NCBI GenBank assembly: GCA_965223845.1
Contig: CBDCXR010000004.1
Location: 6,720,001 to 6,784,000, forward strand
Reading direction: 5' to 3'
Source of the DNA: Planctomycetota bacterium
Lineage (GTDB): Bacteria > Planctomycetota > UBA8108 > SXIK01
Length of the DNA stretch: 64,000 bases
A model generated the notes under the pieces. It made no database searches. It had not been told where the DNA came from and saw nothing but the letters and a program-made list of their open reading frames with translations. Every line of letters starts with the position of its first letter. Position 1 is the first letter of the stretch. A program made the translations under genes and the position numbers. This document shows, in pieces, positions 1 through 64,000 of this stretch.

Positions 1-134
1 GACGTGATCGGACGGTCGCGCTCAGGGAGGTCGCCGAGAAGCCGGTAGAGCTCTATGCGCCGCGCGTCCACCGATACCGCGTCGTGTTCGGGGGGCCTCG
101 GCGCGTTGGGTTTTGCGTCGTCGTTTCCGTTCAC
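1..134 (-). CDS. N-terminal fragment of a probable alpha/beta hydrolase (dienelactone hydrolase / YtaP-like), continues beyond window start
   Basis: Read manually from GTG at 134: MNGNDDAKPNAPRPPEHDAVSVDARRIELYRLLGDLPERDRPIT. The 'RRxELYxLLGDLPxRxRPI' segment resembles the N-terminus of YtaP-like hydrolases as I recall it. Confidence 0.5.
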   Translation of the reverse strand, partial: MNGNDDAKPNAPRPPEHDAVSVDARRIELYRLLGDLPERDRPIT

Positions 135-240
135 TGCGCCTCCGACGGTGAGCGAGCCGAGTAGGGCGAGAGTTTCGCGTCGAGTGAGCGAAGGCATTCC
201 GGATCTCCTTGCGTAGCGGCGAGAAGAACGAACCGTGGTC

Positions 241-1560
241 TCACCGGCCGGCTGAACGAGCTTCGACGCCGGTACGCCTCTCTTTTCGTTCGTCCGCGCG
301 CGGCGCCGCTTCCGGTGCCCGGGCGTTCGTTGCCGAGCTCCACCGGCCGATCGATGAACTAGGAACGAACGAACCGGCTTGGGCGCGCGCTGTCGTCGCG
401 GCGAATTCTTCGTAGCGATGCCGCTCGGGTGGCCGAAGCCGGGCCCGCTCAAACCGGCGCGAGTAGTTTTCCGCGAAGGAATACTCGAGCTCTGCATTCG
501 TCGGAGGGCGAGTATCGAACACGCGCTTCCACACATCCGGAGGTTCCATGCACAAGTAGACGACCGGGCCGCGGTCGCCTGCGGTGCCGACCTTCGCGCG
601 AATCGCGGCGGCGACGTGCCGGTACATCTCGATCCGCGTCGGTCGGAGATAGTGGAGCTTTCCGTCGGCGGCGGGAACGAGCTCGCCGGTGCGGAGATCG
701 GAGCGGGGAAAGCGCTCGGCCATCGTGTGCTTCATTTCGGGCGGGAAGCGAAGCGAGCCGAGGCTGATCCACGCGATGCGGTTGAGCGAGACCGCACCGA
801 AGATCGCGTCAATGAGCTCCGAGTAGCCGCTACGCCACTCGCGGTAGCGAACCATCGGATCGAGATGGAACCCGACCGGATACCCGTGCTCCGCGACCCG
901 GCTTGCGGCGCGGAGACGCGCGGAGAGACTCGCCGTCTTCAACTCGTCGCGCTCGACCACCGCGACCGGATTCACCGACCAGGAAACGACGGTGCGCTCA
1001 CCAGCATCGAGCTCGAGGAGGCGGTCGATGTTATCCGTCTTCGTCTTCAGCTCGAGCACGGCGTTCGGGAGCTCCCGGAAGAAGGGCACCATGTGCGTGG
1101 TCGACTCGGTGAGCGGATCGAGGAGGAGGCTGTCGGAAAGCTCGCCCGTCCCGATGCGAAAGAGCCGCTCGGGAGCTTCGCTCGTCCGCGCGTGGATCTC
1201 GTCCGCGAGAGCATCGATGTTGCCGAACACCGTGATGTGGGGACTCGTCATGTAGAACTGGAGAATGCAGTACGTGCACTCCATCGAGCAGTTGTTCGCC
1301 TCGGCGACCGTGTGGAGATTGCAGCACGCGTAGTTCGTCTTCCAGCCCTGGCAGAGCTTCACGCTGCGTCCGAGGAATCGGCGGACGAGGAGGAGGCGCT
1401 TTCCCGCGGTGAGGCTCAGGTGGCGAGTGCCGTCCGCGAGTTCCCGCGTCGGCTCGAACGTGACCTCGATCGAGCCTGAGTTGCGAAGGATCGCGCGGCT
1501 GATCGGCGAGTCGGCGACCTCGGGGTCGATCACGATGCGGGCGAAGGTGGGGGCGATCAT
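241..1560 (-). CDS. spore photoproduct lyase-like radical SAM protein
   Basis: CxxxCxxC motif (NCSMECTYC), plus RIGTGELSDSL, ELKTKT, VSWSVNP and GFHLDP segments typical of the SPL family. Confidence 0.85.
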   Translation of the reverse strand: MIAPTFARIVIDPEVADSPISRAILRNSGSIEVTFEPTRELADGTRHLSLTAGKRLLLVRRFLGRSVKLCQGWKTNYACCNLHTVAEANNCSMECTYCILQFYMTSPHITVFGNIDALADEIHARTSEAPERLFRIGTGELSDSLLLDPLTESTTHMVPFFRELPNAVLELKTKTDNIDRLLELDAGERTVVSWSVNPVAVVERDELKTASLSARLRAASRVAEHGYPVGFHLDPMVRYREWRSGYSELIDAIFGAVSLNRIAWISLGSLRFPPEMKHTMAERFPRSDLRTGELVPAADGKLHYLRPTRIEMYRHVAAAIRAKVGTAGDRGPVVYLCMEPPDVWKRVFDTRPPTNAELEYSFAENYSRRFERARLRPPERHRYEEFAATTARAQAGSFVPSSSIGRWSSATNARAPEAAPRADERKERRTGVEARSAGR

Positions 1561-1689
1561 AGAGAGGCGAGTCTACCGGATGCCCGACGGCGCTGGGCAG
1601 GTCGATCCGCTGGAGGAAGGCAGATGTTTCCGCCGGGAGACGAGCCGAAGGCGAGCCCGGCGGGGCGAACCTTCGCGACGCCCCGGGGG

Positions 1690-1735
1690 AAAAAACTAGG
1701 CTCAGAGCGAGCGCAACGCGCCGGTTCTGAGCCTA
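1690..1735 (-). terminator. intrinsic terminator
   Basis: 10-bp stem TAGGCTCAGA (1697-1706) / TCTGAGCCTA (1726-1735), followed on the minus strand by GTTTTTT. Confidence 0.75.
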
Positions 1736-2589
1736 ACGATCCGGTTTCCGCTCTCCACTCTCCTCAAAGGACGTTCCGCAGCGTCGCTTCTCTCAGAGAG
1801 TTGCGATCGAACTCTCCGCGCTGAAAGCGACTTTGGCGGGCGAACGCTTCGTCGAGTCCAGGGCTCGACTCAGTCCACCCGGTGTCGTCCACCCGGTCTC
1901 GCCTCGACGAACGTCGCGGCCAGACGATTCGACTCCTCTCCTTGTCTGTTCGAGTTCGTCAGCTCAGGTCCGCGCTCGCGACTGAAGCGCGTTCGTCTGG
2001 GTCCATGCCGGCGATCTGAGCGCGGCGCGTTCGGGCTCACCTCCGAGTTCGTCAACCGGAAGACAGACTCGGATCGTCGATCGCTGGCTTTACGTGCGCA
2101 CCCCATTGCTGTCTGAACTCGACCCCGATGTTCTCAGTATTCCGCTCGCGGCCTTGGCGACGACGGGTGTTCACCCGCTTGTGTTCGCGCGCCGCTCAAA
2201 CGACTCGCGTTCGATGCGGATCGCATTCGACGCACGCCGTCACACGGACGGATACGCCGGGAACCAACCGTCCGGCAGGGGCGTGAAGGCTTGCGCGCGG
2301 AGGCCAAGCCTTCACGCCTGCCGCCACCACCACGTACGAAGAGCTTCGGGATCGATGATCGGATTTAGTCGCCGTCCTCGCGCGGCAATTCGTTTCCGCC
2401 CGGGCGCATACACGCGCGCCGATTCGCCGGTGGCGTTCGTCGCGAACTTCTACGCGCAGTACCGAGAGAAGTGAGAAACGAACTGAGGTCCCGCTCCACC
2501 ACGGGCATGAGAGTTCGGTGAAGGGACCCTGCTGAGCGAGGAATAGCTGTCGAAAGCCAGCGCTGTCAGCGAACAGCGCACGAACGACG
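1690..2589 (-). ncRNA. candidate large structured non-coding RNA (~900 nt)
   Basis: Lies between a sigma70-like promoter (2596-2625) and a terminator (1690-1735). Contains at least 8 hairpins and no convincing ORF. Confidence 0.45.
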
Positions 2590-2595
2590 GGCGGA

Positions 2596-2625
2596 TTTAT
2601 ACTCGACCGGTGATGTCGACGTCAA
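2596..2625 (-). promoter_or_regulatory. sigma70-type promoter
   Basis: Minus strand TTGACG-N18-TATAAA, with a T-rich tract (CTTTTCTTTT) upstream, in a GC-rich genome. Confidence 0.6.
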
Positions 2626-2713
2626 CGCGAAAAGAAAAGCTGAATCGAGCCTTTACATCGCGCGCGCGTTCTGGTTTTGCGCGGGGTCTGCAGAGCTCCG
2701 TCGATCGCGCGAC

Positions 2714-3739
2714 TCACTGTTCGCTACTCCAATTGCAGAGGCGTGCGCGGAGCTCGTCGAGCGATACGTGATGCGTGCCGATGTTGCTCACGGCAATCGC
2801 CGCGCTTTCGCTTGCTACGCGCGCGATGGTGTGAAGGCTCCAGCCCGCGGCGTTTCCGAGCGCGGCGACGGAGCTCACTGCATCGCCCGCGCCCGTCACG
2901 TCGCTCACGCTAGTCGCAGCGGATGGGATGTTCGACACGTCGCCGTCGCGACTGAAGATCGCCATCCCTTCTGCACCGAGAGTGAGAAGCACCTGCGCGT
3001 GACCGCCACGCTGTTTGAGCTCGCGCCCGAGGCGTTCGGTGTCGTCGAGGTCGCCACCCACGGCGCCGTGCGCTTCGCGGTCGTTCGGGATCACGAGGTC
3101 GAAGGATCGAAAGAGCGCGACGCGTTCGCGCGAGCTGCCGTGAAGGAGCGCGCCTGAGGACTGCGCTATGCTCGGCAGCTCGGCGAGGAGTCGACGAGTC
3201 ACGAGGTGATCGATCTGGTCGAGAACGACGACGACATCCTTTCCGTTCGACTCGCGGCGAACGGCGTCGATCACGCGGTCCTCGAGGGTCGCGTCGAGCG
3301 GCGCGTCGGGAAGGACGTCCATCCTCAGGATCTCTTGCGACGGCGAGTTGTCGACGCGTGACCGGAGCTTCGTGTAGGTGAACGTGCGCTGAGCAGAGTT
3401 CGTGAGCACGCCGCTCGTCCCGATGCCTTTCGCTTCGAGTTGGGCGCGCAGAACGCGGGCCGCGTCGTCGTCACCGGTGATCGCGACGAGCGATACCTCC
3501 GCGCCGAGATTTCGAATCGAACTCGCGAGATTACCCGACGCCCCCGCCCACTGTTTCTTCTCGCCGAGGCGCACGACGGGAATCGGCCCTTCCTTCGACA
3601 CCTCGTACATCTCGCTCTCTTGGTACTCGTCTAGGAAGAGATCTCCGACGACGAGGATCTTCAGTCCCTTGAACTCGTCGAGCGAGGCGAGGACGTCAGC
3701 CGGCACGGACGGGGATGGCGTGTCAGATGGGGTCGGCAT
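2714..3739 (-). CDS. PfkB-family kinase, RfaE/HldE kinase-domain-like (heptose-7-phosphate kinase-like)
   Basis: ILVVGDLFLDEY, PIPVV, GASGNLA, PNDREA, TLGAEGM and DVTGAGD PfkB signatures; ATG at 3739 preferred as start. Confidence 0.85.
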   Translation of the reverse strand: MPTPSDTPSPSVPADVLASLDEFKGLKILVVGDLFLDEYQESEMYEVSKEGPIPVVRLGEKKQWAGASGNLASSIRNLGAEVSLVAITGDDDAARVLRAQLEAKGIGTSGVLTNSAQRTFTYTKLRSRVDNSPSQEILRMDVLPDAPLDATLEDRVIDAVRRESNGKDVVVVLDQIDHLVTRRLLAELPSIAQSSGALLHGSSRERVALFRSFDLVIPNDREAHGAVGGDLDDTERLGRELKQRGGHAQVLLTLGAEGMAIFSRDGDVSNIPSAATSVSDVTGAGDAVSSVAALGNAAGWSLHTIARVASESAAIAVSNIGTHHVSLDELRARLCNWSSEQ

Positions 3740-4652
3740 CTTGGTAGTCGCGCGGAGAAACTCCACGCTCGCTTTTCTGCTTGAGCGCGAGAAGAACGGA
3801 GGCCCAGTACACGGCGCGGGGAGCGCGCCGAGCGTCGGGTGACCAGGGGCCGTGGTCGGTGAGCTCGACTCGCGTTGCGAGCTCCGTTTCAGCGATGCGC
3901 CATGAAATCTCCGCTCGCTCCTCCGGCGACCAGTACCAGTCGTGCGAGAGCTCTCCGCCTTCGCCGATCTCGATCCACGCGCGCGGACCGGGTGCGATGC
4001 CGAGTGAAAACTCGCCCCCGGTCTCGAGGTTCACCGCGACGTCGCGGCCCCACCAACTCGCGAGCTCCTGCGGGTCGGTGAGCTTCGACCAGATCACCCA
4101 CGGAAACGTCGTGACGTCGACGGCGAGCGAGAGCGGCGGTGCTCCTCGATCGATCGCACCGTAGTCGAGCCGCAGCGACGCCGAACCCGTTTCGACGTAC
4201 CCGCGGAGCGAAGGGAGGCCGACCGACCACCAATCCGGCGCGCCCGCCGGCCACTCCGCCGGTGCCCGATCTGCCGTTTGGACGACCGTCAGCTCGGTCT
4301 CCTCGAGGAAGTTCGCGAGCTCGTAGAGAACGATCGTCTCCACTCCGCCCACCGCCCAGCGATACCGGAGACGAGATCCGGGAGTGAGCTCGACGATTTC
4401 GCCGCGGGAACTCGCGGCCGCATCCGCGGCGGCTGAGGAAGCGCGGTCGATCGGTGTCGCCCCTTCGCAGTGGTAGGCGCCGCCGGGTTCGAGGTTTACG
4501 TCCGCCGAGTCACACCACCACTCGGTCAGCTCGTGCGCGTTCGTCAGCGCCCGCCAAACTCGCTCGGGCGGCGCGGCGATGCGCTCTCGGCGACGTACGG
4601 ACCACGGCGCACGCGGAGGACGAAAATCACTGAGGGGAACGAATCGAGTCAC
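3723..4652 (-). CDS. tandem SRPBCC (Aha1/AHSA1-like) domain protein
   Basis: Two repeats: 'IAAPPERVWRALTNAHELTEWW...PGG' and 'PWVIWSKLTDPQELASWW...TGG'; start uncertain (GTG 4652 chosen). Confidence 0.8.
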   Translation of the reverse strand: MTRFVPLSDFRPPRAPWSVRRRERIAAPPERVWRALTNAHELTEWWCDSADVNLEPGGAYHCEGATPIDRASSAAADAAASSRGEIVELTPGSRLRYRWAVGGVETIVLYELANFLEETELTVVQTADRAPAEWPAGAPDWWSVGLPSLRGYVETGSASLRLDYGAIDRGAPPLSLAVDVTTFPWVIWSKLTDPQELASWWGRDVAVNLETGGEFSLGIAPGPRAWIEIGEGGELSHDWYWSPEERAEISWRIAETELATRVELTDHGPWSPDARRAPRAVYWASVLLALKQKSERGVSPRDYQDADPI

Positions 4653-5143
4653 GGCATGAAGTCGGCGAGAGGAGCGGGGCGGGGCGAGACTGGGCCGCGC
4701 TGCACCCACTATAGCGCGCGCGGCGCCGTCGATACGACTCTCCGAAGCCGCTGGATGCTGCGGGAAGATCGTGGTAGTCGTGGAGTCGACTCCCGGTGGA
4801 AACGGTGGTTCCCGCTCCCGCGTGCGCGTCGCCTCCAAGGCCGCCGCGATCGCCGATCCGAATCTGAACCGGCTCGGCGATTCGCGCTTGCCTCGGGTCG
4901 GGCGCGCAAAGCGGAAGGATTCGACTTGCGGCGCCGCCGAAGACCGCCGACAACGAGAGTCGAGGCAGTGAGTGGAAAGGTCTCAAGCGGAAGGGTACGG
5001 GGGAGTGTGGGGCGTAACTCTCGGCGCGTGCCGTGAGTCGCGCCGCCGACAGGGTGGACGAGCCGAGGAGAGCGGCAGCGAGCGTGCGAGCGCTGCATCC
5101 TCTCGCGTGCTCAGTTTGATCCGGTGACGATGGGAGGAGAGTC

Positions 5144-6118
5144 ATGGGTCCATCCACTGCACGCGTCGAGTGTCGCGAGGCGACCGGATTTCGGGAAGTG
5201 ACTCTGCGCAATCGTCACTTCCAGCTGACCGTGCTCCCCGAGGTCGGGTGTCACTGGTGGCAGCTCTCGCTCTCCGCGGCGGGTGAGTGGCACGAGCTTC
5301 TTCTGCCGACGCCCGTGCAGGCGCTGACGACGGGACGCGGTCTCCGGGGTTCGTACGTTCTCGCGCCGTGGTCGAATCGCGTCGTCGACGGGCGGTTCGA
5401 GTACGCCGGCGAGACGTACACGCTCCGTCCGAACTACCCCGATGGCACGAGCATCCACGGCGACGTTCGTCTCCGTCCCTGGCAAGTCGAGGTCGAGGAC
5501 GACCAACTCTTCGAAGCCACGCTCGCGACGGCGGAAGCAGAAGAGTTCAACTTCCCCTTCGCGCTCGGGTTTCGCCAACGCTTTCGCCTCGCGGGAGAGC
5601 GTCTATCGGTCGAGTTCGAGATCGAGAATCGGGATCGCCGACGCGCGCCGGTGGGAGTGGGATACCACCCGTACTTCCGGCGGCGACTGACGAGTCGCGA
5701 TCGCGACCTCTACGTGCGCGTTCCCGCCGGAGCGATGTATCCACTCGAAGACTGCGTTCCGACCGGGCCCGCGGTCCGGGTCGACGCCGCGCGCGATCTG
5801 CAGGTCCTCGGTCCGCTCGGCGATCGAGAGCTGAACGATTGCTTGACCGAGCTCTCCGAGCGGGAGTTTCGCTTGATCTATCCTGGGACCGGGGTGGAAG
5901 TGCGGCTCACCGCGAGCGAGGAATTCGGTCACGTCGTCGTGTACTCACCGCGCGGGGACAAGGGCGAGCCGAGCGAGTTTCTCGCCGTGGAGCCGGTGAG
6001 TCACGTGACCGATGGCTTCAACCGACTCGCGCGCGGCGACGAGATGACGGGCGTGCAAGAGCTCGATCCGGGTGAGGTGTGGCGCACCGAGTGGAGTCTC
6101 ACGGTCGGCGATATCTGA
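5144..6118 (+). CDS. aldose 1-epimerase family protein
   Basis: LAPWSNRV, IHGDV, GYHPYF and FLAVEPVS motifs; GGAGGAG RBS upstream. Confidence 0.9.
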   Translation: MGPSTARVECREATGFREVTLRNRHFQLTVLPEVGCHWWQLSLSAAGEWHELLLPTPVQALTTGRGLRGSYVLAPWSNRVVDGRFEYAGETYTLRPNYPDGTSIHGDVRLRPWQVEVEDDQLFEATLATAEAEEFNFPFALGFRQRFRLAGERLSVEFEIENRDRRRAPVGVGYHPYFRRRLTSRDRDLYVRVPAGAMYPLEDCVPTGPAVRVDAARDLQVLGPLGDRELNDCLTELSEREFRLIYPGTGVEVRLTASEEFGHVVVYSPRGDKGEPSEFLAVEPVSHVTDGFNRLARGDEMTGVQELDPGEVWRTEWSLTVGDI

Positions 6119-6257
6119 GCGTGAGCTCGCGGCGGCGGTGCGTGTATCGCTCGCCGTGCGTTGACGGTCACGGAAGTTTCGCGCTCGGGCGAATCGAGCG
6201 TGCCGGAAAACCGCGCCTCTGCGTGGAAACGGGAGAAGCGGTTCTCGACTCGCACGC

Positions 6258-6300
6258 AAAGACAAGAGGCGCGGCGAGACTGAGGTCTCACCGCGCCTCT
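6258..6300 (-). terminator. intrinsic terminator of the VWA protein gene
   Basis: Hairpin GAGGCGCGG-(GAGAC/GTCTC)-CCGCGCCTC followed by TTGTCTTT on the minus strand. Confidence 0.55.
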
Positions 6301-6322
6301 CGTCGAGTCGAAACGAGAAGAC

Positions 6323-9259
6323 TTAGCGTCGAGTATCCTCCGTCTTGCTACTGAGGTCGGACGTCGACTTGGAGTCGTCGGACGATCTCGAGAAGGAGTC
6401 GTCGGCGGATTCGAGAATCGCGAAGGACCCGAGGGCTTCGCGCTGGAACGCCCTCGACTTCACCGCTCTCACTCGAACCCGGTAGCTGCCTTCGTTCTTT
6501 TCCTCGGCGATCTCGTTCGGGTCTTCGGCGGACGGAGCCACCGCGAACGACTCTTCGGCGACGTACACGTTGCCGTAGAACCCGTCGTTGGCGGCACCGT
6601 CGCCGTGCTCCCCGTCGTCGTAGAGGCGGAGCACGGTGCGGGCGCCGCTCGGAGAATCGACGGTGGCTTCGACAAACGCACCGGCCGTCGGACTGCCGTT
6701 CGAGAGGACGGCCACGATCGGCACCGCGTCTCCAACGGAGTAGTCGGACCCGAGCTGCGGGACTTGGAGGAGCTCGAAGGTGCGCTCTGAATGTCCGCTC
6801 GCCATGACCTGGTAGTCGACGGGACCCGTGCCGACGGGGCCTTCGACGATCATGCGCCACCGGCCCGGGACGGGTGAGGAGAATCGCCACCCGACATGTC
6901 CCGAGGCGGCGTCCGAGAACGAGTAGGGCACTTTCGTGCTGTCGATCAGCTTGCCCTTCGGGTCGACCAGCGAGAGCTTCGCGCCCACGGCAGGAAAGGT
7001 GTCGAGCGTAAAGACGAGATCGGAGAGTTCGGTGTCGACGAGGACCGAGTGCTTCGCCGTCGGCGCGGCTACCGTGAGCTGCGAACGCTCGTGGAAGAGA
7101 CGCTGGCGCTCCTCGTTCACCGTCTGTGCGTACTCGTAGGTGTTGGTGAGGTCGAGGGTCAGGCCACCGATACCGCCCCAGAGGTCGCTTCCGTCGCTCA
7201 CCCAGACGTCGTTGTAGAAATAGCTTCCGCCGGTGAGCTCGGCGATCTCCTGCAGAAGCTCCTCGTCGGCCGCGGGACCGAACGCGATCGTGGTCACGGT
7301 GCACCCCGAAGCGATCACTTCATCCTTCACATCGTCCCAGTAGGCAGCCGTGTTCTCCATTCCGTCGGAGAGGAGCACGAATGCGCAGCGCGAATTGCCG
7401 GTGGGGCTGTTGTCCCACTGATCGACGGCCTCGAGGAGACCGTTCCCGATGCTCGTCGCGCCCGACGGCATCAACCCGCCGATGAAGCCCTTCGCCACCC
7501 AGCGGACGAGAGCGTCCGAAGCGACGAGATTGAAATTGGGTCCGGCCGCGTGATGGAAGGGAACCACGGAGAGTCCGTCGCCGTTTCGACCGACGTCCAC
7601 GTACAGCTTGGCGGCGTCGCGGGCGGCTTCGATCTTGCCGTCGGAGCCCATGGAGCCCGAGCGATCGAGGACGAGCACGTGATCAGTGAAGTCGTCGTCG
7701 TAGTGAACGGAGTTGACGTTCAGGTCCGACGCGATCGTGCTGTTCGTCCCGGGTTTCTTCAGCAAAACTTCGAGGTCGTAGGAGCCGTTGCTGTTCTGCT
7801 GCGGCGCCTCGATGAGCAGCCAGTACTGCTCTTGGATGAACGCGCCCGTTTCGATCGTCGCGTCGACGCCGCCGACTTCCGCGCGGAAGTGTTCCTTCGC
7901 GAGGCCGCCGACGACCGGGCTGCCACCACCGCCCGCCGTGATGAGGACCTGTGCCAAGAGCTTCCCGGGCGCGTTCGATGGGCCGACATGCGCGACCGCG
8001 ACCGAGTTCGGGAGCTTCACCTCGAGACTCGGATCCGGGCACGAAAAGGTGACGTCTACCGTGGATTCGCCGTCGAGGCTGCCGACGATCGCGATCACTC
8101 GATCCACTCCGTCGATGACGAAACTTTGCGCCCAGTCGTCTCCGCTACCGCTCACGTGCTGTCGAAAGGTCGATCCCTCCTGCGTGATGACGTGGTAGAA
8201 GGCTGGCCCGCTGTTTTCGTTATGAAACGACACGGAGATGACGTCCGCGCTGTTGCCCGGGGTCGCCTCGAAATACGTCACGCCATAGCTCGAGACGGCG
8301 ACATCGTCGAAGGTCGACGAACCGTTTTGACCGATCGTTCCAGCGTCGGCGGGGACTAGCGGTCCGTAGGGATGCGGATTCCCCGCCTGGTCTTCGTCGA
8401 CGTAGTTGTAGGACGCGTCCGGTACTCCGGTCAGATCCTTCGTCCAGTTCGCGACGGTGAACTGGCGGAACGCTCCGTGAAAATCCGTGCCCGCGCCGAG
8501 CTGGACGAGGGCGAGATCGACAGCGTCGACGTCGCTCGCGAACTGAGTGGCCTCGAAGAGCTCGACGAACGCGTCGATGCCGAGCTGCGGCTCACCGACG
8601 GTCGTTCCGAATTGCTCCGAGAAGTACTTCCACCAGAGCGCTGAGCGGTATCCGTTCCCGGCCGTTCGAAGATCGACGTTGGGATTGGCCAGGTAGTTGT
8701 TGACCTCCAGCGCGAAGGAGGACTGGGCGAGCATTGCGTCCTGGTAGTTGTCGATGTTGAGGAAGAGGCTGTCCTCGAGCGCGCGCGCAGTTCCCTCGAG
8801 GAGCCAATCGTCGAAATTGTTGCTGTAGCTGTACTGAATGAGATGGGCGATCTCGTGGCCGACGACTTTTTCGATCGACCCGTCGACGTTGAAGCAGCCC
8901 GTGAACGCGTCGAAGCCGGAGCCGTGCGGATTGCCGTTGCACGAGTCGCCGAGCCAGTTCATTCGCACGTTCATCTTCGGATTGCCGTTCAGATCCGGAC
9001 CGAGAAAGCCCAGTTCCAGGTAGCGATCCCAATAGAGCTCGGTCGTGTCGACGACGAACTCGGCTTCGGCTTGAGTGATGATTCCGTATTCATAATCGGA
9101 GGAGTTGCCTTCGTTGTAGTGGACGCAGATGTCGTGTGTGTCGCTGGTCGCGATATCCGGCACCCAGTCCCACTGATCACACCCGTTCGCTCGCGCCGGA
9201 CGGGCGGCGGCGACGAACACGACGAGAAACGCGAAACGCAAGAACTCTGAAAAACGCAT
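6323..9259 (-). CDS. secreted HExxH metallopeptidase-VWA domain protein
   Basis: Signal peptide; GHEIAH...WLLEGTA zinc motif; VWA MIDAS (VLDRSGSM...T...LSDG); C-terminal LYDDGEHGDGAANDGFY acidic loop. Confidence 0.85.
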   Translation of the reverse strand: MRFSEFLRFAFLVVFVAAARPARANGCDQWDWVPDIATSDTHDICVHYNEGNSSDYEYGIITQAEAEFVVDTTELYWDRYLELGFLGPDLNGNPKMNVRMNWLGDSCNGNPHGSGFDAFTGCFNVDGSIEKVVGHEIAHLIQYSYSNNFDDWLLEGTARALEDSLFLNIDNYQDAMLAQSSFALEVNNYLANPNVDLRTAGNGYRSALWWKYFSEQFGTTVGEPQLGIDAFVELFEATQFASDVDAVDLALVQLGAGTDFHGAFRQFTVANWTKDLTGVPDASYNYVDEDQAGNPHPYGPLVPADAGTIGQNGSSTFDDVAVSSYGVTYFEATPGNSADVISVSFHNENSGPAFYHVITQEGSTFRQHVSGSGDDWAQSFVIDGVDRVIAIVGSLDGESTVDVTFSCPDPSLEVKLPNSVAVAHVGPSNAPGKLLAQVLITAGGGGSPVVGGLAKEHFRAEVGGVDATIETGAFIQEQYWLLIEAPQQNSNGSYDLEVLLKKPGTNSTIASDLNVNSVHYDDDFTDHVLVLDRSGSMGSDGKIEAARDAAKLYVDVGRNGDGLSVVPFHHAAGPNFNLVASDALVRWVAKGFIGGLMPSGATSIGNGLLEAVDQWDNSPTGNSRCAFVLLSDGMENTAAYWDDVKDEVIASGCTVTTIAFGPAADEELLQEIAELTGGSYFYNDVWVSDGSDLWGGIGGLTLDLTNTYEYAQTVNEERQRLFHERSQLTVAAPTAKHSVLVDTELSDLVFTLDTFPAVGAKLSLVDPKGKLIDSTKVPYSFSDAASGHVGWRFSSPVPGRWRMIVEGPVGTGPVDYQVMASGHSERTFELLQVPQLGSDYSVGDAVPIVAVLSNGSPTAGAFVEATVDSPSGARTVLRLYDDGEHGDGAANDGFYGNVYVAEESFAVAPSAEDPNEIAEEKNEGSYRVRVRAVKSRAFQREALGSFAILESADDSFSRSSDDSKSTSDLSSKTEDTRR

Positions 9260-9430
9260 GACCGATCTCCCGGTTGCGGCCCCCGTGCCCCTGAGGCCTC
9301 GAATGGTGAATGGGTGAATGACTCACCAGTCCCGGGGGGAGAGTTCTTGGGGTGGCTCAGAATGTTTTTTGGGCGATCTCGGCGAATTCTTCGCGTTCGC
9401 GCGCGAACATACCGGGTTCGTCTGAAGATG

Positions 9431-9450
9431 ATTACGTAATAATGATTATT
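9431..9450. promoter_or_regulatory. AT-rich palindromic operator candidate (Fur-family-like)
   Basis: ATTACGTAAT palindrome overlapping AATAAT-G-ATTATT (9438-9450), upstream of the metallopeptidase-VWA gene. Confidence 0.35.
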
Positions 9451-9630
9451 GTTTGGTCGGTGGCGACCGCCGGACGACGTGCCGCTCGAGCCCGATCCCG
9501 GCCGAAGCAACCGCGGAGGCCCCCGCCGGCTTAGTTCCCAAGCGTGAACCGCCGCTTCGCGAGCAGTCCCTCCCCACGAACCCGCCGAAAGTTGGCGCGT
9601 TTGAAACGAGAACTAGCTCGCTCGAGCACC

Positions 9631-10545
9631 CTACGGTGCCGCGGGAACGGCTCCCGAGAACAGAGGCTCGCACTTCTGGCGGTGAAACACTCGCATCCAG
9701 TACGTTCCCGCCGGAAAGACGACGCCCTCCGTACCGTCGCGGTAGTGCTCGAGCGCCGCTCGATACCGCTTTCGAAAAGTAACGAGCTCGCGGAGCTCTT
9801 GGGCTCTCGGGCCGGGACGCCGCGCCTGAACCGCCGGCGAGAGCTTCCACTTCTTCTCGTAGCTCTGGGGCGAGTCAGTCGGGCTTTGATTCCGCACGCG
9901 TTTCGCCCCGAGGAACCCCGGACCCTCCTTCTCGACTTCGGCTCGACACGACGCCTGCCGCTCAGCTACTTCTCGCTCGAGCTTTGCTCTAAACGCCTCG
10001 AGATCGCCGTTCGCGAAGCAAGGAGGAGGTGCGATCTCGAGCGGGACCTCCTCCGGCATGCGATCCGAAAAGAACCAATCCGGCCTCTCTGCCTGGAGCG
10101 TCGTTCCGAGGTCACTCGGCCCGCTCCGCACCCCGGGCCAGTCCTTCGCGTCGCGTACGAGCCCCGACGACACTGGATTGCAGATCGTGTAGACGAGCTG
10201 CCGCAGCACGTCGTCCGGCTCGATCGCCCGCACGTAGCTCGGTCTCGCCGAGTCAAAAAGGTTGTCGAACCGGCCTCGCATCGCGTTCAAGCAACGAGCG
10301 AGGAGCAAGTTGAGGCGATGAAGAAACCGCGGGATTCGACCAGCCGGATCGGTGACGAGAAGGTGGTAGTGATTCGAGAGGGCGACGAAGCCGTGCACCT
10401 CGACGCCGGTCTTCTCCGCCGCGTAGGCGAGACAGTAGAGCACGGCGCGATTCACCCTCTCCTCCGGGCGAAGGAGAAACTGCCTCTGCACGCAGCGCCT
10501 CGTGACGAGATACGTGGCGCCGGGGAGTATCCGTCGGGCTTGCAC
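9631..10545 (-). CDS. HUH/Y1 transposase, REP-associated tyrosine transposase (RAYT)-like
   Basis: YLVTRRC, LSNHYHLL (HUH), VYTICNPV (catalytic Tyr), C-terminal FPAGTY; AAGGAGG RBS before GTG start. Confidence 0.85.
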   Translation of the reverse strand: MQARRILPGATYLVTRRCVQRQFLLRPEERVNRAVLYCLAYAAEKTGVEVHGFVALSNHYHLLVTDPAGRIPRFLHRLNLLLARCLNAMRGRFDNLFDSARPSYVRAIEPDDVLRQLVYTICNPVSSGLVRDAKDWPGVRSGPSDLGTTLQAERPDWFFSDRMPEEVPLEIAPPPCFANGDLEAFRAKLEREVAERQASCRAEVEKEGPGFLGAKRVRNQSPTDSPQSYEKKWKLSPAVQARRPGPRAQELRELVTFRKRYRAALEHYRDGTEGVVFPAGTYWMRVFHRQKCEPLFSGAVPAAP

Positions 10546-11082
10546 TCGAGATGGCCTCCTTCCGCGGGATCGGAGTGACGATGGAGAAGTTCGCCACCGG
10601 AGGAGGCAGCCGCGTCTCGAGCGACGCCCCAGCGAGCGAACCTATCAGCGGCGCGCACGTGGTTCGCTCGGCGGGTTCGGGCATCCGTAGCTTGAGGTCC
10701 GGCGCCTTGGTTCGCAAATCCGAGCCGGAAGAGGGGCGAGCGATCCGCGGCGGGCGCCGTCGTCTCCGCGAATCGTCGACGGCGGAGAGACGAGCCAGCT
10801 TCTTGCGGCGACCGTCCGCTCTTCGCGCCCGGGCGGTTCCTCCTCGATGCGCGCTGCGAGGCCCGAGGAGACCTGGGACCCGTCGGTGACGCTCGGTGCC
10901 GACTCAGCGAACGGAGAGGCGGACGAATCGGGGCTAAAGAAGTTCACCCGAGCGGCCGATCACTGGAGAGACGCGGTCCCCCGCGTTTTGAGGAGTCGTG
11001 CCCAACCGCGTTTCGCGGTCCAGCGCGAAGGGGGATCGCTTCGCTGACGACACCCTTAGACAGCAGTGAGGAGACTCGGGCG

Positions 11083-11298
11083 ATGGACGCCAATCGGATC
11101 GGAGAGGTCGCGGGCGTGGTGTGGCACCAGCTCGGCGAGAAGGAGATGTCGCTGTCCGAGCTCAAGAAGTGCGGGGAAGCGACGGCCGATGAAATCGTCG
11201 CCGCCGTCGGCTGGCTCGCGCGCGAGGGGAAGATCCGCTTCGAGACGAAGGGGCGCCGCGTGCTGCTCTCTCTTCAGACGAGCGACGTTCTCTGCTGA
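11083..11298 (+). CDS. small winged helix-turn-helix protein (DUF2582-like)
   Basis: IGEVAGVVWHQL...AVGWLAREGKI pattern; GAGGAG RBS. Confidence 0.85.
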   Translation: MDANRIGEVAGVVWHQLGEKEMSLSELKKCGEATADEIVAAVGWLAREGKIRFETKGRRVLLSLQTSDVLC

Positions 11299-11522
11299 CG
11301 AACGCGTCGCCCCTCGAGAACTTTTGGTCGATCCCCCGCGAGTCTCCCGTCTCAGCGGTGAGATCGGCCGGCAACTCGGCATCGTCTTGACGTTTCGCGC
11401 GTCGCCATCGCGGACGCGAGTTCGCTTGCCGGCCGCGCCAGCGTCGCTATCCGTCGGCGGCGCCCTCTGGCGGTTCCCCGCTCACTCACGGCCGAACCCG
11501 AGTTGCCGCGAATCGCGACCCG

Positions 11523-11786
11523 CTACCCGAGCGGATCGAAGCCGTCGTTCCAAACGATGGGAAAACGCATGAGCTCGGTCCACGCGATCTCCGCTCGGCC
11601 GACGCACTCGAGCTTCCCCGCGAGCTCTTGGCCACCGTCCGGATGGACGAGCGAGCGGACCTTCTCCCAGCGCGCGTCGCTTTCGCGGAGCGGGAGGGGA
11701 TCGTCGAAGGAGTGATCCGTCCCGTCGAGGTACGGACGAAAGTCGGCGACGTGTCCGTACGGGCTCTCATAAATGTAGAGTTCCAT
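11523..11786 (-). CDS. hypothetical protein
   Basis: 87-aa ORF with balanced, globular-looking composition, unlike the Arg-rich shadow ORFs. Confidence 0.6.
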   Translation of the reverse strand: MELYIYESPYGHVADFRPYLDGTDHSFDDPLPLRESDARWEKVRSLVHPDGGQELAGKLECVGRAEIAWTELMRFPIVWNDGFDPLG

Positions 11787-11855
11787 GTCGCGTGCTCACC
11801 GTCGGGATAGAGTCGGAGCACTATACCGACTCCATCCGGCGGAATCGACGCCGAA

Positions 11856-12143
11856 TCAGCGACTCCGGCGAAGCGGAACGCGCCGGCGCGCGCGCGGCTC
11901 GACACCCGCGCTCCGGCGGAAGCTCGGACGCGGAGACTCGTCGGATCTTGCGGCGCTCGGACGTGCCTGCGTCTCCGCGCCGGCGGCGGACGCCTCGGGC
12001 ATCGCGCCGCCGCCCGCGCTGAAGAGGAGCGCGCAACTGGCGACGAAGAGCACGGCGGCGTTGCGAACGCTCGGGGCGAGGATCGGGTGACTCCGCCACC
12101 AGCGGACGATCGGGTCGATCATGCGAAGCTTCTCCTCGGTCAT
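11856..12143 (-). CDS. hypothetical small membrane/exported protein
   Basis: Single hydrophobic segment (AAVLFVASCALLFSAG); AT-rich promoter-like region upstream at about 12200-12240. Confidence 0.4.
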   Translation of the reverse strand: MTEEKLRMIDPIVRWWRSHPILAPSVRNAAVLFVASCALLFSAGGGAMPEASAAGAETQARPSAARSDESPRPSFRRSAGVEPRARRRVPLRRSR

Positions 12144-12445
12144 GGGCCGAAGAAGTATAGATCCGGGGCCGGAACGCGGCCACTCGGACCCGCGCCCATT
12201 ATCGTAAAGGTATATTTTCTAAATAGTTGTGACAATTTCACCGAGGCTCGGCCGCCGCGCCGATTCCGCCGTCCACTCCGCAGGTGGATTCGTGCCGGAT
12301 CGCCGCGTCGAGCGAGGTATAGTGTCGAATCGCTTCGATTCTCGCTCCGAGCGTCCGAGCAAGAAGCGCGCCGTCCGGCCCGCGGCCCGGCGAAGCGCCC
12401 GAGCGTCGAGCGAGCCCGCTCTCCGATTCTGTGGATCCACATGTC

Positions 12446-13198
12446 ATGCCTTCGCGCCGACCGACCGACCTTCGACGTTCGCGCGGGTTTCTCGAGCGCA
12501 CTTTCCTTCGGGAGCTCGAGGAGCTGCGCGCCCCGCTCCTCGAAGAATCAGAGCGGGTCCGCCAATCGCGCCGGCGACGGCGGCGCTCGGACGATCGCTG
12601 CTGCCGGCGCCCGCTCAATCAGATGCGAATCTCGCCTCTCGAAGCTCGCGCGATCGCCGAGGCGCTCCGGCGAGATCCCACGCTCCGCGGTAAGCTGCCG
12701 GCGATCCGAGAGCGCGTCGCCGAGGAGCTGACGCGTCTCGCCGACACGTCCGAGCGCCAGAGCTTCGATTGTCCCCTCCTCGACGATGGACGCTGTCTCG
12801 TGCACACCGCAGCGAAGCCCATCGGGTGTCTCGCGTGGCACGCCGGGAAGGACTACTCGAAGTTGGGCTGGGACGCGTTTCGCCAGCGGGACGAGATGAA
12901 CGACGCCCTCTACGGGCCGAATTGGCAGTTTCGCGTGATCCCACTTTGGCTGAAACGCGTGCTCGGAGTGAAGGGCGCCCCGCGGCGGCGTGAGCCGACC
13001 GAGGAGGTGTCCCCGCGGTCCGGTCGATCGTTCGCGCGGGAAAGATCGCGCCGGCGACCCGATGCCGGGAATCCCAGAACGAGACGACGTGTCCCGAGAA
13101 GTGACGACTCCGAGGGCGCACGTCGCGACGAACCGACTGGCCGGCGGCGCGCGTCAACGCGAAAGGGACGCGGCCAGCGGAGACCGAGCGGAGCCTGA
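12446..13198 (+). CDS. YkgJ-like cysteine-cluster protein with a basic disordered tail
   Basis: RCCRRP...FDCPLLDDGRCLVH..KPIGC Cys pattern. Confidence 0.65.
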   Translation: MPSRRPTDLRRSRGFLERTFLRELEELRAPLLEESERVRQSRRRRRRSDDRCCRRPLNQMRISPLEARAIAEALRRDPTLRGKLPAIRERVAEELTRLADTSERQSFDCPLLDDGRCLVHTAAKPIGCLAWHAGKDYSKLGWDAFRQRDEMNDALYGPNWQFRVIPLWLKRVLGVKGAPRRREPTEEVSPRSGRSFARERSRRRPDAGNPRTRRRVPRSDDSEGARRDEPTGRRRASTRKGRGQRRPSGA

Positions 13199-13481
13199 GG
13201 CCGCGCGATCGCCGGGGAGTGGATCACGAACGGAAGGCTTGATCGCGGGTCGCGCGACCAACCGGTCTTTCTTCCGACGAGACCACTCGCCGTGAGACGA
13301 GCGGGACGACGGACCCGAGCAAGTCGAATGCGCATCCCAGTCGCCCGCTTCCGACCGGGAACACCGCTCCCCGGCGGTACACTCTCACTCGGACCGCGGC
13401 TCACGAGCCGAAGGCTCGCTCGTCGGGGTGAAGTCCGCGCGGCTCCGCCGCGCGGACGAGGGGGCTTCGAGAAAGCCCCCT

Positions 13482-13550
13482 AAAAAAAACAGAAGAAGCA
13501 CTAATCAACGATCGAGCGCGTTGCGCTCGATCGTTGATTAGTGCTTCTTC
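13482..13550 (-). terminator. terminator with a perfect 28-bp stem overlapping the end of the bL37-like gene
   Basis: GAAGAAGCACTAATCAACGATCGAGCGC (13492-13519), GTT loop, exact reverse complement (13523-13550); T8 tract follows on the minus strand. Confidence 0.8.
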
Positions 13551-13645
13551 CCCCAGGCCTTCGACTTCCCGCGGCTGCCTTTCCGGCCGTGGTTCGCCTT
13601 CTTACTGCGCCAGCTGAACTTGTAGGTGCGTCGCTTGCGGGCCAT
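13538..13645 (-). CDS. bL37-like small basic ribosomal protein (35 aa)
   Basis: MARKRRTYKFSWRSKKANHGRKGSRGKSKAWGKKH; the KANHG(K/R) core matches actinobacterial bL37; strong terminator follows. Confidence 0.65.
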   Translation of the reverse strand: MARKRRTYKFSWRSKKANHGRKGSRGKSKAWGKKH

Positions 13646-13836
13646 GGGACCGTTTCCCGTCTCGGTGAAGTCGTCGCGGGCTCTCGCGGAGCCCTTGCCC
13701 GGGCGGCCGGGCCGAAATCGAGGACCAGACCTTTTACCCGACCGGCCGGGGCGATACAAGGGCCTGCGCGGGACGGACTCGAGCGGGGCCGGCCGTCCCG
13801 AGCCCCACGCTTCGGTCCCCGCCTAAAGGCCCGGTC

Positions 13837-14385
13837 ATGTGCGAACGAGTCTCCGCTGATTCCGTGCTTTTCGAGGAGACCCAGTCCCTCGGGCGGTGGT
13901 GGACGTGGCTGCTCGTCGCTCCGGCCGGCGCCGGCCTCGTCGCGATTTTCGGCTACGGCATGTGGAAGCAGCTCGTTCGGGGGGAGGTCTGGGGCCAAAA
14001 TCCTCTCACGAACGCCGAGCTCGCCTGGGTCGGAAGTCTCTCGATCGCGATCGGCACCCTTTCGCTCGTTCTCCTCGCTCGGGCGCGGCTCGAGACCGTC
14101 CTCACTCGAAACGCGTTGTCGGTTCGCTTGTGGCCCCTGCGCGCGCGCTCGATTCTCCTCCGCGAGATTCGCTCGTTCACCGCGCGCGAGTACCGACCGA
14201 TCGTCGAGTTCGGCGGCTGGGGCATCCGTGGGTCGCGGCGAAATCGAGCGTACAATGCCTTCGGTCGAGAGGGCGTCCAGCTCGAGCTGACGGACGACAC
14301 GCGGATTCTCGTCGGATCGCAGCGTGCGCGGGAGCTCGAGCGGGCATTGGCGTCGGCGTGCGCGAGTGAATGTGCTGAAACGTGA
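13837..14385 (+). CDS. membrane protein (DUF6141-like)
   Basis: LFEETQ, two TM helices, YRPIVEFGGWGIR, AYN..G..GVQL, ILVGSQR. Confidence 0.75.
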   Translation: MCERVSADSVLFEETQSLGRWWTWLLVAPAGAGLVAIFGYGMWKQLVRGEVWGQNPLTNAELAWVGSLSIAIGTLSLVLLARARLETVLTRNALSVRLWPLRARSILLREIRSFTAREYRPIVEFGGWGIRGSRRNRAYNAFGREGVQLELTDDTRILVGSQRARELERALASACASECAET

Positions 14386-14419
14386 GTCACGTCGGCTCGC
14401 GAACCTGTCAGGAGAACGG

Positions 14420-16075
<1,656 letters not shown>

Positions 16076-16078
<3 letters not shown>

Positions 16079-16354
16079 AGATTTTTACACGAGGGGCGCG
16101 AAGGGGACGCGAAGGAAGACGAAGGGAAGAAAAAAGGAAATTGGGAAAGAGTCGGGATAGCCGCGAAACCCGGTCAATCATTCTCAGCGCCGCTGCGCCG
16201 GAGAGCATCGATACTCGGCGTGTCGCTGAACGCGCGAGCAACTGTTGAGGTCGAGCCGCCCGGACAAACCATCGTTTTCCGATCTCATTCTCATTCTTTC
16301 TCCTCCTTCGTCTTCCTTCGCGTCCCCTTCGCGCCCTTCGTGTGAACCTCTTCA
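16076..16354. repeat. REPIN/MITE-like element with 50-bp terminal inverted repeats
   Basis: 16076-16125 and 16305-16354 are inverted repeats (46/50 identical) built from CGAAGG-type subunits. Confidence 0.75.
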
Positions 16355-16361
16355 AGAGCCA

Positions 16362-19300
16362 TCAAAACGCACAAACCGACGAACAACCCTCCACCCGCAC
16401 GCACCCGACGCCCAGCCCCGGCGGCGCCCCGCTTTCGAAGAGATACGCGAGGATGAAGAGCGAGTCGGCGATGTTCACCGCGCCGTCCGCGTTCGCATCG
16501 AGCACGAGGACGTTTCCCCCCTCAGTGAGCGCGCCCTCGCAAGGCGGGGTGCGCTCCGCCCCGTCGAAGAGCGCGAGGAGAAGCCACAGCGCGTCCGCGA
16601 TGTCGAGCGACTGGTCGGCATTGCCGTCGCCCGGAACGCGAAATCCTCCGGCCGGCGGCTCACCCGAGGACGGCAGTCCCGGCGTTCCGGCCGGCGCTGC
16701 GCTCGCGAACCACGCGTCGGGGACGCTGAGAACGTCGGGGTAATCGGCGCCCTCGTCGACGACCTGAAGCGACGGGCCCGCGCCGTCCGTCTCCGGGTGC
16801 CAGACATCCGAATAGACGAACTCGGTGATGATCCGGCCGTTCCGCAGCCGGACCTGAACGACCTCACCGCCGTTGTCGAGCCGGTCGTCGTACTCTCCGG
16901 CGATGTCGATCTCGCTCGTATCGTAGCGAAGTGCGAAGGCGTCGAGATTGCGGACGACGACGATGTAGTCCCCGGGCGCGAGGCGCTCGATCGGCGAGTC
17001 TCCGAAGTCGAACCTCACGCCGTCGGCGAGGATGACGTCGCGGAGATCGATCGCCGCGCCACTCACGTTGCGGAATTCGATGAACTCGAAGTCCGACCCA
17101 CCCGCCGGGTTGTACATGAGCTCGGTCACGCGGAGGGCAGCTTCCTCCGGAAGCGCAGCGAGCGGGGGACCCGCGGTAAACTCGATCGGGGACGACCAGT
17201 GACTCCACCGATTCGTCGTGTCGCGCACCCTGCAGCGAACGCGGTAGGTCCGGCCCTCGGCGAGGATCGGCGGGAGAGCGAGCACGAACGAGTCGGTGAC
17301 GTCACCGCTCTCCCAGGCCGCGGGCCACTCGTAGAGCTTGGGCGCGAGCGGATCGAAGCCCGGCGCGCCGGGATCCGTGACTTCGCCGATCCGCCACTCG
17401 AGCCCGGCGAAGGTGGCGGCACCCTGCGGATCGCTGAACGCATCCGACTCGAACGCGAGCGCGTCGAGCGGGAAGCCGCCGGGTCCGGTGTACGCGATGC
17501 TGGGCGTCGCCGGGATGCGCGATGAATCTCCCTCGGCGTTTGCGAGGTTGTCGAGATGCCGCGCCCGACCTCCGGCGGGGACGTCCGGCCCGGTCGATCC
17601 CGTCCAGCCGACGAAGGCGAAGTTCTTCATGTCGCGCACCTTCGTCTCGATCGGCCCGAAGTCCTGCGAGCCCGCGGCCGACGGCGCGCTGCGGTAGCGA
17701 TCGCGGTCGGCGTCGGAGAGATCGTGGACCTGGGCGGTGAGATCGTCGATGAGCTCGTGAATGACTTCTTCCGTCCAGATGAGATCGCGAAAACTCCGGA
17801 TGAAGTTTCGGTACTCCTGCTTGAACGCCGGCTTCCCCGGCGAGGCGAAAATCGCGTTCTTCGAGTAGTCTACGCCGCTGTTCCAGTTGGGTCCCCAGCT
17901 CGCGTCCGAGTCGTGAGGGAGCGTCCAGAGGCGACCGTACTGGCCCTCGGACGGCGCGAAGTACCAGGCGCGATTCTTGAGATGCGAGTCGGCCGGGCGG
18001 AAGTCGTAGTGACGAATCGCCTCGCAGATCGTGTGGTACGGATACCAGCGCGAGTAGTCGACGTGCTCGTCGAGCCACGAATCGGAGCGCTCGGGGCGGA
18101 GGTTGTTCCGAATGTTCTGAAAGTCGGCATCGTTGTCGACGGCGTCGAGGCCCTGGTGACGTTTCACGCGGTTTCCGTCGAAGATCTGGTCCTTCAGCTT
18201 ATAGAGGTTCCCGTCCGCGAGATCGTGCGCGTCGAGGAAGCGCGAGTCGTAGTTCTCGAACGCGAGGTGGATGCCGAAAAAGTCGCCGAAGTACTGGTCG
18301 AGCTCTTCTGAGTCGTCGATCACGCGAAGCTGGAAGGTGTGGACGAAGGGTGCCTCACCGACCATGTTCCAGAGAATCGCGTTCATCGTTTCGGTGAGGC
18401 CGAAGTTCCCGACGTCCTTGTTGTCGAACATCTTCCCCGTGTTGAGCGTCCGCCAGCGCGTCGGGTAGCGTTCGCCGAAGCGGTCGCGCGCGCGGAGGTG
18501 GTAGCCCTTGTTGAAGCGGAACCGAAAGGAGCGCTTCCCGCGACCGCCGTATCGATCGTTTGCCTGTCGGAGTCGATAGCGGATGTGGTCGTACACGATG
18601 CCGTCGTAGACGAAGGTTCCCTGCCAATTGAAGTGGTCGCGCGCGTTTTCGTTCGACTTCGGGATGTGGAAGGAGCTGTCGTACGCGATGCAGTGCGTGA
18701 GATCGCTTTCGAGGGTGAGCAGGTGGTAGACGGGAAGCGAGGTCATGACGTCTGCGTCGTAGACGTACGGCGTGCGCGACTGCACCGAGCGGACGGTCGC
18801 GGTGTAGGGAGGGACGCCGTCGTAGACGAAGTAGGCGAAGTTGCGCGACGGGTCATCGGCGTAGGGGACCGTCGCCGCAGCTCCCGCCGTGTCGCGCACC
18901 GTGATGCGGTAGCGGACGAGGGTGCGGTGCGATCGCGCGGGAAGCGTCGCCGTGTAGATCGAGTCGCCGCCGGTCTCATCGTCGCCCACGCCGTTGTCGT
19001 GCATCGCGACGCTCGTCCAGCTCGCCGGATTCTCGTACTCGGGGTTCGGATCGTGCGGGCGTTCCGGGTCGCCGAGGAGAACGCTGTGCGCGTGCGAGAG
19101 GAGCGACGGCACGTAATCGCCCGGTGAGACGATCTGGTAGGCCAGGTCGACGGCACTCACCCCGTCCGGATCCGTCACCTTCGCGGTGATCACCGCCTCC
19201 TCCGACGAGAGGGGTTGGCGCGGAGAGTGGTTCACCTGACGAGTCTGCGGCGGCGCGTTCGCGGCGAGGACGGAGTTCGCGAGGCCGGGTGTGGGCGGCC

Positions 19301-20348
19301 CGAGCGAATCGGGGTCGGTGCCCGGGATGAGGATCGACGCGTCGAACGAGAAGTCGCTGCTCGTCGCCGACTGATTGAGTCCGTGGACCGCGAGCAGGTT
19401 CGTCCCCGCGACGAGAATCGACGCCGGCGCCGGGAGGTCGACTTCTTCCCAGCCCGCTTCGTGATTCTGTCCGAGCGAGTCGTAGTCGAGCGCGCCGCCG
19501 GGTGCGTGCAGGCGGGCGACCTCTTGCCCGTTCAGCCACACGACGCAGCCGTCGTCGATGTAGACGCGGAGCTTCCAGCTCGGAGGGATGTCTGCAGGAT
19601 TCGGGATGTCGAACTCGTGCCGAAAGTACACGGTCGTGTAGCTGCCGCTCATGTCGCTCAGCACCGTGGCGTCATCGCCGTCGCCGTAACCGATGCTCGC
19701 CTCGCCGTCGTTCCACGATGCGTCTTCGTTGAAGCTGATTGTCCGCCAGTCGCTCGGCGGGTTCGACGTGCCCTTTCGATAGCGCCAGGCATCCGATTGC
19801 GGCGGAACGAAGAACATCGGCGGTACCGGCTCCGAAGCGCTGTCGAAACCCGACGCGCGCCAGCTTCCGCCGAGATCGTTGTCGAGCGACGGATGGATCA
19901 GCTCGAGCGAGCTGCCGCGACCACCGGAGGCGGTCGGCCAGGGAAACGCGACGCCGTAGTCGACTTCATCGATGAGCGTGCCGGCCGCGTCCCGGAGTGC
20001 GAGGCGCTCGCCGTCGTTCGAGAGACGACCCGTGTAGGGGCCGAGGTCCGGTGCGAAGCCGAACTCAGCGGTGAACGCGGCAGGATCTTCCGCGAGGACG
20101 AGAAACTCGCCCGCGGGCAACTCGGCGCCGGGGGGAAACACGAAGCTGATCCCGCTCGTGAACACCCAGCCCGCGAGATCGGCGGTCTCCGCCGACGCGT
20201 TGTAGATCTCGACAAACTCCGAGGCCGAAGTCTTGTCCGGCGGGTCGAAGTGAATCTCGCTGATGACGATCTGGGCGGGACAAGGCGCACTCGCGATCAG
20301 AGACGCGAATGCCGTGGCGAGGACGGCGCGGAGTGGTCGGAGGATCAT
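16362..20348 (-). CDS. secreted lamin-tail domain / CotH kinase / dockerin-like protein
   Basis: Signal peptide; LTD repeats (IVISEIHFDP..EFVEIYN, VTELMYNP..EFIEFRN); CotH-like core (KRSFRFRF, HLKNRAWY, LPHDSDASWG); C-terminal GDGNADQSLDIAD / DANADGAVNIAD repeats. Confidence 0.85.
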   Translation of the reverse strand: MILRPLRAVLATAFASLIASAPCPAQIVISEIHFDPPDKTSASEFVEIYNASAETADLAGWVFTSGISFVFPPGAELPAGEFLVLAEDPAAFTAEFGFAPDLGPYTGRLSNDGERLALRDAAGTLIDEVDYGVAFPWPTASGGRGSSLELIHPSLDNDLGGSWRASGFDSASEPVPPMFFVPPQSDAWRYRKGTSNPPSDWRTISFNEDASWNDGEASIGYGDGDDATVLSDMSGSYTTVYFRHEFDIPNPADIPPSWKLRVYIDDGCVVWLNGQEVARLHAPGGALDYDSLGQNHEAGWEEVDLPAPASILVAGTNLLAVHGLNQSATSSDFSFDASILIPGTDPDSLGPPTPGLANSVLAANAPPQTRQVNHSPRQPLSSEEAVITAKVTDPDGVSAVDLAYQIVSPGDYVPSLLSHAHSVLLGDPERPHDPNPEYENPASWTSVAMHDNGVGDDETGGDSIYTATLPARSHRTLVRYRITVRDTAGAAATVPYADDPSRNFAYFVYDGVPPYTATVRSVQSRTPYVYDADVMTSLPVYHLLTLESDLTHCIAYDSSFHIPKSNENARDHFNWQGTFVYDGIVYDHIRYRLRQANDRYGGRGKRSFRFRFNKGYHLRARDRFGERYPTRWRTLNTGKMFDNKDVGNFGLTETMNAILWNMVGEAPFVHTFQLRVIDDSEELDQYFGDFFGIHLAFENYDSRFLDAHDLADGNLYKLKDQIFDGNRVKRHQGLDAVDNDADFQNIRNNLRPERSDSWLDEHVDYSRWYPYHTICEAIRHYDFRPADSHLKNRAWYFAPSEGQYGRLWTLPHDSDASWGPNWNSGVDYSKNAIFASPGKPAFKQEYRNFIRSFRDLIWTEEVIHELIDDLTAQVHDLSDADRDRYRSAPSAAGSQDFGPIETKVRDMKNFAFVGWTGSTGPDVPAGGRARHLDNLANAEGDSSRIPATPSIAYTGPGGFPLDALAFESDAFSDPQGAATFAGLEWRIGEVTDPGAPGFDPLAPKLYEWPAAWESGDVTDSFVLALPPILAEGRTYRVRCRVRDTTNRWSHWSSPIEFTAGPPLAALPEEAALRVTELMYNPAGGSDFEFIEFRNVSGAAIDLRDVILADGVRFDFGDSPIERLAPGDYIVVVRNLDAFALRYDTSEIDIAGEYDDRLDNGGEVVQVRLRNGRIITEFVYSDVWHPETDGAGPSLQVVDEGADYPDVLSVPDAWFASAAPAGTPGLPSSGEPPAGGFRVPGDGNADQSLDIADALWLLLALFDGAERTPPCEGALTEGGNVLVLDANADGAVNIADSLFILAYLFESGAPPGLGVGCVRVEGCSSVCAF

Positions 20349-20612
20349 GTTACGAACGGGCTACTCGCGGAGGGGGCAGGCGGATCGCGGCGCGGGCGAT
20401 CCGCGGGAAGCCTCGATTGTAGCAGCCCACTCGGCCTCCGACCGAGGATATGGCGAGCGCAAAATGCGGAGGGCCCCTCCGCGCCGAGACGCGAAGAGGC
20501 CCTCACTGTGTTGCGGCACTCCTCTTCGATGCTTGAATCGATTTCTCCGGGGGCGTACCGCCCGAGCGGGTCGCTCACCCCCGCGATTCAGGGGCGAGCG
20601 CCCGCGACTCCG

Positions 20613-21245
20613 CTACTGGTTGCGGAACGCGATGACTCGCGTAAAGTCCTGCGTTTCGACTGTGCCGTCGTCGGCCACCTTCCCGGCGGTGACAGTGACG
20701 GAGATTCCGTTGGTGAGGCCGGTGAAGCGGAGATCGAGGATGTCACCGACGAGCTGGATCGGCGTCGTGCCGGCCTCCGAGTAGACGATGTAGCCTTCGT
20801 CGATGCGTCCGTCGAGATTGTCGTCGATCCCGTTCCCGAGCGTCTCTCCAGCTTCCGGTTGGCGCTGAAGGGTGACCGTGGGGCTGTACACCGGCAGCCC
20901 GTTCTCGAGCCCGATGACCTTGCTGAACTGAATGAACTCGCTGTTCGTGATCACGATCGGGAGGAGCGACGCGGAGTCGGCGAGGACGACTTCCTCGGCG
21001 AGCCGCGCGAGGGCCCGCTGACCGATCTCGTTGACGACGCTTCGACGAACCTGCTCGTTGAACGCGTCCTGCGATCGCACCCAGAAGCTCATCGCGCCGG
21101 CGATGACGATTCCGAGCAGCGCGACCGTGATCGTGACCTCGATCAGCGTGATTCCGCTCTCTGCCGTGGTCGCGTCCCTTCGGTGAATTGGGCTCCCGGC
21201 GGGGGAGTGTCCAGCGGGACGACGAAAGTGAGTGCCGCAACGCAT
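20613..21245 (-). CDS. prepilin-type N-methylation domain protein (PilW/GspJ-like minor pilin)
   Basis: Class III signal ESG|ITLIEVTITVALL with Glu5; GIDDNLDGRIDE acidic loop. Confidence 0.8.
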   Translation of the reverse strand: MRCGTHFRRPAGHSPAGSPIHRRDATTAESGITLIEVTITVALLGIVIAGAMSFWVRSQDAFNEQVRRSVVNEIGQRALARLAEEVVLADSASLLPIVITNSEFIQFSKVIGLENGLPVYSPTVTLQRQPEAGETLGNGIDDNLDGRIDEGYIVYSEAGTTPIQLVGDILDLRFTGLTNGISVTVTAGKVADDGTVETQDFTRVIAFRNQ

Positions 21246-21250
21246 CACGA

Positions 21251-21790
21251 TCAGATCCTCCTCTCGATGACCTTCATGTGTTCGACCTTCCACTCTCCGC
21301 CTTCCTCGACGAGCCGCAGCCGCAGCACCTTTCCGGGCGCGGAGTCGGGTTCCCACGGAAACGAGGTCCCGAAGACGTCTTCGACCGGGAGGTACGGCGC
21401 CTCGAGGAACACCCAGTCGCGCCCGCGGCGCACCGGACGGAGGCTGTCGAGGTCCGTGCGGCGGAGCAGCTCGTTGACCTCTACCGAGTCGTAGTCGCGG
21501 AGGCAGCGGCCGGTCATGACCGTGGCGCTGCCCTGGAACTGCTGACTTCCGATGCGGTCGACGATCGAGGCGACGGGATCGGTGCGCACTTCGTGCGTCG
21601 CCGCCATCTCCACGACGGGGGCGCCGCGAGCGATGCTCGGTTCCTCCGCCTCGGCTGAGCCGCCGGTGAGCGCGAGGAGTCCGGTGACGGCGAGTGCACC
21701 GCCCGCGCACCAGAGAACGGGATGCCTCCAGATGGTGCGGACGTCGCGATCTGGATTCGTTTGCGTTCGACTCATGGGATTCTCGTTCAC
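21251..21790 (-). CDS. hypothetical exported protein in the pilin cluster
   Basis: N-terminal hydrophobic segment; C-terminal LRLVEEGGEWKV (NTF2-like fold ending); co-oriented with the flanking pilin genes. Confidence 0.6.
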   Translation of the reverse strand: MNENPMSRTQTNPDRDVRTIWRHPVLWCAGGALAVTGLLALTGGSAEAEEPSIARGAPVVEMAATHEVRTDPVASIVDRIGSQQFQGSATVMTGRCLRDYDSVEVNELLRRTDLDSLRPVRRGRDWVFLEAPYLPVEDVFGTSFPWEPDSAPGKVLRLRLVEEGGEWKVEHMKVIERRI

Positions 21791-21862
21791 TTCTATGCAG
21801 CCCGGAGCGAAGCACCGCCGTCGCGCCCGCGCGGCGGCGGTGCCGCTCTTCTCACAAACGGA

Positions 21863-23875
21863 TTAGGTCCCGGGTGGGGTCTGCTCGCCGCTTTCGCCGC
21901 TCGTGGACCCCGTGCCTTTGTACATGCTCCAGGAGAACGTCACGATGTCCTTCGTGAGCGTCGTCTGGCTCATGAGATCGATGTCAAAGTCGTCGTCGAG
22001 CTCGTTCAGCGTGTCCACCGCGGAGACGAGGTTCCCCTCGTCGTAGGTGATGTGGAGCTTGCCGTCGAGATCGAGCTTCAGCTTTTCTTTTTTGTCCGAG
22101 GGCGGGGAACCGAGCTGGAGCATGCCGTTGATCACGACGTCGCTGTCTTTCTGGAGCTGTGCCTTCATATGGGCTCCGGCGAGCGTGAAGAGGCCGTCGA
22201 CGTTGATGCTTCCGTCCATGACGTTGAGCTCGGCTTTGTTGGAGGTCGTATCGTCGTAATCGGTCGTCATCATGAACGAACCCGTCACGTTGACGGAGCC
22301 GCCGCTGTCGACGTCGAAACGAGTGTGATCGCCGTTCCCTCCGGCGCCGAGAACGACCAGGTTGCCGTCGACGTTCATGTCGCCACCCTTCAGCCAGATG
22401 CTCGGGTGCTTCTTCTCGGTGCCCATGACGATGATGTCGCCCGTCCAGTTGATCGAGCTGCCGCTCTCGAGGCGAATCTCGTCGTCGACGATGAGTGTTC
22501 CGTGACCGGAGATGTCTCCGCCCTTGAGAATCATCTTCTGCGACAGGTAGACGGTGACGGGCTCGGTCTCCGTTCCGTAGGTGAGCGCGCCCGACTCTTC
22601 AAGAAAATCGCTGTCGTCCTCTTCGGCCGCTGCCAGCTGACCCTCGAGATCCGTGACGAGAGCTTCCAGCTCCGTGAGCTCGCCGGCGACCTCGGGGTAT
22701 TCGATGCCGAGTAGCTCGGTGAGTTCGCCTTCGTACTTGCTGATTTGTCCGGGCGGGCCGTCTTCGGCGATGAGGGCTTCGAGCGTCGACTGCAAATCGG
22801 CAGCTTCTAGGTCGAGCGCATCGAGCTCGCTCTGAGTCGCTGCGAGATCGAGCTCCGCCTGTTCGAGCTGATCGGAGAGTGAAGTGGTGGTCGTCGAATC
22901 GCCGCTGCTGCTATCGGAATTCCCGGTTTCCTTGATCTGATCGAGCACGATGTCTGCGTCGGCGATCTCCTGCGTGAACTCCGCAACGAGATTCGTGTAC
23001 ATCGTCGAGAGGTCGTCGAGGCGCGAAGACGTGTGCGCGTTGTACTCGATCGGAAGCTCGATCTCGCCGGAAGCGACCGCCATCTCGTCCGCCCAGGCCT
23101 CGTACGAAGCGATCAGGTGGCTCGGCAGGTAGTCGCGGAGGACGTCGGTCGAGGCCTCACCGGCGTAGATGCTGTTGACGAGCGCATCGCTGTCGGTCTT
23201 GCCGAGATCGGAGACGAGAAACGACTCGAGGTCGGACGGGAACGACACCTGCGCCCCCGTGCCCTGCTTCGTCGTCGGCGAGAACGTGTTCGTTCCCGTT
23301 CCCACGATGCTCGACGAGGTGATCGAGCCGGATGCGATCGCGTCGGCAAACTCGCCGCCGAGCGTATCGTAGAGATCGGTCGAGCTCGTCACGAACGCGG
23401 GCCGATCGCCGCCGTCGATGAGAAGATCGGAGTTCTTCTTGAACTTGAAGTTCGTCATGTCGAGCTCACCGGCGACCGAGACCGCGGCCGTCGGAAACGC
23501 CGTGGTCGTGATCTGTCCGACGATCGTCTCCACGGTCGTCGTTTCGTCGTCGCTGGTGCCGGTCGACACGAGACGCCAGGCGTCGCCGCCGAGCGCCTCC
23601 GCCTGAACGGAGAACGTGCCCGCCTCCGTCACCTGCGTCGCGAACCCGATTCCGTCGCCGCCCGTGTCGATCTGCTCGGCGATCTCGAACTTCGCCTCCT
23701 CGAGTCCCGCTTCCGCGAGATAGAAGGCGGTCGTGTCCGCCTGTTTTTGCGTGACGTCTCGAGATCGTGTCGTCAAGACCGTGACGACCGAGGCCGTGGC
23801 CCCGACCATCGCGACGACGACGATGACGACCGTCAGCAGAGCAACACCGTGTTCTCTGCTTCCTCGTTGTTGCAT
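21863..23875 (-). CDS. PilX/GspK-like large minor pilin with acidic coiled-coil insert and beta-helix-like C-terminus
   Basis: EHG|VALLTV signal lacking Glu5, AFYLAEAGLE PilX_N motif, C-terminal GxLxVxG-type repeats. Confidence 0.75.
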   Translation of the reverse strand: MQQRGSREHGVALLTVVIVVVAMVGATASVVTVLTTRSRDVTQKQADTTAFYLAEAGLEEAKFEIAEQIDTGGDGIGFATQVTEAGTFSVQAEALGGDAWRLVSTGTSDDETTTVETIVGQITTTAFPTAAVSVAGELDMTNFKFKKNSDLLIDGGDRPAFVTSSTDLYDTLGGEFADAIASGSITSSSIVGTGTNTFSPTTKQGTGAQVSFPSDLESFLVSDLGKTDSDALVNSIYAGEASTDVLRDYLPSHLIASYEAWADEMAVASGEIELPIEYNAHTSSRLDDLSTMYTNLVAEFTQEIADADIVLDQIKETGNSDSSSGDSTTTTSLSDQLEQAELDLAATQSELDALDLEAADLQSTLEALIAEDGPPGQISKYEGELTELLGIEYPEVAGELTELEALVTDLEGQLAAAEEDDSDFLEESGALTYGTETEPVTVYLSQKMILKGGDISGHGTLIVDDEIRLESGSSINWTGDIIVMGTEKKHPSIWLKGGDMNVDGNLVVLGAGGNGDHTRFDVDSGGSVNVTGSFMMTTDYDDTTSNKAELNVMDGSINVDGLFTLAGAHMKAQLQKDSDVVINGMLQLGSPPSDKKEKLKLDLDGKLHITYDEGNLVSAVDTLNELDDDFDIDLMSQTTLTKDIVTFSWSMYKGTGSTSGESGEQTPPGT

Positions 23876-23945
23876 AGATCCCTCCAAACTACTGCTTCTC
23901 AATGCTCTCGATGTTTCGTGAATTCAGTGCGAGAGGCGGGTCGCA

Positions 23946-24353
23946 TCAGCCCTTCGCGTTATAGATCTGCGTGTCGAGCGTATATGTGAGCGGTGTGCCC
24001 GCGACGGACCAGGTCGCGGTGATCGAAACCTGCAAGAGCTTCGGTTCGATCGCGGTGACAGCGACGCTCAGAACTTCCGTCGGACCGGCCGTCCCGGTGA
24101 CATCCTCGACGTTGTACGTCTGGCCGTCGTAGGTCGACAGGATCGTTTCCGTGTCGACCGTACGGATCTCCTCGATGAGATTCTGCGCGGCTTGCAGAAC
24201 TCGCTGGCGCGACTCATCGACTTCGGTCTGCCGACTCGACGAGACGACGAGCGTGCCCATGCCGACGAGCGCGACGGCGAGGATCGTCATCGCGATGTGG
24301 ATTTCGATGAGGCTGAAGCCTTCGTTTCGAAAACTTGTCTTCATTCGGTGCAT
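23946..24353 (-). CDS. prepilin-type N-methylation domain protein (PilV/GspI-like minor pilin)
   Basis: NEG|FSLIEIHIAMTIL; AQNLIEEIR; VSITATW; GGAGAG RBS before ATG 24353. Confidence 0.85.
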   Translation of the reverse strand: MHRMKTSFRNEGFSLIEIHIAMTILAVALVGMGTLVVSSSRQTEVDESRQRVLQAAQNLIEEIRTVDTETILSTYDGQTYNVEDVTGTAGPTEVLSVAVTAIEPKLLQVSITATWSVAGTPLTYTLDTQIYNAKG

Positions 24354-24697
24354 TTCGTCTCTCCCGCACTCGATCGATGACGCGTGCAATCGCACGAGAT
24401 GGCCGAGAAGAGTACGATGTGAATTATCGGGTGACAAAGTTTTCGGAAAGTTTGCGCGCGGCGTGTGCATCGAGAGCTCCGGCGCGGCGGTTGCACGCGC
24501 AAGCGCGCGGCCGAATCTTCGCGGGTTCTCGTCGGCCGCCGCACTCGTTCCCGTTCCCGACAGATTTCTTCTTCTTCTGCTGCTGCTGCCGATCCTCACT
24601 CCGCGCCGTCAGGAGGTTCTCCCTTTCACCGACGTCGCTCGCATCGCCAGAACGGGAGCGCGAGCGAGAGCGGGAACGCGAACCAACGTTCGCCCCG

Positions 24698-25573
24698 CTA
24701 CGCCCGCAGCGACGCGATGAACTGCTCCGTCGTCGGCGTCAGCTTCTTTCGGCGTTTGCGGATGATCCCGACCGGTCGCCGGAACTCGCAGTCCGAGATC
24801 GAGACCTCGAAGAGCATCCCGCGCTGGACTTCCCGCTCGACGCTCGGGCGCGGGAGGATGCTGATCGCCGATGAAATCTCGAGTGCTTGCTTGATCGTCT
24901 CGATGTTGTCGAACTCGCTGACGACATCCATCGCTACGTGGCGGCCCTTCAGCGTGCGATCGATCTCGTGACGGATGCGGAGCTCGCGATCGAAGCCGAC
25001 CATGCGCTCGCCGTCGAGGTTTCGCACGGACACGTTCTCTCGTCCCGCGAACGGGTGGCCGGGCGGGCAGACGACGACCATCGTCTCCTCGAGCCACGGG
25101 AGGAGCTCGAGGTGCCGGTGCGACTTCGGGTAGGAGACGACACCGAAATCGGTCTCGTCATCGAGCACCGCTGAGTACACCCGGCCGGGAAGCAAGTACT
25201 CGAGTCGGATGGTGGCCCCCGCGTTCTCCGTCATGAACGCCTGGATGTATCGACTGAGCGTGTGGAGACCGACCGAGTAGATTGAGGCGACCCGCACCGT
25301 CCCGACGAGTGCCTTGTGCTGGCGGCGAATCTCGTCGAGAAGGGTGCGGTGCTCGTAGAGGAGGCGCTGGCAGCCATCGAAGTACTGGGCGCCCTCCGGC
25401 GTCGGACGGAGCGGCCGACGCGTGCGGTCGATGAGCTGGAATCCGAGCTCGCTTTCGAGGTGGGCGACGAGCTGGCTCGCCGCGGGCTGCGAAATCCCGA
25501 CGGCGGCAGCGCCCTGAGAGAAGCTCTGTCGCCGGAGGACCGCGCAGAAGACCTCGAGTGCCTGGAAGTTCAC
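24698..25573 (-). CDS. LysR family transcriptional regulator
   Basis: N-terminal HTH SFSQGAAAVGISQPAASQLVAHLESELG...PTPEG; LysR substrate-binding domain; divergent from gltB. Confidence 0.95.
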   Translation of the reverse strand: MNFQALEVFCAVLRRQSFSQGAAAVGISQPAASQLVAHLESELGFQLIDRTRRPLRPTPEGAQYFDGCQRLLYEHRTLLDEIRRQHKALVGTVRVASIYSVGLHTLSRYIQAFMTENAGATIRLEYLLPGRVYSAVLDDETDFGVVSYPKSHRHLELLPWLEETMVVVCPPGHPFAGRENVSVRNLDGERMVGFDRELRIRHEIDRTLKGRHVAMDVVSEFDNIETIKQALEISSAISILPRPSVEREVQRGMLFEVSISDCEFRRPVGIIRKRRKKLTPTTEQFIASLRA

Positions 25574-25611
25574 TGGTCACTGCCTCGCGGGGCGGCGCGG
25601 GAGGAAATAGA

Positions 25612-25685
25612 ATAAGAAGAGCTTATATGATATTCTCCTGCGATTCAATCGGCTGATTGACGAGATCGCGCCTCTGTGGCATTCT
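25612..25685 (+). promoter_or_regulatory. LysR box plus gltBD promoter
   Basis: ATAAG-N5-CTTAT (25612-25626, T-N11-A) and TTGACG-N17-CATTCT (25657-25685) with an extended -10 TG. Confidence 0.6.
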
Positions 25686-25999
25686 CGGGGCTTGCTCGAA
25701 ACCCGGCCCTCGTGGGGGAGCCGGGATGACCTCCCCGCCTCGAGCGCCCGTAGATCAAACGAACTTCGGTTCCTGACTCCGCGGATTCGTGCCGCGCTGC
25801 GCGCGTGTCGGCTCAGGTTGGCCGTCGCGCTGTGAGGGTCTCGCGGGGGGCGTCATGCGATCGCGATCGTTCCCAAGCGACGACGTACCGCGGCCCCGTG
25901 GTTCGGTCACGCTGCGTAGAGCCGATGAGCTCCGCGGCCGAACCCCTACCGTGCGGATCCCCCTCACGGCGTGGTGCTGGCGGGAGACTGGAGTCCGTC

Positions 26000-28900
26000 A
26001 TGAAACGCGAGAAACAATCCCGTCGCCCGGCCGGAGTTCCTCCGGCGCGCGGCCTCTATGACCCCGCCCACGAGCACGATAGTTGCGGCGTCGGGTTCGT
26101 CGCCCACATCAAAGGGGACCGGAGTCACCAGATCGTCCGCGACGCGAACGAGGTCCTCCTCAACATGACGCATCGCGGTGCGTGTGGCTGCGAGCCGAAC
26201 ACGGGGGACGGCGCCGGATTCCTTACGGCGCTACCGCACGAGTTCCTCGCGAAGGTCGCCGAGCGCGATCTCGGAATCACGCTCCCGCCGGCGGGAAGCT
26301 TCTCTGCCGGTCTCGTGTTCCTGCCGCAGGACGACGCAGAGCGCGAGCGTTGCCGGCGCGAAGTCGCGGCGATCATCGCGGATCAGGGCCAGCGACTTCT
26401 CGGGTGGCGCTCCGTGCCGACCGACGCCGACGGCGCCGACATCGGGAACGCGGCGCGCGCGACCGAGCCCGTGATCGAGATGCTCTTCGTCGGTGCCGCT
26501 GACGGACTCGAGGGCGACGCGTTCGAGCGGCAGCTCTACCTCATTCGGAAGCGCGCGACGAGGCTGCTCCGCGAATCGGATCTCGTCGAAGCGAAGATGT
26601 TCTACGTCTGCAGCCTCTCGACGAAGGTGATCGTCTACAAGGGGCAGCTCACACCGGAGCAGGTGATCCCGTATTTTCCTGATCTCGCCGATCCGGACTA
26701 CCGCACGCACCTTGCGATGGTGCACTCGCGCTTCTCGACGAACACGTTCCCGTCGTGGGACCGCGCGCAGCCGAACCGCTTCATGAGTCACAACGGCGAG
26801 ATCAACACGCTTCGGGGGAACAGCAACTGGATGCGCGCGCGCCAGGGACTAGCTCGTTCGGAGCTCTTTGCGGACGAGCTCGAGAAGGCGTTCCCGGTTG
26901 TCGAGCCGGATTGCTCCGACTCCGGCACCTTCGACAATGTGCTCGAGTTCCTCCTCATGACGGGCCGTACGCTCCAGGAAGCCGTCATGATGATGATTCC
27001 CGAGGCGTGGCAGAACCACCGCAGCATGCCGGCGGACAAGAAAGCGTTCTACGAGTACCACTCGTGCCTCATGGAGCCGTGGGACGGTCCCGCTTCGATC
27101 GCGTTTACGGACGGCCACTACATCGGCGCGGTTCTCGACCGAAACGGCCTCCGACCGAGTCGCTTTTACGTGACGAAGGACGATCGTGTGATCATGGCTT
27201 CCGAGGTCGGCGTCCTCAAGGTCGACCCCGCGAACGTCGCGTACAAGGGACGCCTCCAGCCGGGGAAGATGTTCCTCGTCGACTTCGAGGAGGGGCGAAT
27301 CATCGCGGACGACGAGCTGAAGGGCGAGTTCTCCGCGCGGCGGCCGTACCGCGAGTGGCTCGACTCCGAGCGCCTCGAGTTTTCCGAGCTTCCGCCGGCG
27401 GAGCCCGAGCGCGTCGAGCGTAGCGGCCTCCTTCCGCGCATGAAGGCATTCGGCTACACCGTCGAGACGATGCAGTTCATGCTCATTCCGCTGATCACGC
27501 AAAAGCGCGATCCAGTGGGGTCGATGGGGAACGACTCGTCGCTCGCGTGCCTCTCCGACAAGCCGCGGATGCTCTACGATTACTTCAAGCAGCTCTTTGC
27601 GCAGGTGACGAATCCGGCGATCGACTCGATCCGCGAAGAGATCATCATGTCGCTCGCGACGTACATCGGGCCGGAGGGGAACCTTCTCGAGACCACGGCG
27701 GCACACGCCCATCGACTCGCGCTCGAGCACCCGATTCTTGCGAACGACGAGCTCGCGACGCTGAAGGCTCTCGACCACCGCGGCTGGCGGAGCCGGACGA
27801 TCGACATCACCTTCCCGCGGGCGGACGGTGAAGCGGGGATGATCGACGCACTCGATCGAATCTGCGCCGAGGCGGAGAGCGCGATCGAGGCCGGAGATTC
27901 GCTCGTGATTCTCTCCGACCGGGCGGTCGCCCCCGACCGCGCGCCGCTCAGCTCTCTCCTCGCCTGCGGCGCCGTGCACCACCATCTCGTGCGGAAGTCG
28001 ATGCGAACCCGCATCGGCATCGTCCTCGAGAGCGGCGAGGCGCGCGAGGTTCACCATCACTGCCTCCTGATCGGCTACGGCGCCGATGCGATCAATCCCT
28101 ACCTCGCGTTTGAAGCGCTCTGGCGCGCGCGAGAGGACGGCGTGCTCGCCGCCGAGTTCGAGAGTGACGCGGATGTCGTCGCCGCGTACCGAAAGGGCGT
28201 CGCAAAGGGGATGCTCAAGGTGATGGCGAAGATGGGGATCTCGACCCTCCAGAGCTATAAGGGCGCGCAGATCTTCGAAGCGGTCGGCCTCACCGACGCC
28301 GTCATCGCGCAGTGCTTCGCCGGGACCGCGAGTCGCCTCCAGGGCTGCGGTTTCGACGTGCTCGCTGCGGAGGCGCTTCGGCGACATGCGATCGGTTACG
28401 TCGAGCGCGATGGTCAGCCGGGGGCGGTGCTTCCGAACCTCGGCGAGTTCCACTGGCGTTCGGACGGCGAACGCCACATGTGGAGTCCCGACACGATCGC
28501 GAATCTGCAGGTCGCCGCGCGCACACAGGGAAAGGACGCCTACGCGGACTTCGCGCGCCTCGCCGACGAGGATGCGCGCAGCCGCTGCACCTTGCGCGGT
28601 CTTCTTCGGCTGAAGTCGGGCGCGAACGGCGGTTCGATCTCGATCGACGAGGTCGAGCCGGCCGCCGAGATCGTGAAGCGGTTCTGCACGGGGGCGATGA
28701 GCTTCGGGTCGATCTCGGCCGAGGCGCACGAAACGCTCGCCATCGCGATGAATCGTCTGGGAGGCAAGTCGAACACGGGCGAAGGCGGAGAGGACCCGGT
28801 GCGGTTCACGCCGCTCGAGAACGGAGATTCGAAGCGCTCGGCGATCAAGCAGGTCGCTTCCGGGCGGTTCGGCGTCACGACGTGGTATCTCACGAACGCC

Positions 28901-30586
28901 GACGAGCTTCAGATCAAGATCGCTCAAGGGGCGAAGCCGGGCGAGGGAGGCGAGCTCCCCGGCCACAAGGTCGACGAGACCATCGCGCGCATCCGCCACT
29001 CGACGCCGGGTGTCGGGCTCATCAGTCCGCCGCCGCATCACGATATCTATTCGATCGAGGACCTCGCGCAGCTCATCCACGATCTGAAGAACGCGAATCC
29101 ATCCGCGCGAGTGAGCGTGAAGCTCGTCTCCGAGGTCGGCGTCGGCACGATCGCGGCGGGCGTCGCGAAGGCGCACTCCGATCACATTCTGATCTCGGGT
29201 CACGACGGCGGCACGGGCGCGTCGCCGCTCACGAGCATCAAGCACGCCGGCCTGCCGTGGGAGCTCGGCATCGCCGAGACGCACCAGACGCTCGTTCTCA
29301 ATGATCTTCGCTCGCGCGTCGTCCTCCAGACCGACGGTCAGCTCAAGACCGGGCGCGACGTCGTTATCGCCGCGCTCCTCGGAGCGGAGGAGTACGGGTT
29401 CTCGACGGCACCTCTCATCACGCTCGGCTGCATCATGATGCGGAAGTGCCATCTGAACACCTGCCCGGTGGGGATCGCGACCCAGGATCCGGATCTCCGC
29501 GCGAAGTTCAGCGGCGCTCCCGAGCACGTCGTCAACTACCTCTTCCTCGTTGCCGAGGAGGCACGCGGGTACATGGCGGAGCTCGGGTTCCGTACGGTCG
29601 ACGAGATGATCGGGCGCTCCGACGCGCTCGAGGTGAACGCGGCGATTCGGCACTGGAAGTCGGACGGACTCGATCTGTCTCCGATCCTGATGCCGGCGGA
29701 GAAGCCGCGCGCGGACGTCGAGGTCTACTGCACGATCGAGCAAGATCACGGTCTCGACAAGGCGCTCGACAATCGCCTCATCGAGCTCGCTGCGCCGGCG
29801 ATCGACGGGGCCGAGCCCGTCGAGATCGACCTCCCGATCATCAACACGAATCGAACCGTCGGTACGACGCTCAGCCACACGATCGCCAAGAAGTGGGGCG
29901 CGGAGTGCTTGCCGGACGACACGATTCGCATCAAGTTCACGGGCTCCGCCGGGCAGAGCCTCGCGTCGTGGCTCTGTCGCGGCGTGTCGATCGAGCTCGA
30001 AGGCGACGCCAACGACTACGTCGGAAAGGGACTGTCGGGCGGAAGGCTCACGGTCTACCCGCCGCGCGAGTCGACGTTCGCGGCCGAGGAGAACATCCTC
30101 GTCGGGAACGTTTGCCTCTACGGCGCGACGAGCGGCGAGGCGTTCTTCCGCGGGCGGGCGGCGGAGCGGTTCTGCGTGCGGAATTCGGGCGCGCACGCCG
30201 TCATCGAAGGGATCGGTGACCACGGCTGCGAGTACATGACGGGGGGGCGCGTCGTCGTCCTCGGACCGACGGGCCGGAACTTCGCGGCGGGGATGAGCGG
30301 CGGGATCGCCTACATCTGGGATCCGGACCAGAGCTTCGCTGAACGCTGCAACGTCGAGATGGTCGAGCTTGAGCGGGTCGTCACCGAGGAAGACGAGATC
30401 GAGCTGCGGACGCTGATCGAGAAGCACCGCGATGCGACGCAGTCGCCAGTCGCGGCGGATGTGCTCGCGCGCTGGGAGGCGACGCTCGGAGAATTCGTCA
30501 AGGTGATGCCGATCGACTACAAGCGCGTTCTCGAGGCGGCGAAGAAACGAACGAGCGGCGAGGCCGACGAGCTGCAAGTGGCCTGA
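26000..30586 (+). CDS. gltB: glutamate synthase large subunit
   Basis: EHDSCGVGF (Cys1), [49 protein letters not shown] domain. Confidence 0.98.
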
Positions 30587-30709
30587 TGACACGAGAGCCG
30601 AGCCAAGGCGAAAGACTCGAACGTCGCGACCGAATCGCGGACGGTACGCTCTCGCGGAGATCCGCGAGCGCTGAACGATCGCGAGGGAGCGGCGAGGAGC
30701 AAGCACGAC

Positions 30710-32173
30710 ATGGGTAAGCCGACGGGCTTCAAGGAATACCAGCGCGCGACGGTGCCGTACGCCGATCCGAAGACGCGCATCGCGAACTACGACGAGTTTC
30801 TGGTCGAGGTGCCCGAAGAGCACCTGCGGACTCAAGGCGCGCGCTGCATGGACTGCGGCGTCCCGTTCTGCCAGTCCGGCACGGGCTGTCCCGTCGACAA
30901 TCTCATCCCCGAGTGGAACGACCTCGTCTACCACGGCCAGTGGCGCGAAGCGCTCGATCGGCTTCACAAGACGAACAACTTTCCGGAATTCACCGGACGA
31001 GTGTGCCCGGCGCCCTGCGAAGGCGCCTGCGTGCTCGGAATCCACGAGCCGCCCGTCACGATCAAAAACATCGAGAACGCGATCATCGATCGCGGCTTCG
31101 CCGAAGGCTGGGTGAAGGCCGAGCCGCCGGCGATCCGAACCGGGAAGAGCGTCGCCATCATCGGTTCGGGGCCGGCGGGGCTCGCCGCCGCCGCGCAGCT
31201 CAACAAGGCGGGTCACACGGTCACCGTCTACGAGCGCGACGATCGCATCGGCGGTCTCCTCATGTACGGGATCCCGAACATGAAGCTCGAGAAGTGGATC
31301 GTCGAGCGGCGGATCGATCTCCTCCGCGAAGAGGGCGTCCGCTTCGTGACCAACGCTCACGTCGGTGTGAACGTCGACGTTGCGGAGCTTCGCCGGGGGA
31401 GCGACGCTCTTCTCCTTGCCTGCGGAGCGACGAAGCCGCGGGATCTCCCGATTCCGGGACGCGACCTCGACGGGATTCACTTCGCGATGGAGTTTCTTCG
31501 CAAGAACACGAAGAGCCTTCTCGACTCGAAGCTCGCCGACGGGGAGTACATCTCGGCGAAGGATCGAGACGTGATCGTGATCGGCGGTGGCGACACGGGG
31601 ACGGACTGCATCGGGACATCGATTCGGCACGGGTGTAAGAGCCTCGTCAACTTCGAGCTCCTCGATCGTCCGCCCGAGTCGCGCGCACCCGACAACCCCT
31701 GGCCGCAGTGGCCGCGGATCTTCCGCGCCGACTACGGGCATGAAGAGTCGGAGGCGAAGTTCGGCCGCGATCCGCGCGAGTTCGCAATTCTCTCGACGGA
31801 GTTCGTCGGCGACGAGAAGGGGCGCGTAGCGGGAATCCGCACGGTTCGTGTCGGGTGGTCGAAGGACGAGAACGGGCGGCCGAAGTTCGAGAAGCAGGCG
31901 GGAACGGAGGAGGAGTTCAAAGCCGATCTCGTCCTCCTCGCGATGGGGTTTCTCGGTCCGGAAGAGACGCTCGTTCCGAAGCTCGAACTCGAAACCGATC
32001 CGCGGTCGAATTTCGCCGCGGAGCACGGCGCGTACGCCACGAGCGTCGAGGGCGTGTTCGCCGCCGGAGACTGCCGACGCGGGCAGTCGCTCATCGTTTG
32101 GGCGATCCATGAGGGTCGCGGCGCGGCGCGTGAGATCGATCGTTTCTTGATGGGCGAGACGGCGCTGCCCTGA
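30710..32173 (+). CDS. gltD: glutamate synthase small subunit
   Basis: [40 protein letters not shown]. Confidence 0.98.
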
Positions 32174-32232
32174 TTCGCCCGCCGTAGCGGACGGCGTGCC
32201 CCGCACGTCCCGGCGCGATGAGGATCGACCGG

Positions 32233-33639
32233 ATGAGTGAGCGGCCGAAGCGACGACCGCGGGCCGTCGCGGTCCTCTCCCTGTGCACCGTCCTCGTGGT
32301 CGGACTCGCGTTCGCTGCGAGTTGGCCGAGTCTCTCCGCGTACTGGAGTGCGCATCGACTCGCTCAGATCGAGAACGAAGACGATTGGCGCGCGAAGTTG
32401 GACGCGCTCGCGGACGGACGCGTCGTTCGCGTGCTCCCCTTGGTCGCGCAATCGGTTCTCGACGGACCTCGGGCGCCGGTGCCGCCTCAGTTTGATATGG
32501 CTTGTGCGGTCGAGCCCGCGGTCGTCGCGGACCGCTGGCCGCGCCTCGTCTACTTCGATGCGCTCATGCGCGAGCGAAAGTTCGGTCCGGGCGCCGTCGC
32601 GGCGCTCGGTCGGCTTTCGCGAGACGGTCGCTCTCAGGTGCGGGCGTGGGCGGCGCGGTGGCTCGGTGATGTCGCTCGAGCCGACGCGGACTCGGCGCAC
32701 GCGATCGTCCTCGCCATGATCGGGGACGACGATCTCGTCGTGCGGGAGTGCGCGGCGCGCGCGCTCGGAAAGCTCTCCCGATCGCCGCTCTCTCGCATCG
32801 AGATTCTCGGCGATCGCCTCGCGCGCGCGAAGACCGTAGAGGAGGCGACAGCGTTCGCTGACGTGCTCGCGGTGGTGGTCACTGAAGTTGTCCGGGAAGA
32901 CAGCCTCGAGCGACTCGAGGCCGCTTTGCGCGCGTTCGGGATGGGGCGCGAGATCGCACGGGGCGATCTCGTTGGGCCGGTCGTCGACGCTCTCGTGAGA
33001 TCCAATCCGACTCCCGGCCTCGAGTTCAATCTCCGCACGCGCTGGACGGACCATTCGACGCATGTCGAGAGGAGCATCGACCGCGTGGCGGCGCTCTGGG
33101 CCGACGAGGAGGCGCGATGGCTGCGCGCTTCGTCGCGCGAGGTCCGAAACGCTGCCCTCACTGTCTTCAACACGCGTGGAGTTCGCTCGGGCGACGCGAT
33201 CGAACTCGTTTCGCCGTTCCTCGTGGACCCGGATCCCGCGGTGCGCCGACAGGCGGTCGAGTGGATCGGGCAGCAGGACGAAACCGATCGCGTCCTTCGC
33301 GTCCTCCGGCGAGAGCTCGAGAGCGACGATTCCGGGCGGAGCGCCGCCGCTGCGATCGCGATCGCCACGTACATTCAATTCGGAAACGATGATTCCCCCG
33401 GTCGCGGATTCTACTCGAGTGCGTCGGAAGAGGACTCGCGGGCGCTCGTCCGCGCGATCGCCGCGGCGCTCGGAGACCTCGCGGGCCACAGCGCGCACGA
33501 GCACCTCATCGGTGCGCTCGAATGGTTCGGCGACGAATCGGGACCGGCGGCGGGAGCGCTACGCGCGATCGCTGAAGGAGAGGACGAATTCCTCGCCGAC
33601 CGAGCTCGACACGTGCTGCGCGCGCTCGGGGTCCCGTAG
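32233..33639 (+). CDS. membrane-anchored HEAT-repeat protein
   Basis: N-terminal TM segment; repeats such as 'DGRSQVRAWAARWLG', 'DDDLVVRECAARALG' and 'DPDPAVRRQAVEWIG'. Confidence 0.7.
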   Translation: MSERPKRRPRAVAVLSLCTVLVVGLAFAASWPSLSAYWSAHRLAQIENEDDWRAKLDALADGRVVRVLPLVAQSVLDGPRAPVPPQFDMACAVEPAVVADRWPRLVYFDALMRERKFGPGAVAALGRLSRDGRSQVRAWAARWLGDVARADADSAHAIVLAMIGDDDLVVRECAARALGKLSRSPLSRIEILGDRLARAKTVEEATAFADVLAVVVTEVVREDSLERLEAALRAFGMGREIARGDLVGPVVDALVRSNPTPGLEFNLRTRWTDHSTHVERSIDRVAALWADEEARWLRASSREVRNAALTVFNTRGVRSGDAIELVSPFLVDPDPAVRRQAVEWIGQQDETDRVLRVLRRELESDDSGRSAAAAIAIATYIQFGNDDSPGRGFYSSASEEDSRALVRAIAAALGDLAGHSAHEHLIGALEWFGDESGPAAGALRAIAEGEDEFLADRARHVLRALGVP

Positions 33640-33858
33640 CGGCGACGGCTCGGCGGAGGAGAACGTCACCGCGAACGACGCGAACTAGGAGCAGAGATGT
33701 GAGAGCGACGATCGCCCGACGAGGTCGAAGCGTCAGGTCGTCGCCCCGTTCTGAGCCCTTCGCGCTCCACCAGTCGTCGAGGAGTCCACGCGCGCGAGAC
33801 GTTCCGAAAACTCTCGGCGACCCGAGCCCGCCGGGAATTCGTCATCGTACTCTTCTCC

Positions 33859-34518
33859 ATGAGCACCACTCCGCGCCGACTCCTCGACCGGATGTTCGAA
33901 CGCGCGCAGGGCCCGGCCGTTGCGGCGGCGTTTCCTGCGGTCGCGCTCGCGTGCGTGTTCCTCGTCCTTTTGACCGATTATCTTCTCGGAACGAAGCTCC
34001 GCTTTCCCGGTCGCGAGTTCTTTGCTGCCTGGTGGTTTCTCGAGCTCGGTTCGCTGTGGAGCTTTCCGCTGCTCAATCTAATTCAGCGCTGGAGCGGTCC
34101 TCGCGGCGTCGCCACGACGGTCGTCGTCGTGCTCCCGGTGTTGATCGCTACACTCGTCGTTCCGGCTGTTCTGTTCGACATCACCGCGCTTCTCGGAATC
34201 ACGTACCTTCTTCTTTTCGTCTTCCACAAAGCGGTGTCGTTCTACTGCACGATGTCGTCTACGACCGGCCGCGAGAGCGTCCTCTGTCGAGCGATGGTGA
34301 CCGGGTTCGCGTGGCTGTTCTCGGTTCTCCTCGGTGGCCTGCTCGTCCTCATCGCCAAGATCGCGCTGCCGATCGCTGTCCTGAGTGACGACGGAGTCAT
34401 CGTCGGAGCCATGCTCGCGTCCGGAGCGATCTACTTCTCTCTCCACGCGGCGCTCGAGCTCATGCTGCCGCGCTTCGGAGTGACCACGCCGGTCGGTGCG
34501 AGATTCTCTGCGTCGTAG
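33859..34518 (+). CDS. hypothetical integral membrane protein
   Basis: About 6 hydrophobic helices. Confidence 0.7.
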   Translation: MSTTPRRLLDRMFERAQGPAVAAAFPAVALACVFLVLLTDYLLGTKLRFPGREFFAAWWFLELGSLWSFPLLNLIQRWSGPRGVATTVVVVLPVLIATLVVPAVLFDITALLGITYLLLFVFHKAVSFYCTMSSTTGRESVLCRAMVTGFAWLFSVLLGGLLVLIAKIALPIAVLSDDGVIVGAMLASGAIYFSLHAALELMLPRFGVTTPVGARFSAS

Positions 34519-34829
34519 CCTCCGAACGCGAGAGTCTCGTCGATCGGGTCGGCGCGCTGCGACCTGGTGAGCCGCTGATCGGTCCCGTCGCGCAATCGAC
34601 CGGCCGCTTGCCGGCCGGCGAGGGGGATCAGGAGAGTCCTGATAGAACGCCCTCGCGGCCCCGTCTAAACTTCGGGTGTTGCGCGAGGGACACTCGCGGA
34701 AACGGACTCCCGCGCGACGGAGATGACGCCGTCGCAAGCGGGGTCCAACCGCGATCCGAGAGCGCTCGAGAAAGCTAAAGAAGAGAGGCGGGCGCGACTC
34801 CCGCACGATGGAGCAGCATTCGATTGCCC

Positions 34830-35066
34830 ACAACTGCCCCGGGGCCGGGGCCTTTCGGGGTCCCGGCCTTTTCAAGCCTCCGAGCGGAGTGAGCGAGCCA
34901 TGCGGCGCGCTATCGAGCTCGGCTTGATCGCCCGAGGGCTCGAGTTCGACCAGAACTGTCCACAACTGCCCCGGGGCCGGGGCCTCTTGAGGTCCCGGCC
35001 TTTTATCCGCGAGTCTACAACTGCCCCGGAGGTCGGAGTCCTTGTGGCTCCGGCCTCTTTCTTTTT
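34830..35066 (+). repeat. three direct-repeat cassettes: ACAACTGCCCCGG + GC hairpin + U tract
   Basis: 13-mer at 34830, 34962 and 35017, each immediately followed by a terminator-like hairpin and T run. Confidence 0.85.
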
Positions 35067-35157
35067 CGCGGGGTGACGGCGTTCGCGATCGGTGACCGCG
35101 CGGCCGACGACGCGGGGTGACTCGACGAAAGAGACCGATCGACCTGGACTGCGTTCC

Positions 35158-35199
35158 GGAGACCGACCCACGCTTCGGCTGGTCGGTCTCCCTTTTTTT
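35158..35199 (+). terminator. intrinsic terminator
   Basis: GGAGACCGACC / GGTCGGTCTCC stem followed by T7. Confidence 0.75.
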
Positions 35200-35358
35200 C
35201 GCGGCGCAAGGGACTCGGAAGTCGTTCGCGCAGAGAGTCGCGCTCGACGCGCCTCGGGCGCCGTGCGAAGATCGAGCGATTCACACGGAGGGTCGAGAGC
35301 CAGCGCGCACGTTTGCGGCATGCCGTCTCGCCCGCACTCGGATCGGCGAGGTCGAGAG

Positions 35359-38241
35359 ATGCGAGTTTTCGCGACGATGGTTGCCTTGAGCCTCATCGGG
35401 ACGGCGTCGGCCGCCGATTGGCCGATGTGGCGCGCCGATTCCGGCCGAAGCGCCCGGACGGCGGAGTCCCTTCCCGCGGAGCTCGCGCTCCGGTGGACGC
35501 GGCAGCTTCCGGCCCCCGCACCGGCATTCCGCAGCTCCCGGCTGCAGTTCGACCGCGTCGACGAGCCGATCGTCGTCGGAACGAGTGTGGTCGTCGGCTC
35601 GGCTCGCACCGGGAGCGTGACCGCGCTCGATACGACGTCCGGCGAGGTAAGGTGGCGGACGTACACCGACGGGCCGGTCCGGTTCGCGCCGGCGGCGTGG
35701 CGAGATCGCCTCTTCGTGGGATCGGACGACGGGCAGCTCTACTGTCTGCGCGCGAAGGACGGAGCCGCGCTCTGGAGATTTCGCGCCGTACCTTCGGGTC
35801 GGTCGGTGCTCGGGAACGGACAGTGGATTTCGCTCTGGCCGATCCGCGGCGGCCCCGTCGTCCACGACGATCGCGTGTACTTCGCCGCGGGAGTGTGGGC
35901 GTTCGAGGGCGTCTTCGTCTACGCTCTCGACGCCGCGAGCGGCGACGTCGTTTGGATGAACGACCGCACCGGCTCGATCTACGGCCAGCAGCCGCACCGC
36001 GCGGAGGGATTCAGCGGACTTTCGCCCCAGGGCTACCTGGTCGTTCACGGCTCCGAGCTAGTCGTTCCGTGCGGGACGGCCTACCCGGCGCGCTTCGATC
36101 TCGCGACGGGCGTGCTCCGCGAGTTCGCCCTCCCTTCTCAGAGTCGACTTCCCGGCGGTTGGTTCGCCGCGTCGGACAGCGCGGAGGCGAAGGCTCGTCG
36201 GCGCGGCGAGCTCGTCTTCGATTCGGCGGTGAACGCAGAGGACCACGAAGATCGCCCCATGCGCGGCCGGGGATCGGTCGGCGCACAGTCGACGATTCGG
36301 GTCGGCGAGAGAACGATTTCACTTCGCGACGAGCTGCCGGGCGTCGACGGCGATGTGCAGAGTCTCGTCGCGGGGGACGGGAAACTCTTCGCCGCGACGG
36401 GCGACGGTAGGATTCATTGCCTCGCTGCGGGTTCCGATCGAACGCATCGGATCGAACTCGAGCGGACTCCGCTCCCCGAGCCTTCGTCCGCTGAGGCGGC
36501 GCGCGCGAAATCTCTCGTCGCGGCGGCTCGATCGCGCGACGGTTTCGCATTCGTCTTCGGCGCGCCGGCGGAAGGCTTTCTCGGCGCGCTCATCGAAGAA
36601 TCGCGTTTCCGTTTCGTCGTGTTCGAATCCGACGTCGAGCGCGCGGACTCGCTTCGCCGCGCTCTCGAGGGCGCGGGACTCCTCGGCGATCGCGTTTCGG
36701 TGGTGACGAGGCCCGTCGCAGAGACCGAGTTTCCACCGTACGCCGCCGAGCTCGCGATCTTCGGTCGCGGTCTGCCGCCCGCGGAGTTCGACGCCGATCC
36801 ATGGTTCGCTCGAATCCTTCCGCTCCTCCGGCCGTACGGCGGAACGGCGGTGTTCCCCCTCCGCGGGGCGGATCCTCGCGAGCTCGCCGCGAGCTGGAAC
36901 GAAGGCGGTCGTGAGCGTTACTCGTTCACTTCGGAGAACCAGCGCTTGCTCGTTCGGCGCGAGGGTGCGCTTCCGGGCGCAACGGACTACCGCGGGGGCT
37001 GGTCGAGTGCCGACGAGCGCGTGCGCGCTCCGCTCGGCGTGCTCTGGTTCGGCGACGAGCTCGGGCACTTCAAGCGGTCGCCTCAACCTCAGTTCCTCAG
37101 CGGGGTGATGGTCTCGCGTCCGAAGGACTGGCGGAGCAAGGTGCGGCGCGGAAAGGGATACGTCCTCGCGCCGGCGACGTTCAGTGACGTCTACACCGGT
37201 CGCATTCTCCACGAAAGCGAAGCGCAGGAGGTGCGAGCGGAGTTTGCGCATGCCGTCGACGCTCCGCAGCCATCCCAGTACCGACCGCCGACGCAAACCG
37301 ACGCGTGGAAGCCCCCGCCGCCCGTCGCCGGCGAGCGCGTGAATCCGCTCACGGGAAAGAAGGAGCCGCGCGCCTTTCCGAAGAGCTACGGCTGCGATGG
37401 CGGGATCGACTACGGCTTCGTCTACACGATGCGCTCGGCTACGCCGGCCTATTACGACAAGACCATCGAGAGCGGAACGATCAACATCAGCGGGCCGCGT
37501 TCGGGCTGCACGAACAGCAGCGTCCCCGCAGCGGGTCTTTTGAACGTTCCTTACTTCTACGAAGGCTGTACGTGCAGCTATCCGCTGCCATCGGGTCTCG
37601 CGCTCGTTGCGATGCCCGAAGTGCACGAACAGTGGAGTGCGTGGGGGCCGTCGAGTGAAGGAAGGATCGAGAGAGTCGGCTTCAACTTCGGTGCGCCGGG
37701 CGACCGCGTGACGCGCGACGGCACGCTGTGGCTCGACGTCCCGAGCGTCGGCGGGCCTTCTCCGGCGGTCGATGTCACGCTCGAGCCGGCACTCGGAAGC
37801 GATGCGATCGGCTACCGGTATCGCCACGCGACGTGGATCGAAGGCGGACGGGGCTGGCCTTGGGTCGCGGCGTCCTGGGCTCAAGACGTCGGCAAGGCGA
37901 CGGTGCGCGGACTCCGTCCCGGAGCGTATACCGCGAGACTCTACTTCACTCACCCTCCCGTTCCGACGGTGATCGATGTGAACGTGGGCGGTGTGGTGCT
38001 CGAGGCGCTGAACCTGGACGCCGAGACGGGTGGACGCTTCCGTTCGATCGTGAAGGAGCTGCGCGATGTGACCGCCGACGCGAGTGGGACCATCGAGGTC
38101 GCTCTCACGGCGCGTTTCGGCATCCCGGTATTGAGCGGGCTCGAGCTCGTCGCGGAGGGACTCTCTCCCGGGGCCGTGCCGAACCTCCGTCAGCGAGACG
38201 TGACTCAGCTCTCGAGCTCAAGCGTCGAGCGCGGTCAGTAG
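35359..38241 (+). CDS. secreted PQQ-like beta-propeller protein with methyltransferase-like and malectin-like domains
   Basis: Signal peptide + ADWPMWRADSGR; propeller repeats (ALD..SGEV.W, VGSDDG.LYCL); Cys motif GCTN..GCTCSYP; C-terminal YTARLYF...VLSGLEL. Confidence 0.8.
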   Translation: MRVFATMVALSLIGTASAADWPMWRADSGRSARTAESLPAELALRWTRQLPAPAPAFRSSRLQFDRVDEPIVVGTSVVVGSARTGSVTALDTTSGEVRWRTYTDGPVRFAPAAWRDRLFVGSDDGQLYCLRAKDGAALWRFRAVPSGRSVLGNGQWISLWPIRGGPVVHDDRVYFAAGVWAFEGVFVYALDAASGDVVWMNDRTGSIYGQQPHRAEGFSGLSPQGYLVVHGSELVVPCGTAYPARFDLATGVLREFALPSQSRLPGGWFAASDSAEAKARRRGELVFDSAVNAEDHEDRPMRGRGSVGAQSTIRVGERTISLRDELPGVDGDVQSLVAGDGKLFAATGDGRIHCLAAGSDRTHRIELERTPLPEPSSAEAARAKSLVAAARSRDGFAFVFGAPAEGFLGALIEESRFRFVVFESDVERADSLRRALEGAGLLGDRVSVVTRPVAETEFPPYAAELAIFGRGLPPAEFDADPWFARILPLLRPYGGTAVFPLRGADPRELAASWNEGGRERYSFTSENQRLLVRREGALPGATDYRGGWSSADERVRAPLGVLWFGDELGHFKRSPQPQFLSGVMVSRPKDWRSKVRRGKGYVLAPATFSDVYTGRILHESEAQEVRAEFAHAVDAPQPSQYRPPTQTDAWKPPPPVAGERVNPLTGKKEPRAFPKSYGCDGGIDYGFVYTMRSATPAYYDKTIESGTINISGPRSGCTNSSVPAAGLLNVPYFYEGCTCSYPLPSGLALVAMPEVHEQWSAWGPSSEGRIERVGFNFGAPGDRVTRDGTLWLDVPSVGGPSPAVDVTLEPALGSDAIGYRYRHATWIEGGRGWPWVAASWAQDVGKATVRGLRPGAYTARLYFTHPPVPTVIDVNVGGVVLEALNLDAETGGRFRSIVKELRDVTADASGTIEVALTARFGIPVLSGLELVAEGLSPGAVPNLRQRDVTQLSSSSVERGQ

Positions 38242-38856
38242 ATCGTCCGCGGTCCGGCGCTCTTGTCCGTCGACGCGGACGTGGTATTCGAGCCGAGTCG
38301 ATGCGCCGCGCGCGGTGACTTCGCGCGCCGCGTCGCCGTAGAGTCGATCGAGCAGAGCGGCGACGGCCGGGCGGATCGCGGCGTCGTTCTCCTCGCTCTT
38401 CGGCGACAACACGCGGTCGTTGATCGCGATCGAGAGCTCGGACGCGTTCGCTCTCGCCGCGTCTCGAAGCTCCGGCTCACCGAGGAGACGGATGGTCTTC
38501 TCGAGGAGGAGCCTCGCCGCGGCGATGAGGCGTTCTTCCGAGTTCGCTCCGCTCAACTTTCGCCGAGTCGACAGAAGAACACCGGGCTGTGCGTCCGCCC
38601 AGTCGACGGAGAGCACCCAGCGCTTGCTCACGAGAACGACGCCGGGGCCGTTCGTCACGTGGCTGTAGTCCTGAAGATCGATGACCTCTTCGCCCGTGTC
38701 GTCACGCCATCTTCCGAACACGGCGAGGAGGCGGTCACAGATGCCGTCCTGGCCGATTTCGGCCGGCACGTCGAGCCCGAGCTTGAGATCGTATTTTTGG
38801 AGTCCGGCCTCGAGGAGGCGCTCAGTCGGAGTCTTTCCCGACGCGGGGGCATTCAC
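38218..38856 (-). CDS. conserved hypothetical protein downstream of the nitrite/sulfite reductase
   Basis: VF.RW...EVIDLQDYSHVTNGPGVVL...INDR pattern; co-oriented with the reductase. Confidence 0.7.
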   Translation of the reverse strand: MNAPASGKTPTERLLEAGLQKYDLKLGLDVPAEIGQDGICDRLLAVFGRWRDDTGEEVIDLQDYSHVTNGPGVVLVSKRWVLSVDWADAQPGVLLSTRRKLSGANSEERLIAAARLLLEKTIRLLGEPELRDAARANASELSIAINDRVLSPKSEENDAAIRPAVAALLDRLYGDAAREVTARGASTRLEYHVRVDGQERRTADDLLTALDA

Positions 38857-39019
38857 GGATCGAAGTCCTCGGTTGAGACGAAAGTTCTTTCTGTCCTAGT
38901 TGCCCCGTTCCTCGATTCCTTCTCGGGCGGCCCGCCCACTCGCGCGGTTCTCCGGGCAGCCGGAGACCGATCAAGGGGAGCCATCGGGAACGGGTGGGAG
39001 TCTCAGACACGACTCCACG

Positions 39020-41176
39020 TCACTTCACCATCGCCGCGCCACCGAGGCGTCCGTAGACGACCTGCGACTCTTCGGTGAAGAGGTTCGCTTCCTCGCAGAG
39101 TTTGCGCGCCCGATCGGCGTCCACCGCGTCGAGGTCGACTTCGCTCGCTCGGAAGAAGTACTCGGCTACCCCCGGAATGAAGTTTCCCGCGTCGAAGAAT
39201 CGCGAGCGGAACTCGCCGACGCGGTCGAAATCATCGGTGAGGAAGAGGCCGACCGCGGTAAGCAGGGCGTCGGCCGCCGTATTCATCGCCTTGAACGCCG
39301 ATTTCGCCGCGTCCGCGTGAGCGCCCGCCTCGAGGTGGAGCAGCGCGTCGTCGACGAACCGTTCGGCGTCGTCGAGGAGGAACTCCGACTGCGTGACGAC
39401 CTCGCCCGCGCACTCACCCTTCCCGACGTCCTTTACGTACTGCCACGGCTGGCGATTGTCGGAGTAGAACGCCGGTTCGTCGCCGATCGCGGCGAACTCG
39501 TCGAGCTCCGCCTTGAGCCGAGCTTTGCCGAGCCGGTTCATGCAGTCGCGAAACGACTCTCCGTCACTCTTTTCCGAGTCGTAGAGCGCAGTCAGCTTCG
39601 CGACGGCATCCGGTGCGCGGTGCGCGGCGATCTTTCCCGCCATGAGTCCGTACGACTCGCCGTTCTTCTCCGCGGTGCCGCCGAGGATGACTTGAAAGAG
39701 CGGTGCGACGCGCCCTCCCTTACTCTTCGACGTCCCGAAAAAGCCGATGTTCGCGATGTGATGCTGCCCGCAGGAATTGAAGCAGCCGCTCATCTTGATC
39801 GAAATGTCCTTCCGGGGTGTCCCGTCCGCCTCGGTGATCCCGTTTCCCTGCTCGACGGCGTCCAAGTACTGGCGGTGGAGGATTCCCGCGAGTCCGCGGG
39901 ATGACGCGATCCCGAGCTTGCACGAGTCCGTGCCCGGGCAGGCGGTGATGTCCGCAATGCTGCCGGCGAGCGGGAGAGCGAGGTGAATCGTCTTCAGATC
40001 CTCGTAGAGCTCGGGAAGGCGGGCGTTCGAGATCCAGCGCAGCATGAAGTTCTGCTCGACCATGGTGCGAAGCGTTCCGCGGGTGTACTTGCGCAGGATC
40101 GTCGCGAGGCCGCGGAGCTGCATCGCAGTGAGGTCGCCGAGCGGAAGAAAGACCGTTACGTGCGAGTAACCGGCGTGCTTCTGCGCAGCGGTATTCGTCT
40201 TCAGCCACGCGCGGAATCCGTCGCTCAGATTCGGAGCGTCCGGATCGAGCTCGGAAGGTTCATCGAGCGGCTCGTCGCGGAATTGCTCGAGCTCGATCTC
40301 CGCGGGCGCGTCCGCGTCGGCCGAAAGCTTCGCGCGCTCGGCTTCGACGGCTTCGCGGAACGCGTCGATGCCCATTTTTTCGACGAGGAACTTCATCCGC
40401 GCCCGGGCGCGATTCTTCTTTTCGCCGTGCGCGGCAAAGACGCGCGCGATCGCCTGGGCGAGCGAGAGCATTTCGTCCGCGGGAACGAACTCGCTGTAGA
40501 GGCGAGCTTGATGCGGCACAGCACCGAGGCCACCACCGACGTAGACCTGGAAGCCGCGTACGACTTCGCCGTCGACCGTCTCGGTCGCTGCGACCGCACC
40601 GATGTCGTGCATGCGTGCGAGCCCGCAGGGCTGATCCGCGCAGCCCGAGTACGCGATCTTGAACTTGCGGCCGAAGTTCTGTGCGTCGGGATGCCGGAGA
40701 AGATAGTACGCCATCGCTGCGGCGTAGGGCGTTACGTCGAACACTTCCGTCGAGCAGGCACCCGAGTAGGGGCAGGCCGTGACGTTCCGGACCGTGTTCC
40801 CGCAGGCTTCGCGCGTCGTGATCCCGACGGCGGCGAGCCGGCGCATGACGTTCGGCGTATCGAGGATGTCGACGTAGTGGAGCTGAAAGTCCTGACGCGT
40901 CGTGATGTGAGCGATCCCGACGGAGTACTCTTCCGAGATCTCCGCGAGCGCGTCGAGCTGCTCGGCGTTCGCGATTCCGAGCGGAATCTTGATGCGAAGC
41001 ATCTGAACGCCTTCCTGGCGCTGTCCGTAGACTCCGTGCCGGAGGCGAAACTCGAGGAAGACCTTCTCGGGCATCTTCTCGTCGAGGAAGCGGCCGAGCT
41101 CGGTCTCGAAGGTGTCGATCTCGCTCCGGAACGGCTCGGCGAGATGGGTCCAGGGGGTGTCGGTGGAGTGGGACAT
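39020..41176 (-). CDS. ferredoxin-type nitrite/sulfite reductase (siroheme, 4Fe-4S) with a C-terminal helical (HEPN-like) extension
   Basis: RLRHGVYGQRQ, MLRIKIP, HITTRQ, GNTVRN, RKFK, ACPGTDSC...SGCFNSC siroheme/4Fe-4S ligands. Confidence 0.92.
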   Translation of the reverse strand: MSHSTDTPWTHLAEPFRSEIDTFETELGRFLDEKMPEKVFLEFRLRHGVYGQRQEGVQMLRIKIPLGIANAEQLDALAEISEEYSVGIAHITTRQDFQLHYVDILDTPNVMRRLAAVGITTREACGNTVRNVTACPYSGACSTEVFDVTPYAAAMAYYLLRHPDAQNFGRKFKIAYSGCADQPCGLARMHDIGAVAATETVDGEVVRGFQVYVGGGLGAVPHQARLYSEFVPADEMLSLAQAIARVFAAHGEKKNRARARMKFLVEKMGIDAFREAVEAERAKLSADADAPAEIELEQFRDEPLDEPSELDPDAPNLSDGFRAWLKTNTAAQKHAGYSHVTVFLPLGDLTAMQLRGLATILRKYTRGTLRTMVEQNFMLRWISNARLPELYEDLKTIHLALPLAGSIADITACPGTDSCKLGIASSRGLAGILHRQYLDAVEQGNGITEADGTPRKDISIKMSGCFNSCGQHHIANIGFFGTSKSKGGRVAPLFQVILGGTAEKNGESYGLMAGKIAAHRAPDAVAKLTALYDSEKSDGESFRDCMNRLGKARLKAELDEFAAIGDEPAFYSDNRQPWQYVKDVGKGECAGEVVTQSEFLLDDAERFVDDALLHLEAGAHADAAKSAFKAMNTAADALLTAVGLFLTDDFDRVGEFRSRFFDAGNFIPGVAEYFFRASEVDLDAVDADRARKLCEEANLFTEESQVVYGRLGGAAMVK

Positions 41177-41676
41177 CGTGCGTGCCTATTGGCCGGTGAT
41201 GGGCGAGCGATGAAGCGGCGCGTCCAGGAGATCGGCGTTCGAAGCGAATCCGAGGGAATCGTCCTCGAGCCGACGGATCGACGCGCGCGCGTCGAGCGAT
41301 GGACCGTCGTCGGAGTTTGCCCGGATCCGGACCACCGCGCTGGCGGCGCGCTGGGCCGAGACGTCCGGGCTACGTACAGGTACAGGACTGTCTACGACTG
41401 TACCGGCTCCGCCGGAGGGGGAGTGCGTTCGAGTCTCGAATCGTCGCGGATTTCGTCATCGCTTCGCGAGATCGTCGCCGATCAGCGGCCCGGAGGCTCT
41501 CGCCGAAGGGTCGCTCAAAGGCGCTGGCGGACGGTCGCAGCGGACGGGAAGCACCGGTGGCGGATCGGCCGTCGAGGATCGCTGCATCTCATAGCGGTAT
41601 ACATGCTTAGGCGGCGAAAGTCCAGCCGCGCAGCGGGTCCGTTGCGGCACTCTGGTGGAGCGGGTACCATCGCCGT

Positions 41677-41976
41677 ATGGGCCTCGCCGAGTGGAATAAC
41701 CTAAAGAATACCAAGCACTTCGAAGATCTGCTCGAGTTCCCCTGCTCGTTCTCGATCAAGGTCGTGTGCCGGACCGGCGGGTGGGTGCGCCAGGCCCTCG
41801 AGGAGGCGCTCGTCGGCGTCTCGCCGGACCCGGTCCCGCAGTTCATCGACGAGCGGCTCTCCGCGCACGGAAAGTACGTATCGTGCACGATTCGCCTAGA
41901 GGTGGAGTCGGCGAATCACCTCCGCGCGTGCTACCGCGTGCTCGAGCCGCTGCAGTTCGTCCGCTGGGCGATCTAA
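41677..41976 (+). CDS. YbeD/DUF493 family protein
   Basis: LLEFPCSFSIKV...SAHGKYVSCTI...Y..L. Confidence 0.8.
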   Translation: MGLAEWNNLKNTKHFEDLLEFPCSFSIKVVCRTGGWVRQALEEALVGVSPDPVPQFIDERLSAHGKYVSCTIRLEVESANHLRACYRVLEPLQFVRWAI

Positions 41977-42000
41977 GCGAACGTCGGTCGGGAGCCGCGT

Positions 42001-42981
42001 TCATCGGGTCGTCGGCGCCGGACGTGATCGGGTGAGGAGGCACCGGGCGTAGCGCCGGAGGTGACTCCACCGGAGGGCGTCGCGGGGGCCGAGCGCGCGC
42101 GCCTCCCGGAAGGCCGCGGCGGCCTCGGCGAAGCGCCCGCTCCGGTAGTAGGCGCGGAACAGGTCGAGCGCCGCCCGCGACCGGATGCGTTTCGCCCAGG
42201 GGCGGAGCGGCGCGAACCGCGGGTCCGCGACGAGGATCTCGCCGAGCTGCGCGACCGAATTCGCGATCGCCTCCACGCGCCGGCGCTGCCGTCCGGCGTG
42301 CGCGTGCACGCGGAGAACGATTCCGTCACCGTCGCACGCGGCCGCGGGTCCGCCCGAGAGCACGAGCGCGAAGAAGAGTCGGTCCTCGAAGTTCGCGAGA
42401 CCGACGGGAAACTCCGCTCGCTCGAAGACGCGACGCCGAACTGCCGCTCCACCCGTTGCGATCGCAAGTTTCCCCGCGACGAAGCGCGCGACGTTCGTTC
42501 GGCGAGCGTCCGGGCTCGACGACGGGTCGAGCGCACCGGGGACGTGCACTCGTCCTCCCGCGTCGCCGTCGACGCCGGACCAGCCGCCGACCACGAGGTC
42601 GATATCCGCGCCTCGATCGAGGGGGCCGCGGAGCGCGTCGAGCGCGCCGGGAAGAAGCTCATCGTCCGCGTCGAGAAACACGAGCGCCGAGTCGCCGGAC
42701 GCCTCGCGCGCGCCCCGATTTCGCGCGGCTGAGACGCCCGCGCGGTCTTGGCGAATGCGTTCGATCCGCGCGCCGAACGCGTCGAGCAGCGCCGGGGTGT
42801 CGTCGGTCGAGCCGTCGTCGACGACGATGACGCGATCGATTTCGCGGCACGCGCGGAGCGCCGACTCTACTGCGCGGCCGAGATACTCGGCGTAGTTGTG
42901 CGTGGGAATGACGACCGTGAGCGGTGTCGCCTGCGAGCGAGATGCATCTCGTCCGGCGGATCCTCCGCTCACTTCGATCAC
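42001..42981 (-). CDS. glycosyltransferase family 2
   Basis: VVIPTHN, VVDDGSTD, GVSAARNRG, FLDADD, FED; GTG start overlaps the kinase stop codon (GTGA). Confidence 0.88.
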   Translation of the reverse strand: MIEVSGGSAGRDASRSQATPLTVVIPTHNYAEYLGRAVESALRACREIDRVIVVDDGSTDDTPALLDAFGARIERIRQDRAGVSAARNRGAREASGDSALVFLDADDELLPGALDALRGPLDRGADIDLVVGGWSGVDGDAGGRVHVPGALDPSSSPDARRTNVARFVAGKLAIATGGAAVRRRVFERAEFPVGLANFEDRLFFALVLSGGPAAACDGDGIVLRVHAHAGRQRRRVEAIANSVAQLGEILVADPRFAPLRPWAKRIRSRAALDLFRAYYRSGRFAEAAAAFREARALGPRDALRWSHLRRYARCLLTRSRPAPTTR

Positions 42982-44504
42982 GCGCCGAGATCGAACAGCC
43001 GGTGCGAGAGATCGTTCGTCTTCGGATAGAGGTCGCGGTAGATCGCGAAGCGTTCGTCGTAGCGCTTCGCGTGTTCTCGACGCGGCTCGATCACGCGCTG
43101 GACCTTGGCCGCGCGAGAGACGATCGCGTCGAGGTCGCTCGTCTCCTTCAGGCGGCCGGTCGCGCGGGCTCCGAGAAGCGCCGCGCCGAGCGCCGCGCCC
43201 TCGCGAACGTTCGTGATCGCGATGGGACGATTGAGGATGTCCGCGGCAATCTGCATCCACGCCGCCGACTTCGCCGCTCCGCCGATCGCCTTGTAGAGGC
43301 CGATGTCGACGCCGGCGGCCGAGTAGAGCTCGCTGTTGAGCCGGATCTCGTAGAGGATGCCTTCGAGGATCCCCTTCACGATCTCCTTGCGGCTAGTCGT
43401 GAGGCGAAGGCCGAAGATCGCCCCGAGCGTGCGCGGGTCGAGCCACGGCGTCCCCGTCGTCGAGAAGTGAGGCAGAACGAGGAGCCCGGTCGGGTCTTCG
43501 GGGAGTCCGCTCGTGATCGGTTCGTACGGATCGACCCCGCGCGCTTCGGCCTCAGCGAGCTCGGGTCCGGCGAGATGGTCTCGGTACCACTTGAGGAGAG
43601 AGCCACCGGTGAAGTTCCACGCGATCGAAACGTACTGGCGATCACCGACCGTCGGGTAAAAGCAAAGATTGTTCTCGGCCATGACTTCGGCGGCGGGAAC
43701 TCTCTCCAGTCGAACGCCGAGACAGATCACGGTTCCGATCGCGAGCATCGACTCGCCGGGTTGAATCCCGGCGCCGAGAATGCCGGCCGGTTGGTCGTGG
43801 AGTCCCCCCGCGACCACCGCACCCGCCGGGAGCCCGAATTCCTCGGCGGCTTTCCGTCCGAGCTCACCGACGGGGTCGCCGGGCGCGACCGGGGGCGGAA
43901 GAAGCGTGCGCGAGATTTCCGCGGCGTCGAGGATGCGATCCGACCAGTCGAGACGATGGATGTCGAACGCGAGCGTTCTCGCCGCGATCGCGTAGTCCAT
44001 GTGCGGGTCGAGCCCCATGCTCGCCTGCGTGAAGTCTCCGAAGCAGAGGAACTTGTCCGTACGCGCGAACGCGTCGGGGTCGCGGTCGCGTCGCCACATC
44101 ATCTTGAAGAGCGTGTGGTAGCTGTTGATCCCATGGCCGGTGATGTCGAACACGTCGCGATTCGAGATCCTCTCGGCGAAGCCCCGCATCTCTTCGTCGC
44201 CACGCGCGTCGAAGCCGATGATCGCGCCGGCGACAGGGCGGCGTTCGCGATCGACGGGTACGGCCGCTTCTCCGAGCGTGCTCGTCGCCAGGGATTCGAT
44301 CGGGTCGCTGCGCGTCGCGGCTCCGACCTCTCCGGTGACCGCGCGGATGGCATCGAGAACGTCGGATGCGTCGAGCTCGAGGTGACCCGGCCGAGGACTC
44401 TTCAGATCGTACTCGCGGTATGCGGAAGCGAGGAGCGTCCCTTCCTCGGAGAATGCGACCGCCTTGACGCCGGTCGTTCCGATGTCGAGTCCGAGCATGG
44501 ACAT
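42978..44504 (-). CDS. FGGY-family carbohydrate kinase (xylulokinase/fuculokinase-like)
   Basis: LGLDIGTTGVK, GLHDQ, GILEGI, IGGAAKS..WMQIAAD. Confidence 0.92.
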   Translation of the reverse strand: MSMLGLDIGTTGVKAVAFSEEGTLLASAYREYDLKSPRPGHLELDASDVLDAIRAVTGEVGAATRSDPIESLATSTLGEAAVPVDRERRPVAGAIIGFDARGDEEMRGFAERISNRDVFDITGHGINSYHTLFKMMWRRDRDPDAFARTDKFLCFGDFTQASMGLDPHMDYAIAARTLAFDIHRLDWSDRILDAAEISRTLLPPPVAPGDPVGELGRKAAEEFGLPAGAVVAGGLHDQPAGILGAGIQPGESMLAIGTVICLGVRLERVPAAEVMAENNLCFYPTVGDRQYVSIAWNFTGGSLLKWYRDHLAGPELAEAEARGVDPYEPITSGLPEDPTGLLVLPHFSTTGTPWLDPRTLGAIFGLRLTTSRKEIVKGILEGILYEIRLNSELYSAAGVDIGLYKAIGGAAKSAAWMQIAADILNRPIAITNVREGAALGAALLGARATGRLKETSDLDAIVSRAAKVQRVIEPRREHAKRYDERFAIYRDLYPKTNDLSHRLFDLGA

Positions 44505-44991
44505 GAGTGGGATTCCCGAAGTGGACGGTCGCGGCCGATGTCGCTTCCGTCGGCGTTAGCGAGGTGGACGAGAGGCGCGCCGACAATCAAACGGAATCGG
44601 AGCCGGGAACGCAACGCTGCGTCCCGATCGAGGCGATCCTCGTGAAGTCGCGGGATTCTCGGTTCCGGAACTCCGAGGAGGCGAGTCGGCTGGAGGCTCG
44701 TGTCCCGCCGGTGTTCCGTTTCCGGTCTTCGCTCGCGACGCCCGAGAAGGGACCGGTGGGCCGCGCCTTCGGCTCTCGGGGGACGGAGTTCGTCATCGAA
44801 ACGCTAGGGCGTTTTCAGGCGCCGGCGATTCCATGGCCGGGAGCCGATCTCTCCGCGCCGCGGATGCGAGCTTGTGCGGAGTCCGATTGTCGGAGATGCT
44901 CGGAGGCGCTGGCTTGTGGGTCTCTCGTTCCCGTCTCCCGCCGCGCGGAGCTGCGCGCGGATCTCCCCTCCCTCCACCCGAGAGGTGCACC

Positions 44992-46404
44992 ATGTACCGT
45001 CGCTCGATCGTGCTCGCCGCGGTTCTTCTTCTTGGCTTTCCGGCGCTCAGCTTTGGCGGGGGGCCGATCGACGGGCGCTGGCGCGCCGTGTTCTCGTCCG
45101 CGCAGGGCGAACGCGACTACTACCTCGAGCTCAAGCAGGACGGCACCAAAGTTCGTGGCGCCCTGATCAGTCCGCGAAGCGGCGAGTACCCGCTGAAGAG
45201 CGGTTCGATCAAGGACGGGAAGCTCTCGATCGAGGTCGAGCGGGAGTACGGCGACAATCGAGTGACGCTCGAGATCCGCGGTCCGCTCAAGGAAGGTCGG
45301 CACGTCGACGGCAAGATCTCGGTCGAGGGAAACGAAATCGCCGACTTCAAGATGACGCGGCTGCCGCGTCCCGCCGGTAAGTGGAACGTGGTCGCGAAGT
45401 CTCCGGACGAGTCGAACGAATACCCGCTCGTGCTCCTTCTCGAAAAGGGAAAGAAGGGTTTCGCGGGTCATTTCGAGTCGGAGCTCGGGAAGCACAAAGT
45501 GACCGAAGCGGGCTGGCAGGGAGCGGACTTCAAGATCGGCTTCGTGCTGCCGATGGACGGAAACGAGATCCCCGTTCAGATCGCGGTCGCGTTCGAAGGC
45601 GACAACAAGCTCGTCGGGAAGTGGACCGTCGAAGGTGACGGCCAGCAGTACACCGGGAAGTGGTCGGCGACGCGCGAGATCCCGAAGCCGCGCTTCGACC
45701 TCGCCGGCCGCTGGAAAACCTTCGCGTCGACGTCCGACGGCAATTCGTACGAAGCGGACCTCGTCGTGTCTCGCGAGGGAGAGAAGCTCGTCGGCAAATA
45801 CTCGGGTCAGCTCGGCGACCTGAACTACGACGACGTCAAGCAGGACGGGCGCGTCGTCCGCCTTGAGCTCACCGCCGCGATCAACGACAACTCGGTCACG
45901 TTCGTCGTCGAGGCGGAGGCAAAGGGCGATCACCGACTCGTCGGCAAGTGGATCGTGAAGGGGAACGACGAGTTCAGCGGCGACTGGAAAGCCGAGCGCG
46001 AAGCGCCGCCGCCCGCCGCCGGACACGCGGAGCTCATCGCGGGTGACTGGGCCGCGACGAGCGTGCTTCCGAACGGAAACGAGGTCGAGTTCACGCTCAG
46101 CTTCGCCGCGGATGGGGAGCGTCTGAAGGGGATCATCGACGGTCGGCGCGGGAAGAACGATCTCCTCTCGCCGAAGCTTCAGGGGCGGACCGTCAGCTTC
46201 GACGTCGAGTTCGATCGAGACGGCCAGACGATCACCGTCGAGTTCGAGGGTGAAGTCGGAGAAGACGGCGCGATCAAAGGCAAGTGGAAGGTCGGCGAGG
46301 ACGCGTCGGGGGACTGGCGTGCGAAGCGGAAGGATGCCGGCGCCGCTTCGGAGAAGAGCGCGGACGCCGAGGAAAAGAAGAAAGCGGAGCCGATTCGCCT
46401 CTGA
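44992..46404 (+). CDS. secreted protein with four tandem ~100-aa beta-rich repeats
   Basis: Signal peptide; repeats begin GRW/GKW/GRW/GDW, and the last three end GKW..G.W.A.R; AGAGG RBS. Confidence 0.8.
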   Translation: MYRRSIVLAAVLLLGFPALSFGGGPIDGRWRAVFSSAQGERDYYLELKQDGTKVRGALISPRSGEYPLKSGSIKDGKLSIEVEREYGDNRVTLEIRGPLKEGRHVDGKISVEGNEIADFKMTRLPRPAGKWNVVAKSPDESNEYPLVLLLEKGKKGFAGHFESELGKHKVTEAGWQGADFKIGFVLPMDGNEIPVQIAVAFEGDNKLVGKWTVEGDGQQYTGKWSATREIPKPRFDLAGRWKTFASTSDGNSYEADLVVSREGEKLVGKYSGQLGDLNYDDVKQDGRVVRLELTAAINDNSVTFVVEAEAKGDHRLVGKWIVKGNDEFSGDWKAEREAPPPAAGHAELIAGDWAATSVLPNGNEVEFTLSFAADGERLKGIIDGRRGKNDLLSPKLQGRTVSFDVEFDRDGQTITVEFEGEVGEDGAIKGKWKVGEDASGDWRAKRKDAGAASEKSADAEEKKKAEPIRL

Positions 46405-46422
46405 GGCGCTGACGACAGGCGG

Positions 46423-48426
46423 CTACTCAAACACGATTCGGCACGCCGGCAGGCTCGCTCGCAGTCGCTTCGCCGCGTCCGGCGCGAATCGGCCGGCGGG
46501 TAGATAGAGCTCGCGAAGCGTCTTGAGCCTCGCGAGCTCGTCGACCGCCGCGTCGGTGATCGTCGTCCCGCCGAGCCAGAGCTTCTCGAGTTTCGCGAGC
46601 GTTCGCAGGTGCGGGAGTCCTTTGGCCGTGACTCGCGTTCCGCCGAGGTGCAGCCCGCGCAGGTTCGTCAGTCGCTCGACGACGCGAAGCCCGCGATCGC
46701 TGATCGCGTTGTCGCGGAGTCCGAGGTACTCGAGCCCACGCAGATCCGCGAGCGCTCGCAGGCCCTCGTCGGTGACGCGCGTCCCGCCGATCGGAAGGAG
46801 CTTGAGGGTCGGAATGCGACTCAGATGGCGGAGCCCCTCGTCGCCGAGTCGCGTCCGGTAGAGGTTGAGCCACTCGATCTTGGGGAGGCGCGCCAGGTGA
46901 CGCGCGCCGTCGTCGTCGAGCGTCGATCTCTCGAGCGAGAGATCGGTTAGCTGGTGGAGGCGGCCGATCGTCGCGAGGAGATCTTCCGAAAGTACGTGGC
47001 CGTTGAGTCGTACTTCGACGACGCGCCCGTCCCGTTCAAATGCCTGGCCGCCGAGCGTACGGATGCGCTCGAGGGCTTGACGGTGCGCCTTTCGCTGAAG
47101 GGGCATCCACTCGGGGAAGCTCGCGCGAGTTCCGTCGAAGGTCGCGAGCGCCGAGCGGAGCTCGTCGACGATCTTCTTGGCGTCGGCGCTGAGATCGGTG
47201 CCGGCGAGGTCGCGCGCCTCGAGCGGATCCGCCGCGATGTCGTAGAGCTCGCCACCGCGATAGAGCTTGTAGCGCTGAGTGCGCACGAACTCGCGTCCGG
47301 TCGGACCGCCGTTGCGCGCGTACCAGCAGTGAAGCCAAGGACGCGGATGGCCCGCTTCCCCTCGGAGCTGCGGGAGAAAGCTCCGGCCATCGATGCCAAG
47401 CGCTGCAGGAACTTCGATGCCGGCGGCCTCGGCGATCGTCGGAAGAAAGTCGCTGAGATCGACGAGATCGCTCGAAACCGACCCGGGCCGGATCACACCC
47501 GGCCAGCTCGCGATGAAGGGCGCGCGAGTGCCGGCGTCCGTCGTTTTCCCTTTGGCTCCGACGACGGTTCTGCCGTCGAGCTGGGAGCGAATTCCCGCCG
47601 CGGTCCCGTTGTCGCCCGTAAAGAGGACGAGAGTGCGATCGCGGATGTCGAGCTCGTCGAGCTCGCGCACGATGCGACCGACGACCTTGTCGGTGTGCTG
47701 CACCATGTCGCGAAAGAGCCGCGGGTCTCCTTTTCCCTTGAGGACTCCCTTCGCCTTTGGGTTCCAGCCGGTCGAGTCGGGCGTCGGCTCGAACGGCCAG
47801 TGGGGGAGGATCATAGGATAGTAAACGAGGAACGGGCGGTCGCGATGCCGGCGCACGAAATCGCAGAGAAAATCGGTGACGAGGTCGGGGCCGTACTCTC
47901 CGTTCTCGTAAGTGACGACGCGTCCATCGGTCTCGAGAACGGGGTTCGGATAGCGCGATTCGCGCACGGTGAGCTGCCACAGGAGCCACTCGTCGAAGCC
48001 GAAGTGGCGCGGAGCGCCCCGGCCGCCGCCGAGCTGCCACTTGCCGGCGACGGCCGTCGCGTAGCCGGCGTCGCGAAAGAGGTGGGCGAAGGTGGTCGCG
48101 GCGGGATCGAGGAGACCGAAGCGGATGTAGTTCCTCTGGTTGTAGATCCCCGTCATCAGTTTCACGCGGGACGGCGTGCAGATCGGCTGCGAATAGCAAT
48201 GCTCGAAGCGCATGCCTTCCGCAGCGAGGCGGTCGAGGGCGGGAGTTGCGTAGGACGTTCCGCCGTTGGCGCCGACGCACTCGTAGCCCATGTCGTCCGC
48301 CATGATGAGAACGACGTTCGGTCGCTTCTTCGCGGCCGGGACCTCAGCGGCGGCGACGTTCGCGACGCCGACGGCGATCGCGAGGGCAGCGAACCGAAGA
48401 CCGCGGCCCTCGCGGGACGGCTTCAT
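46423..48426 (-). CDS. sulfatase (formylglycine-dependent) fused to a leucine-rich-repeat domain
   Basis: PNVVLIMADD, CTPSR (CxPxR), GKWQL; C-terminal LxxLxLxxTxxxDxGLxxL repeats. Confidence 0.9.
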   Translation of the reverse strand: MKPSREGRGLRFAALAIAVGVANVAAAEVPAAKKRPNVVLIMADDMGYECVGANGGTSYATPALDRLAAEGMRFEHCYSQPICTPSRVKLMTGIYNQRNYIRFGLLDPAATTFAHLFRDAGYATAVAGKWQLGGGRGAPRHFGFDEWLLWQLTVRESRYPNPVLETDGRVVTYENGEYGPDLVTDFLCDFVRRHRDRPFLVYYPMILPHWPFEPTPDSTGWNPKAKGVLKGKGDPRLFRDMVQHTDKVVGRIVRELDELDIRDRTLVLFTGDNGTAAGIRSQLDGRTVVGAKGKTTDAGTRAPFIASWPGVIRPGSVSSDLVDLSDFLPTIAEAAGIEVPAALGIDGRSFLPQLRGEAGHPRPWLHCWYARNGGPTGREFVRTQRYKLYRGGELYDIAADPLEARDLAGTDLSADAKKIVDELRSALATFDGTRASFPEWMPLQRKAHRQALERIRTLGGQAFERDGRVVEVRLNGHVLSEDLLATIGRLHQLTDLSLERSTLDDDGARHLARLPKIEWLNLYRTRLGDEGLRHLSRIPTLKLLPIGGTRVTDEGLRALADLRGLEYLGLRDNAISDRGLRVVERLTNLRGLHLGGTRVTAKGLPHLRTLAKLEKLWLGGTTITDAAVDELARLKTLRELYLPAGRFAPDAAKRLRASLPACRIVFE

Positions 48427-48502
48427 AGTGAAGGTGGAACGCACGAATCGATTCCTTTCGTTTCCCGCCTCGATCCTGTCGGCGCTCGGTGGCACGTTCC
48501 CC

Positions 48503-49489
48503 TCAGCCGCCGATTTGGGACATCGACCGCGACGCGGGAACGAAATCCGTTCGGCCGATCTTGTGGCCGGCTTCCTTGTGGGACACGGCGTCCGCGATCG
48601 CCGCGGCGATGGTTGCGTCGCTCGCCCCCGAACGAAGGAGCGCGGCGAGATCGGTTTCTCGGGTGGAAAAGAGACAGGTGCGGAGCTTGCCGTCGGCCGT
48701 CAAGCGGATGCGGTCGCAGTTCCCGCAGAAGGGTTCCGTGACGGAGTTGATGAAGCCGACTCGGCCGCCGATCCCGTCGCGAAACCGGTAGTCCTGGGCG
48801 GGAGCCGCCCCACGAGGGGAAGGAACCTCCTCGAGCGGATGGACCGCGTGGATCCGCCGCCGGATCTCGTCACCGCCGAGGAGCAGATTCCACGTCCAAC
48901 GCGCGTCCGCGTCGAGGGGCATGTACTCGATGAAGCGCATCTCGACACGCTCGCGCCGGGCGAGCTCCGCAAACGATTCGATCTCGCCGTCGTTGATTCC
49001 GCGGAGGATCACGGCGTTCACCTTGACCGCGCCAGGAAAATGGTGGAGCGCGGCGTCGATCCCGGCGAGAACTCGCTCCACCGAGCCGCGGCGGGCGAGT
49101 CGCCGAAACGTCTCTTCTTCGAGCGAATCGAGACTCACGTTCACCCGGGCGAGCCCGGCCGCGGCAAGCCGAGGTGCCTGCTCCTCAAGGAGCCAGCCGT
49201 TCGTCGTGAGCGCGAGATCCTCAAGCGATTCGAGGGCTCGGAGTTTTCGAACGAGGACGGGGAGCTCTCGTCGCACGAGAGGCTCGCCGCCCGTGAGCCT
49301 CACCTTCCGGACACCGAGCCGAAGGGAGATCTCGACGACGCGACAGATCTCCTCGAAGCGGAGAATCTGCTCGCGAGGGATCCACTCCATTCCGTCTTCG
49401 GGCATGCAGTAGGTGCACCGAAAGTTGCAACGATCGGTGACGGAGACGCGGAGATTGCGAATCACTCGGTCGAACGAGTCGCGAAGCAC
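48503..49489 (-). CDS. moaA: GTP 3',8-cyclase (molybdenum cofactor biosynthesis)
   Basis: LRVSVTDRCNFRCTYC, TGGEP, FCGNCDRIRL...C, C-terminal MSQIGG. Confidence 0.96.
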   Translation of the reverse strand: MLRDSFDRVIRNLRVSVTDRCNFRCTYCMPEDGMEWIPREQILRFEEICRVVEISLRLGVRKVRLTGGEPLVRRELPVLVRKLRALESLEDLALTTNGWLLEEQAPRLAAAGLARVNVSLDSLEEETFRRLARRGSVERVLAGIDAALHHFPGAVKVNAVILRGINDGEIESFAELARRERVEMRFIEYMPLDADARWTWNLLLGGDEIRRRIHAVHPLEEVPSPRGAAPAQDYRFRDGIGGRVGFINSVTEPFCGNCDRIRLTADGKLRTCLFSTRETDLAALLRSGASDATIAAAIADAVSHKEAGHKIGRTDFVPASRSMSQIGG

Positions 49490-49828
49490 GTTCGGCTCCT
49501 AAAGCTCGGGTTCAAAGAAGAGACCTAGCGAGGCCCGGGGAGCGATTGTGCAGGAATCTCGCGGCTCGCGCCAGTCGTCCGCGCAAACATGGGCTCCACC
49601 CCGGCGGATCGGCCCGCGGGCCTCGGATCTGGGCGTCCTCGGTCCCGCGCGGGTCAGCTTCGAGCTGCGTAAGCAGTTGACTGATAGTGAGTTGTGCAAT
49701 CTGCGCGGCGAGCGCGTGACGGGTGTCGATCGACCCAGTAAACTGCTACGTTTATGTGCATTCCGGTGGTGGAGGAGAGGGCTCGCCGGGCACCGAATCC
49801 AGGCTTCATCGAAAGTCAATCTGAAGTA

Positions 49829-51961
<2,133 letters not shown>

Positions 51962-52039
51962 CCGGACCGGCGCTTCGCCATCGTTCGCGTTCGTCTCGAG
52001 CGCAGGGGATGCCCTCCAGGCGTGCGTTTGCTCTCTGGT

Positions 52040-52148
52040 TGTGCAAAGGGATGCACAGAGTGGGAGCGCTGCGCGGCTCGGCGAGATCTGCTATCTGCAC
52101 GCTCGGTAAAGAGTTAAGCCGCTTTCGCCGCCGTGGCCACGCGTTTGC
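52040..52148 (+). promoter_or_regulatory. candidate enhancer palindrome and sigma54 (-24/-12) promoter
   Basis: TGTGCA-N6-TGCACA (52040-52057); TGGCCACGCGTTTGC (52134-52148) with exact GG-N10-GC spacing. Confidence 0.55.
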
Positions 52149-52159
52149 GCTGGTCAGTT

Positions 52160-52284
52160 TCTCAGCGTTTCAAAGCGCAAGGAATCGTCCCGTCAGGACC
52201 CCCAAACGTGACACCGCGATTCCTTCGGAAGCTTTCCCCCGAACTCTTGCGCGCGAGAGCCTGCGAGAGGGCGGGGTTTTTTTT
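52160..52284 (+). ncRNA. candidate sigma54-dependent small RNA (~125 nt)
   Basis: Hairpin AAGGAATCG...CGATTCCTT with a C-rich loop, then a terminator hairpin + T8; no ORF. Confidence 0.5.
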
Positions 52285-52342
52285 GAGGGGGCGGGCGGGG
52301 CGCGGACCGGCGAGAGCGTCGCGCGCGGGACGACGGCCGGAC

Positions 52343-53230
52343 TCAGGACGCCGGAAAGAGGCCGATCCTCTGGCCGACGAGGTAGATCCCGACGAGGTGG
52401 GGGAGCAGCACCGCGAGCGCGAGGACGGGGACCGCCTGACCGATCTTCACGCGGAGCACCTGCGGATAGAACCGGAGGCTGAGGACGGTGTAGACGAGGA
52501 GGAGACCCGTCGTCGCGAGACCGAGCCCGGTCGGCGTCTGGAGGTAGGACTCGAGGGCGGGGAAGAGCTCTCCGCCGCGAGTGAGCTCGTCCGGACCGGA
52601 GCCGAGATAGACCATGAAGACCGCCATGACGCCGACGGTGAGAATCGTGGCGAAGGTGAGCGTTTCGGTGAGCAAGACGGCTTTCAAGGCGCGGCGGAAC
52701 GACGTCTCCTTCACGAAGGTGAAGATCGTCGCCAGCCAGACGAGGATGCTCTGGATGAACGAGTGCGAGAGGAGACCGAAGAAGCCGAAGAGTACGGTCT
52801 GCTGGACCGGGAGTCCGAAGAGAGTCTTCGCCGACACTCCCTGCATGACGTTCTGCCAGCCGTCGACCCCGGGGAGGTTCGCGAACCCGCGACTGCGGTC
52901 GCCGGGCGTCTCGGCCGGGGGCGATTCGGCCGGCGGGTCGAGTGCCTCCGCGCGCGTGCGGGCCTCGTCGCTCCAGTTTTCTTCGAGTCGAGGGACGTAG
53001 ATGATCTGCCCCGGGCGGAGCTGATACGGGTCCTGGATCCACGGATTGTGGCGGCGAATCTCCGGCCAGAGCATGCCGTTTCCGTAGGCGCGCTTCGCGA
53101 TCGAGAAGAGATTGTCGCTCGACTGAATCGTGTAGTTCCGTCCCTCGTACGCCCCCGCATCGGTGCTCGATCCCTCGCAGGAAGCGAGGAAAGCGAGAGA
53201 TACGAAGAGCAGAGTACCGGGTCGGTGCAT
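52343..53230 (-). CDS. LysM-domain lipoprotein with C-terminal transmembrane helices
   Basis: Lipobox LASC; YTIQSSDNLFSIAKRAYG...W..I...N...LRPGQ.I.VP; about 4 TM helices at the C-terminus. Confidence 0.8.
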   Translation of the reverse strand: MHRPGTLLFVSLAFLASCEGSSTDAGAYEGRNYTIQSSDNLFSIAKRAYGNGMLWPEIRRHNPWIQDPYQLRPGQIIYVPRLEENWSDEARTRAEALDPPAESPPAETPGDRSRGFANLPGVDGWQNVMQGVSAKTLFGLPVQQTVLFGFFGLLSHSFIQSILVWLATIFTFVKETSFRRALKAVLLTETLTFATILTVGVMAVFMVYLGSGPDELTRGGELFPALESYLQTPTGLGLATTGLLLVYTVLSLRFYPQVLRVKIGQAVPVLALAVLLPHLVGIYLVGQRIGLFPAS

Positions 53231-53649
53231 GACGGCGGTTCTTCAGCGGGCGAATGGACCGAGCCGTTCGCTTCGGGACTGCGGCGACGCGGGGCGGCGA
53301 GGGGCCACTCCGCGGAATCGCGAATCTCCGATTCGAGACGGCTGAAAGTCTCGTTGAGCGAAGTGCCGCGCCGCGGCCGTTATCGGCCGAGCGCGCGGCT
53401 CGAGGTCGCGTCCTCCTTCGAATCGGAATCTCCGCTGGGAGAGTTGAGGGAAATCGGACCGCCCCGCGTTACCGGAAGAGCTCGAGGGCCGGCCGCGCGC
53501 ACGCGATCCGGTCGGCGGCCCTGAGTGTCGCGTGCTACACTTTTCGCGTCGCCACGATCGTGGGCCGCTCCGTCGCTCGGGCCGAGTGTGCGCGGTGGTT
53601 CCGCTCCGTGTTGGTGTGCCTCGTTTCCTTCCGACCCATCTCGATCGCC

Positions 53650-54189
53650 ATGCCGCGCCCCGCTCTTGTCCTCATCGCCGTCGGTGAAGATTGCCCCGGA
53701 ATCGTCGACCGAGTTTCCGGGGCGGTGTACCGGACCGGTTGCAACGTCGAGGACTCGCGCATGTCGACGCTCGGCGGAGAGTTTGCGCTCATGGTCCTCG
53801 TCTCCGGCGGTGAGAACGAGCTCGAGAGCGCGCGGAGCGCGGTGGTGGCGATCGGCGAGGAGCTCGGTCTCAGCGTGCAGTCGCGACGTACGGAGGCGAC
53901 CGACGACAGCGGCGCGAAGCGGACGGGAACGGCGGTTCGAGTTCGTGCGGAGTCGCTCGATCACCCGGGAATCGTTCACAAAGTGACGCGGCTCCTCGCG
54001 TCGAAGGGCGTGAACGTGACGCAGCTCGAGACGACGCGGCGGAGCGCGCCGACGACCGGGACGCCGATGTTTGTGCTCAGTCTCGACGCGATCGCTCCCG
54101 CCGGGGTGACGATCGACGGGCTCCGGCGCGAGCTCGAGGACCTCGGCTCGCGCGAGGGATTGGATCTCGACGTCCGCGACGTCGAGTGA
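53650..54189 (+). CDS. gcvR: glycine cleavage system regulator-like double-ACT protein
   Basis: AVGEDCPGIV, CNVEDSRMSTLGGEFA, DHPGIVHKVT. Confidence 0.8.
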   Translation: MPRPALVLIAVGEDCPGIVDRVSGAVYRTGCNVEDSRMSTLGGEFALMVLVSGGENELESARSAVVAIGEELGLSVQSRRTEATDDSGAKRTGTAVRVRAESLDHPGIVHKVTRLLASKGVNVTQLETTRRSAPTTGTPMFVLSLDAIAPAGVTIDGLRRELEDLGSREGLDLDVRDVE

Positions 54190-54282
54190 GCGTCCGCGTT
54201 CGAACGGAATCGTTCGCGTTCCTTTGTTCGCGGTCGAGATCCGCGGTCGAGTCTCGCTGCGAGCTCGTCGCACGGGCTCGAG

Positions 54283-55197
54283 TCAGAGAACGTCGAAGAA
54301 TCGACGAAGGAGCTCGCCGTTTCGAGCGAGCTCGTCCGGGAGGCGACGGAGCGCGTCTTCGTCCTCGAGGTCCGCGATGAGTCGAACTCCGGGTCGATCG
54401 AGATCCGCGTCCCATTCGATGCGAATCGGGAGAGCGAAGTCGAGCTCGCGATCGAGCCGACGGAGGGACTCTCGGTAGCGATCGAGCTCGGGAAAGCGAC
54501 GAGCGCGCAGTGCGGCGATGAGCTGGGACTTGTCTCGGGCTGACGCGCGCGCGGCGGAGAAGATGTCGTGCGGCGGTTTCGTCTCGCGCTGGGCGATTTC
54601 TTCGGTGAGCTCGAGCGCCTCGTTGAGCTCCGAGAAGGTGAGCGCGAGCTCTCGCGCGGCTTTCATGAGCCCGCCGAGCGTCGCCGAGGAAAATCGGAGC
54701 AGCGCACGCGCGCGACGGAGCGGCAGGTTCTTCTCTTCGACGAAGTCTTGCGCGGAACGAGGGAGGTCGAGAAGCCGGAGGTGCGACTGATAGAGCTCGT
54801 TCGAGGGGCGAAGTCCGAGCCGAGGGAGCTTGTCTCGCACGATCCGCTCGGCATCGATCGAAGCGGTCGCGGCGAGGGCGGCGAGCACGCGAGCGATCTC
54901 GACCACGTTCCAGTCTTCGTTGTCTTCGAGAGTGAGGTCCCACAGGGCCTCGAGCGAGGTTTCGGCGTCGACGGTGAAACAAGGCAGTCGAGCGTCTCTC
55001 GGGGCGGAGAGCGCGCGGCTCCAGCCCGAGACGATCCGCCAACCGGTCGCGCGCGGCTGGACGAGGAGCGGAGTCGTCACGCCCCGGCGGAGGATGGACT
55101 CGCGCAGTCCGGATCGGGGAGCGCGGCGGAAGCGAAAAGTCTCGTCGGTTTGGTCGAGGTCGGCGGGGGGGAGCCAACGAAAGTCGCGGGTCGTCAA
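54283..55197 (-). CDS. ParB/Srx N-terminal domain protein (orphan)
   Basis: LRESILRRGVTTPLLV...IVSGWSR...EDN; helical C-terminus; no adjacent parA. Confidence 0.7.
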   Translation of the reverse strand: MTTRDFRWLPPADLDQTDETFRFRRAPRSGLRESILRRGVTTPLLVQPRATGWRIVSGWSRALSAPRDARLPCFTVDAETSLEALWDLTLEDNEDWNVVEIARVLAALAATASIDAERIVRDKLPRLGLRPSNELYQSHLRLLDLPRSAQDFVEEKNLPLRRARALLRFSSATLGGLMKAARELALTFSELNEALELTEEIAQRETKPPHDIFSAARASARDKSQLIAALRARRFPELDRYRESLRRLDRELDFALPIRIEWDADLDRPGVRLIADLEDEDALRRLPDELARNGELLRRFFDVL

Positions 55198-55448
55198 CGG
55201 GTTGTCCTCGCGTGGTGCGGCGACGTGCGCTCGAGCGAGCGGCTCTCTCGTTGAGAAAGCATACTTCGAAGCGAACGGGCGGCGAAGGCGCGGCGAGCGA
55301 GTCGTCGTGAGACGAGAGTGAAGCGCGCGCCCGGCGTCGCTCGCGACGAGAGCTCTGGGGAGCGCGTGGAATCGATCGACGGCGACGCGGCAGGGGTGAA
55401 CGGCGCGGGCCGTGGACGCGACGGGCGATTCGCGCCAGAATCGGGATC

Positions 55449-56327
55449 ATGAAGGTCCTAATCGTCGGCTGCGGGTATCTGGGGACGCGATTGGCCGAGA
55501 GGATTCGGCCGGCGGATGGAGCTGCGGTGGGAACGACTCGCAGCGAAGGGCGAGCAGAGGAGCTGCGCCGACGGGGAATCGAGGCGCGGACACTCGAGCT
55601 CGCGCGGGGCGCGAAGCAGGACGTTTTCGACGAGAGCTTCGACGCTGTCGTGTACGCGGTTGCGCCGGGTCGCGGCGGTGATGATCGACTGGCGTATGCC
55701 GACGGAGTGGAGGTCGTTCTCCGGAGCTGGCGGGTCGCGCGTCCGCGTCACTTCGTTCTCGTCTCGAGCACTGGAGTCTACGGGCAGACCGACGGTTCGT
55801 GGGTCGACGAGGCGAGCGCCACCCGGGGAGATTCCGAGCGCGCCCGCTATCTCCTCGAGGGCGAAGCTCTCGTCGCGGAGTCCGAAGCCCGAGAGGGACC
55901 TCGCGGCGTAGTGCTCCGGCTCGCGGGAATCTACGGCCCGGGCCGATCGCCGCTCGAGTGGTGCCGCGAGGAAGGTTGGCGATCGCGACTCGCCGCGCGG
56001 CCCGCTGGTGCCTACATGAATTGGGTCCACGTCGACGACGCGGTAGAGGCGATCGTGCTCGCGCTCGGAACGGAACGCGCTCGCGGCACGTACCTCATCG
56101 TCGACGACGAACCCGTTCGGCGCGGCGAGTTCTATGCGTTCGCGTGTCAGTGCGCCGGGCTTCCCGCGCTCGAGTTTCGCGAGGGTGATGGGGCGGAGAG
56201 AGATGCCGCCGCGGGTGACGCGCAGGACCGCGGGAAGCGATGCTCGAACCGAAAAGCGAAAGCGGAGATCGGGTTTCGGCTGCGGTATCCCAGCTATCGG
56301 GAGGGGCTTCGCGCGTTCGCCGAGTGA
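55449..56327 (+). CDS. NAD-dependent epimerase/dehydratase (atypical SDR)
   Basis: IVGCGYLG, VSSTGVYG, LRLAGIYGPGR, NWVHVDD, YPSYREGL. Confidence 0.9.
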   Translation: MKVLIVGCGYLGTRLAERIRPADGAAVGTTRSEGRAEELRRRGIEARTLELARGAKQDVFDESFDAVVYAVAPGRGGDDRLAYADGVEVVLRSWRVARPRHFVLVSSTGVYGQTDGSWVDEASATRGDSERARYLLEGEALVAESEAREGPRGVVLRLAGIYGPGRSPLEWCREEGWRSRLAARPAGAYMNWVHVDDAVEAIVLALGTERARGTYLIVDDEPVRRGEFYAFACQCAGLPALEFREGDGAERDAAAGDAQDRGKRCSNRKAKAEIGFRLRYPSYREGLRAFAE

Positions 56328-56443
56328 CGCGGGTCGGCTTCTGGCCGAGTCGAGCTCTCGCCGCTCGTCCTCGGGGAGAGGCGGTTTCGAAAATCGCTCG
56401 AAAGAAGTAGGGACGAAGCGAAAATCGGGCCTCGCTTGTGGCT

Positions 56444-57616
56444 CTAGAGGTCGGGCGTCCGGGAGAGGGAGAGGACGAGGGCGGCGAGGAAGCGGCCGCG
56501 CTCCTCGAGGCTGTCGATGAGAATGTGCTCGTCGAGTGCGTGAGCGCCGCCGCCGTCGGCACCGAGTCCGTCGAGGACACCGAAGCCGCGCGCCGAGAGA
56601 AACGATCCGTCACTTCCACCGCCAGACGAGCCGATCGCGAGGTCGATTCCGACGCTCTTCGCGAAGGAGGTCGCGTGCGCGCAGAGCGCTCGATTGCGCG
56701 GGGTCGCTTCGAGCGGATCGAAGATGATTCCGCCTTCGACGGTGATCGTAACGGAGGGATCCGGCGAGGCGATGGCGCGGATCTCGCGCTCGAGGCGGCG
56801 GCCGTCGGCCGCGCGATTGAAGCGCACGTCGACGCCGGCGCGGGCGGTTCCGGCGACGACGTTCGTTGCGGTGCCACCGCTCATGGTGCCGACGTTGACG
56901 GTGACGCCGAGGTCGGGGTCGGCTAAGGCCGTGAGATGGCGGGTCCACTCCGCGAGGGCGTGGACGGCGCTCGCACCGAGGTGGGGGTCGACTCCGGCGT
57001 GGGCTTCGCGTCCGCGGGCATGGACCGTGTAGAGGCCGACTCCCTTGCGAGTGCCTTTGAGCGCCCCTCCGGGGACGGGCGGTTCCGTGACGAGGGCGAT
57101 CGAGTCGGGAGAGAGAAGCCGCTCCATGTGTGGGTGGGCGGTGACGCTGCCGAGTTCCTCGTCGGCCGAAATGAACACCTGTACGCGGCGGCGGAGAGGG
57201 GCGTCGAGTCGGCGGAGGCATTCGACAGCCGACGCGATGAGCAGCAGGCCGGCGCGCATGTCGTAGACGCCGGGGGCGTAGAGTCGGTCGCCGTCGACAC
57301 GCGGAGGGCGTCGAGCGGCTTCGCCCGCGGGCCAGACGGTGTCGCTGTGACCGACCAGGACGAGCGGGGGGCCGATTTCGGGTCCGTCGGAGGGCCGGTC
57401 GGCGAAGACGTGAGAGCCGCCTCGATCCGAGATGCGCTCGCAGCGGAGGCCGGAGCGCTCGAGCAGGCGCGAGTAGGCGTTCGCAAACGCGTCGATCCGG
57501 GGGGCGTCGTGCGAAGGGGCGTCGAGGCGCGAGAGAGCGATGAGTTGCTCGACGAGGCGGGAGCGCTCGGCGCGGAAGTAGTTCGAGATCGAGTCGAGGA
57601 GCGGCGGGTCGTTCAT
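56444..57616 (-). CDS. M20 family metallopeptidase (carboxypeptidase G2-like)
   Basis: GHSDTV, PGVYDM, DEELGS, EP, AHAG, GGSDG, GAHALDEH. Confidence 0.9.
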   Translation of the reverse strand: MNDPPLLDSISNYFRAERSRLVEQLIALSRLDAPSHDAPRIDAFANAYSRLLERSGLRCERISDRGGSHVFADRPSDGPEIGPPLVLVGHSDTVWPAGEAARRPPRVDGDRLYAPGVYDMRAGLLLIASAVECLRRLDAPLRRRVQVFISADEELGSVTAHPHMERLLSPDSIALVTEPPVPGGALKGTRKGVGLYTVHARGREAHAGVDPHLGASAVHALAEWTRHLTALADPDLGVTVNVGTMSGGTATNVVAGTARAGVDVRFNRAADGRRLEREIRAIASPDPSVTITVEGGIIFDPLEATPRNRALCAHATSFAKSVGIDLAIGSSGGGSDGSFLSARGFGVLDGLGADGGGAHALDEHILIDSLEERGRFLAALVLSLSRTPDL

Positions 57617-57669
57617 GAGGGCACGCGGGTTCAAAACCCGAGGATTCTAACCCACCGGCCGTCCGGAAA

Positions 57670-57765
57670 CCCCTCTCCGCCTACCCCTCTCCCCCTACTA
57701 CCCCTCTCCCCCTACCGGGGATTCCCCCTCCCGGTACCGGGGATTGTTGAAACAGACCGGGGATT
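57670..57765. repeat. short tandem repeats downstream of the second RAYT
   Basis: Three CCCCTCTCC(G/C)CCTA units followed by three ACCGGGGATT copies (57714, 57736, 57756). Confidence 0.7.
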
Positions 57766-58023
57766 CCCGTAGGGAAAACGGCGATTGCGCGGTCGGTCGG
57801 CGGTTTTGGGGGTGCGCGACGCCGGTTGTTCGTGGGCTTCCGCGCGTCGCCCGCGACGATTTCGTGCAGTCTTGGCCATTGCATGCGCTCTCTCGGGAAA
57901 CGCGGGCGTTCGTTCCTCGTCCGCGCCCGTTCGCCCCGGGACGCCACTCCGCGCTCTGGCGCGTCCGTTTCGGGGCGATTCGCGCGCGCTTTCGGTCACC
58001 GACGCCGTTCGCTCATCCGTCCG

Positions 58024-58950
58024 CTACGGCGCGAGCGGCACCGCCCCCGACTCTGCCGGCTCGCACGCGACGTTGAAGAAGACCCGCATCCGGTACGTCC
58101 CCGCGGGGAACAACACATCCCGCACTCCCGCGCGAAACTTCTCGAGCGCCTCTCGATACCTCGCGCGAAACGTCTTCAGACTCGTGATCGCCTCGATGCG
58201 ACTCCACTTCCGTCGCGCCTTGACTTCGGGAGCGACGCCCCCCGCGCCCTTCTTCGCGTCTTCCTCCGCCTCTCTCGGAGTCGCGGTCGCAGCCTCCGCG
58301 AGCACTCTCTCGCGCCCGAGGAACGACCTTCGCGACCGCTTCGCCTCGTCCCGATACTCCCTCTCTCCTTCCCGGACACGCTCGGCGAGGACCTCCCTGA
58401 GCTCCGCTTCTCGCCCGCGAAAACAAGGCGGCTCGGTCAGCGGAAGCTCGACCTCCTCGGGAGCCTCGCGCGAAAAGAACCAATTCGGCCGCCGCGCGAC
58501 GTACACCCTTCCGAGGTCACGCGGCGAGCTCCTCAGCCCCGGCCACTCGCAACCGCGTTCGACGAGCCGAGCGGCAACCGGATTCAGCATCGTATAGACG
58601 AGCTGGTCGACCACGTCGCTCGCCTCCACCGCGCGCGGGTAGTTCGGTCCGCAGGACTCGAAGAACGCGTCGCGCCGACCGTGATGAACATTCAGACAGC
58701 GCGCGATCAGGAGGTTTAGATCGTGAACGAACTGGACGACGGCGGTCCCGCGATCGGTGAGACACACGTGATAGTGGTTGGATAGAAAAACGAAGGCGTG
58801 CACAGACACTCCGGTCGCCGCCGCCGCCCTCGCGAGGCAGTAAAGGAGCGCGCCGTTGACCTCCTCGGACGGTCGCATCAAGAACTGCCTCTGCGCACAC
58901 CGACGCGTCGCGAGCCGCGTCGCATCGGGAAGGATCCACTTCGGTTCCAC
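58024..58950 (-). CDS. HUH/Y1 transposase, RAYT-like (paralog of 9631-10545)
   Basis: TRRC, LSNHYHV, VYTMLNPV, FPAGTY; AAAGGAG RBS before GTG start. Confidence 0.85.
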   Translation of the reverse strand: MEPKWILPDATRLATRRCAQRQFLMRPSEEVNGALLYCLARAAAATGVSVHAFVFLSNHYHVCLTDRGTAVVQFVHDLNLLIARCLNVHHGRRDAFFESCGPNYPRAVEASDVVDQLVYTMLNPVAARLVERGCEWPGLRSSPRDLGRVYVARRPNWFFSREAPEEVELPLTEPPCFRGREAELREVLAERVREGEREYRDEAKRSRRSFLGRERVLAEAATATPREAEEDAKKGAGGVAPEVKARRKWSRIEAITSLKTFRARYREALEKFRAGVRDVLFPAGTYRMRVFFNVACEPAESGAVPLAP

Positions 58951-59227
58951 TGCCCCGTTTCTCCTTTCGTTTGAATCTCTCCGTCCCCGCTCCTCTTTTC
59001 CCCGCTCTACTTCTCGCTTAGTCTCGGACCGTTCGGACGGGTTTGCGACTTCGTCGCTCGAGGAATCTCGGCGTCACTCTCGGATCGGCCCGCTCGACGG
59101 ACATCGATCCGAGACCGTCGCGAGCCGCTCCCGTCCAGGTGGTCTCCGTTCCTGCGCCTTGTGGCACCTCTGAGACTTCCGCCGTAACGCGTCCCTGTCC
59201 CGCATCCCCCAAGGCTCTCATACCGCC

Positions 59228-59986
59228 GTGAATCACGAAGACCGCCGCCTTCGCGCCGAGCACACCCCCGAGTCCATTCGCCGCCGCCTCGCCATAGGGC
59301 CGAGCCACAGCTATCTCCGCGATTTCATCTACGGTTCCGTCGACGGCGCGATCACTACCTTCGCCGTCGTCGCCGGAGTGGGCGGCGCCGGCCTCTCATC
59401 CGGTGTCGTCATCATCCTCGGGGTCGCCAACCTCCTCGCCGATGGCCTCAGCATGGCGGTCAGCAACTTCCTCGGCACGCGTGCGGAGGAACAAGCCCGA
59501 ATCCGCGCCCGCCGCGTCGAGGAATCCCACATCCGTCAATTCCCGGAGGGAGAACGGGAAGAGATCCGGCAAATCTTCGCCGCGAAAGGCTTCACCGGCG
59601 ACGACCTCGAACGCGCGGTCGCGGTGATCACCTCCGACGTCGAACGCTGGATCGACACGATGATGAAAGAGGAGCTCGGGCTCACCCTCACCGGTCCATC
59701 CGCCTGGCGCGCCGCTACCGCGACGTTCGTCGCATTCGCCGTTTTCGGCGCGCTTCCTCTGCTCACGTTCTTCGTCGAGCTCGCCGCCCCGAACACCGTC
59801 CGCGATCCCTTCCTCTGGAGTGCGGTCCTCACCGGAGTCGCGTTTTTCGCCGTCGGCACGATCAAGAGCCGCTTCGTCGACCAGCGCTGGTACGTCGCCG
59901 GAATCGAGACGCTTCTGACCGGGGGACTCGCTGCCTCGCTGGCCTTTGCCGCCGGCGCACTGCTGAAGAGCGCGGTGGACCTTTGA
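59228..59986 (+). CDS. VIT1/CCC1 family iron/manganese transporter
   Basis: [40 protein letters not shown]. Confidence 0.92.
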
Positions 59987-60118
59987 GATCCGCTTCATCT
60001 CGGCGATGCGAAGGAGCGCGACGGCGACGAAACGGAGGTTGGCGAGAACGGCTCTCATTCCGGTACCGTGACGGCGTGTCGTTCGCCTCCGGAGTTCCGC
60101 TACAGCCCATTCGCCGCC

Positions 60119-60385
60119 ATGGGAATCTTCCGTCCCCGTGAACCCCTCGCGCCCCCCGGGCCCTCCGATCCCGGACGGTTTCGCATCCGCGTCGTGACCG
60201 AGGACGGTCGCGTCCTCTACTGGCACAAACGGGGACGCGTCCACACTCTCGAAGAGGACGTCGCCGACACGTTCATCGAGAAACTCAACCGCGACGCATT
60301 TCACATTCTCCCGAACGGTACCATGACGCCACCACTTCCCGGTCGCTCTCTCCGCATCCGTTCCTTATCGAAGGAGCCCGCCTGA
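60119..60385 (+). CDS. hypothetical protein
   Basis: ORF whose stop abuts the polX start (TGAATG), with AAGGAG inside its 3' end. Confidence 0.55.
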   Translation: MGIFRPREPLAPPGPSDPGRFRIRVVTEDGRVLYWHKRGRVHTLEEDVADTFIEKLNRDAFHILPNGTMTPPLPGRSLRIRSLSKEPA

Positions 60386-62137
60386 ATGCCGAAGGAACGC
60401 GTCCCTGCCGCGCTCAAAGGCACCCTGTCGAATCGCGCCGTCGCGGCGACCATCGTCGAGCTCGCGGACGTTCTCGAGGTCGGCGGAACCGACGCTTTCC
60501 GCGTTCGCGCTTATCGCTCCGCCGCCCGGACGATCGAGGATCTCGCCGAGCCGATCGCCGATCTCGCCGCCTCGGGAGGAGTGAAGGAGCTGAAGGCACT
60601 CCCTGGAATCGGGGAGAGCATGGCGAAAAAGATCCTCGAGATCTGCTCGACGGGTACGCTCGCTAAGCTCACGCAAGAGCGCACGCGGATACCACGCGAG
60701 CTGACCGACCTCCTCGGAATCGAAGGACTCGGGCCGAAGAAGCTCCACGTCCTCCACCGTGAGCTCGGAGTCGAGAACCTCGAGGATCTCGAGCGCGCGC
60801 TCGAACGCGGCGAAGTCGCGGAGCTTCCGGGCTTCGGCAAGAAATCCGCGGAGAAGTTCCTCAGCGGAATCGAACAGTTTCGCCGCCGACAAGGGCGCTT
60901 TCGCGCCGCCGACGTCGAACCGATCGCACTCGCGCTCCGTGATCGACTTCTCGACGCACCTGGAGTCGAGCGCGTCGAAATCGCCGGCAGCTTTCGCCGC
61001 GGCCGCGAGACCGTCGGCGATCTCGACCTCCTCTGCATCGCCGATGATCCGGCCGCTGCGGTCGCAGCGTTTACGTCAGCGCCGCTCGTGAGCGAAACCA
61101 TCCTGAGCGGGGAGACGAAGACGTCGGTACGACTCGATTTCGGCATCCAGGTCGATCTCCGCGTCGTTCCCGCCGCGTCCTTCGGCGCGGCGCTCCACTA
61201 CTTCACCGGCTCGAAGGAGCACAACGTGAAGATCCGCGGCCTCGCGCGCGAGGCCGGCTGCAAAATCAACGAATACGGCGTGTTTCGCGGCGAAGAGCGG
61301 ATCGCCGGCGCGACGGAGGAGGAGGTCTTCGCCGCCATCGGGAGCGTCTACATTCCGCCCGAGCTGCGGGAAGACCGCGGTGAGCTCGACGCCGGCTGCC
61401 GCGGCGCACTGCCCGAGCTGCTCGTCGTCGACGACATCCTCGGCGATCTTCAGATGCACTCGACGGCGAGCGACGGCCGCAACACCGTCGAGGAGATGGC
61501 CCACGCGGCGAAGTCCATCGGACGGACCTACATCGGAATCACCGACCACTCGAAGGCGGTCGCCGTCGCGAACGGTCTCGACGACGAGCGCATGCGCGAG
61601 CACGCACAGGCGATCCGCCGCGTCGACGTCCCGGGGATCCGCGTGCTCGCTTCGGTCGAGGTCGACATCCTCCGCGATGGTTCGCTCGACCTCGCGGACG
61701 ACACGCTTCGCGACCTCGACGTCGTCGTCGCGAGCATCCACAGCTCGATGCATCTCCCGAAAGACGAGATGACCGAGCGGATCACCCGCGCGGTCGAATC
61801 GGGGCTCGTCCACATCTTCGCGCATCCAACCGGGCGCCTGGTCCAGCAGCGCGACCCCTACGACTTCGACTTTCGCACCGTGGTCGAGGCGTGCGTGAAG
61901 AACAACGTCGCGCTCGAGATCAACGCGCATCCCGCCCGCCTCGATCTCTCCGACGTTCAAGCGAGGCTCGCGCGCGATCTCGGAGCGAAGATCGTCATCT
62001 CGACGGACGCCCACTCGACCGACGACCTCACCCTCATGCGCTACGGCGTCCAGGTCGCGCGTCGCGCCTGGCTGACGAAGGGCGACGTCCTGAACGCGCT
62101 CCCAGTCGAAGAGTTCTTGCGAGCGATCGCGCGATGA
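60386..62137 (+). CDS. polX: DNA polymerase X / PHP 3'-5' exonuclease
   Basis: FRVRAY, HhH motifs, GSFRRG..TVGDLD, QVDLR, FTGSKEHN, PHP motifs (QMHSTASDG, TDHS, AHPTGR, STDAH). Confidence 0.95.
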   Translation: MPKERVPAALKGTLSNRAVAATIVELADVLEVGGTDAFRVRAYRSAARTIEDLAEPIADLAASGGVKELKALPGIGESMAKKILEICSTGTLAKLTQERTRIPRELTDLLGIEGLGPKKLHVLHRELGVENLEDLERALERGEVAELPGFGKKSAEKFLSGIEQFRRRQGRFRAADVEPIALALRDRLLDAPGVERVEIAGSFRRGRETVGDLDLLCIADDPAAAVAAFTSAPLVSETILSGETKTSVRLDFGIQVDLRVVPAASFGAALHYFTGSKEHNVKIRGLAREAGCKINEYGVFRGEERIAGATEEEVFAAIGSVYIPPELREDRGELDAGCRGALPELLVVDDILGDLQMHSTASDGRNTVEEMAHAAKSIGRTYIGITDHSKAVAVANGLDDERMREHAQAIRRVDVPGIRVLASVEVDILRDGSLDLADDTLRDLDVVVASIHSSMHLPKDEMTERITRAVESGLVHIFAHPTGRLVQQRDPYDFDFRTVVEACVKNNVALEINAHPARLDLSDVQARLARDLGAKIVISTDAHSTDDLTLMRYGVQVARRAWLTKGDVLNALPVEEFLRAIAR

Positions 62138-62661
62138 GCTCGAGCTCCGAGTCTCCGTCGTCGCCTCCCGCGCGGGAGAGCGCTCGCTCGAGCGGCCTCC
62201 TCGCGACGGTGGTGGTGGTCCTCGCTCTCGCCGCGATCGCGGCGACTCTCGTCACTCGCTCGCGCCTCCGTCGTGATGCCGAGGAGAGCAGGGGATCTCC
62301 GGCCTCCGGATTCGTTCCGCTGTCGATCGAAGCGGCCGCCGAGCTGCAAAGCGTCGCCACTCGGATCGAAATCGCGTGGCGAACCACGGGCGCGCCGCCG
62401 CGCGGTCTGCGTGGACTCCCGGCCGACGACGAGTCCGGACTAGCGACCGCGCGCTCCGCGGCCGACCCGCCCGTCGATCGCTGGGGCAAAGAGTACGTCT
62501 GGGTGCGAGACGAATCCGAGGGGAGAGACGGCTGGCGACTCACCTCGCTCGGCGCTGACGGCGAGCCCGGCGGAGTCGGAAGCGACCAAGACCTTTCCCT
62601 CTGGGTTTTTCCGCCCGAGCGGGAGTCGGCTGAGCAAAGCAGCCGCTCCGCAGCGGAATGA
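62134..62661 (+). CDS. GspG-like pseudopilin C-terminal domain protein
   Basis: TM helix then D(R)WGKEY...SLGADGEPGG.G.D.D; ATGA overlap with polX; lacks a canonical Glu5. Confidence 0.65.
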   Translation: MSSSSESPSSPPARESARSSGLLATVVVVLALAAIAATLVTRSRLRRDAEESRGSPASGFVPLSIEAAAELQSVATRIEIAWRTTGAPPRGLRGLPADDESGLATARSAADPPVDRWGKEYVWVRDESEGRDGWRLTSLGADGEPGGVGSDQDLSLWVFPPERESAEQSSRSAAE

Positions 62662-62723
62662 CGGCGGTCGACGGTCGAGTTTCTTCCGATCGCAGTCCGA
62701 CTCGTACTCGACGTTCGGACCGC

Positions 62724-62779
62724 AAAGTAAAGAACGCCGCCGGGCGCCGCTCCGCGAGGGAGACGACGCCCGGCGGCGT
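62724..62779 (-). terminator. intrinsic terminator
   Basis: ACGCCGCCGGGCG / CGCCCGGCGGCGT stem followed by TCTTTACTTT on the minus strand. Confidence 0.6.
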
Positions 62780-62806
62780 GTTCGCTTGCGCCGACCGCCC
62801 TAGGCG

Positions 62807-64000
62807 CTAGACAGTCGGAACGACGTACGGCGCGCGGTAGTTGCGCGTCAACAGCGCGTTCGCTTCCGCGTCGCCGACGACCTGCTCCGTCGCCGGGTCG
62901 ATCTCGATCGAGCGCTTTACACGGTACGCGACGTTCGCGACGTGACAGAGCGCCGAGGAGAGGTGGCCGTCTTCGACGTCGGCGTTCAGCTTCTTCGGAT
63001 CGCGCGCGCGCACCGCGTCGATGAAGTTCGCGAAGTGATTCCCGCCGGCACTCCGCGCCGGTCCCGGCTCGTGTTTCCTACCCAGGAACACCTTGTAGCT
63101 CGAGTAGTTCGGAATGATCATGATTCCTTCCGAGCCGTAGAAGATGTTCCCGACCGCATTCGAGCCGGGATTCCCGATGTTCTCGTCGTTCGTGATCCAG
63201 TGGCGCACCTCGAAGACGAGCATCTTGTTTTCGTCCGGGTACTCGAACGTCGAGAGGATCGTGTTCGGCGTTTCCTGATCGTCGTCGAACATATAGTGTC
63301 CGCCCATCGCCTGCGCGCGTTTCGGCAGACCGACGCCGAGTCCCCAGCGGGCGACGTCCATTTGGTGAACGCCCTGGTTGCCCAGGTCGCCGTTGCCGTA
63401 GTCCCAGTGCCAGTGCCAGTTGTAGTGGAAGCGGTTCTCGGTGAAGGGACGCAGAGGGGCCGGCCCGAGCCAGAGATCGTAGTGAACCCCTCGGGGCGGC
63501 GCGGCTTCGGGTTTCTTCCCGATCGTATTCCGCCACTTGTAGCAGGTTCCCTTCGCCATGTAGACGTCGCCGATGATCCCGTCTTGAAGGAGAGCGATCG
63601 CCTCCTGGACGGCGGCCGAGCTGCGGATCTGCGTGCCGTGCTGGCAGACGCGGTTGTGCTTCCGCGCGGCATTGACGAGCTGCCGACCCTCCCACACGTT
63701 GTGTGAGAGCGGCTTCTCGACGTAGACGTCCTTCCCGGCCTGCATCGCCCAGATTCCCCCGAGCGAATGCCAGTGATTCGGTGTCGCGATGCCGACGACG
63801 TCGATGTTCTTGTCGTCGTAGAGCTTCCGCATGTCGGTGAAGCGCTGGCGCGGAGAGCCGTACTTCTTCTCGAGCCCCTTCGCACGCTTCTCGATCTGCG
63901 ACTCGTCGGCGTCGCAGAGAGCGACGACCTCGACACCGTCGATCCCGTCGAGACCGCCGACGTGACTGCCGCCGCGTCCGCGGAGTCCGATGACGCCCGC
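62807..64000 (-). CDS. Gfo/Idh/MocA family oxidoreductase (5' end beyond window)
   Basis: Frame open to the window edge (AGVIGLRGRG); ATPNHWH, VYVEKP, NQGVHQMD. Confidence 0.92.
   Translation of the reverse strand, partial: AGVIGLRGRGGSHVGGLDGIDGVEVVALCDADESQIEKRAKGLEKKYGSPRQRFTDMRKLYDDKNIDVVGIATPNHWHSLGGIWAMQAGKDVYVEKPLSHNVWEGRQLVNAARKHNRVCQHGTQIRSSAAVQEAIALLQDGIIGDVYMAKGTCYKWRNTIGKKPEAAPPRGVHYDLWLGPAPLRPFTENRFHYNWHWHWDYGNGDLGNQGVHQMDVARWGLGVGLPKRAQAMGGHYMFDDDQETPNTILSTFEYPDENKMLVFEVRHWITNDENIGNPGSNAVGNIFYGSEGIMIIPNYSSYKVFLGRKHEPGPARSAGGNHFANFIDAVRARDPKKLNADVEDGHLSSALCHVANVAYRVKRSIEIDPATEQVVGDAEANALLTRNYRAPYVVPTV

What the first reader, a model, noticed from the sequence alone, without database searches (positions are those of the whole stretch)
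1690..2625. Self-contained ~900-nt structured transcription unit with no credible ORF: candidate novel large ncRNA
Seen: a 1.15-kb gap between two minus-strand genes contains a minus-strand promoter (TTGACG-N18-TATAAA, 2625-2596) and a minus-strand terminator (1690-1735). Hairpins lie between them at 2560-2579, 2544-2559, 2486-2530, 2274-2322 (a long stem, GGCAGGGGCGTGAAGGCTTG/CAAGCCTTCACGCCTGCC), 2245-2274, 2207-2233, 2164-2177, 1850-1869 and about 1796-1816. Short repeated motifs also occur (TGACGAACTCG twice; ACCGGGTGGAC twice). I found no hallmark of tmRNA, RNase P RNA, SRP RNA or group II intron domain V. Inference: a large ornate ncRNA in the size class of OLE/ROOL/GOLLD, or a very long regulatory leader for the downstream SPL-like gene.
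Basis: partly seen in the sequence, partly recalled or inferred. Interest (0 to 1): 0.8.

Follow-up and report, generated by a model that had tools for sequence, protein, structure and literature searches.

The report
Unconserved non-coding gap before SPL gene
A 1.15-kb gene-free stretch in a Planctomycetota genome carries a plausible promoter and a real terminator, but no other genome searched has it and it is not unusually folded, so it reads better as young spacer or leader DNA at a broken gene pair than as a new large RNA.

Summary
The gap (window 1561-2713) is real and non-coding. All six frames have negative codon scores and flat codon-position GC. No ORF or read-through frame matches Pfam, 5.8 bn proteins or 30 relatives. 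The minus-strand terminator (1690-1735) and the long hairpin (2274-2322) are far beyond chance. The promoter-like site (2625-2596) is statistically rare but lacks the final T of the -10 box. The other eight hairpins and the two short repeats are at or near chance. In 200-nt windows the gap folds no better than the rest of the window (p=0.14), and the opposite strand scores better over the full length.

Nothing matches in Rfam (E<=1). No DNA homologue was found in the own genome, 40 relatives, 400 phylum genomes, 13 SPL-linked loci, plasmids or phages.

In 8 relatives' loci examined, SPL follows another gene with no comparable gap (about 260 nt or less). In 5 of these that gene is a ParB-HTH-like partner. 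Here the intact partner lies 52.7 kb upstream, so the gap sits at a synteny break.

Best reading: young, lineage-specific junction DNA, probably transcribed and ended at the terminator, acting in cis on SPL. An OLE/ROOL/GOLLD-class RNA is not supported. No expression data exist. Interest is low.

The parts
241..1560 (-). SPL-like radical-SAM gene (439 aa), the gene downstream of the gap
   Evidence: Pfam PF20903, E 9.2e-29. Orthologues are 60-71% identical in the family and in metagenomes. Codon score is +0.33 and GC3 is 0.82.
1561..1689 (-). 129 nt between the terminator and the SPL start codon. No sigma-70-like promoter is recognisable. Positions 1641-1677 resemble part of a 136-nt tandem repeat elsewhere in the genome.
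   Evidence: The promoter scan found nothing on either strand. By eye the only -10-like hexamer is TAGACT, and it has no TTG-type -35. Folding gives z -0.98. The repeat likeness is 87% over 38 nt, E 6.4e-4.
1690..1735 (-). Intrinsic (Rho-independent) terminator: a 10-bp outer stem with an inner 5-bp stem, followed by a T6 tail. It works on the minus strand only.
   Evidence: -24.5 kcal/mol, z -4.3, 0 of 200 shuffles as good. The terminator scan hit its inner part. It belongs to the 70 of 298 non-coding T6 runs with a hairpin of -20 kcal/mol or stronger, against 18 of 600 controls. It lies 1022 nt from the upstream coding region, the fourth longest of 70 (median 87.5 nt).
1870..2106 (-). It is not a gene.
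   Evidence: No Pfam family. No homologue among proteins of 42-137 aa in 5.8 bn sequences. Codon scores are negative in all three minus frames. No Shine-Dalgarno-like motif upstream.
2274..2322 (.). Long hairpin or palindrome: a 14-bp perfect stem (2280-2293 with 2305-2318) extended to 18 pairs, with an 11-nt loop and no T tail on either strand.
   Evidence: z -4.9, 0 of 200 shuffles as good. Repeat I2 is 100% complementary. Of 102 such hairpins on C4, 81 lie in non-coding DNA at a median of 21 nt from a gene. This one is 399 nt away, one of only two that are 350 nt or more from a gene.
2596..2625 (-). Sigma-70-like promoter candidate TTGACG-N18-TATAAA, preceded by a T-rich tract.
   Evidence: It is the only match of TTGAC-N17-20-TATAA in the window, with 0 of 100 shuffles matching, and one of 6 on C4. 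It lacks the final T of the -10 box, so the consensus scan did not call it. That class of site is less enriched in non-coding DNA.
2635..2654 (-). Weak A/U-rich hairpin followed by CUUUU, just after the pfkB stop codon. At best it is a weak terminator, so pfkB transcripts may read into the gap.
   Evidence: The 2626-2716 minus strand folds with z +0.99. The 7-pair stem is AAAGGCU with AGCUUUU.
2714..3766 (-). pfkB-family sugar kinase gene upstream of the gap. It has no close orthologue in the three family genomes (best 32-33% identity, located elsewhere).
   Evidence: Pfam PF00294, E 8.2e-27. Family search.
54286..55194 (-). Intact ParB-HTH-like gene. Its orthologues in relatives lie directly upstream of SPL. 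Here it is 52.7 kb upstream, on the same strand and in the same order.
   Evidence: A profile of 5 relatives' proteins (A1) hits here with E 2.7e-109 over positions 5-308 of 308, with no internal stops. Pfam PF17762. The genes in between are ordinary chromosomal ones: gltB/gltD-like, sulfite reductase, MoaA, a sigma-54 activator, a sulfatase and others. No integrase or transposase family appeared among the 30 ORFs scanned.

Best explanation
The 1.15-kb gap is young, lineage-specific, non-coding junction DNA at a break in gene order. It is not a member of a conserved class of large structured RNAs.

In relatives the SPL-like gene is the distal gene of a tight operon, most often behind a ParB-HTH-like partner. 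In this genome the partner has been moved 52.7 kb away, and SPL now sits behind 1.15 kb of unique sequence.

The minus strand of the gap is probably transcribed, either from the sigma-70-like site at 2625-2596 or by read-through from pfkB, which has no strong terminator of its own. That untranslated RNA of about 0.9-1.0 kb ends at the strong intrinsic terminator at 1690-1735.

Its effect is most likely in cis. The terminator insulates or attenuates SPL, which has no recognisable sigma-70 promoter of its own in the remaining 129 nt. SPL expression would then depend on read-through or on an unrecognised promoter.

What is shown: the gap is non-coding, the terminator and the long hairpin are non-random, the sequence has no homologue in any genome searched, and the gene order is broken here. 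What is inferred: transcription, promoter activity, and the cis effect on SPL.
For: **Non-coding**
- Codon-position GC is flat.
- A codon-usage mask leaves 1573-2716 uncovered.
- All six frames score -0.12 to -0.36 per codon, against +0.33 and +0.35 for the flanking genes.
- No Pfam family in six read-through frames; best E 0.86.
- No homologue for the 78-aa or 126-aa ORF.

**Found in no other genome searched**
- Own genome.
- 40 relatives: only 3 matches of 31-43 nt, E 0.0025-0.008.
- 400 phylum genomes: 12 had matches of 23-50 nt, scattered along the query.
- 13 SPL-linked loci by blastn, nhmmer and tblastx: best blastn E 0.1, nhmmer found nothing.
- Plasmids and phages. Rfam: 0 matches at E<=1.

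**Synteny break**
- In the 8 loci where the upstream gene was examined, SPL follows a co-directional gene with no comparable gap: 0-50 nt in seven, and at most about 260 nt in G003.
- In 5 of the 8 that gene is the ParB-HTH-like gene.
- Its intact orthologue is at window 54286-55194.

**Transcription signals**
- Terminator statistics.
- Promoter-like site.
- Only a weak hairpin follows pfkB.
- No promoter was called in 1400-2900.

**Not globally structured**
-.
Against: - The promoter-like site is rare. By my own rough estimate, about 0.07 chance co-occurrences of TTGAC with the 36 TATAAA hexamers on C4 would be expected (counts). Together with the terminator it would fit a deliberate, self-contained unit.
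- Perfect hairpins are somewhat enriched: 8 against 3.35 in random genome segments, which puts the gap in the top 5%.
- The long hairpin is one of only two of its class that lie far from any gene end, which neutral junk does not predict.
- The genome has only 38 gaps of 1 kb or more on C4, so 1.15 kb of function-less DNA is uncommon.
- The closest genomes available are only family-level relatives (SPL 60-71% identical), so conservation within the genus is untested.
- There are no expression data at all.
- I looked for an alternative (antiterminator) pairing only by eye and found none, so the attenuation idea is unproven.
Confidence: 0.45

Rival explanations
1. Stand-alone large non-coding RNA. 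A species- or genus-specific RNA of about 0.9 kb is made from its own promoter, ends at its own terminator, and works in trans or as a structured ribonucleoprotein.
For: A promoter-like site and a strong terminator lie on the same strand, 860-900 nt apart, with no coding potential between them. The hairpin count is in the top 5% of genome segments. There is an exceptional 14-bp perfect hairpin far from any gene end. The full-length fold scores z -2.18.
Against: No homologue was found anywhere. No Rfam match. In 200-nt windows the structure is not different from background (p 0.14), and 8 of 10 windows score z between -1.8 and +0.95 on the minus strand. The opposite strand folds better relative to shuffles. 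The -10 box lacks its final T. Known large ornate RNAs are defined by wide conservation and covariation, and neither exists here.
Confidence: 0.15
2. Relic of one or two decayed genes. The promoter, the mid-gap hairpin and the terminator are the surviving signals of genes whose reading frames have been erased.
For: Both the long hairpins and the T-tailed hairpins of this genome normally sit within tens of nt of a gene end: medians of 21 and 87.5 nt. Here two such structures stand without a gene. The gap has the length of one average gene. Its GC content (0.634) is like that of coding DNA, though so is non-coding DNA in this genome (0.643).
Against: No residual codon-position signal in any frame. 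No Pfam family in the read-through frames. No match of the three minus frames in 30 relatives. tblastx gave nothing consistent. The profile of the ParB-like partner finds nothing here; best E 0.76. Neutral decay thorough enough to erase a reading frame should also have eroded a perfect 14-bp stem and a 10-bp stem with a T6 tail.
Confidence: 0.13
3. One or more hidden small proteins are encoded in the gap.
For: Three ORFs of 39-66 aa have a Shine-Dalgarno-like motif upstream. The best-looking start is 1624-1824 (+), with GGAGG 7 nt before the ATG. A similar-sized gap elsewhere in this genome (L066) did hide a small ORF with a Shine-Dalgarno motif that my codon mask missed.
Against: Codon scores of the three ORFs are -0.29, -0.29 and +0.14, against +0.34 and +0.35 for the flanking genes in the same call. 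The products are Arg/Ser/Pro-rich and of low complexity. There is no Pfam family and no homologue for the two longest ORFs.
Confidence: 0.04

Closest known systems
Long 5' leaders that carry an intrinsic terminator (transcription attenuators, riboswitch or T-box type leaders)
   Same: There is a promoter-like site, then an untranslated stretch, then a strong Rho-independent terminator shortly (129 nt) before a gene that has no recognisable promoter of its own.
   Different: At about 1 kb it is several times longer than such leaders usually are (from recall). No known aptamer or leader family matches. I saw no alternative antiterminator pairing, by eye only. No relative has a leader before SPL.
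Large ornate bacterial RNAs (OLE, ROOL, GOLLD and similar Rfam families)
   Same: Size class (about 0.9 kb), absence of an ORF, several hairpins.
   Different: No match to any of the 4227 Rfam models at E<=1. That these three families are among them is from recall. No homologue in 440 other genomes and 13 loci. Folding is not above background. Those families are defined by broad conservation with covariation (from recall).
Operon-end terminator with a long 3' untranslated tail
   Same: pfkB has only a weak hairpin after its stop codon, and the next strong terminator on its strand is the one at 1690-1735.
   Different: In this genome such terminators lie a median of 87.5 nt behind the coding region. 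This one lies 1022 nt behind, the fourth longest of 70.

Membership tests
Known RNA families (Rfam 15, which by recall includes OLE, ROOL, GOLLD, tmRNA, RNase P, SRP, 6S, group II intron and riboswitches) | Match to the family's covariance model | tested here: not met
   cmscan of window 1-6000 on both strands with permissive filters gave 0 matches at E<=1.
Large ornate structured ncRNA (as a class) | Homologues in other genomes with covarying base pairs | tested here: not met
   No homologue in the own genome, 40 relatives, 400 phylum genomes, 13 SPL-linked loci, plasmids or phages. Covariation therefore cannot be computed. Genomes of the same genus were not available.
Large ornate structured ncRNA (as a class) | Folding clearly better than composition-matched and genomic background, on the transcribed strand | tested here: inconclusive
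   Full length: z -2.18 on the minus strand against -3.56 on the plus strand. In 200-nt windows: mean z -0.76 against background means of -0.15 (minus) and -0.42 (plus), p 0.14 against both strands pooled. Hairpin count is in the top 5% of genome segments.
Intrinsic (Rho-independent) terminator | G+C-rich stem-loop directly followed by a run of T on the transcribed strand | tested here: met
   A 10-bp stem with an inner stem and a T6 tail, -24.5 kcal/mol, z -4.3. The scan hit it. This class is enriched in the genome's non-coding DNA: 70 of 298 against 18 of 600.
Sigma-70-type promoter | A -35 TTGACA-like and a -10 TATAAT-like hexamer (with A at position 2 and T at position 6), 16-18 nt apart | tested here: inconclusive
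   The -35 box matches 5 of 6, the spacer is 18 nt, and the -10 box TATAAA matches 5 of 6 but lacks T at position 6. The scan did not call it. It is rare by shuffling. In this genome TAnnnT partners of TTGAC lie in non-coding DNA in 112 of 133 cases, and partners without the final T in 82 of 248.
Pseudogene or gene relic | Residual protein similarity or codon-position signal | tested here: not met
   All were negative.
Attenuator or riboswitch-type leader of SPL | Mutually exclusive terminator and antiterminator pairings, or a ligand- or protein-binding domain | not tested
   I inspected the sequence only by eye. The best upstream complement to the 5' arm of the terminator is 6 nt long. I made no formal search for alternative structures, and no Rfam aptamer matches.

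The most novel reading that the evidence does not exclude
A newly born, species-specific non-coding RNA of about 0.9 kb, made from a near-consensus promoter and ended by a strong terminator, arose on junction DNA created when a conserved ParB-like/SPL-like gene pair was pulled apart. It now has a function of its own, for example controlling SPL or acting in trans through its exceptional 18-pair hairpin.
Probability: 0.12. Interest if true: 0.5.

Novelty: already known. Interest (0 to 1): 0.22.

Why it matters
If the gap made a functional RNA, it would be a rare case of a large bacterial ncRNA born recently at a rearrangement junction, in a phylum whose RNA biology is little studied.

As the evidence stands, it is an ordinary though unusually long intergenic region with a real terminator and a plausible promoter.

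The check also gives two practical lessons:
- In DNA of 65% G+C, most hairpins and short repeats picked by eye are at chance level.
- Gene order in relatives explained the origin of the gap better than folding did. SPL normally follows another gene with almost no spacer.

Tried and rejected
**1. Pseudogene of the ParB-HTH-like partner: rejected.**
- Profile A1 with all filters off finds nothing in six frames of 1451-2800 (best E 0.76, score -2.5).
- The intact gene is at 54286-55194.

**2. Mobile element, phage or plasmid origin of the gap or of the 52.7 kb between the partners: no support.**
- The gap occurs only once in the genome.
- No phage or plasmid match.
- The 30 ORFs scanned between and around the partners are ordinary chromosomal families.
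- How the pair was separated is not resolved.

**3. Recoding: rejected.**
- One minus frame has only TGA stops (6 of 6), and one plus frame likewise (7 of 7).
- Both have negative codon scores and flat GC1-3, so TGA is simply the commonest stop triplet in this sequence.

**4. A second locus with the same architecture: not an analogue.**
- G000:C4:4882637-4883791 (L066) has a promoter-like site, a 1155-nt gap and a 16-bp hairpin far from genes.
- It has a Shine-Dalgarno-led ORF of about 70 aa and low G+C.

**5. What near-consensus promoters of this genome drive.**
- 1 of 10 such loci has a known RNA, a tRNA-Gln.
- Of 8 other long non-coding stretches that end in a terminator, only one is explained, by two tRNAs.
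- So 'promoter plus long non-coding stretch' does not by itself indicate a stable RNA here.

**6. Expression.**
- No RNA holder is listed.
- The laid runs are contigs. Only a source-like contig of X1 spans the gap, and X5 covers only 3117-3267 inside pfkB.
- This says nothing about expression or conservation.

**7. Other items.**
- Literature: two searches, of which I saw only the listings. One returned 4 papers and none concerns this. The other returned 0 papers. I read no paper and opened no supplement.
- I did not build a single-sequence covariance model, because it would mostly find any long GC-rich hairpin.
- The genome-contig scan with A1 returned only the G003 locus. It served to name the phylum, from that record's title.
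- The codon mask is my own crude device. It misses small or atypical genes, as item 4 shows, so its gap counts are approximate.
- The scans used contig C4 only (7.87 of 7.93 Mb).
Full report
**Setting**

The window is G000:C4:6720001-6784000 of a 7.9-Mb genome in 4 contigs with 65% G+C. A complete family-level relative (G003) is titled a Planctomycetota MAG.

The finding covers the gap 1561-2713 between two minus-strand genes:
- an SPL-like radical-SAM gene at 241-1560 (PF20903, E 9.2e-29)
- a pfkB-family kinase at 2714-3766 (PF00294, E 8.2e-27)

**Is the gap really non-coding? Yes.**

- The GC content of the three codon positions is flat across about 1560-2700 (spread 0.18 or less). The flanking genes show spreads of 0.3-0.5.
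- I trained a codon-usage log-odds mask on 2199 long ORFs of this genome. It marks 86% of contig C4 as coding and leaves exactly 1573-2716 (1144 nt) uncovered. That is one of 38 uncovered stretches of 1 kb or more.
- With stops ignored, all six frames score -0.12 to -0.36 per codon with GC1-3 of 0.62-0.66. SPL and pfkB score +0.33 and +0.35 with GC3 of 0.82 and 0.79.
- The 78-aa ORF (1870-2106, minus) and the 126-aa ORF (2094-2474, plus) have no Pfam family. Neither has a homologue among 5.8 bn proteins of comparable length.
- Six read-through frames give no Pfam match (best E 0.86).
- The three minus frames match nothing in 30 relatives.
- Three small ORFs have a Shine-Dalgarno-like motif, but they have non-coding codon scores and low-complexity products.

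**Which of the listed features exceed chance?**

The terminator (1690-1735, minus) does.
- It folds at -24.5 kcal/mol with z -4.3, and 0 of 200 shuffles fold as well.
- On C4, 70 of 298 T6 runs in non-coding DNA follow a hairpin of -20 kcal/mol or stronger, against 18 of 600 random non-coding controls and 16 of 418 T6 runs in coding DNA. The organism therefore uses such terminators, and this is one of them.
- It lies 1022 nt behind the nearest upstream coding region. That is the fourth longest distance of the 70; the median is 87.5 nt.

The long hairpin (2274-2322) does.
- It scores z -4.9 and has a 14-bp perfect stem.
- The genome has 103 perfect hairpins with a stem of 14 bp or more and a loop of 3-20 nt.
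- Of the 102 on C4, 81 are in non-coding DNA, at a median of 21 nt from a gene. This one is 399 nt from the nearest gene and is one of only two that are 350 nt or more away.

The promoter-like site (2625-2596) is rare but imperfect.
- TTGAC-N17-20-TATAA occurs once in the window, with 0 of 100 shuffles matching. It occurs 6 times on C4, 5 of them in non-coding DNA.
- The genome clearly uses sigma-70-type promoters: 112 of 133 TTGAC-N17-20-TAnnnT sites fall in the 13.7% of DNA that is non-coding.
- The -10 box here ends in A. The other five strict matches read TATAAT.
- TTGAC partners without the final T lie in non-coding DNA in only 82 of 248 cases. The hexamer TATAAA alone is in non-coding DNA in 19 of 36 cases, against 52 of 63 for TATAAT.
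- I rate the promoter as plausible, not shown.

The remaining features are at or near chance.
- The other eight hairpins fold as described but score only z -1.1 to -2.7 as hand-picked stretches.
- The two 11-mer repeats are at chance: 49 of 300 shuffles have as many.
- There are 8 distinct perfect hairpins with a stem of 7 bp or more. Shuffles average 2.4 (1 of 300 reach 8). Random 1153-nt segments of this genome average 3.35, and 15 of 300 reach 8. Of 142 long non-coding gaps, 9 reach the same density.

**Is it a structured RNA? Not demonstrably.**

- Over 906 nt the claimed (minus) strand scores z -2.18 and the opposite strand z -3.56, with 20 shuffles each.
- Among 200-nt windows, only the ones holding the long hairpin (2161-2360; minus-strand z -3.4) and the terminator (1561-1760; z -3.6 on the plus strand, -1.6 on the minus) stand out.
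- The mean over the gap is -0.76 on the minus strand, against background means of -0.15 (minus) and -0.42 (plus) at 40 window positions, most of them in genes; Mann-Whitney p 0.14 against both strands pooled.

**Is it known or conserved? No.**

| Search | Result |
|---|---|
| Rfam 15, window 1-6000 | 0 matches at E<=1 |
| Own genome | Gap occurs once; a 38-nt piece (1641-1677) is 87% like part of a 136-nt tandem repeat elsewhere |
| 40 relatives | 3 matches of 31-43 nt, E 0.0025-0.008 |
| 400 phylum genomes | 12 genomes with 23-50-nt matches scattered along the query, no common region |
| 11 metagenome loci plus 2 family loci that carry SPL (blastn, nhmmer, tblastx) | Nothing: best blastn E 0.1, nhmmer no hit |
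| Plasmids and phages | No match |

The nearest genomes available are only family-level relatives (SPL 60-71% identical). Conservation within the genus is therefore untested, and covariation cannot be computed.

**What gene order in relatives shows**

I identified the gene upstream of SPL in 8 loci. In all of them SPL follows a co-directional gene with no comparable gap: 0-50 nt in seven, and at most about 260 nt in G003.
- In 5 of the 8 (G003/L022, L024, L026, L027, L028) the upstream gene is a conserved protein of about 310 aa with a ParB HTH domain. These are 40-45% identical to one another (alignment A1).
- In the other three it is a TrkA-type channel gene (G001/L023), an iron alcohol dehydrogenase gene (L025), or a family-5 solute-binding protein gene (L031).

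A profile of the ParB-like protein finds an intact orthologue in this genome at window 54286-55194, on the minus strand (E 2.7e-109, no stops). It lies 52.7 kb upstream of SPL, on the same strand and in the same order.

The genes in between are ordinary chromosomal ones: glutamate synthase subunits, sulfite reductase, MoaA, a sigma-54 activator, a sulfatase and others. No integrase or transposase family appeared among the 30 ORFs scanned.

The pfkB gene next to the gap has no close orthologue in the three family genomes. The profile finds no trace of the partner gene in the gap.

The gap therefore sits where a conserved gene pair has been pulled apart, and its sequence is new relative to all relatives available.

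**Most likely working**

- pfkB has only a weak A/U-rich hairpin after its stop codon. The promoter-like site follows 70 nt later.
- The next strong stop signal on that strand is the terminator at 1690-1735.
- The 129 nt between it and the SPL start codon hold no sigma-70-like promoter (and my reading).
- I therefore infer that the minus strand of the gap is transcribed into an untranslated RNA of about 0.9-1.0 kb that ends at the terminator. The terminator would insulate or attenuate SPL, which has lost its ancestral operon context.
- I give this cis-acting junction-DNA reading 0.45.

The rivals are:
- a stand-alone species-specific ncRNA (0.15)
- a relic of one or two erased genes whose end signals survive (0.13)
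- hidden small proteins (0.04)

The rest is unassigned. No expression data could be found (see Tried and rejected).

**Comparison with known systems**

- It works most like a long leader or operon tail with an intrinsic terminator.
- It fails the tested membership criteria for any Rfam family and for the class of large ornate RNAs. There is no model match and no homologue, and the test for excess structure was inconclusive.
- It also fails the tests for a pseudogene.

**Verdict**

The sequence features are real. The terminator, one hairpin and, with a caveat, the promoter are non-random. The interpretation as a novel OLE/ROOL/GOLLD-class RNA is not supported. The alternative of a long leader remains open. 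Interest is low unless transcript mapping and same-genus genomes change the picture.

Noticed in passing
window 54286-55194 (-) and 241-1560 (-); relatives L022, L024, L026, L027, L028: A ParB-HTH-domain protein of about 310 aa lies directly upstream of the SPL-like radical-SAM gene in 5 of 8 relatives' loci examined. This looks like a conserved two-gene unit of unknown function. In this genome the two genes are 52.7 kb apart, with the same strand and order kept. A literature search for the pair found 0 papers.
   Followed up: partly
window 13492-13550: A perfect palindrome with a 28-bp stem and a 3-nt loop, the longest perfect hairpin in the genome. It lies in a stretch of low coding signal, and on the minus strand a T8 run follows 2 nt after it. 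It may be a strong terminator or a protein-binding site.
   Followed up: no
L002:1464-2035 (G000:C4, about 5033481-5034052): A tandem repeat of 136 nt, 4.2 copies, 97% matches. Part of each unit is 87% like window 1641-1677, just upstream of SPL. This may be a shared small hairpin motif or chance.
   Followed up: partly
L066 (G000:C4:4881000-4885500), gap 4882637-4883791: A second gap of about 1.15 kb, with a TTGACA-N17-TAAACT site, a 16-bp perfect hairpin far from the masked genes, and low G+C (0.59). It contains a Shine-Dalgarno-led ORF of about 70 aa that the codon mask missed, and it has no Rfam match. It is probably a small, atypical, possibly foreign gene pair.
   Followed up: partly
whole contig C4: The genome uses canonical sigma-70-type promoters. 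112 of 133 TTGAC-N17-20-TAnnnT sites and 52 of 63 TATAAT hexamers lie in the 13.7% of DNA that is non-coding. The median distance from such a site to the next coding region is 148 nt and the 75th percentile is 304 nt, which suggests long 5' untranslated regions.
   Followed up: partly
window 241-400: The SPL ORF runs about 30 codons beyond the end of its relatives' alignments (matches end at residues 404-421 of 439). The codon-position GC signal fades below about 400. The last part of the ORF may not be genuine coding sequence.
   Followed up: no
G000:C4 loci L058-L061, L063-L065: Seven other non-coding stretches of 525-1292 nt end in a strong T-tailed hairpin and have no credible Rfam match. 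They could be long 3' tails, missed genes or unknown RNAs.
   Followed up: partly

Follow-up and report, generated by a model that had tools for sequence, protein, structure and literature searches.

The three tandem repeat-hairpin units found at this locus are most probably members of a multicopy small RNA (sRNA) gene family that appears to be specific to one order of Planctomycetota. We give this reading a probability of about 0.6, and the RNAs would act in trans by way of a shared seed. What is conserved is a unit in which the 14-mer CCCACAACUGCCCC is joined directly to an intrinsic terminator. Judged by its recurrence in related genomes, this unit probably represents a conserved and apparently undescribed sRNA gene family. 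The combination of a promoter, an invariant unpaired stretch and a terminator, present in several copies and independent of the neighbouring genes, fits trans-acting sibling sRNAs. Hereafter, the window designates the whole stretch of 64,000 nucleotides that was analyzed.

A pattern search over the whole window found three exact copies of the 13-mer ACAACTGCCCCGG, all on the + strand (34830, 34962 and 35017) and thus spaced by 132 and 55 nt. Each of them (3/3) is directly followed on its 3′ side by a GC-rich hairpin and a T run. With up to two mismatches allowed, one further match was obtained in the window (27260, − strand), while shuffled sequences gave a mean of 1.06 matches. The array is located in an 840-nt gap between the end of the ORF 33859–34518 and the ATG at 35359 of a PQQ-like gene (Table 1). 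ORFs overlapping this gap have GC1/GC2/GC3 values of 0.69/0.58/0.69 versus 0.68/0.47/0.81 for the genes of this genome, and they do not have the codon-position GC pattern of those genes. Elsewhere in the window, an ORF of 1785 aa (26849–32206, − strand) had no Pfam family at E ≤ 0.01.

Table 1. Features of the array and of its two flanking genes (window coordinates)
Feature	Position	Strand	Remarks
Upstream co-oriented ORF, 219 aa	33859..34518	+	No Pfam family match
TAAACT, candidate −10 box for the array	34666..34671	+	From sequence; the only −35 candidate is a poor TAGAAC, 17 nt upstream; putative function
Structured 5′ leader of copy 1	34672..34826	+	Only in this genome, and without paralogue there; 40 relatives gave no match
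Copy 1 seed, CCCACAACTGCCCC	34827..34840	+	Mean unpaired probability 0.54–0.60
Copy 1 terminator hairpin	34843..34872	+	10-bp stem, loop TTTCGG, T4 only
Spacer / 5′ part of copy 2	34874..34958	+	Without convincing promoter of its own
Copy 2 seed, TCCACAACTGCCCC	34959..34972	+	First C replaced by T
Copy 2 terminator	34975..35006	+	Stem as in copy 1, loop TCTTGA, TTTTAT
Copy 3 seed, TCTACAACTGCCCC	35014..35027	+	Mean unpaired probability 0.83, folded alone
Copy 3 terminator	35028..35067	+	GGAGGTCGG...CCGGCCTC type, common to other genera; long U-rich tail
Non-coding stretch ending in the fourth terminator	35070..35199	+	No seed, no paralogue; fold z −2.17; tie to the family unclear
Downstream gene, secreted PQQ-like/BamB-like beta-propeller protein	35359..38241	+	ATG 35359 in frame, no frameshift

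The stem arms of copy 1 are GGCCGGGGCC (34843–52) and GGTCCCGGCC (34859–68), followed by TTTT. Those of copy 2 occupy 34975–84 and 34991–35000 and are followed by TTTTAT, and the hairpin of copy 3 (35028–35058) is followed by TTCTTTTTC. The covariance model of the unit (see below) matched copy 1 with 52.1 bits (34816–34873), copy 2 with 50.8 bits (34948–35006) and copy 3 with 66.8 bits. GC-rich stem-loops with a U tract on the transcribed strand, the hallmark of intrinsic terminators, are found at the array, and in a strict terminator scan of the three copies only copy 3 passed: copies 1 and 2 failed because their T tracts (TTTT and TTTTAT) are short. The fourth terminator (35158–35199) consists of an 11-bp stem (35158–68/35181–91) and T7. 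Between copy 3 and this terminator the hexanucleotide GGTGAC occurs three times (35072, 35091 and 35116), which may be due to chance or represent a protein-binding site.

Regarding the 5′ part of the array, the copy 1 leader (34672–34815) folds better than shuffled sequences (z −2.84, with 1/200 shuffles equally good), and both the CGCGAG/CTCGCG hairpin and the GGACTCCCGC..GCGGGGTCC hairpin are present at the locus. The leader of copy 2 folds no better than shuffles (z −1.10). The elements on which the original prediction was built, namely TAAACT, the leader hairpins, the three 13-mers with their hairpins, the fourth terminator and the copy of GAGACCGA at 35131, are all present as it described them. 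Logan contigs from 3 runs (2 samples of 1 study), which are possibly the source of the assembly itself, cover positions 34400–35500 with 0 differences, and the array is therefore no obvious assembly artefact. A 151-nt contig from a run of a different study (X5) matches 35136–35273, again with 0 differences; it covers the fourth terminator and beyond, the rest of the 1.1-kb stretch being uncovered in that run.

We then considered the copies in the rest of the genome (7.93 Mb, 65% GC), which contains 11 units at 8 loci. All 11 have the motif, the hairpin and the T run in this order and on the same strand. The covariance model, made of 11 aligned units, gave 7 genome matches at E ≤ 1e-3 plus weaker ones; a tandem pair at 5.54 Mb that the model missed was supplied by a scan combining a regular expression with folding. 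A fourth exact 13-mer is located at 3.70 Mb and again has a terminator on its 3′ side. The 5.54-Mb variant pair (5538643–5538840, + strand) consists of two units at a distance of 150 nt. Their seeds are CCCCCACACUGCUC and CCCCACAACUGCUC, and their terminator differs from the others (GGGACUCnCnCC...GGUGAGAGUCCCG followed by U7–11). Besides this pair, further tandem pairs were observed in genomes G001 and G014, and in a relative from another family of the order the tandem pair has a longer common sequence, AACAAGCCCACAACTGCCCCGGAGGTCGG...CCGGCCTCTT. The members at 2477914 and 163173 are identical in the terminator and in ~30 nt downstream, which suggests a recent duplication. In the first of these, the 2.478-Mb copy, the last letter of the seed is G instead of C; the stop codon of a 160-aa ORF lies 10 nt before the start of this copy.

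Most near-matches to the 13-mer in this genome are of another nature. They consist of ACAACTGCCCCG followed by A, C or T and of close variants, located at 1242248–1247748 and 5315309–5315969 and spaced by multiples of 108 nt on one strand. This arrangement looks like a long gene with ~36-aa repeats containing Asp-Asn-Cys-Pro, presumably resembling thrombospondin type 3 repeats. Taken together, the matches with one letter off that do not belong to the family occur on both strands. Many of them form a run with distances of 108 nt or a multiple, and they are probably coding repeats.

The flanks of the window array showed no synteny to the other family loci, and a genome search for paralogues of the copy 1 leader, the copy 2 spacer and the fourth-terminator unit was negative. 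For these reasons the array appears to be a lineage-specific expansion to three copies. Comparison of the stems suggests that copy 3 keeps the terminator type of other genera and that copies 1 and 2, whose stem is altered, arose later as a duplicate pair. A sequence-similarity search with 34600–35250 against 40 relatives retrieved the seed/terminator part only, in one genome, plus one spurious match.

With the covariance model, matches were obtained in 17 of the 21 genomes of the order, representing 11/11 genera and 3 families. Three of the four genomes without a match also lack a match to the phosphodiesterase gene that neighbours one of the copies, and in the fourth the phosphodiesterase match begins at base 1 of its contig; the absences of the unit may thus be assembly gaps. 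Outside the order, the four covariance-model loci inspected (L074–L077, a second match in G054 being left out) carry no seed and were discarded as terminator-like noise. The few matches inspected in the other 38 genomes of the class were all devoid of the seed. A sample of 401 genomes from the phylum included 9 of the order, and 8 of these contain the exact 14-mer. The 8 sites of the 14-mer outside the order, in 6/392 genomes, are never followed by a hairpin and T run and were rejected as chance matches; one of them lies in what we take to be an iron-sulphur-type CxxC...HNCP coding context. Further copies were found in public genome contigs, in MAGs labelled Planctomycetota or Planctomycetia. 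As far as searched, the RNA family thus defined seems confined to one order of uncultured Planctomycetota.

The original prediction had named a match to a known Rfam family as a reason to abandon it. Rfam 15 (4227 models) gave 0 matches in the whole window at gathering thresholds, and at E ≤ 10 the region 34400–35500 scored only 13–16 bits to terminator-like parts of sX11, BjrC68, ar35 and mir-9201, for which the cut-offs are 39–95 bits.

Conservation of the two parts of the unit was examined in a model-based alignment of 36 matches, 2 of which correspond to the reverse strand of the hairpin and 1 or 2 to a terminator only. Almost every real member retains the 14-mer without change. The terminator is of at least three unrelated sequence types, for example GGAGGUCGG..CCGGCCUC and AGGGCGC..GCGCCCU. 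Stem cells pair in 95% of cases versus 43–59% in controls with a slid 3′ partner, double changes (both sides) occur in 11 of the 12 stem pairs, and 0/500 shuffles reach the observed covariation score, in an alignment fitted to the model, which biases toward pairing. An invariant 14-mer next to a covarying terminator stem thus points to selection on sequence for the motif and on structure for the hairpin, across genomes. The same double selection had been proposed from the three window copies, and the cross-genome covariation agrees with it.

The seeds are partly to mostly unpaired, with predicted probabilities of 0.52–0.83. A seed common to paralogues, as in sibling sRNAs, is accordingly present; it is near-invariant in members from 17 genomes and predicted to be accessible. 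We also observed a second C-rich motif, UCCCC (for example GGAAUCCCCAUUUUAG, GGUUCCCCAAAGUUCC and GCCUCCCCGG), in the terminator loop of many members from other genera (L047–L049, L052, L054–L062 and L065–L069); the window copies do not have it.

Every unit has its own terminator, and many members of the family have in addition their own promoter-like site. In a short subtype, boxes of the form TTGAnn-N16–18-TAnnnT are found, the −10 box ending 7–9 nt before CCAC; examples are TTGACC-17-TATTGT, TTGATC-17-TAGCAT and TTGCAA-16-TAAAGT. Among 36 filtered sequences, one of which (L092) is a coding chance match, the best promoter-like site scored at least 7 of 12 in 18, and in 11 of these 18 the −10 box ends 7–9 nt before CCAC. 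The promoter sequences vary between genera. Such a sigma-70-like placement of the −10 box would give an RNA of ~55 nt with the motif at its extreme 5′ end. A long subtype has similar boxes 45–60 nt upstream, for instance TTGACG-17-TTAAAA at 3.70 Mb. For the three window copies, neither the strict scan nor a simple scorer detected a convincing promoter at the distance usual in the family, and the strict promoter scan found none in the whole of 33500–36500.

This last result counts against the sRNA reading, and so does the outcome of the target searches, in which no target was found. RNAduplex of the seed with 3,866 crudely called translation-start regions gave 28 sites at or below −24 kcal/mol versus 11–107 for 20 permuted seeds. 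Contiguous 7–9-nt complements of the seed are not enriched near starts, and order-wide the seed-complement matches were not above a reversed-pattern control. No signal came from candidate targets with 8-nt matches, a set that is biased in that GUG within the complement was called as start codon. Similarly, hand inspection of seed complements of at least 10 nt in the genome gave no signal, one such ‘target’ being the antisense of the 5.54-Mb family pair. Pairing of the seed with 16S, 23S and tRNAs was no better than that of shuffled seeds; for tRNA-Thr(UGU), at −23.9 kcal/mol, 29/100 shuffles were equally good. No conserved pairing with the seed was detected in the neighbouring phosphodiesterase mRNA.

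An invariance over 14 nt is equally expected of a protein-binding site. The 14-mer with its hairpin could be the recognition site of an RNA-binding protein, which a read-through transcript with three sites would titrate in the way CsrB and RsmZ titrate CsrA. We consider this unlikely, in spite of several observations that speak for it: the 14 nt are invariant across three families without detectable target complementarity, the window holds three motifs within 240 nt of which the first two have weak U tracts, and many members from other genera have the UCCCC loop motif. This genome, 91.7% complete, gave no match to Hfq, CsrA or ProQ, and a partner protein, if any, would thus be of another kind. 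However, most members of the family would have a single motif on an RNA of ~55 nt, which makes a poor sponge, and no candidate protein is linked to the units by synteny. Moreover, C-to-U changes are among the seed substitutions of window copies 2 and 3, L072 and the 5.54-Mb pair. Such changes would keep pairing with G, which lends weak support to base-pairing. Somewhat less probable still is the more specific version in which CCCACAACUGCCCC and its hairpin dock a global RNA-binding regulator of this order and the window array is a dedicated sponge RNA; if true, it would give access to a new type of post-transcriptional network in an uncultured lineage.

Crude gene calls place 6 of the 8 loci of this genome 10–309 nt downstream of a co-oriented ORF, one of them 10 nt after its stop codon. 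The unit might then be a 3′-UTR or terminator element, either a stability or processing signal or a source of 3′-UTR-derived sRNAs, and in the window the corresponding mRNA would be that of the 219-aa ORF that ends at 34518. The strict scan found no terminator between this ORF and copy 1, so that the array could be the 3′ UTR of the ORF. There is also a precedent in the CcsR1–4 RNAs, as far as the available part of that report describes them (PMC8034643). As a general explanation, it nevertheless appears improbable: no co-oriented gene lies upstream of the copies at 0.163 Mb and 6.845 Mb (2/8 loci), the motif of many members in other genomes is immediately preceded by a promoter-like site, and the upstream genes are unrelated. 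It also overlaps the sRNA reading, since an sRNA derived from a 3′ UTR would still use the seed, and some copies located 10–60 nt after co-oriented genes may be 3′-UTR elements rather than free-standing genes.

One copy is syntenic between genomes. It adjoins a type I phosphodiesterase/nucleotide pyrophosphatase gene (PF01663), and on its other side adk (adenylate kinase, PF00406) was found where tested (G000, G003 and G011). This arrangement of adk, small RNA and phosphodiesterase is present in the genome studied here (G000) at 6843778–6846411 and at loci L054–L062, L073 and L124–L139. In family f1 (G000 and G003) the copy is on the strand opposite to the PF01663 gene, whereas in family f2 (G004, G008, G010, G011, G012, G014, G015 and G019; genera g5, g9 and g10) both are on the same strand. 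In G017 the copy is convergent with the phosphodiesterase gene and lies just past the 3′ end of the gene. In family f3, the neighbour of the copies is a class V aminotransferase gene. Other orders of the class have no RNA unit at the phosphodiesterase gene, which there comes directly after a different gene.

These neighbourhoods bear on the other mechanism put forward in the original prediction, an antitermination leader gating serial terminators. In this form the array would be a cis-acting leader whose serial attenuators control the PQQ-like gene. Four + strand terminators do precede a + strand gene, and in g5 and g9 the unit is found 60–100 nt upstream of the co-oriented phosphodiesterase gene. 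However, each locus has a different downstream gene, convergent genes follow at least three of the copies in this genome, and the syntenic copy flips strand, being on the opposite one in G000 and G003. A constant position in co-orientation with a conserved gene was thus not observed, no riboswitch or leader family matched, and the PQQ-like gene has no link to the RNA family at any other locus. As to the alternative pairing proposed for GAGACCGA, this duplicate at 35131, upstream of the fourth terminator, could pair with the 3′ arm of that terminator, but in the MFE fold it pairs elsewhere. We regard a cis-acting leader as very improbable. The covariance-model search and the comparison of downstream genes, both suggested by the original prediction, gave instead an order-wide family whose downstream genes differ.

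A repetitive or mobile DNA element of REP or MITE type, or a protein-binding site at the DNA level, is hardly credible: a short repeated motif does adjoin palindromes, but with just 11 copies in 7.9 Mb, a motif always 5′ of the hairpin on the T-run strand, one site syntenic across families and a hairpin sequence free to vary, nothing like the high-copy REP in both orientations that had been named as a refutation was seen. A CRISPR array was rejected, as already in the original prediction, given the irregular spacing (132 and 55 nt) and ‘repeats’ that include variable hairpins.

Among the proposals first made, the comparative data support that of tandem sRNAs with a shared seed: there are 8 loci, the distribution is order-wide, many units have their own promoter-like site and all their own terminator, and the neighbours vary. 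A simple model of the sibling sRNAs would thus be as follows. The 14-mer would act in trans as a seed pairing with G-rich, GGGGCAGUUGUGGG-like sites in target RNAs, and the terminator hairpin would stabilize the RNA and define its 3′ end. The window array would be transcribed as a whole, either from a start near the TAAACT box or as a 3′ UTR attached to the upstream ORF, with stepwise termination at copies 1, 2 and 3, since the U tracts of copies 1 and 2 are short (T4 and TTTTAT) and that of copy 3 is long. The product would carry one to three seeds per RNA or be processed to single units.

Sibling sRNAs with a shared seed are as such an ordinary kind of element. What the family would offer is a handle on riboregulation in Planctomycetota: its short probe sequence and the 3′ ends predicted here could serve to mine metatranscriptomes. 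It is multicopy, was found in 11/11 genera of the order and occurs in a genome without a match to the three classical sRNA chaperone or partner proteins. In the partly available literature covered by our search, no regulatory small RNA of Planctomycetota was described.

Paralogous sRNAs, some of them in tandem, are exemplified by Qrr1–5 of Vibrio, OmrA/OmrB of E. coli and PrrF1/2 of Pseudomonas. Upstream of their terminator, these Hfq-dependent proteobacterial RNAs share a single-stranded region of absolute conservation, which is often located at the 5′ end. In contrast, no Hfq, ProQ or CsrA match was obtained here and none of those Rfam families matches. LhrC1–5 of Listeria monocytogenes are five homologues with pyrimidine-rich target-recognition motifs repeated within and between copies; according to the available part of the report, they work without needing Hfq, the question of additive or redundant action is raised, a CU-rich UCCC-type motif is present three times per RNA, the target is lapB and the regulator LisRK (PMC4132741). 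The family described here resembles them, as far as that account goes, as a set of multicopy sibling sRNAs with a pyrimidine-rich motif. It differs in having one 14-nt CCCACAACUGCCCC per unit, in belonging to a different phylum and in showing no sequence or Rfam similarity to them.

The CcsR1–4 ‘cuckoo’ RNAs of Rhodobacter sphaeroides, in the part of the report available to us, lie in a row, are co-transcribed with an upstream small gene and are matured from its 3′ UTR; their units follow a DUF1127 gene, contain a C-rich anti-SD-like motif and two hairpins with CCUCCUCCC loops, and are cut by RNase E (PMC8034643). Here the motif is linear and 5′ of the terminator, and each unit has a terminator. 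The window array is thus no member of the CcsR family, given that CCUCCUCCC is absent from the sequence, the upstream ORF matched no Pfam family, DUF1127 included, and no Rfam match was obtained. Their mode of production could nonetheless be a model for how the three window copies are made. As judged from these partial sources, LhrC1–5 and CcsR1–4 are, in our analysis, the known systems that appear closest in kind to the family.
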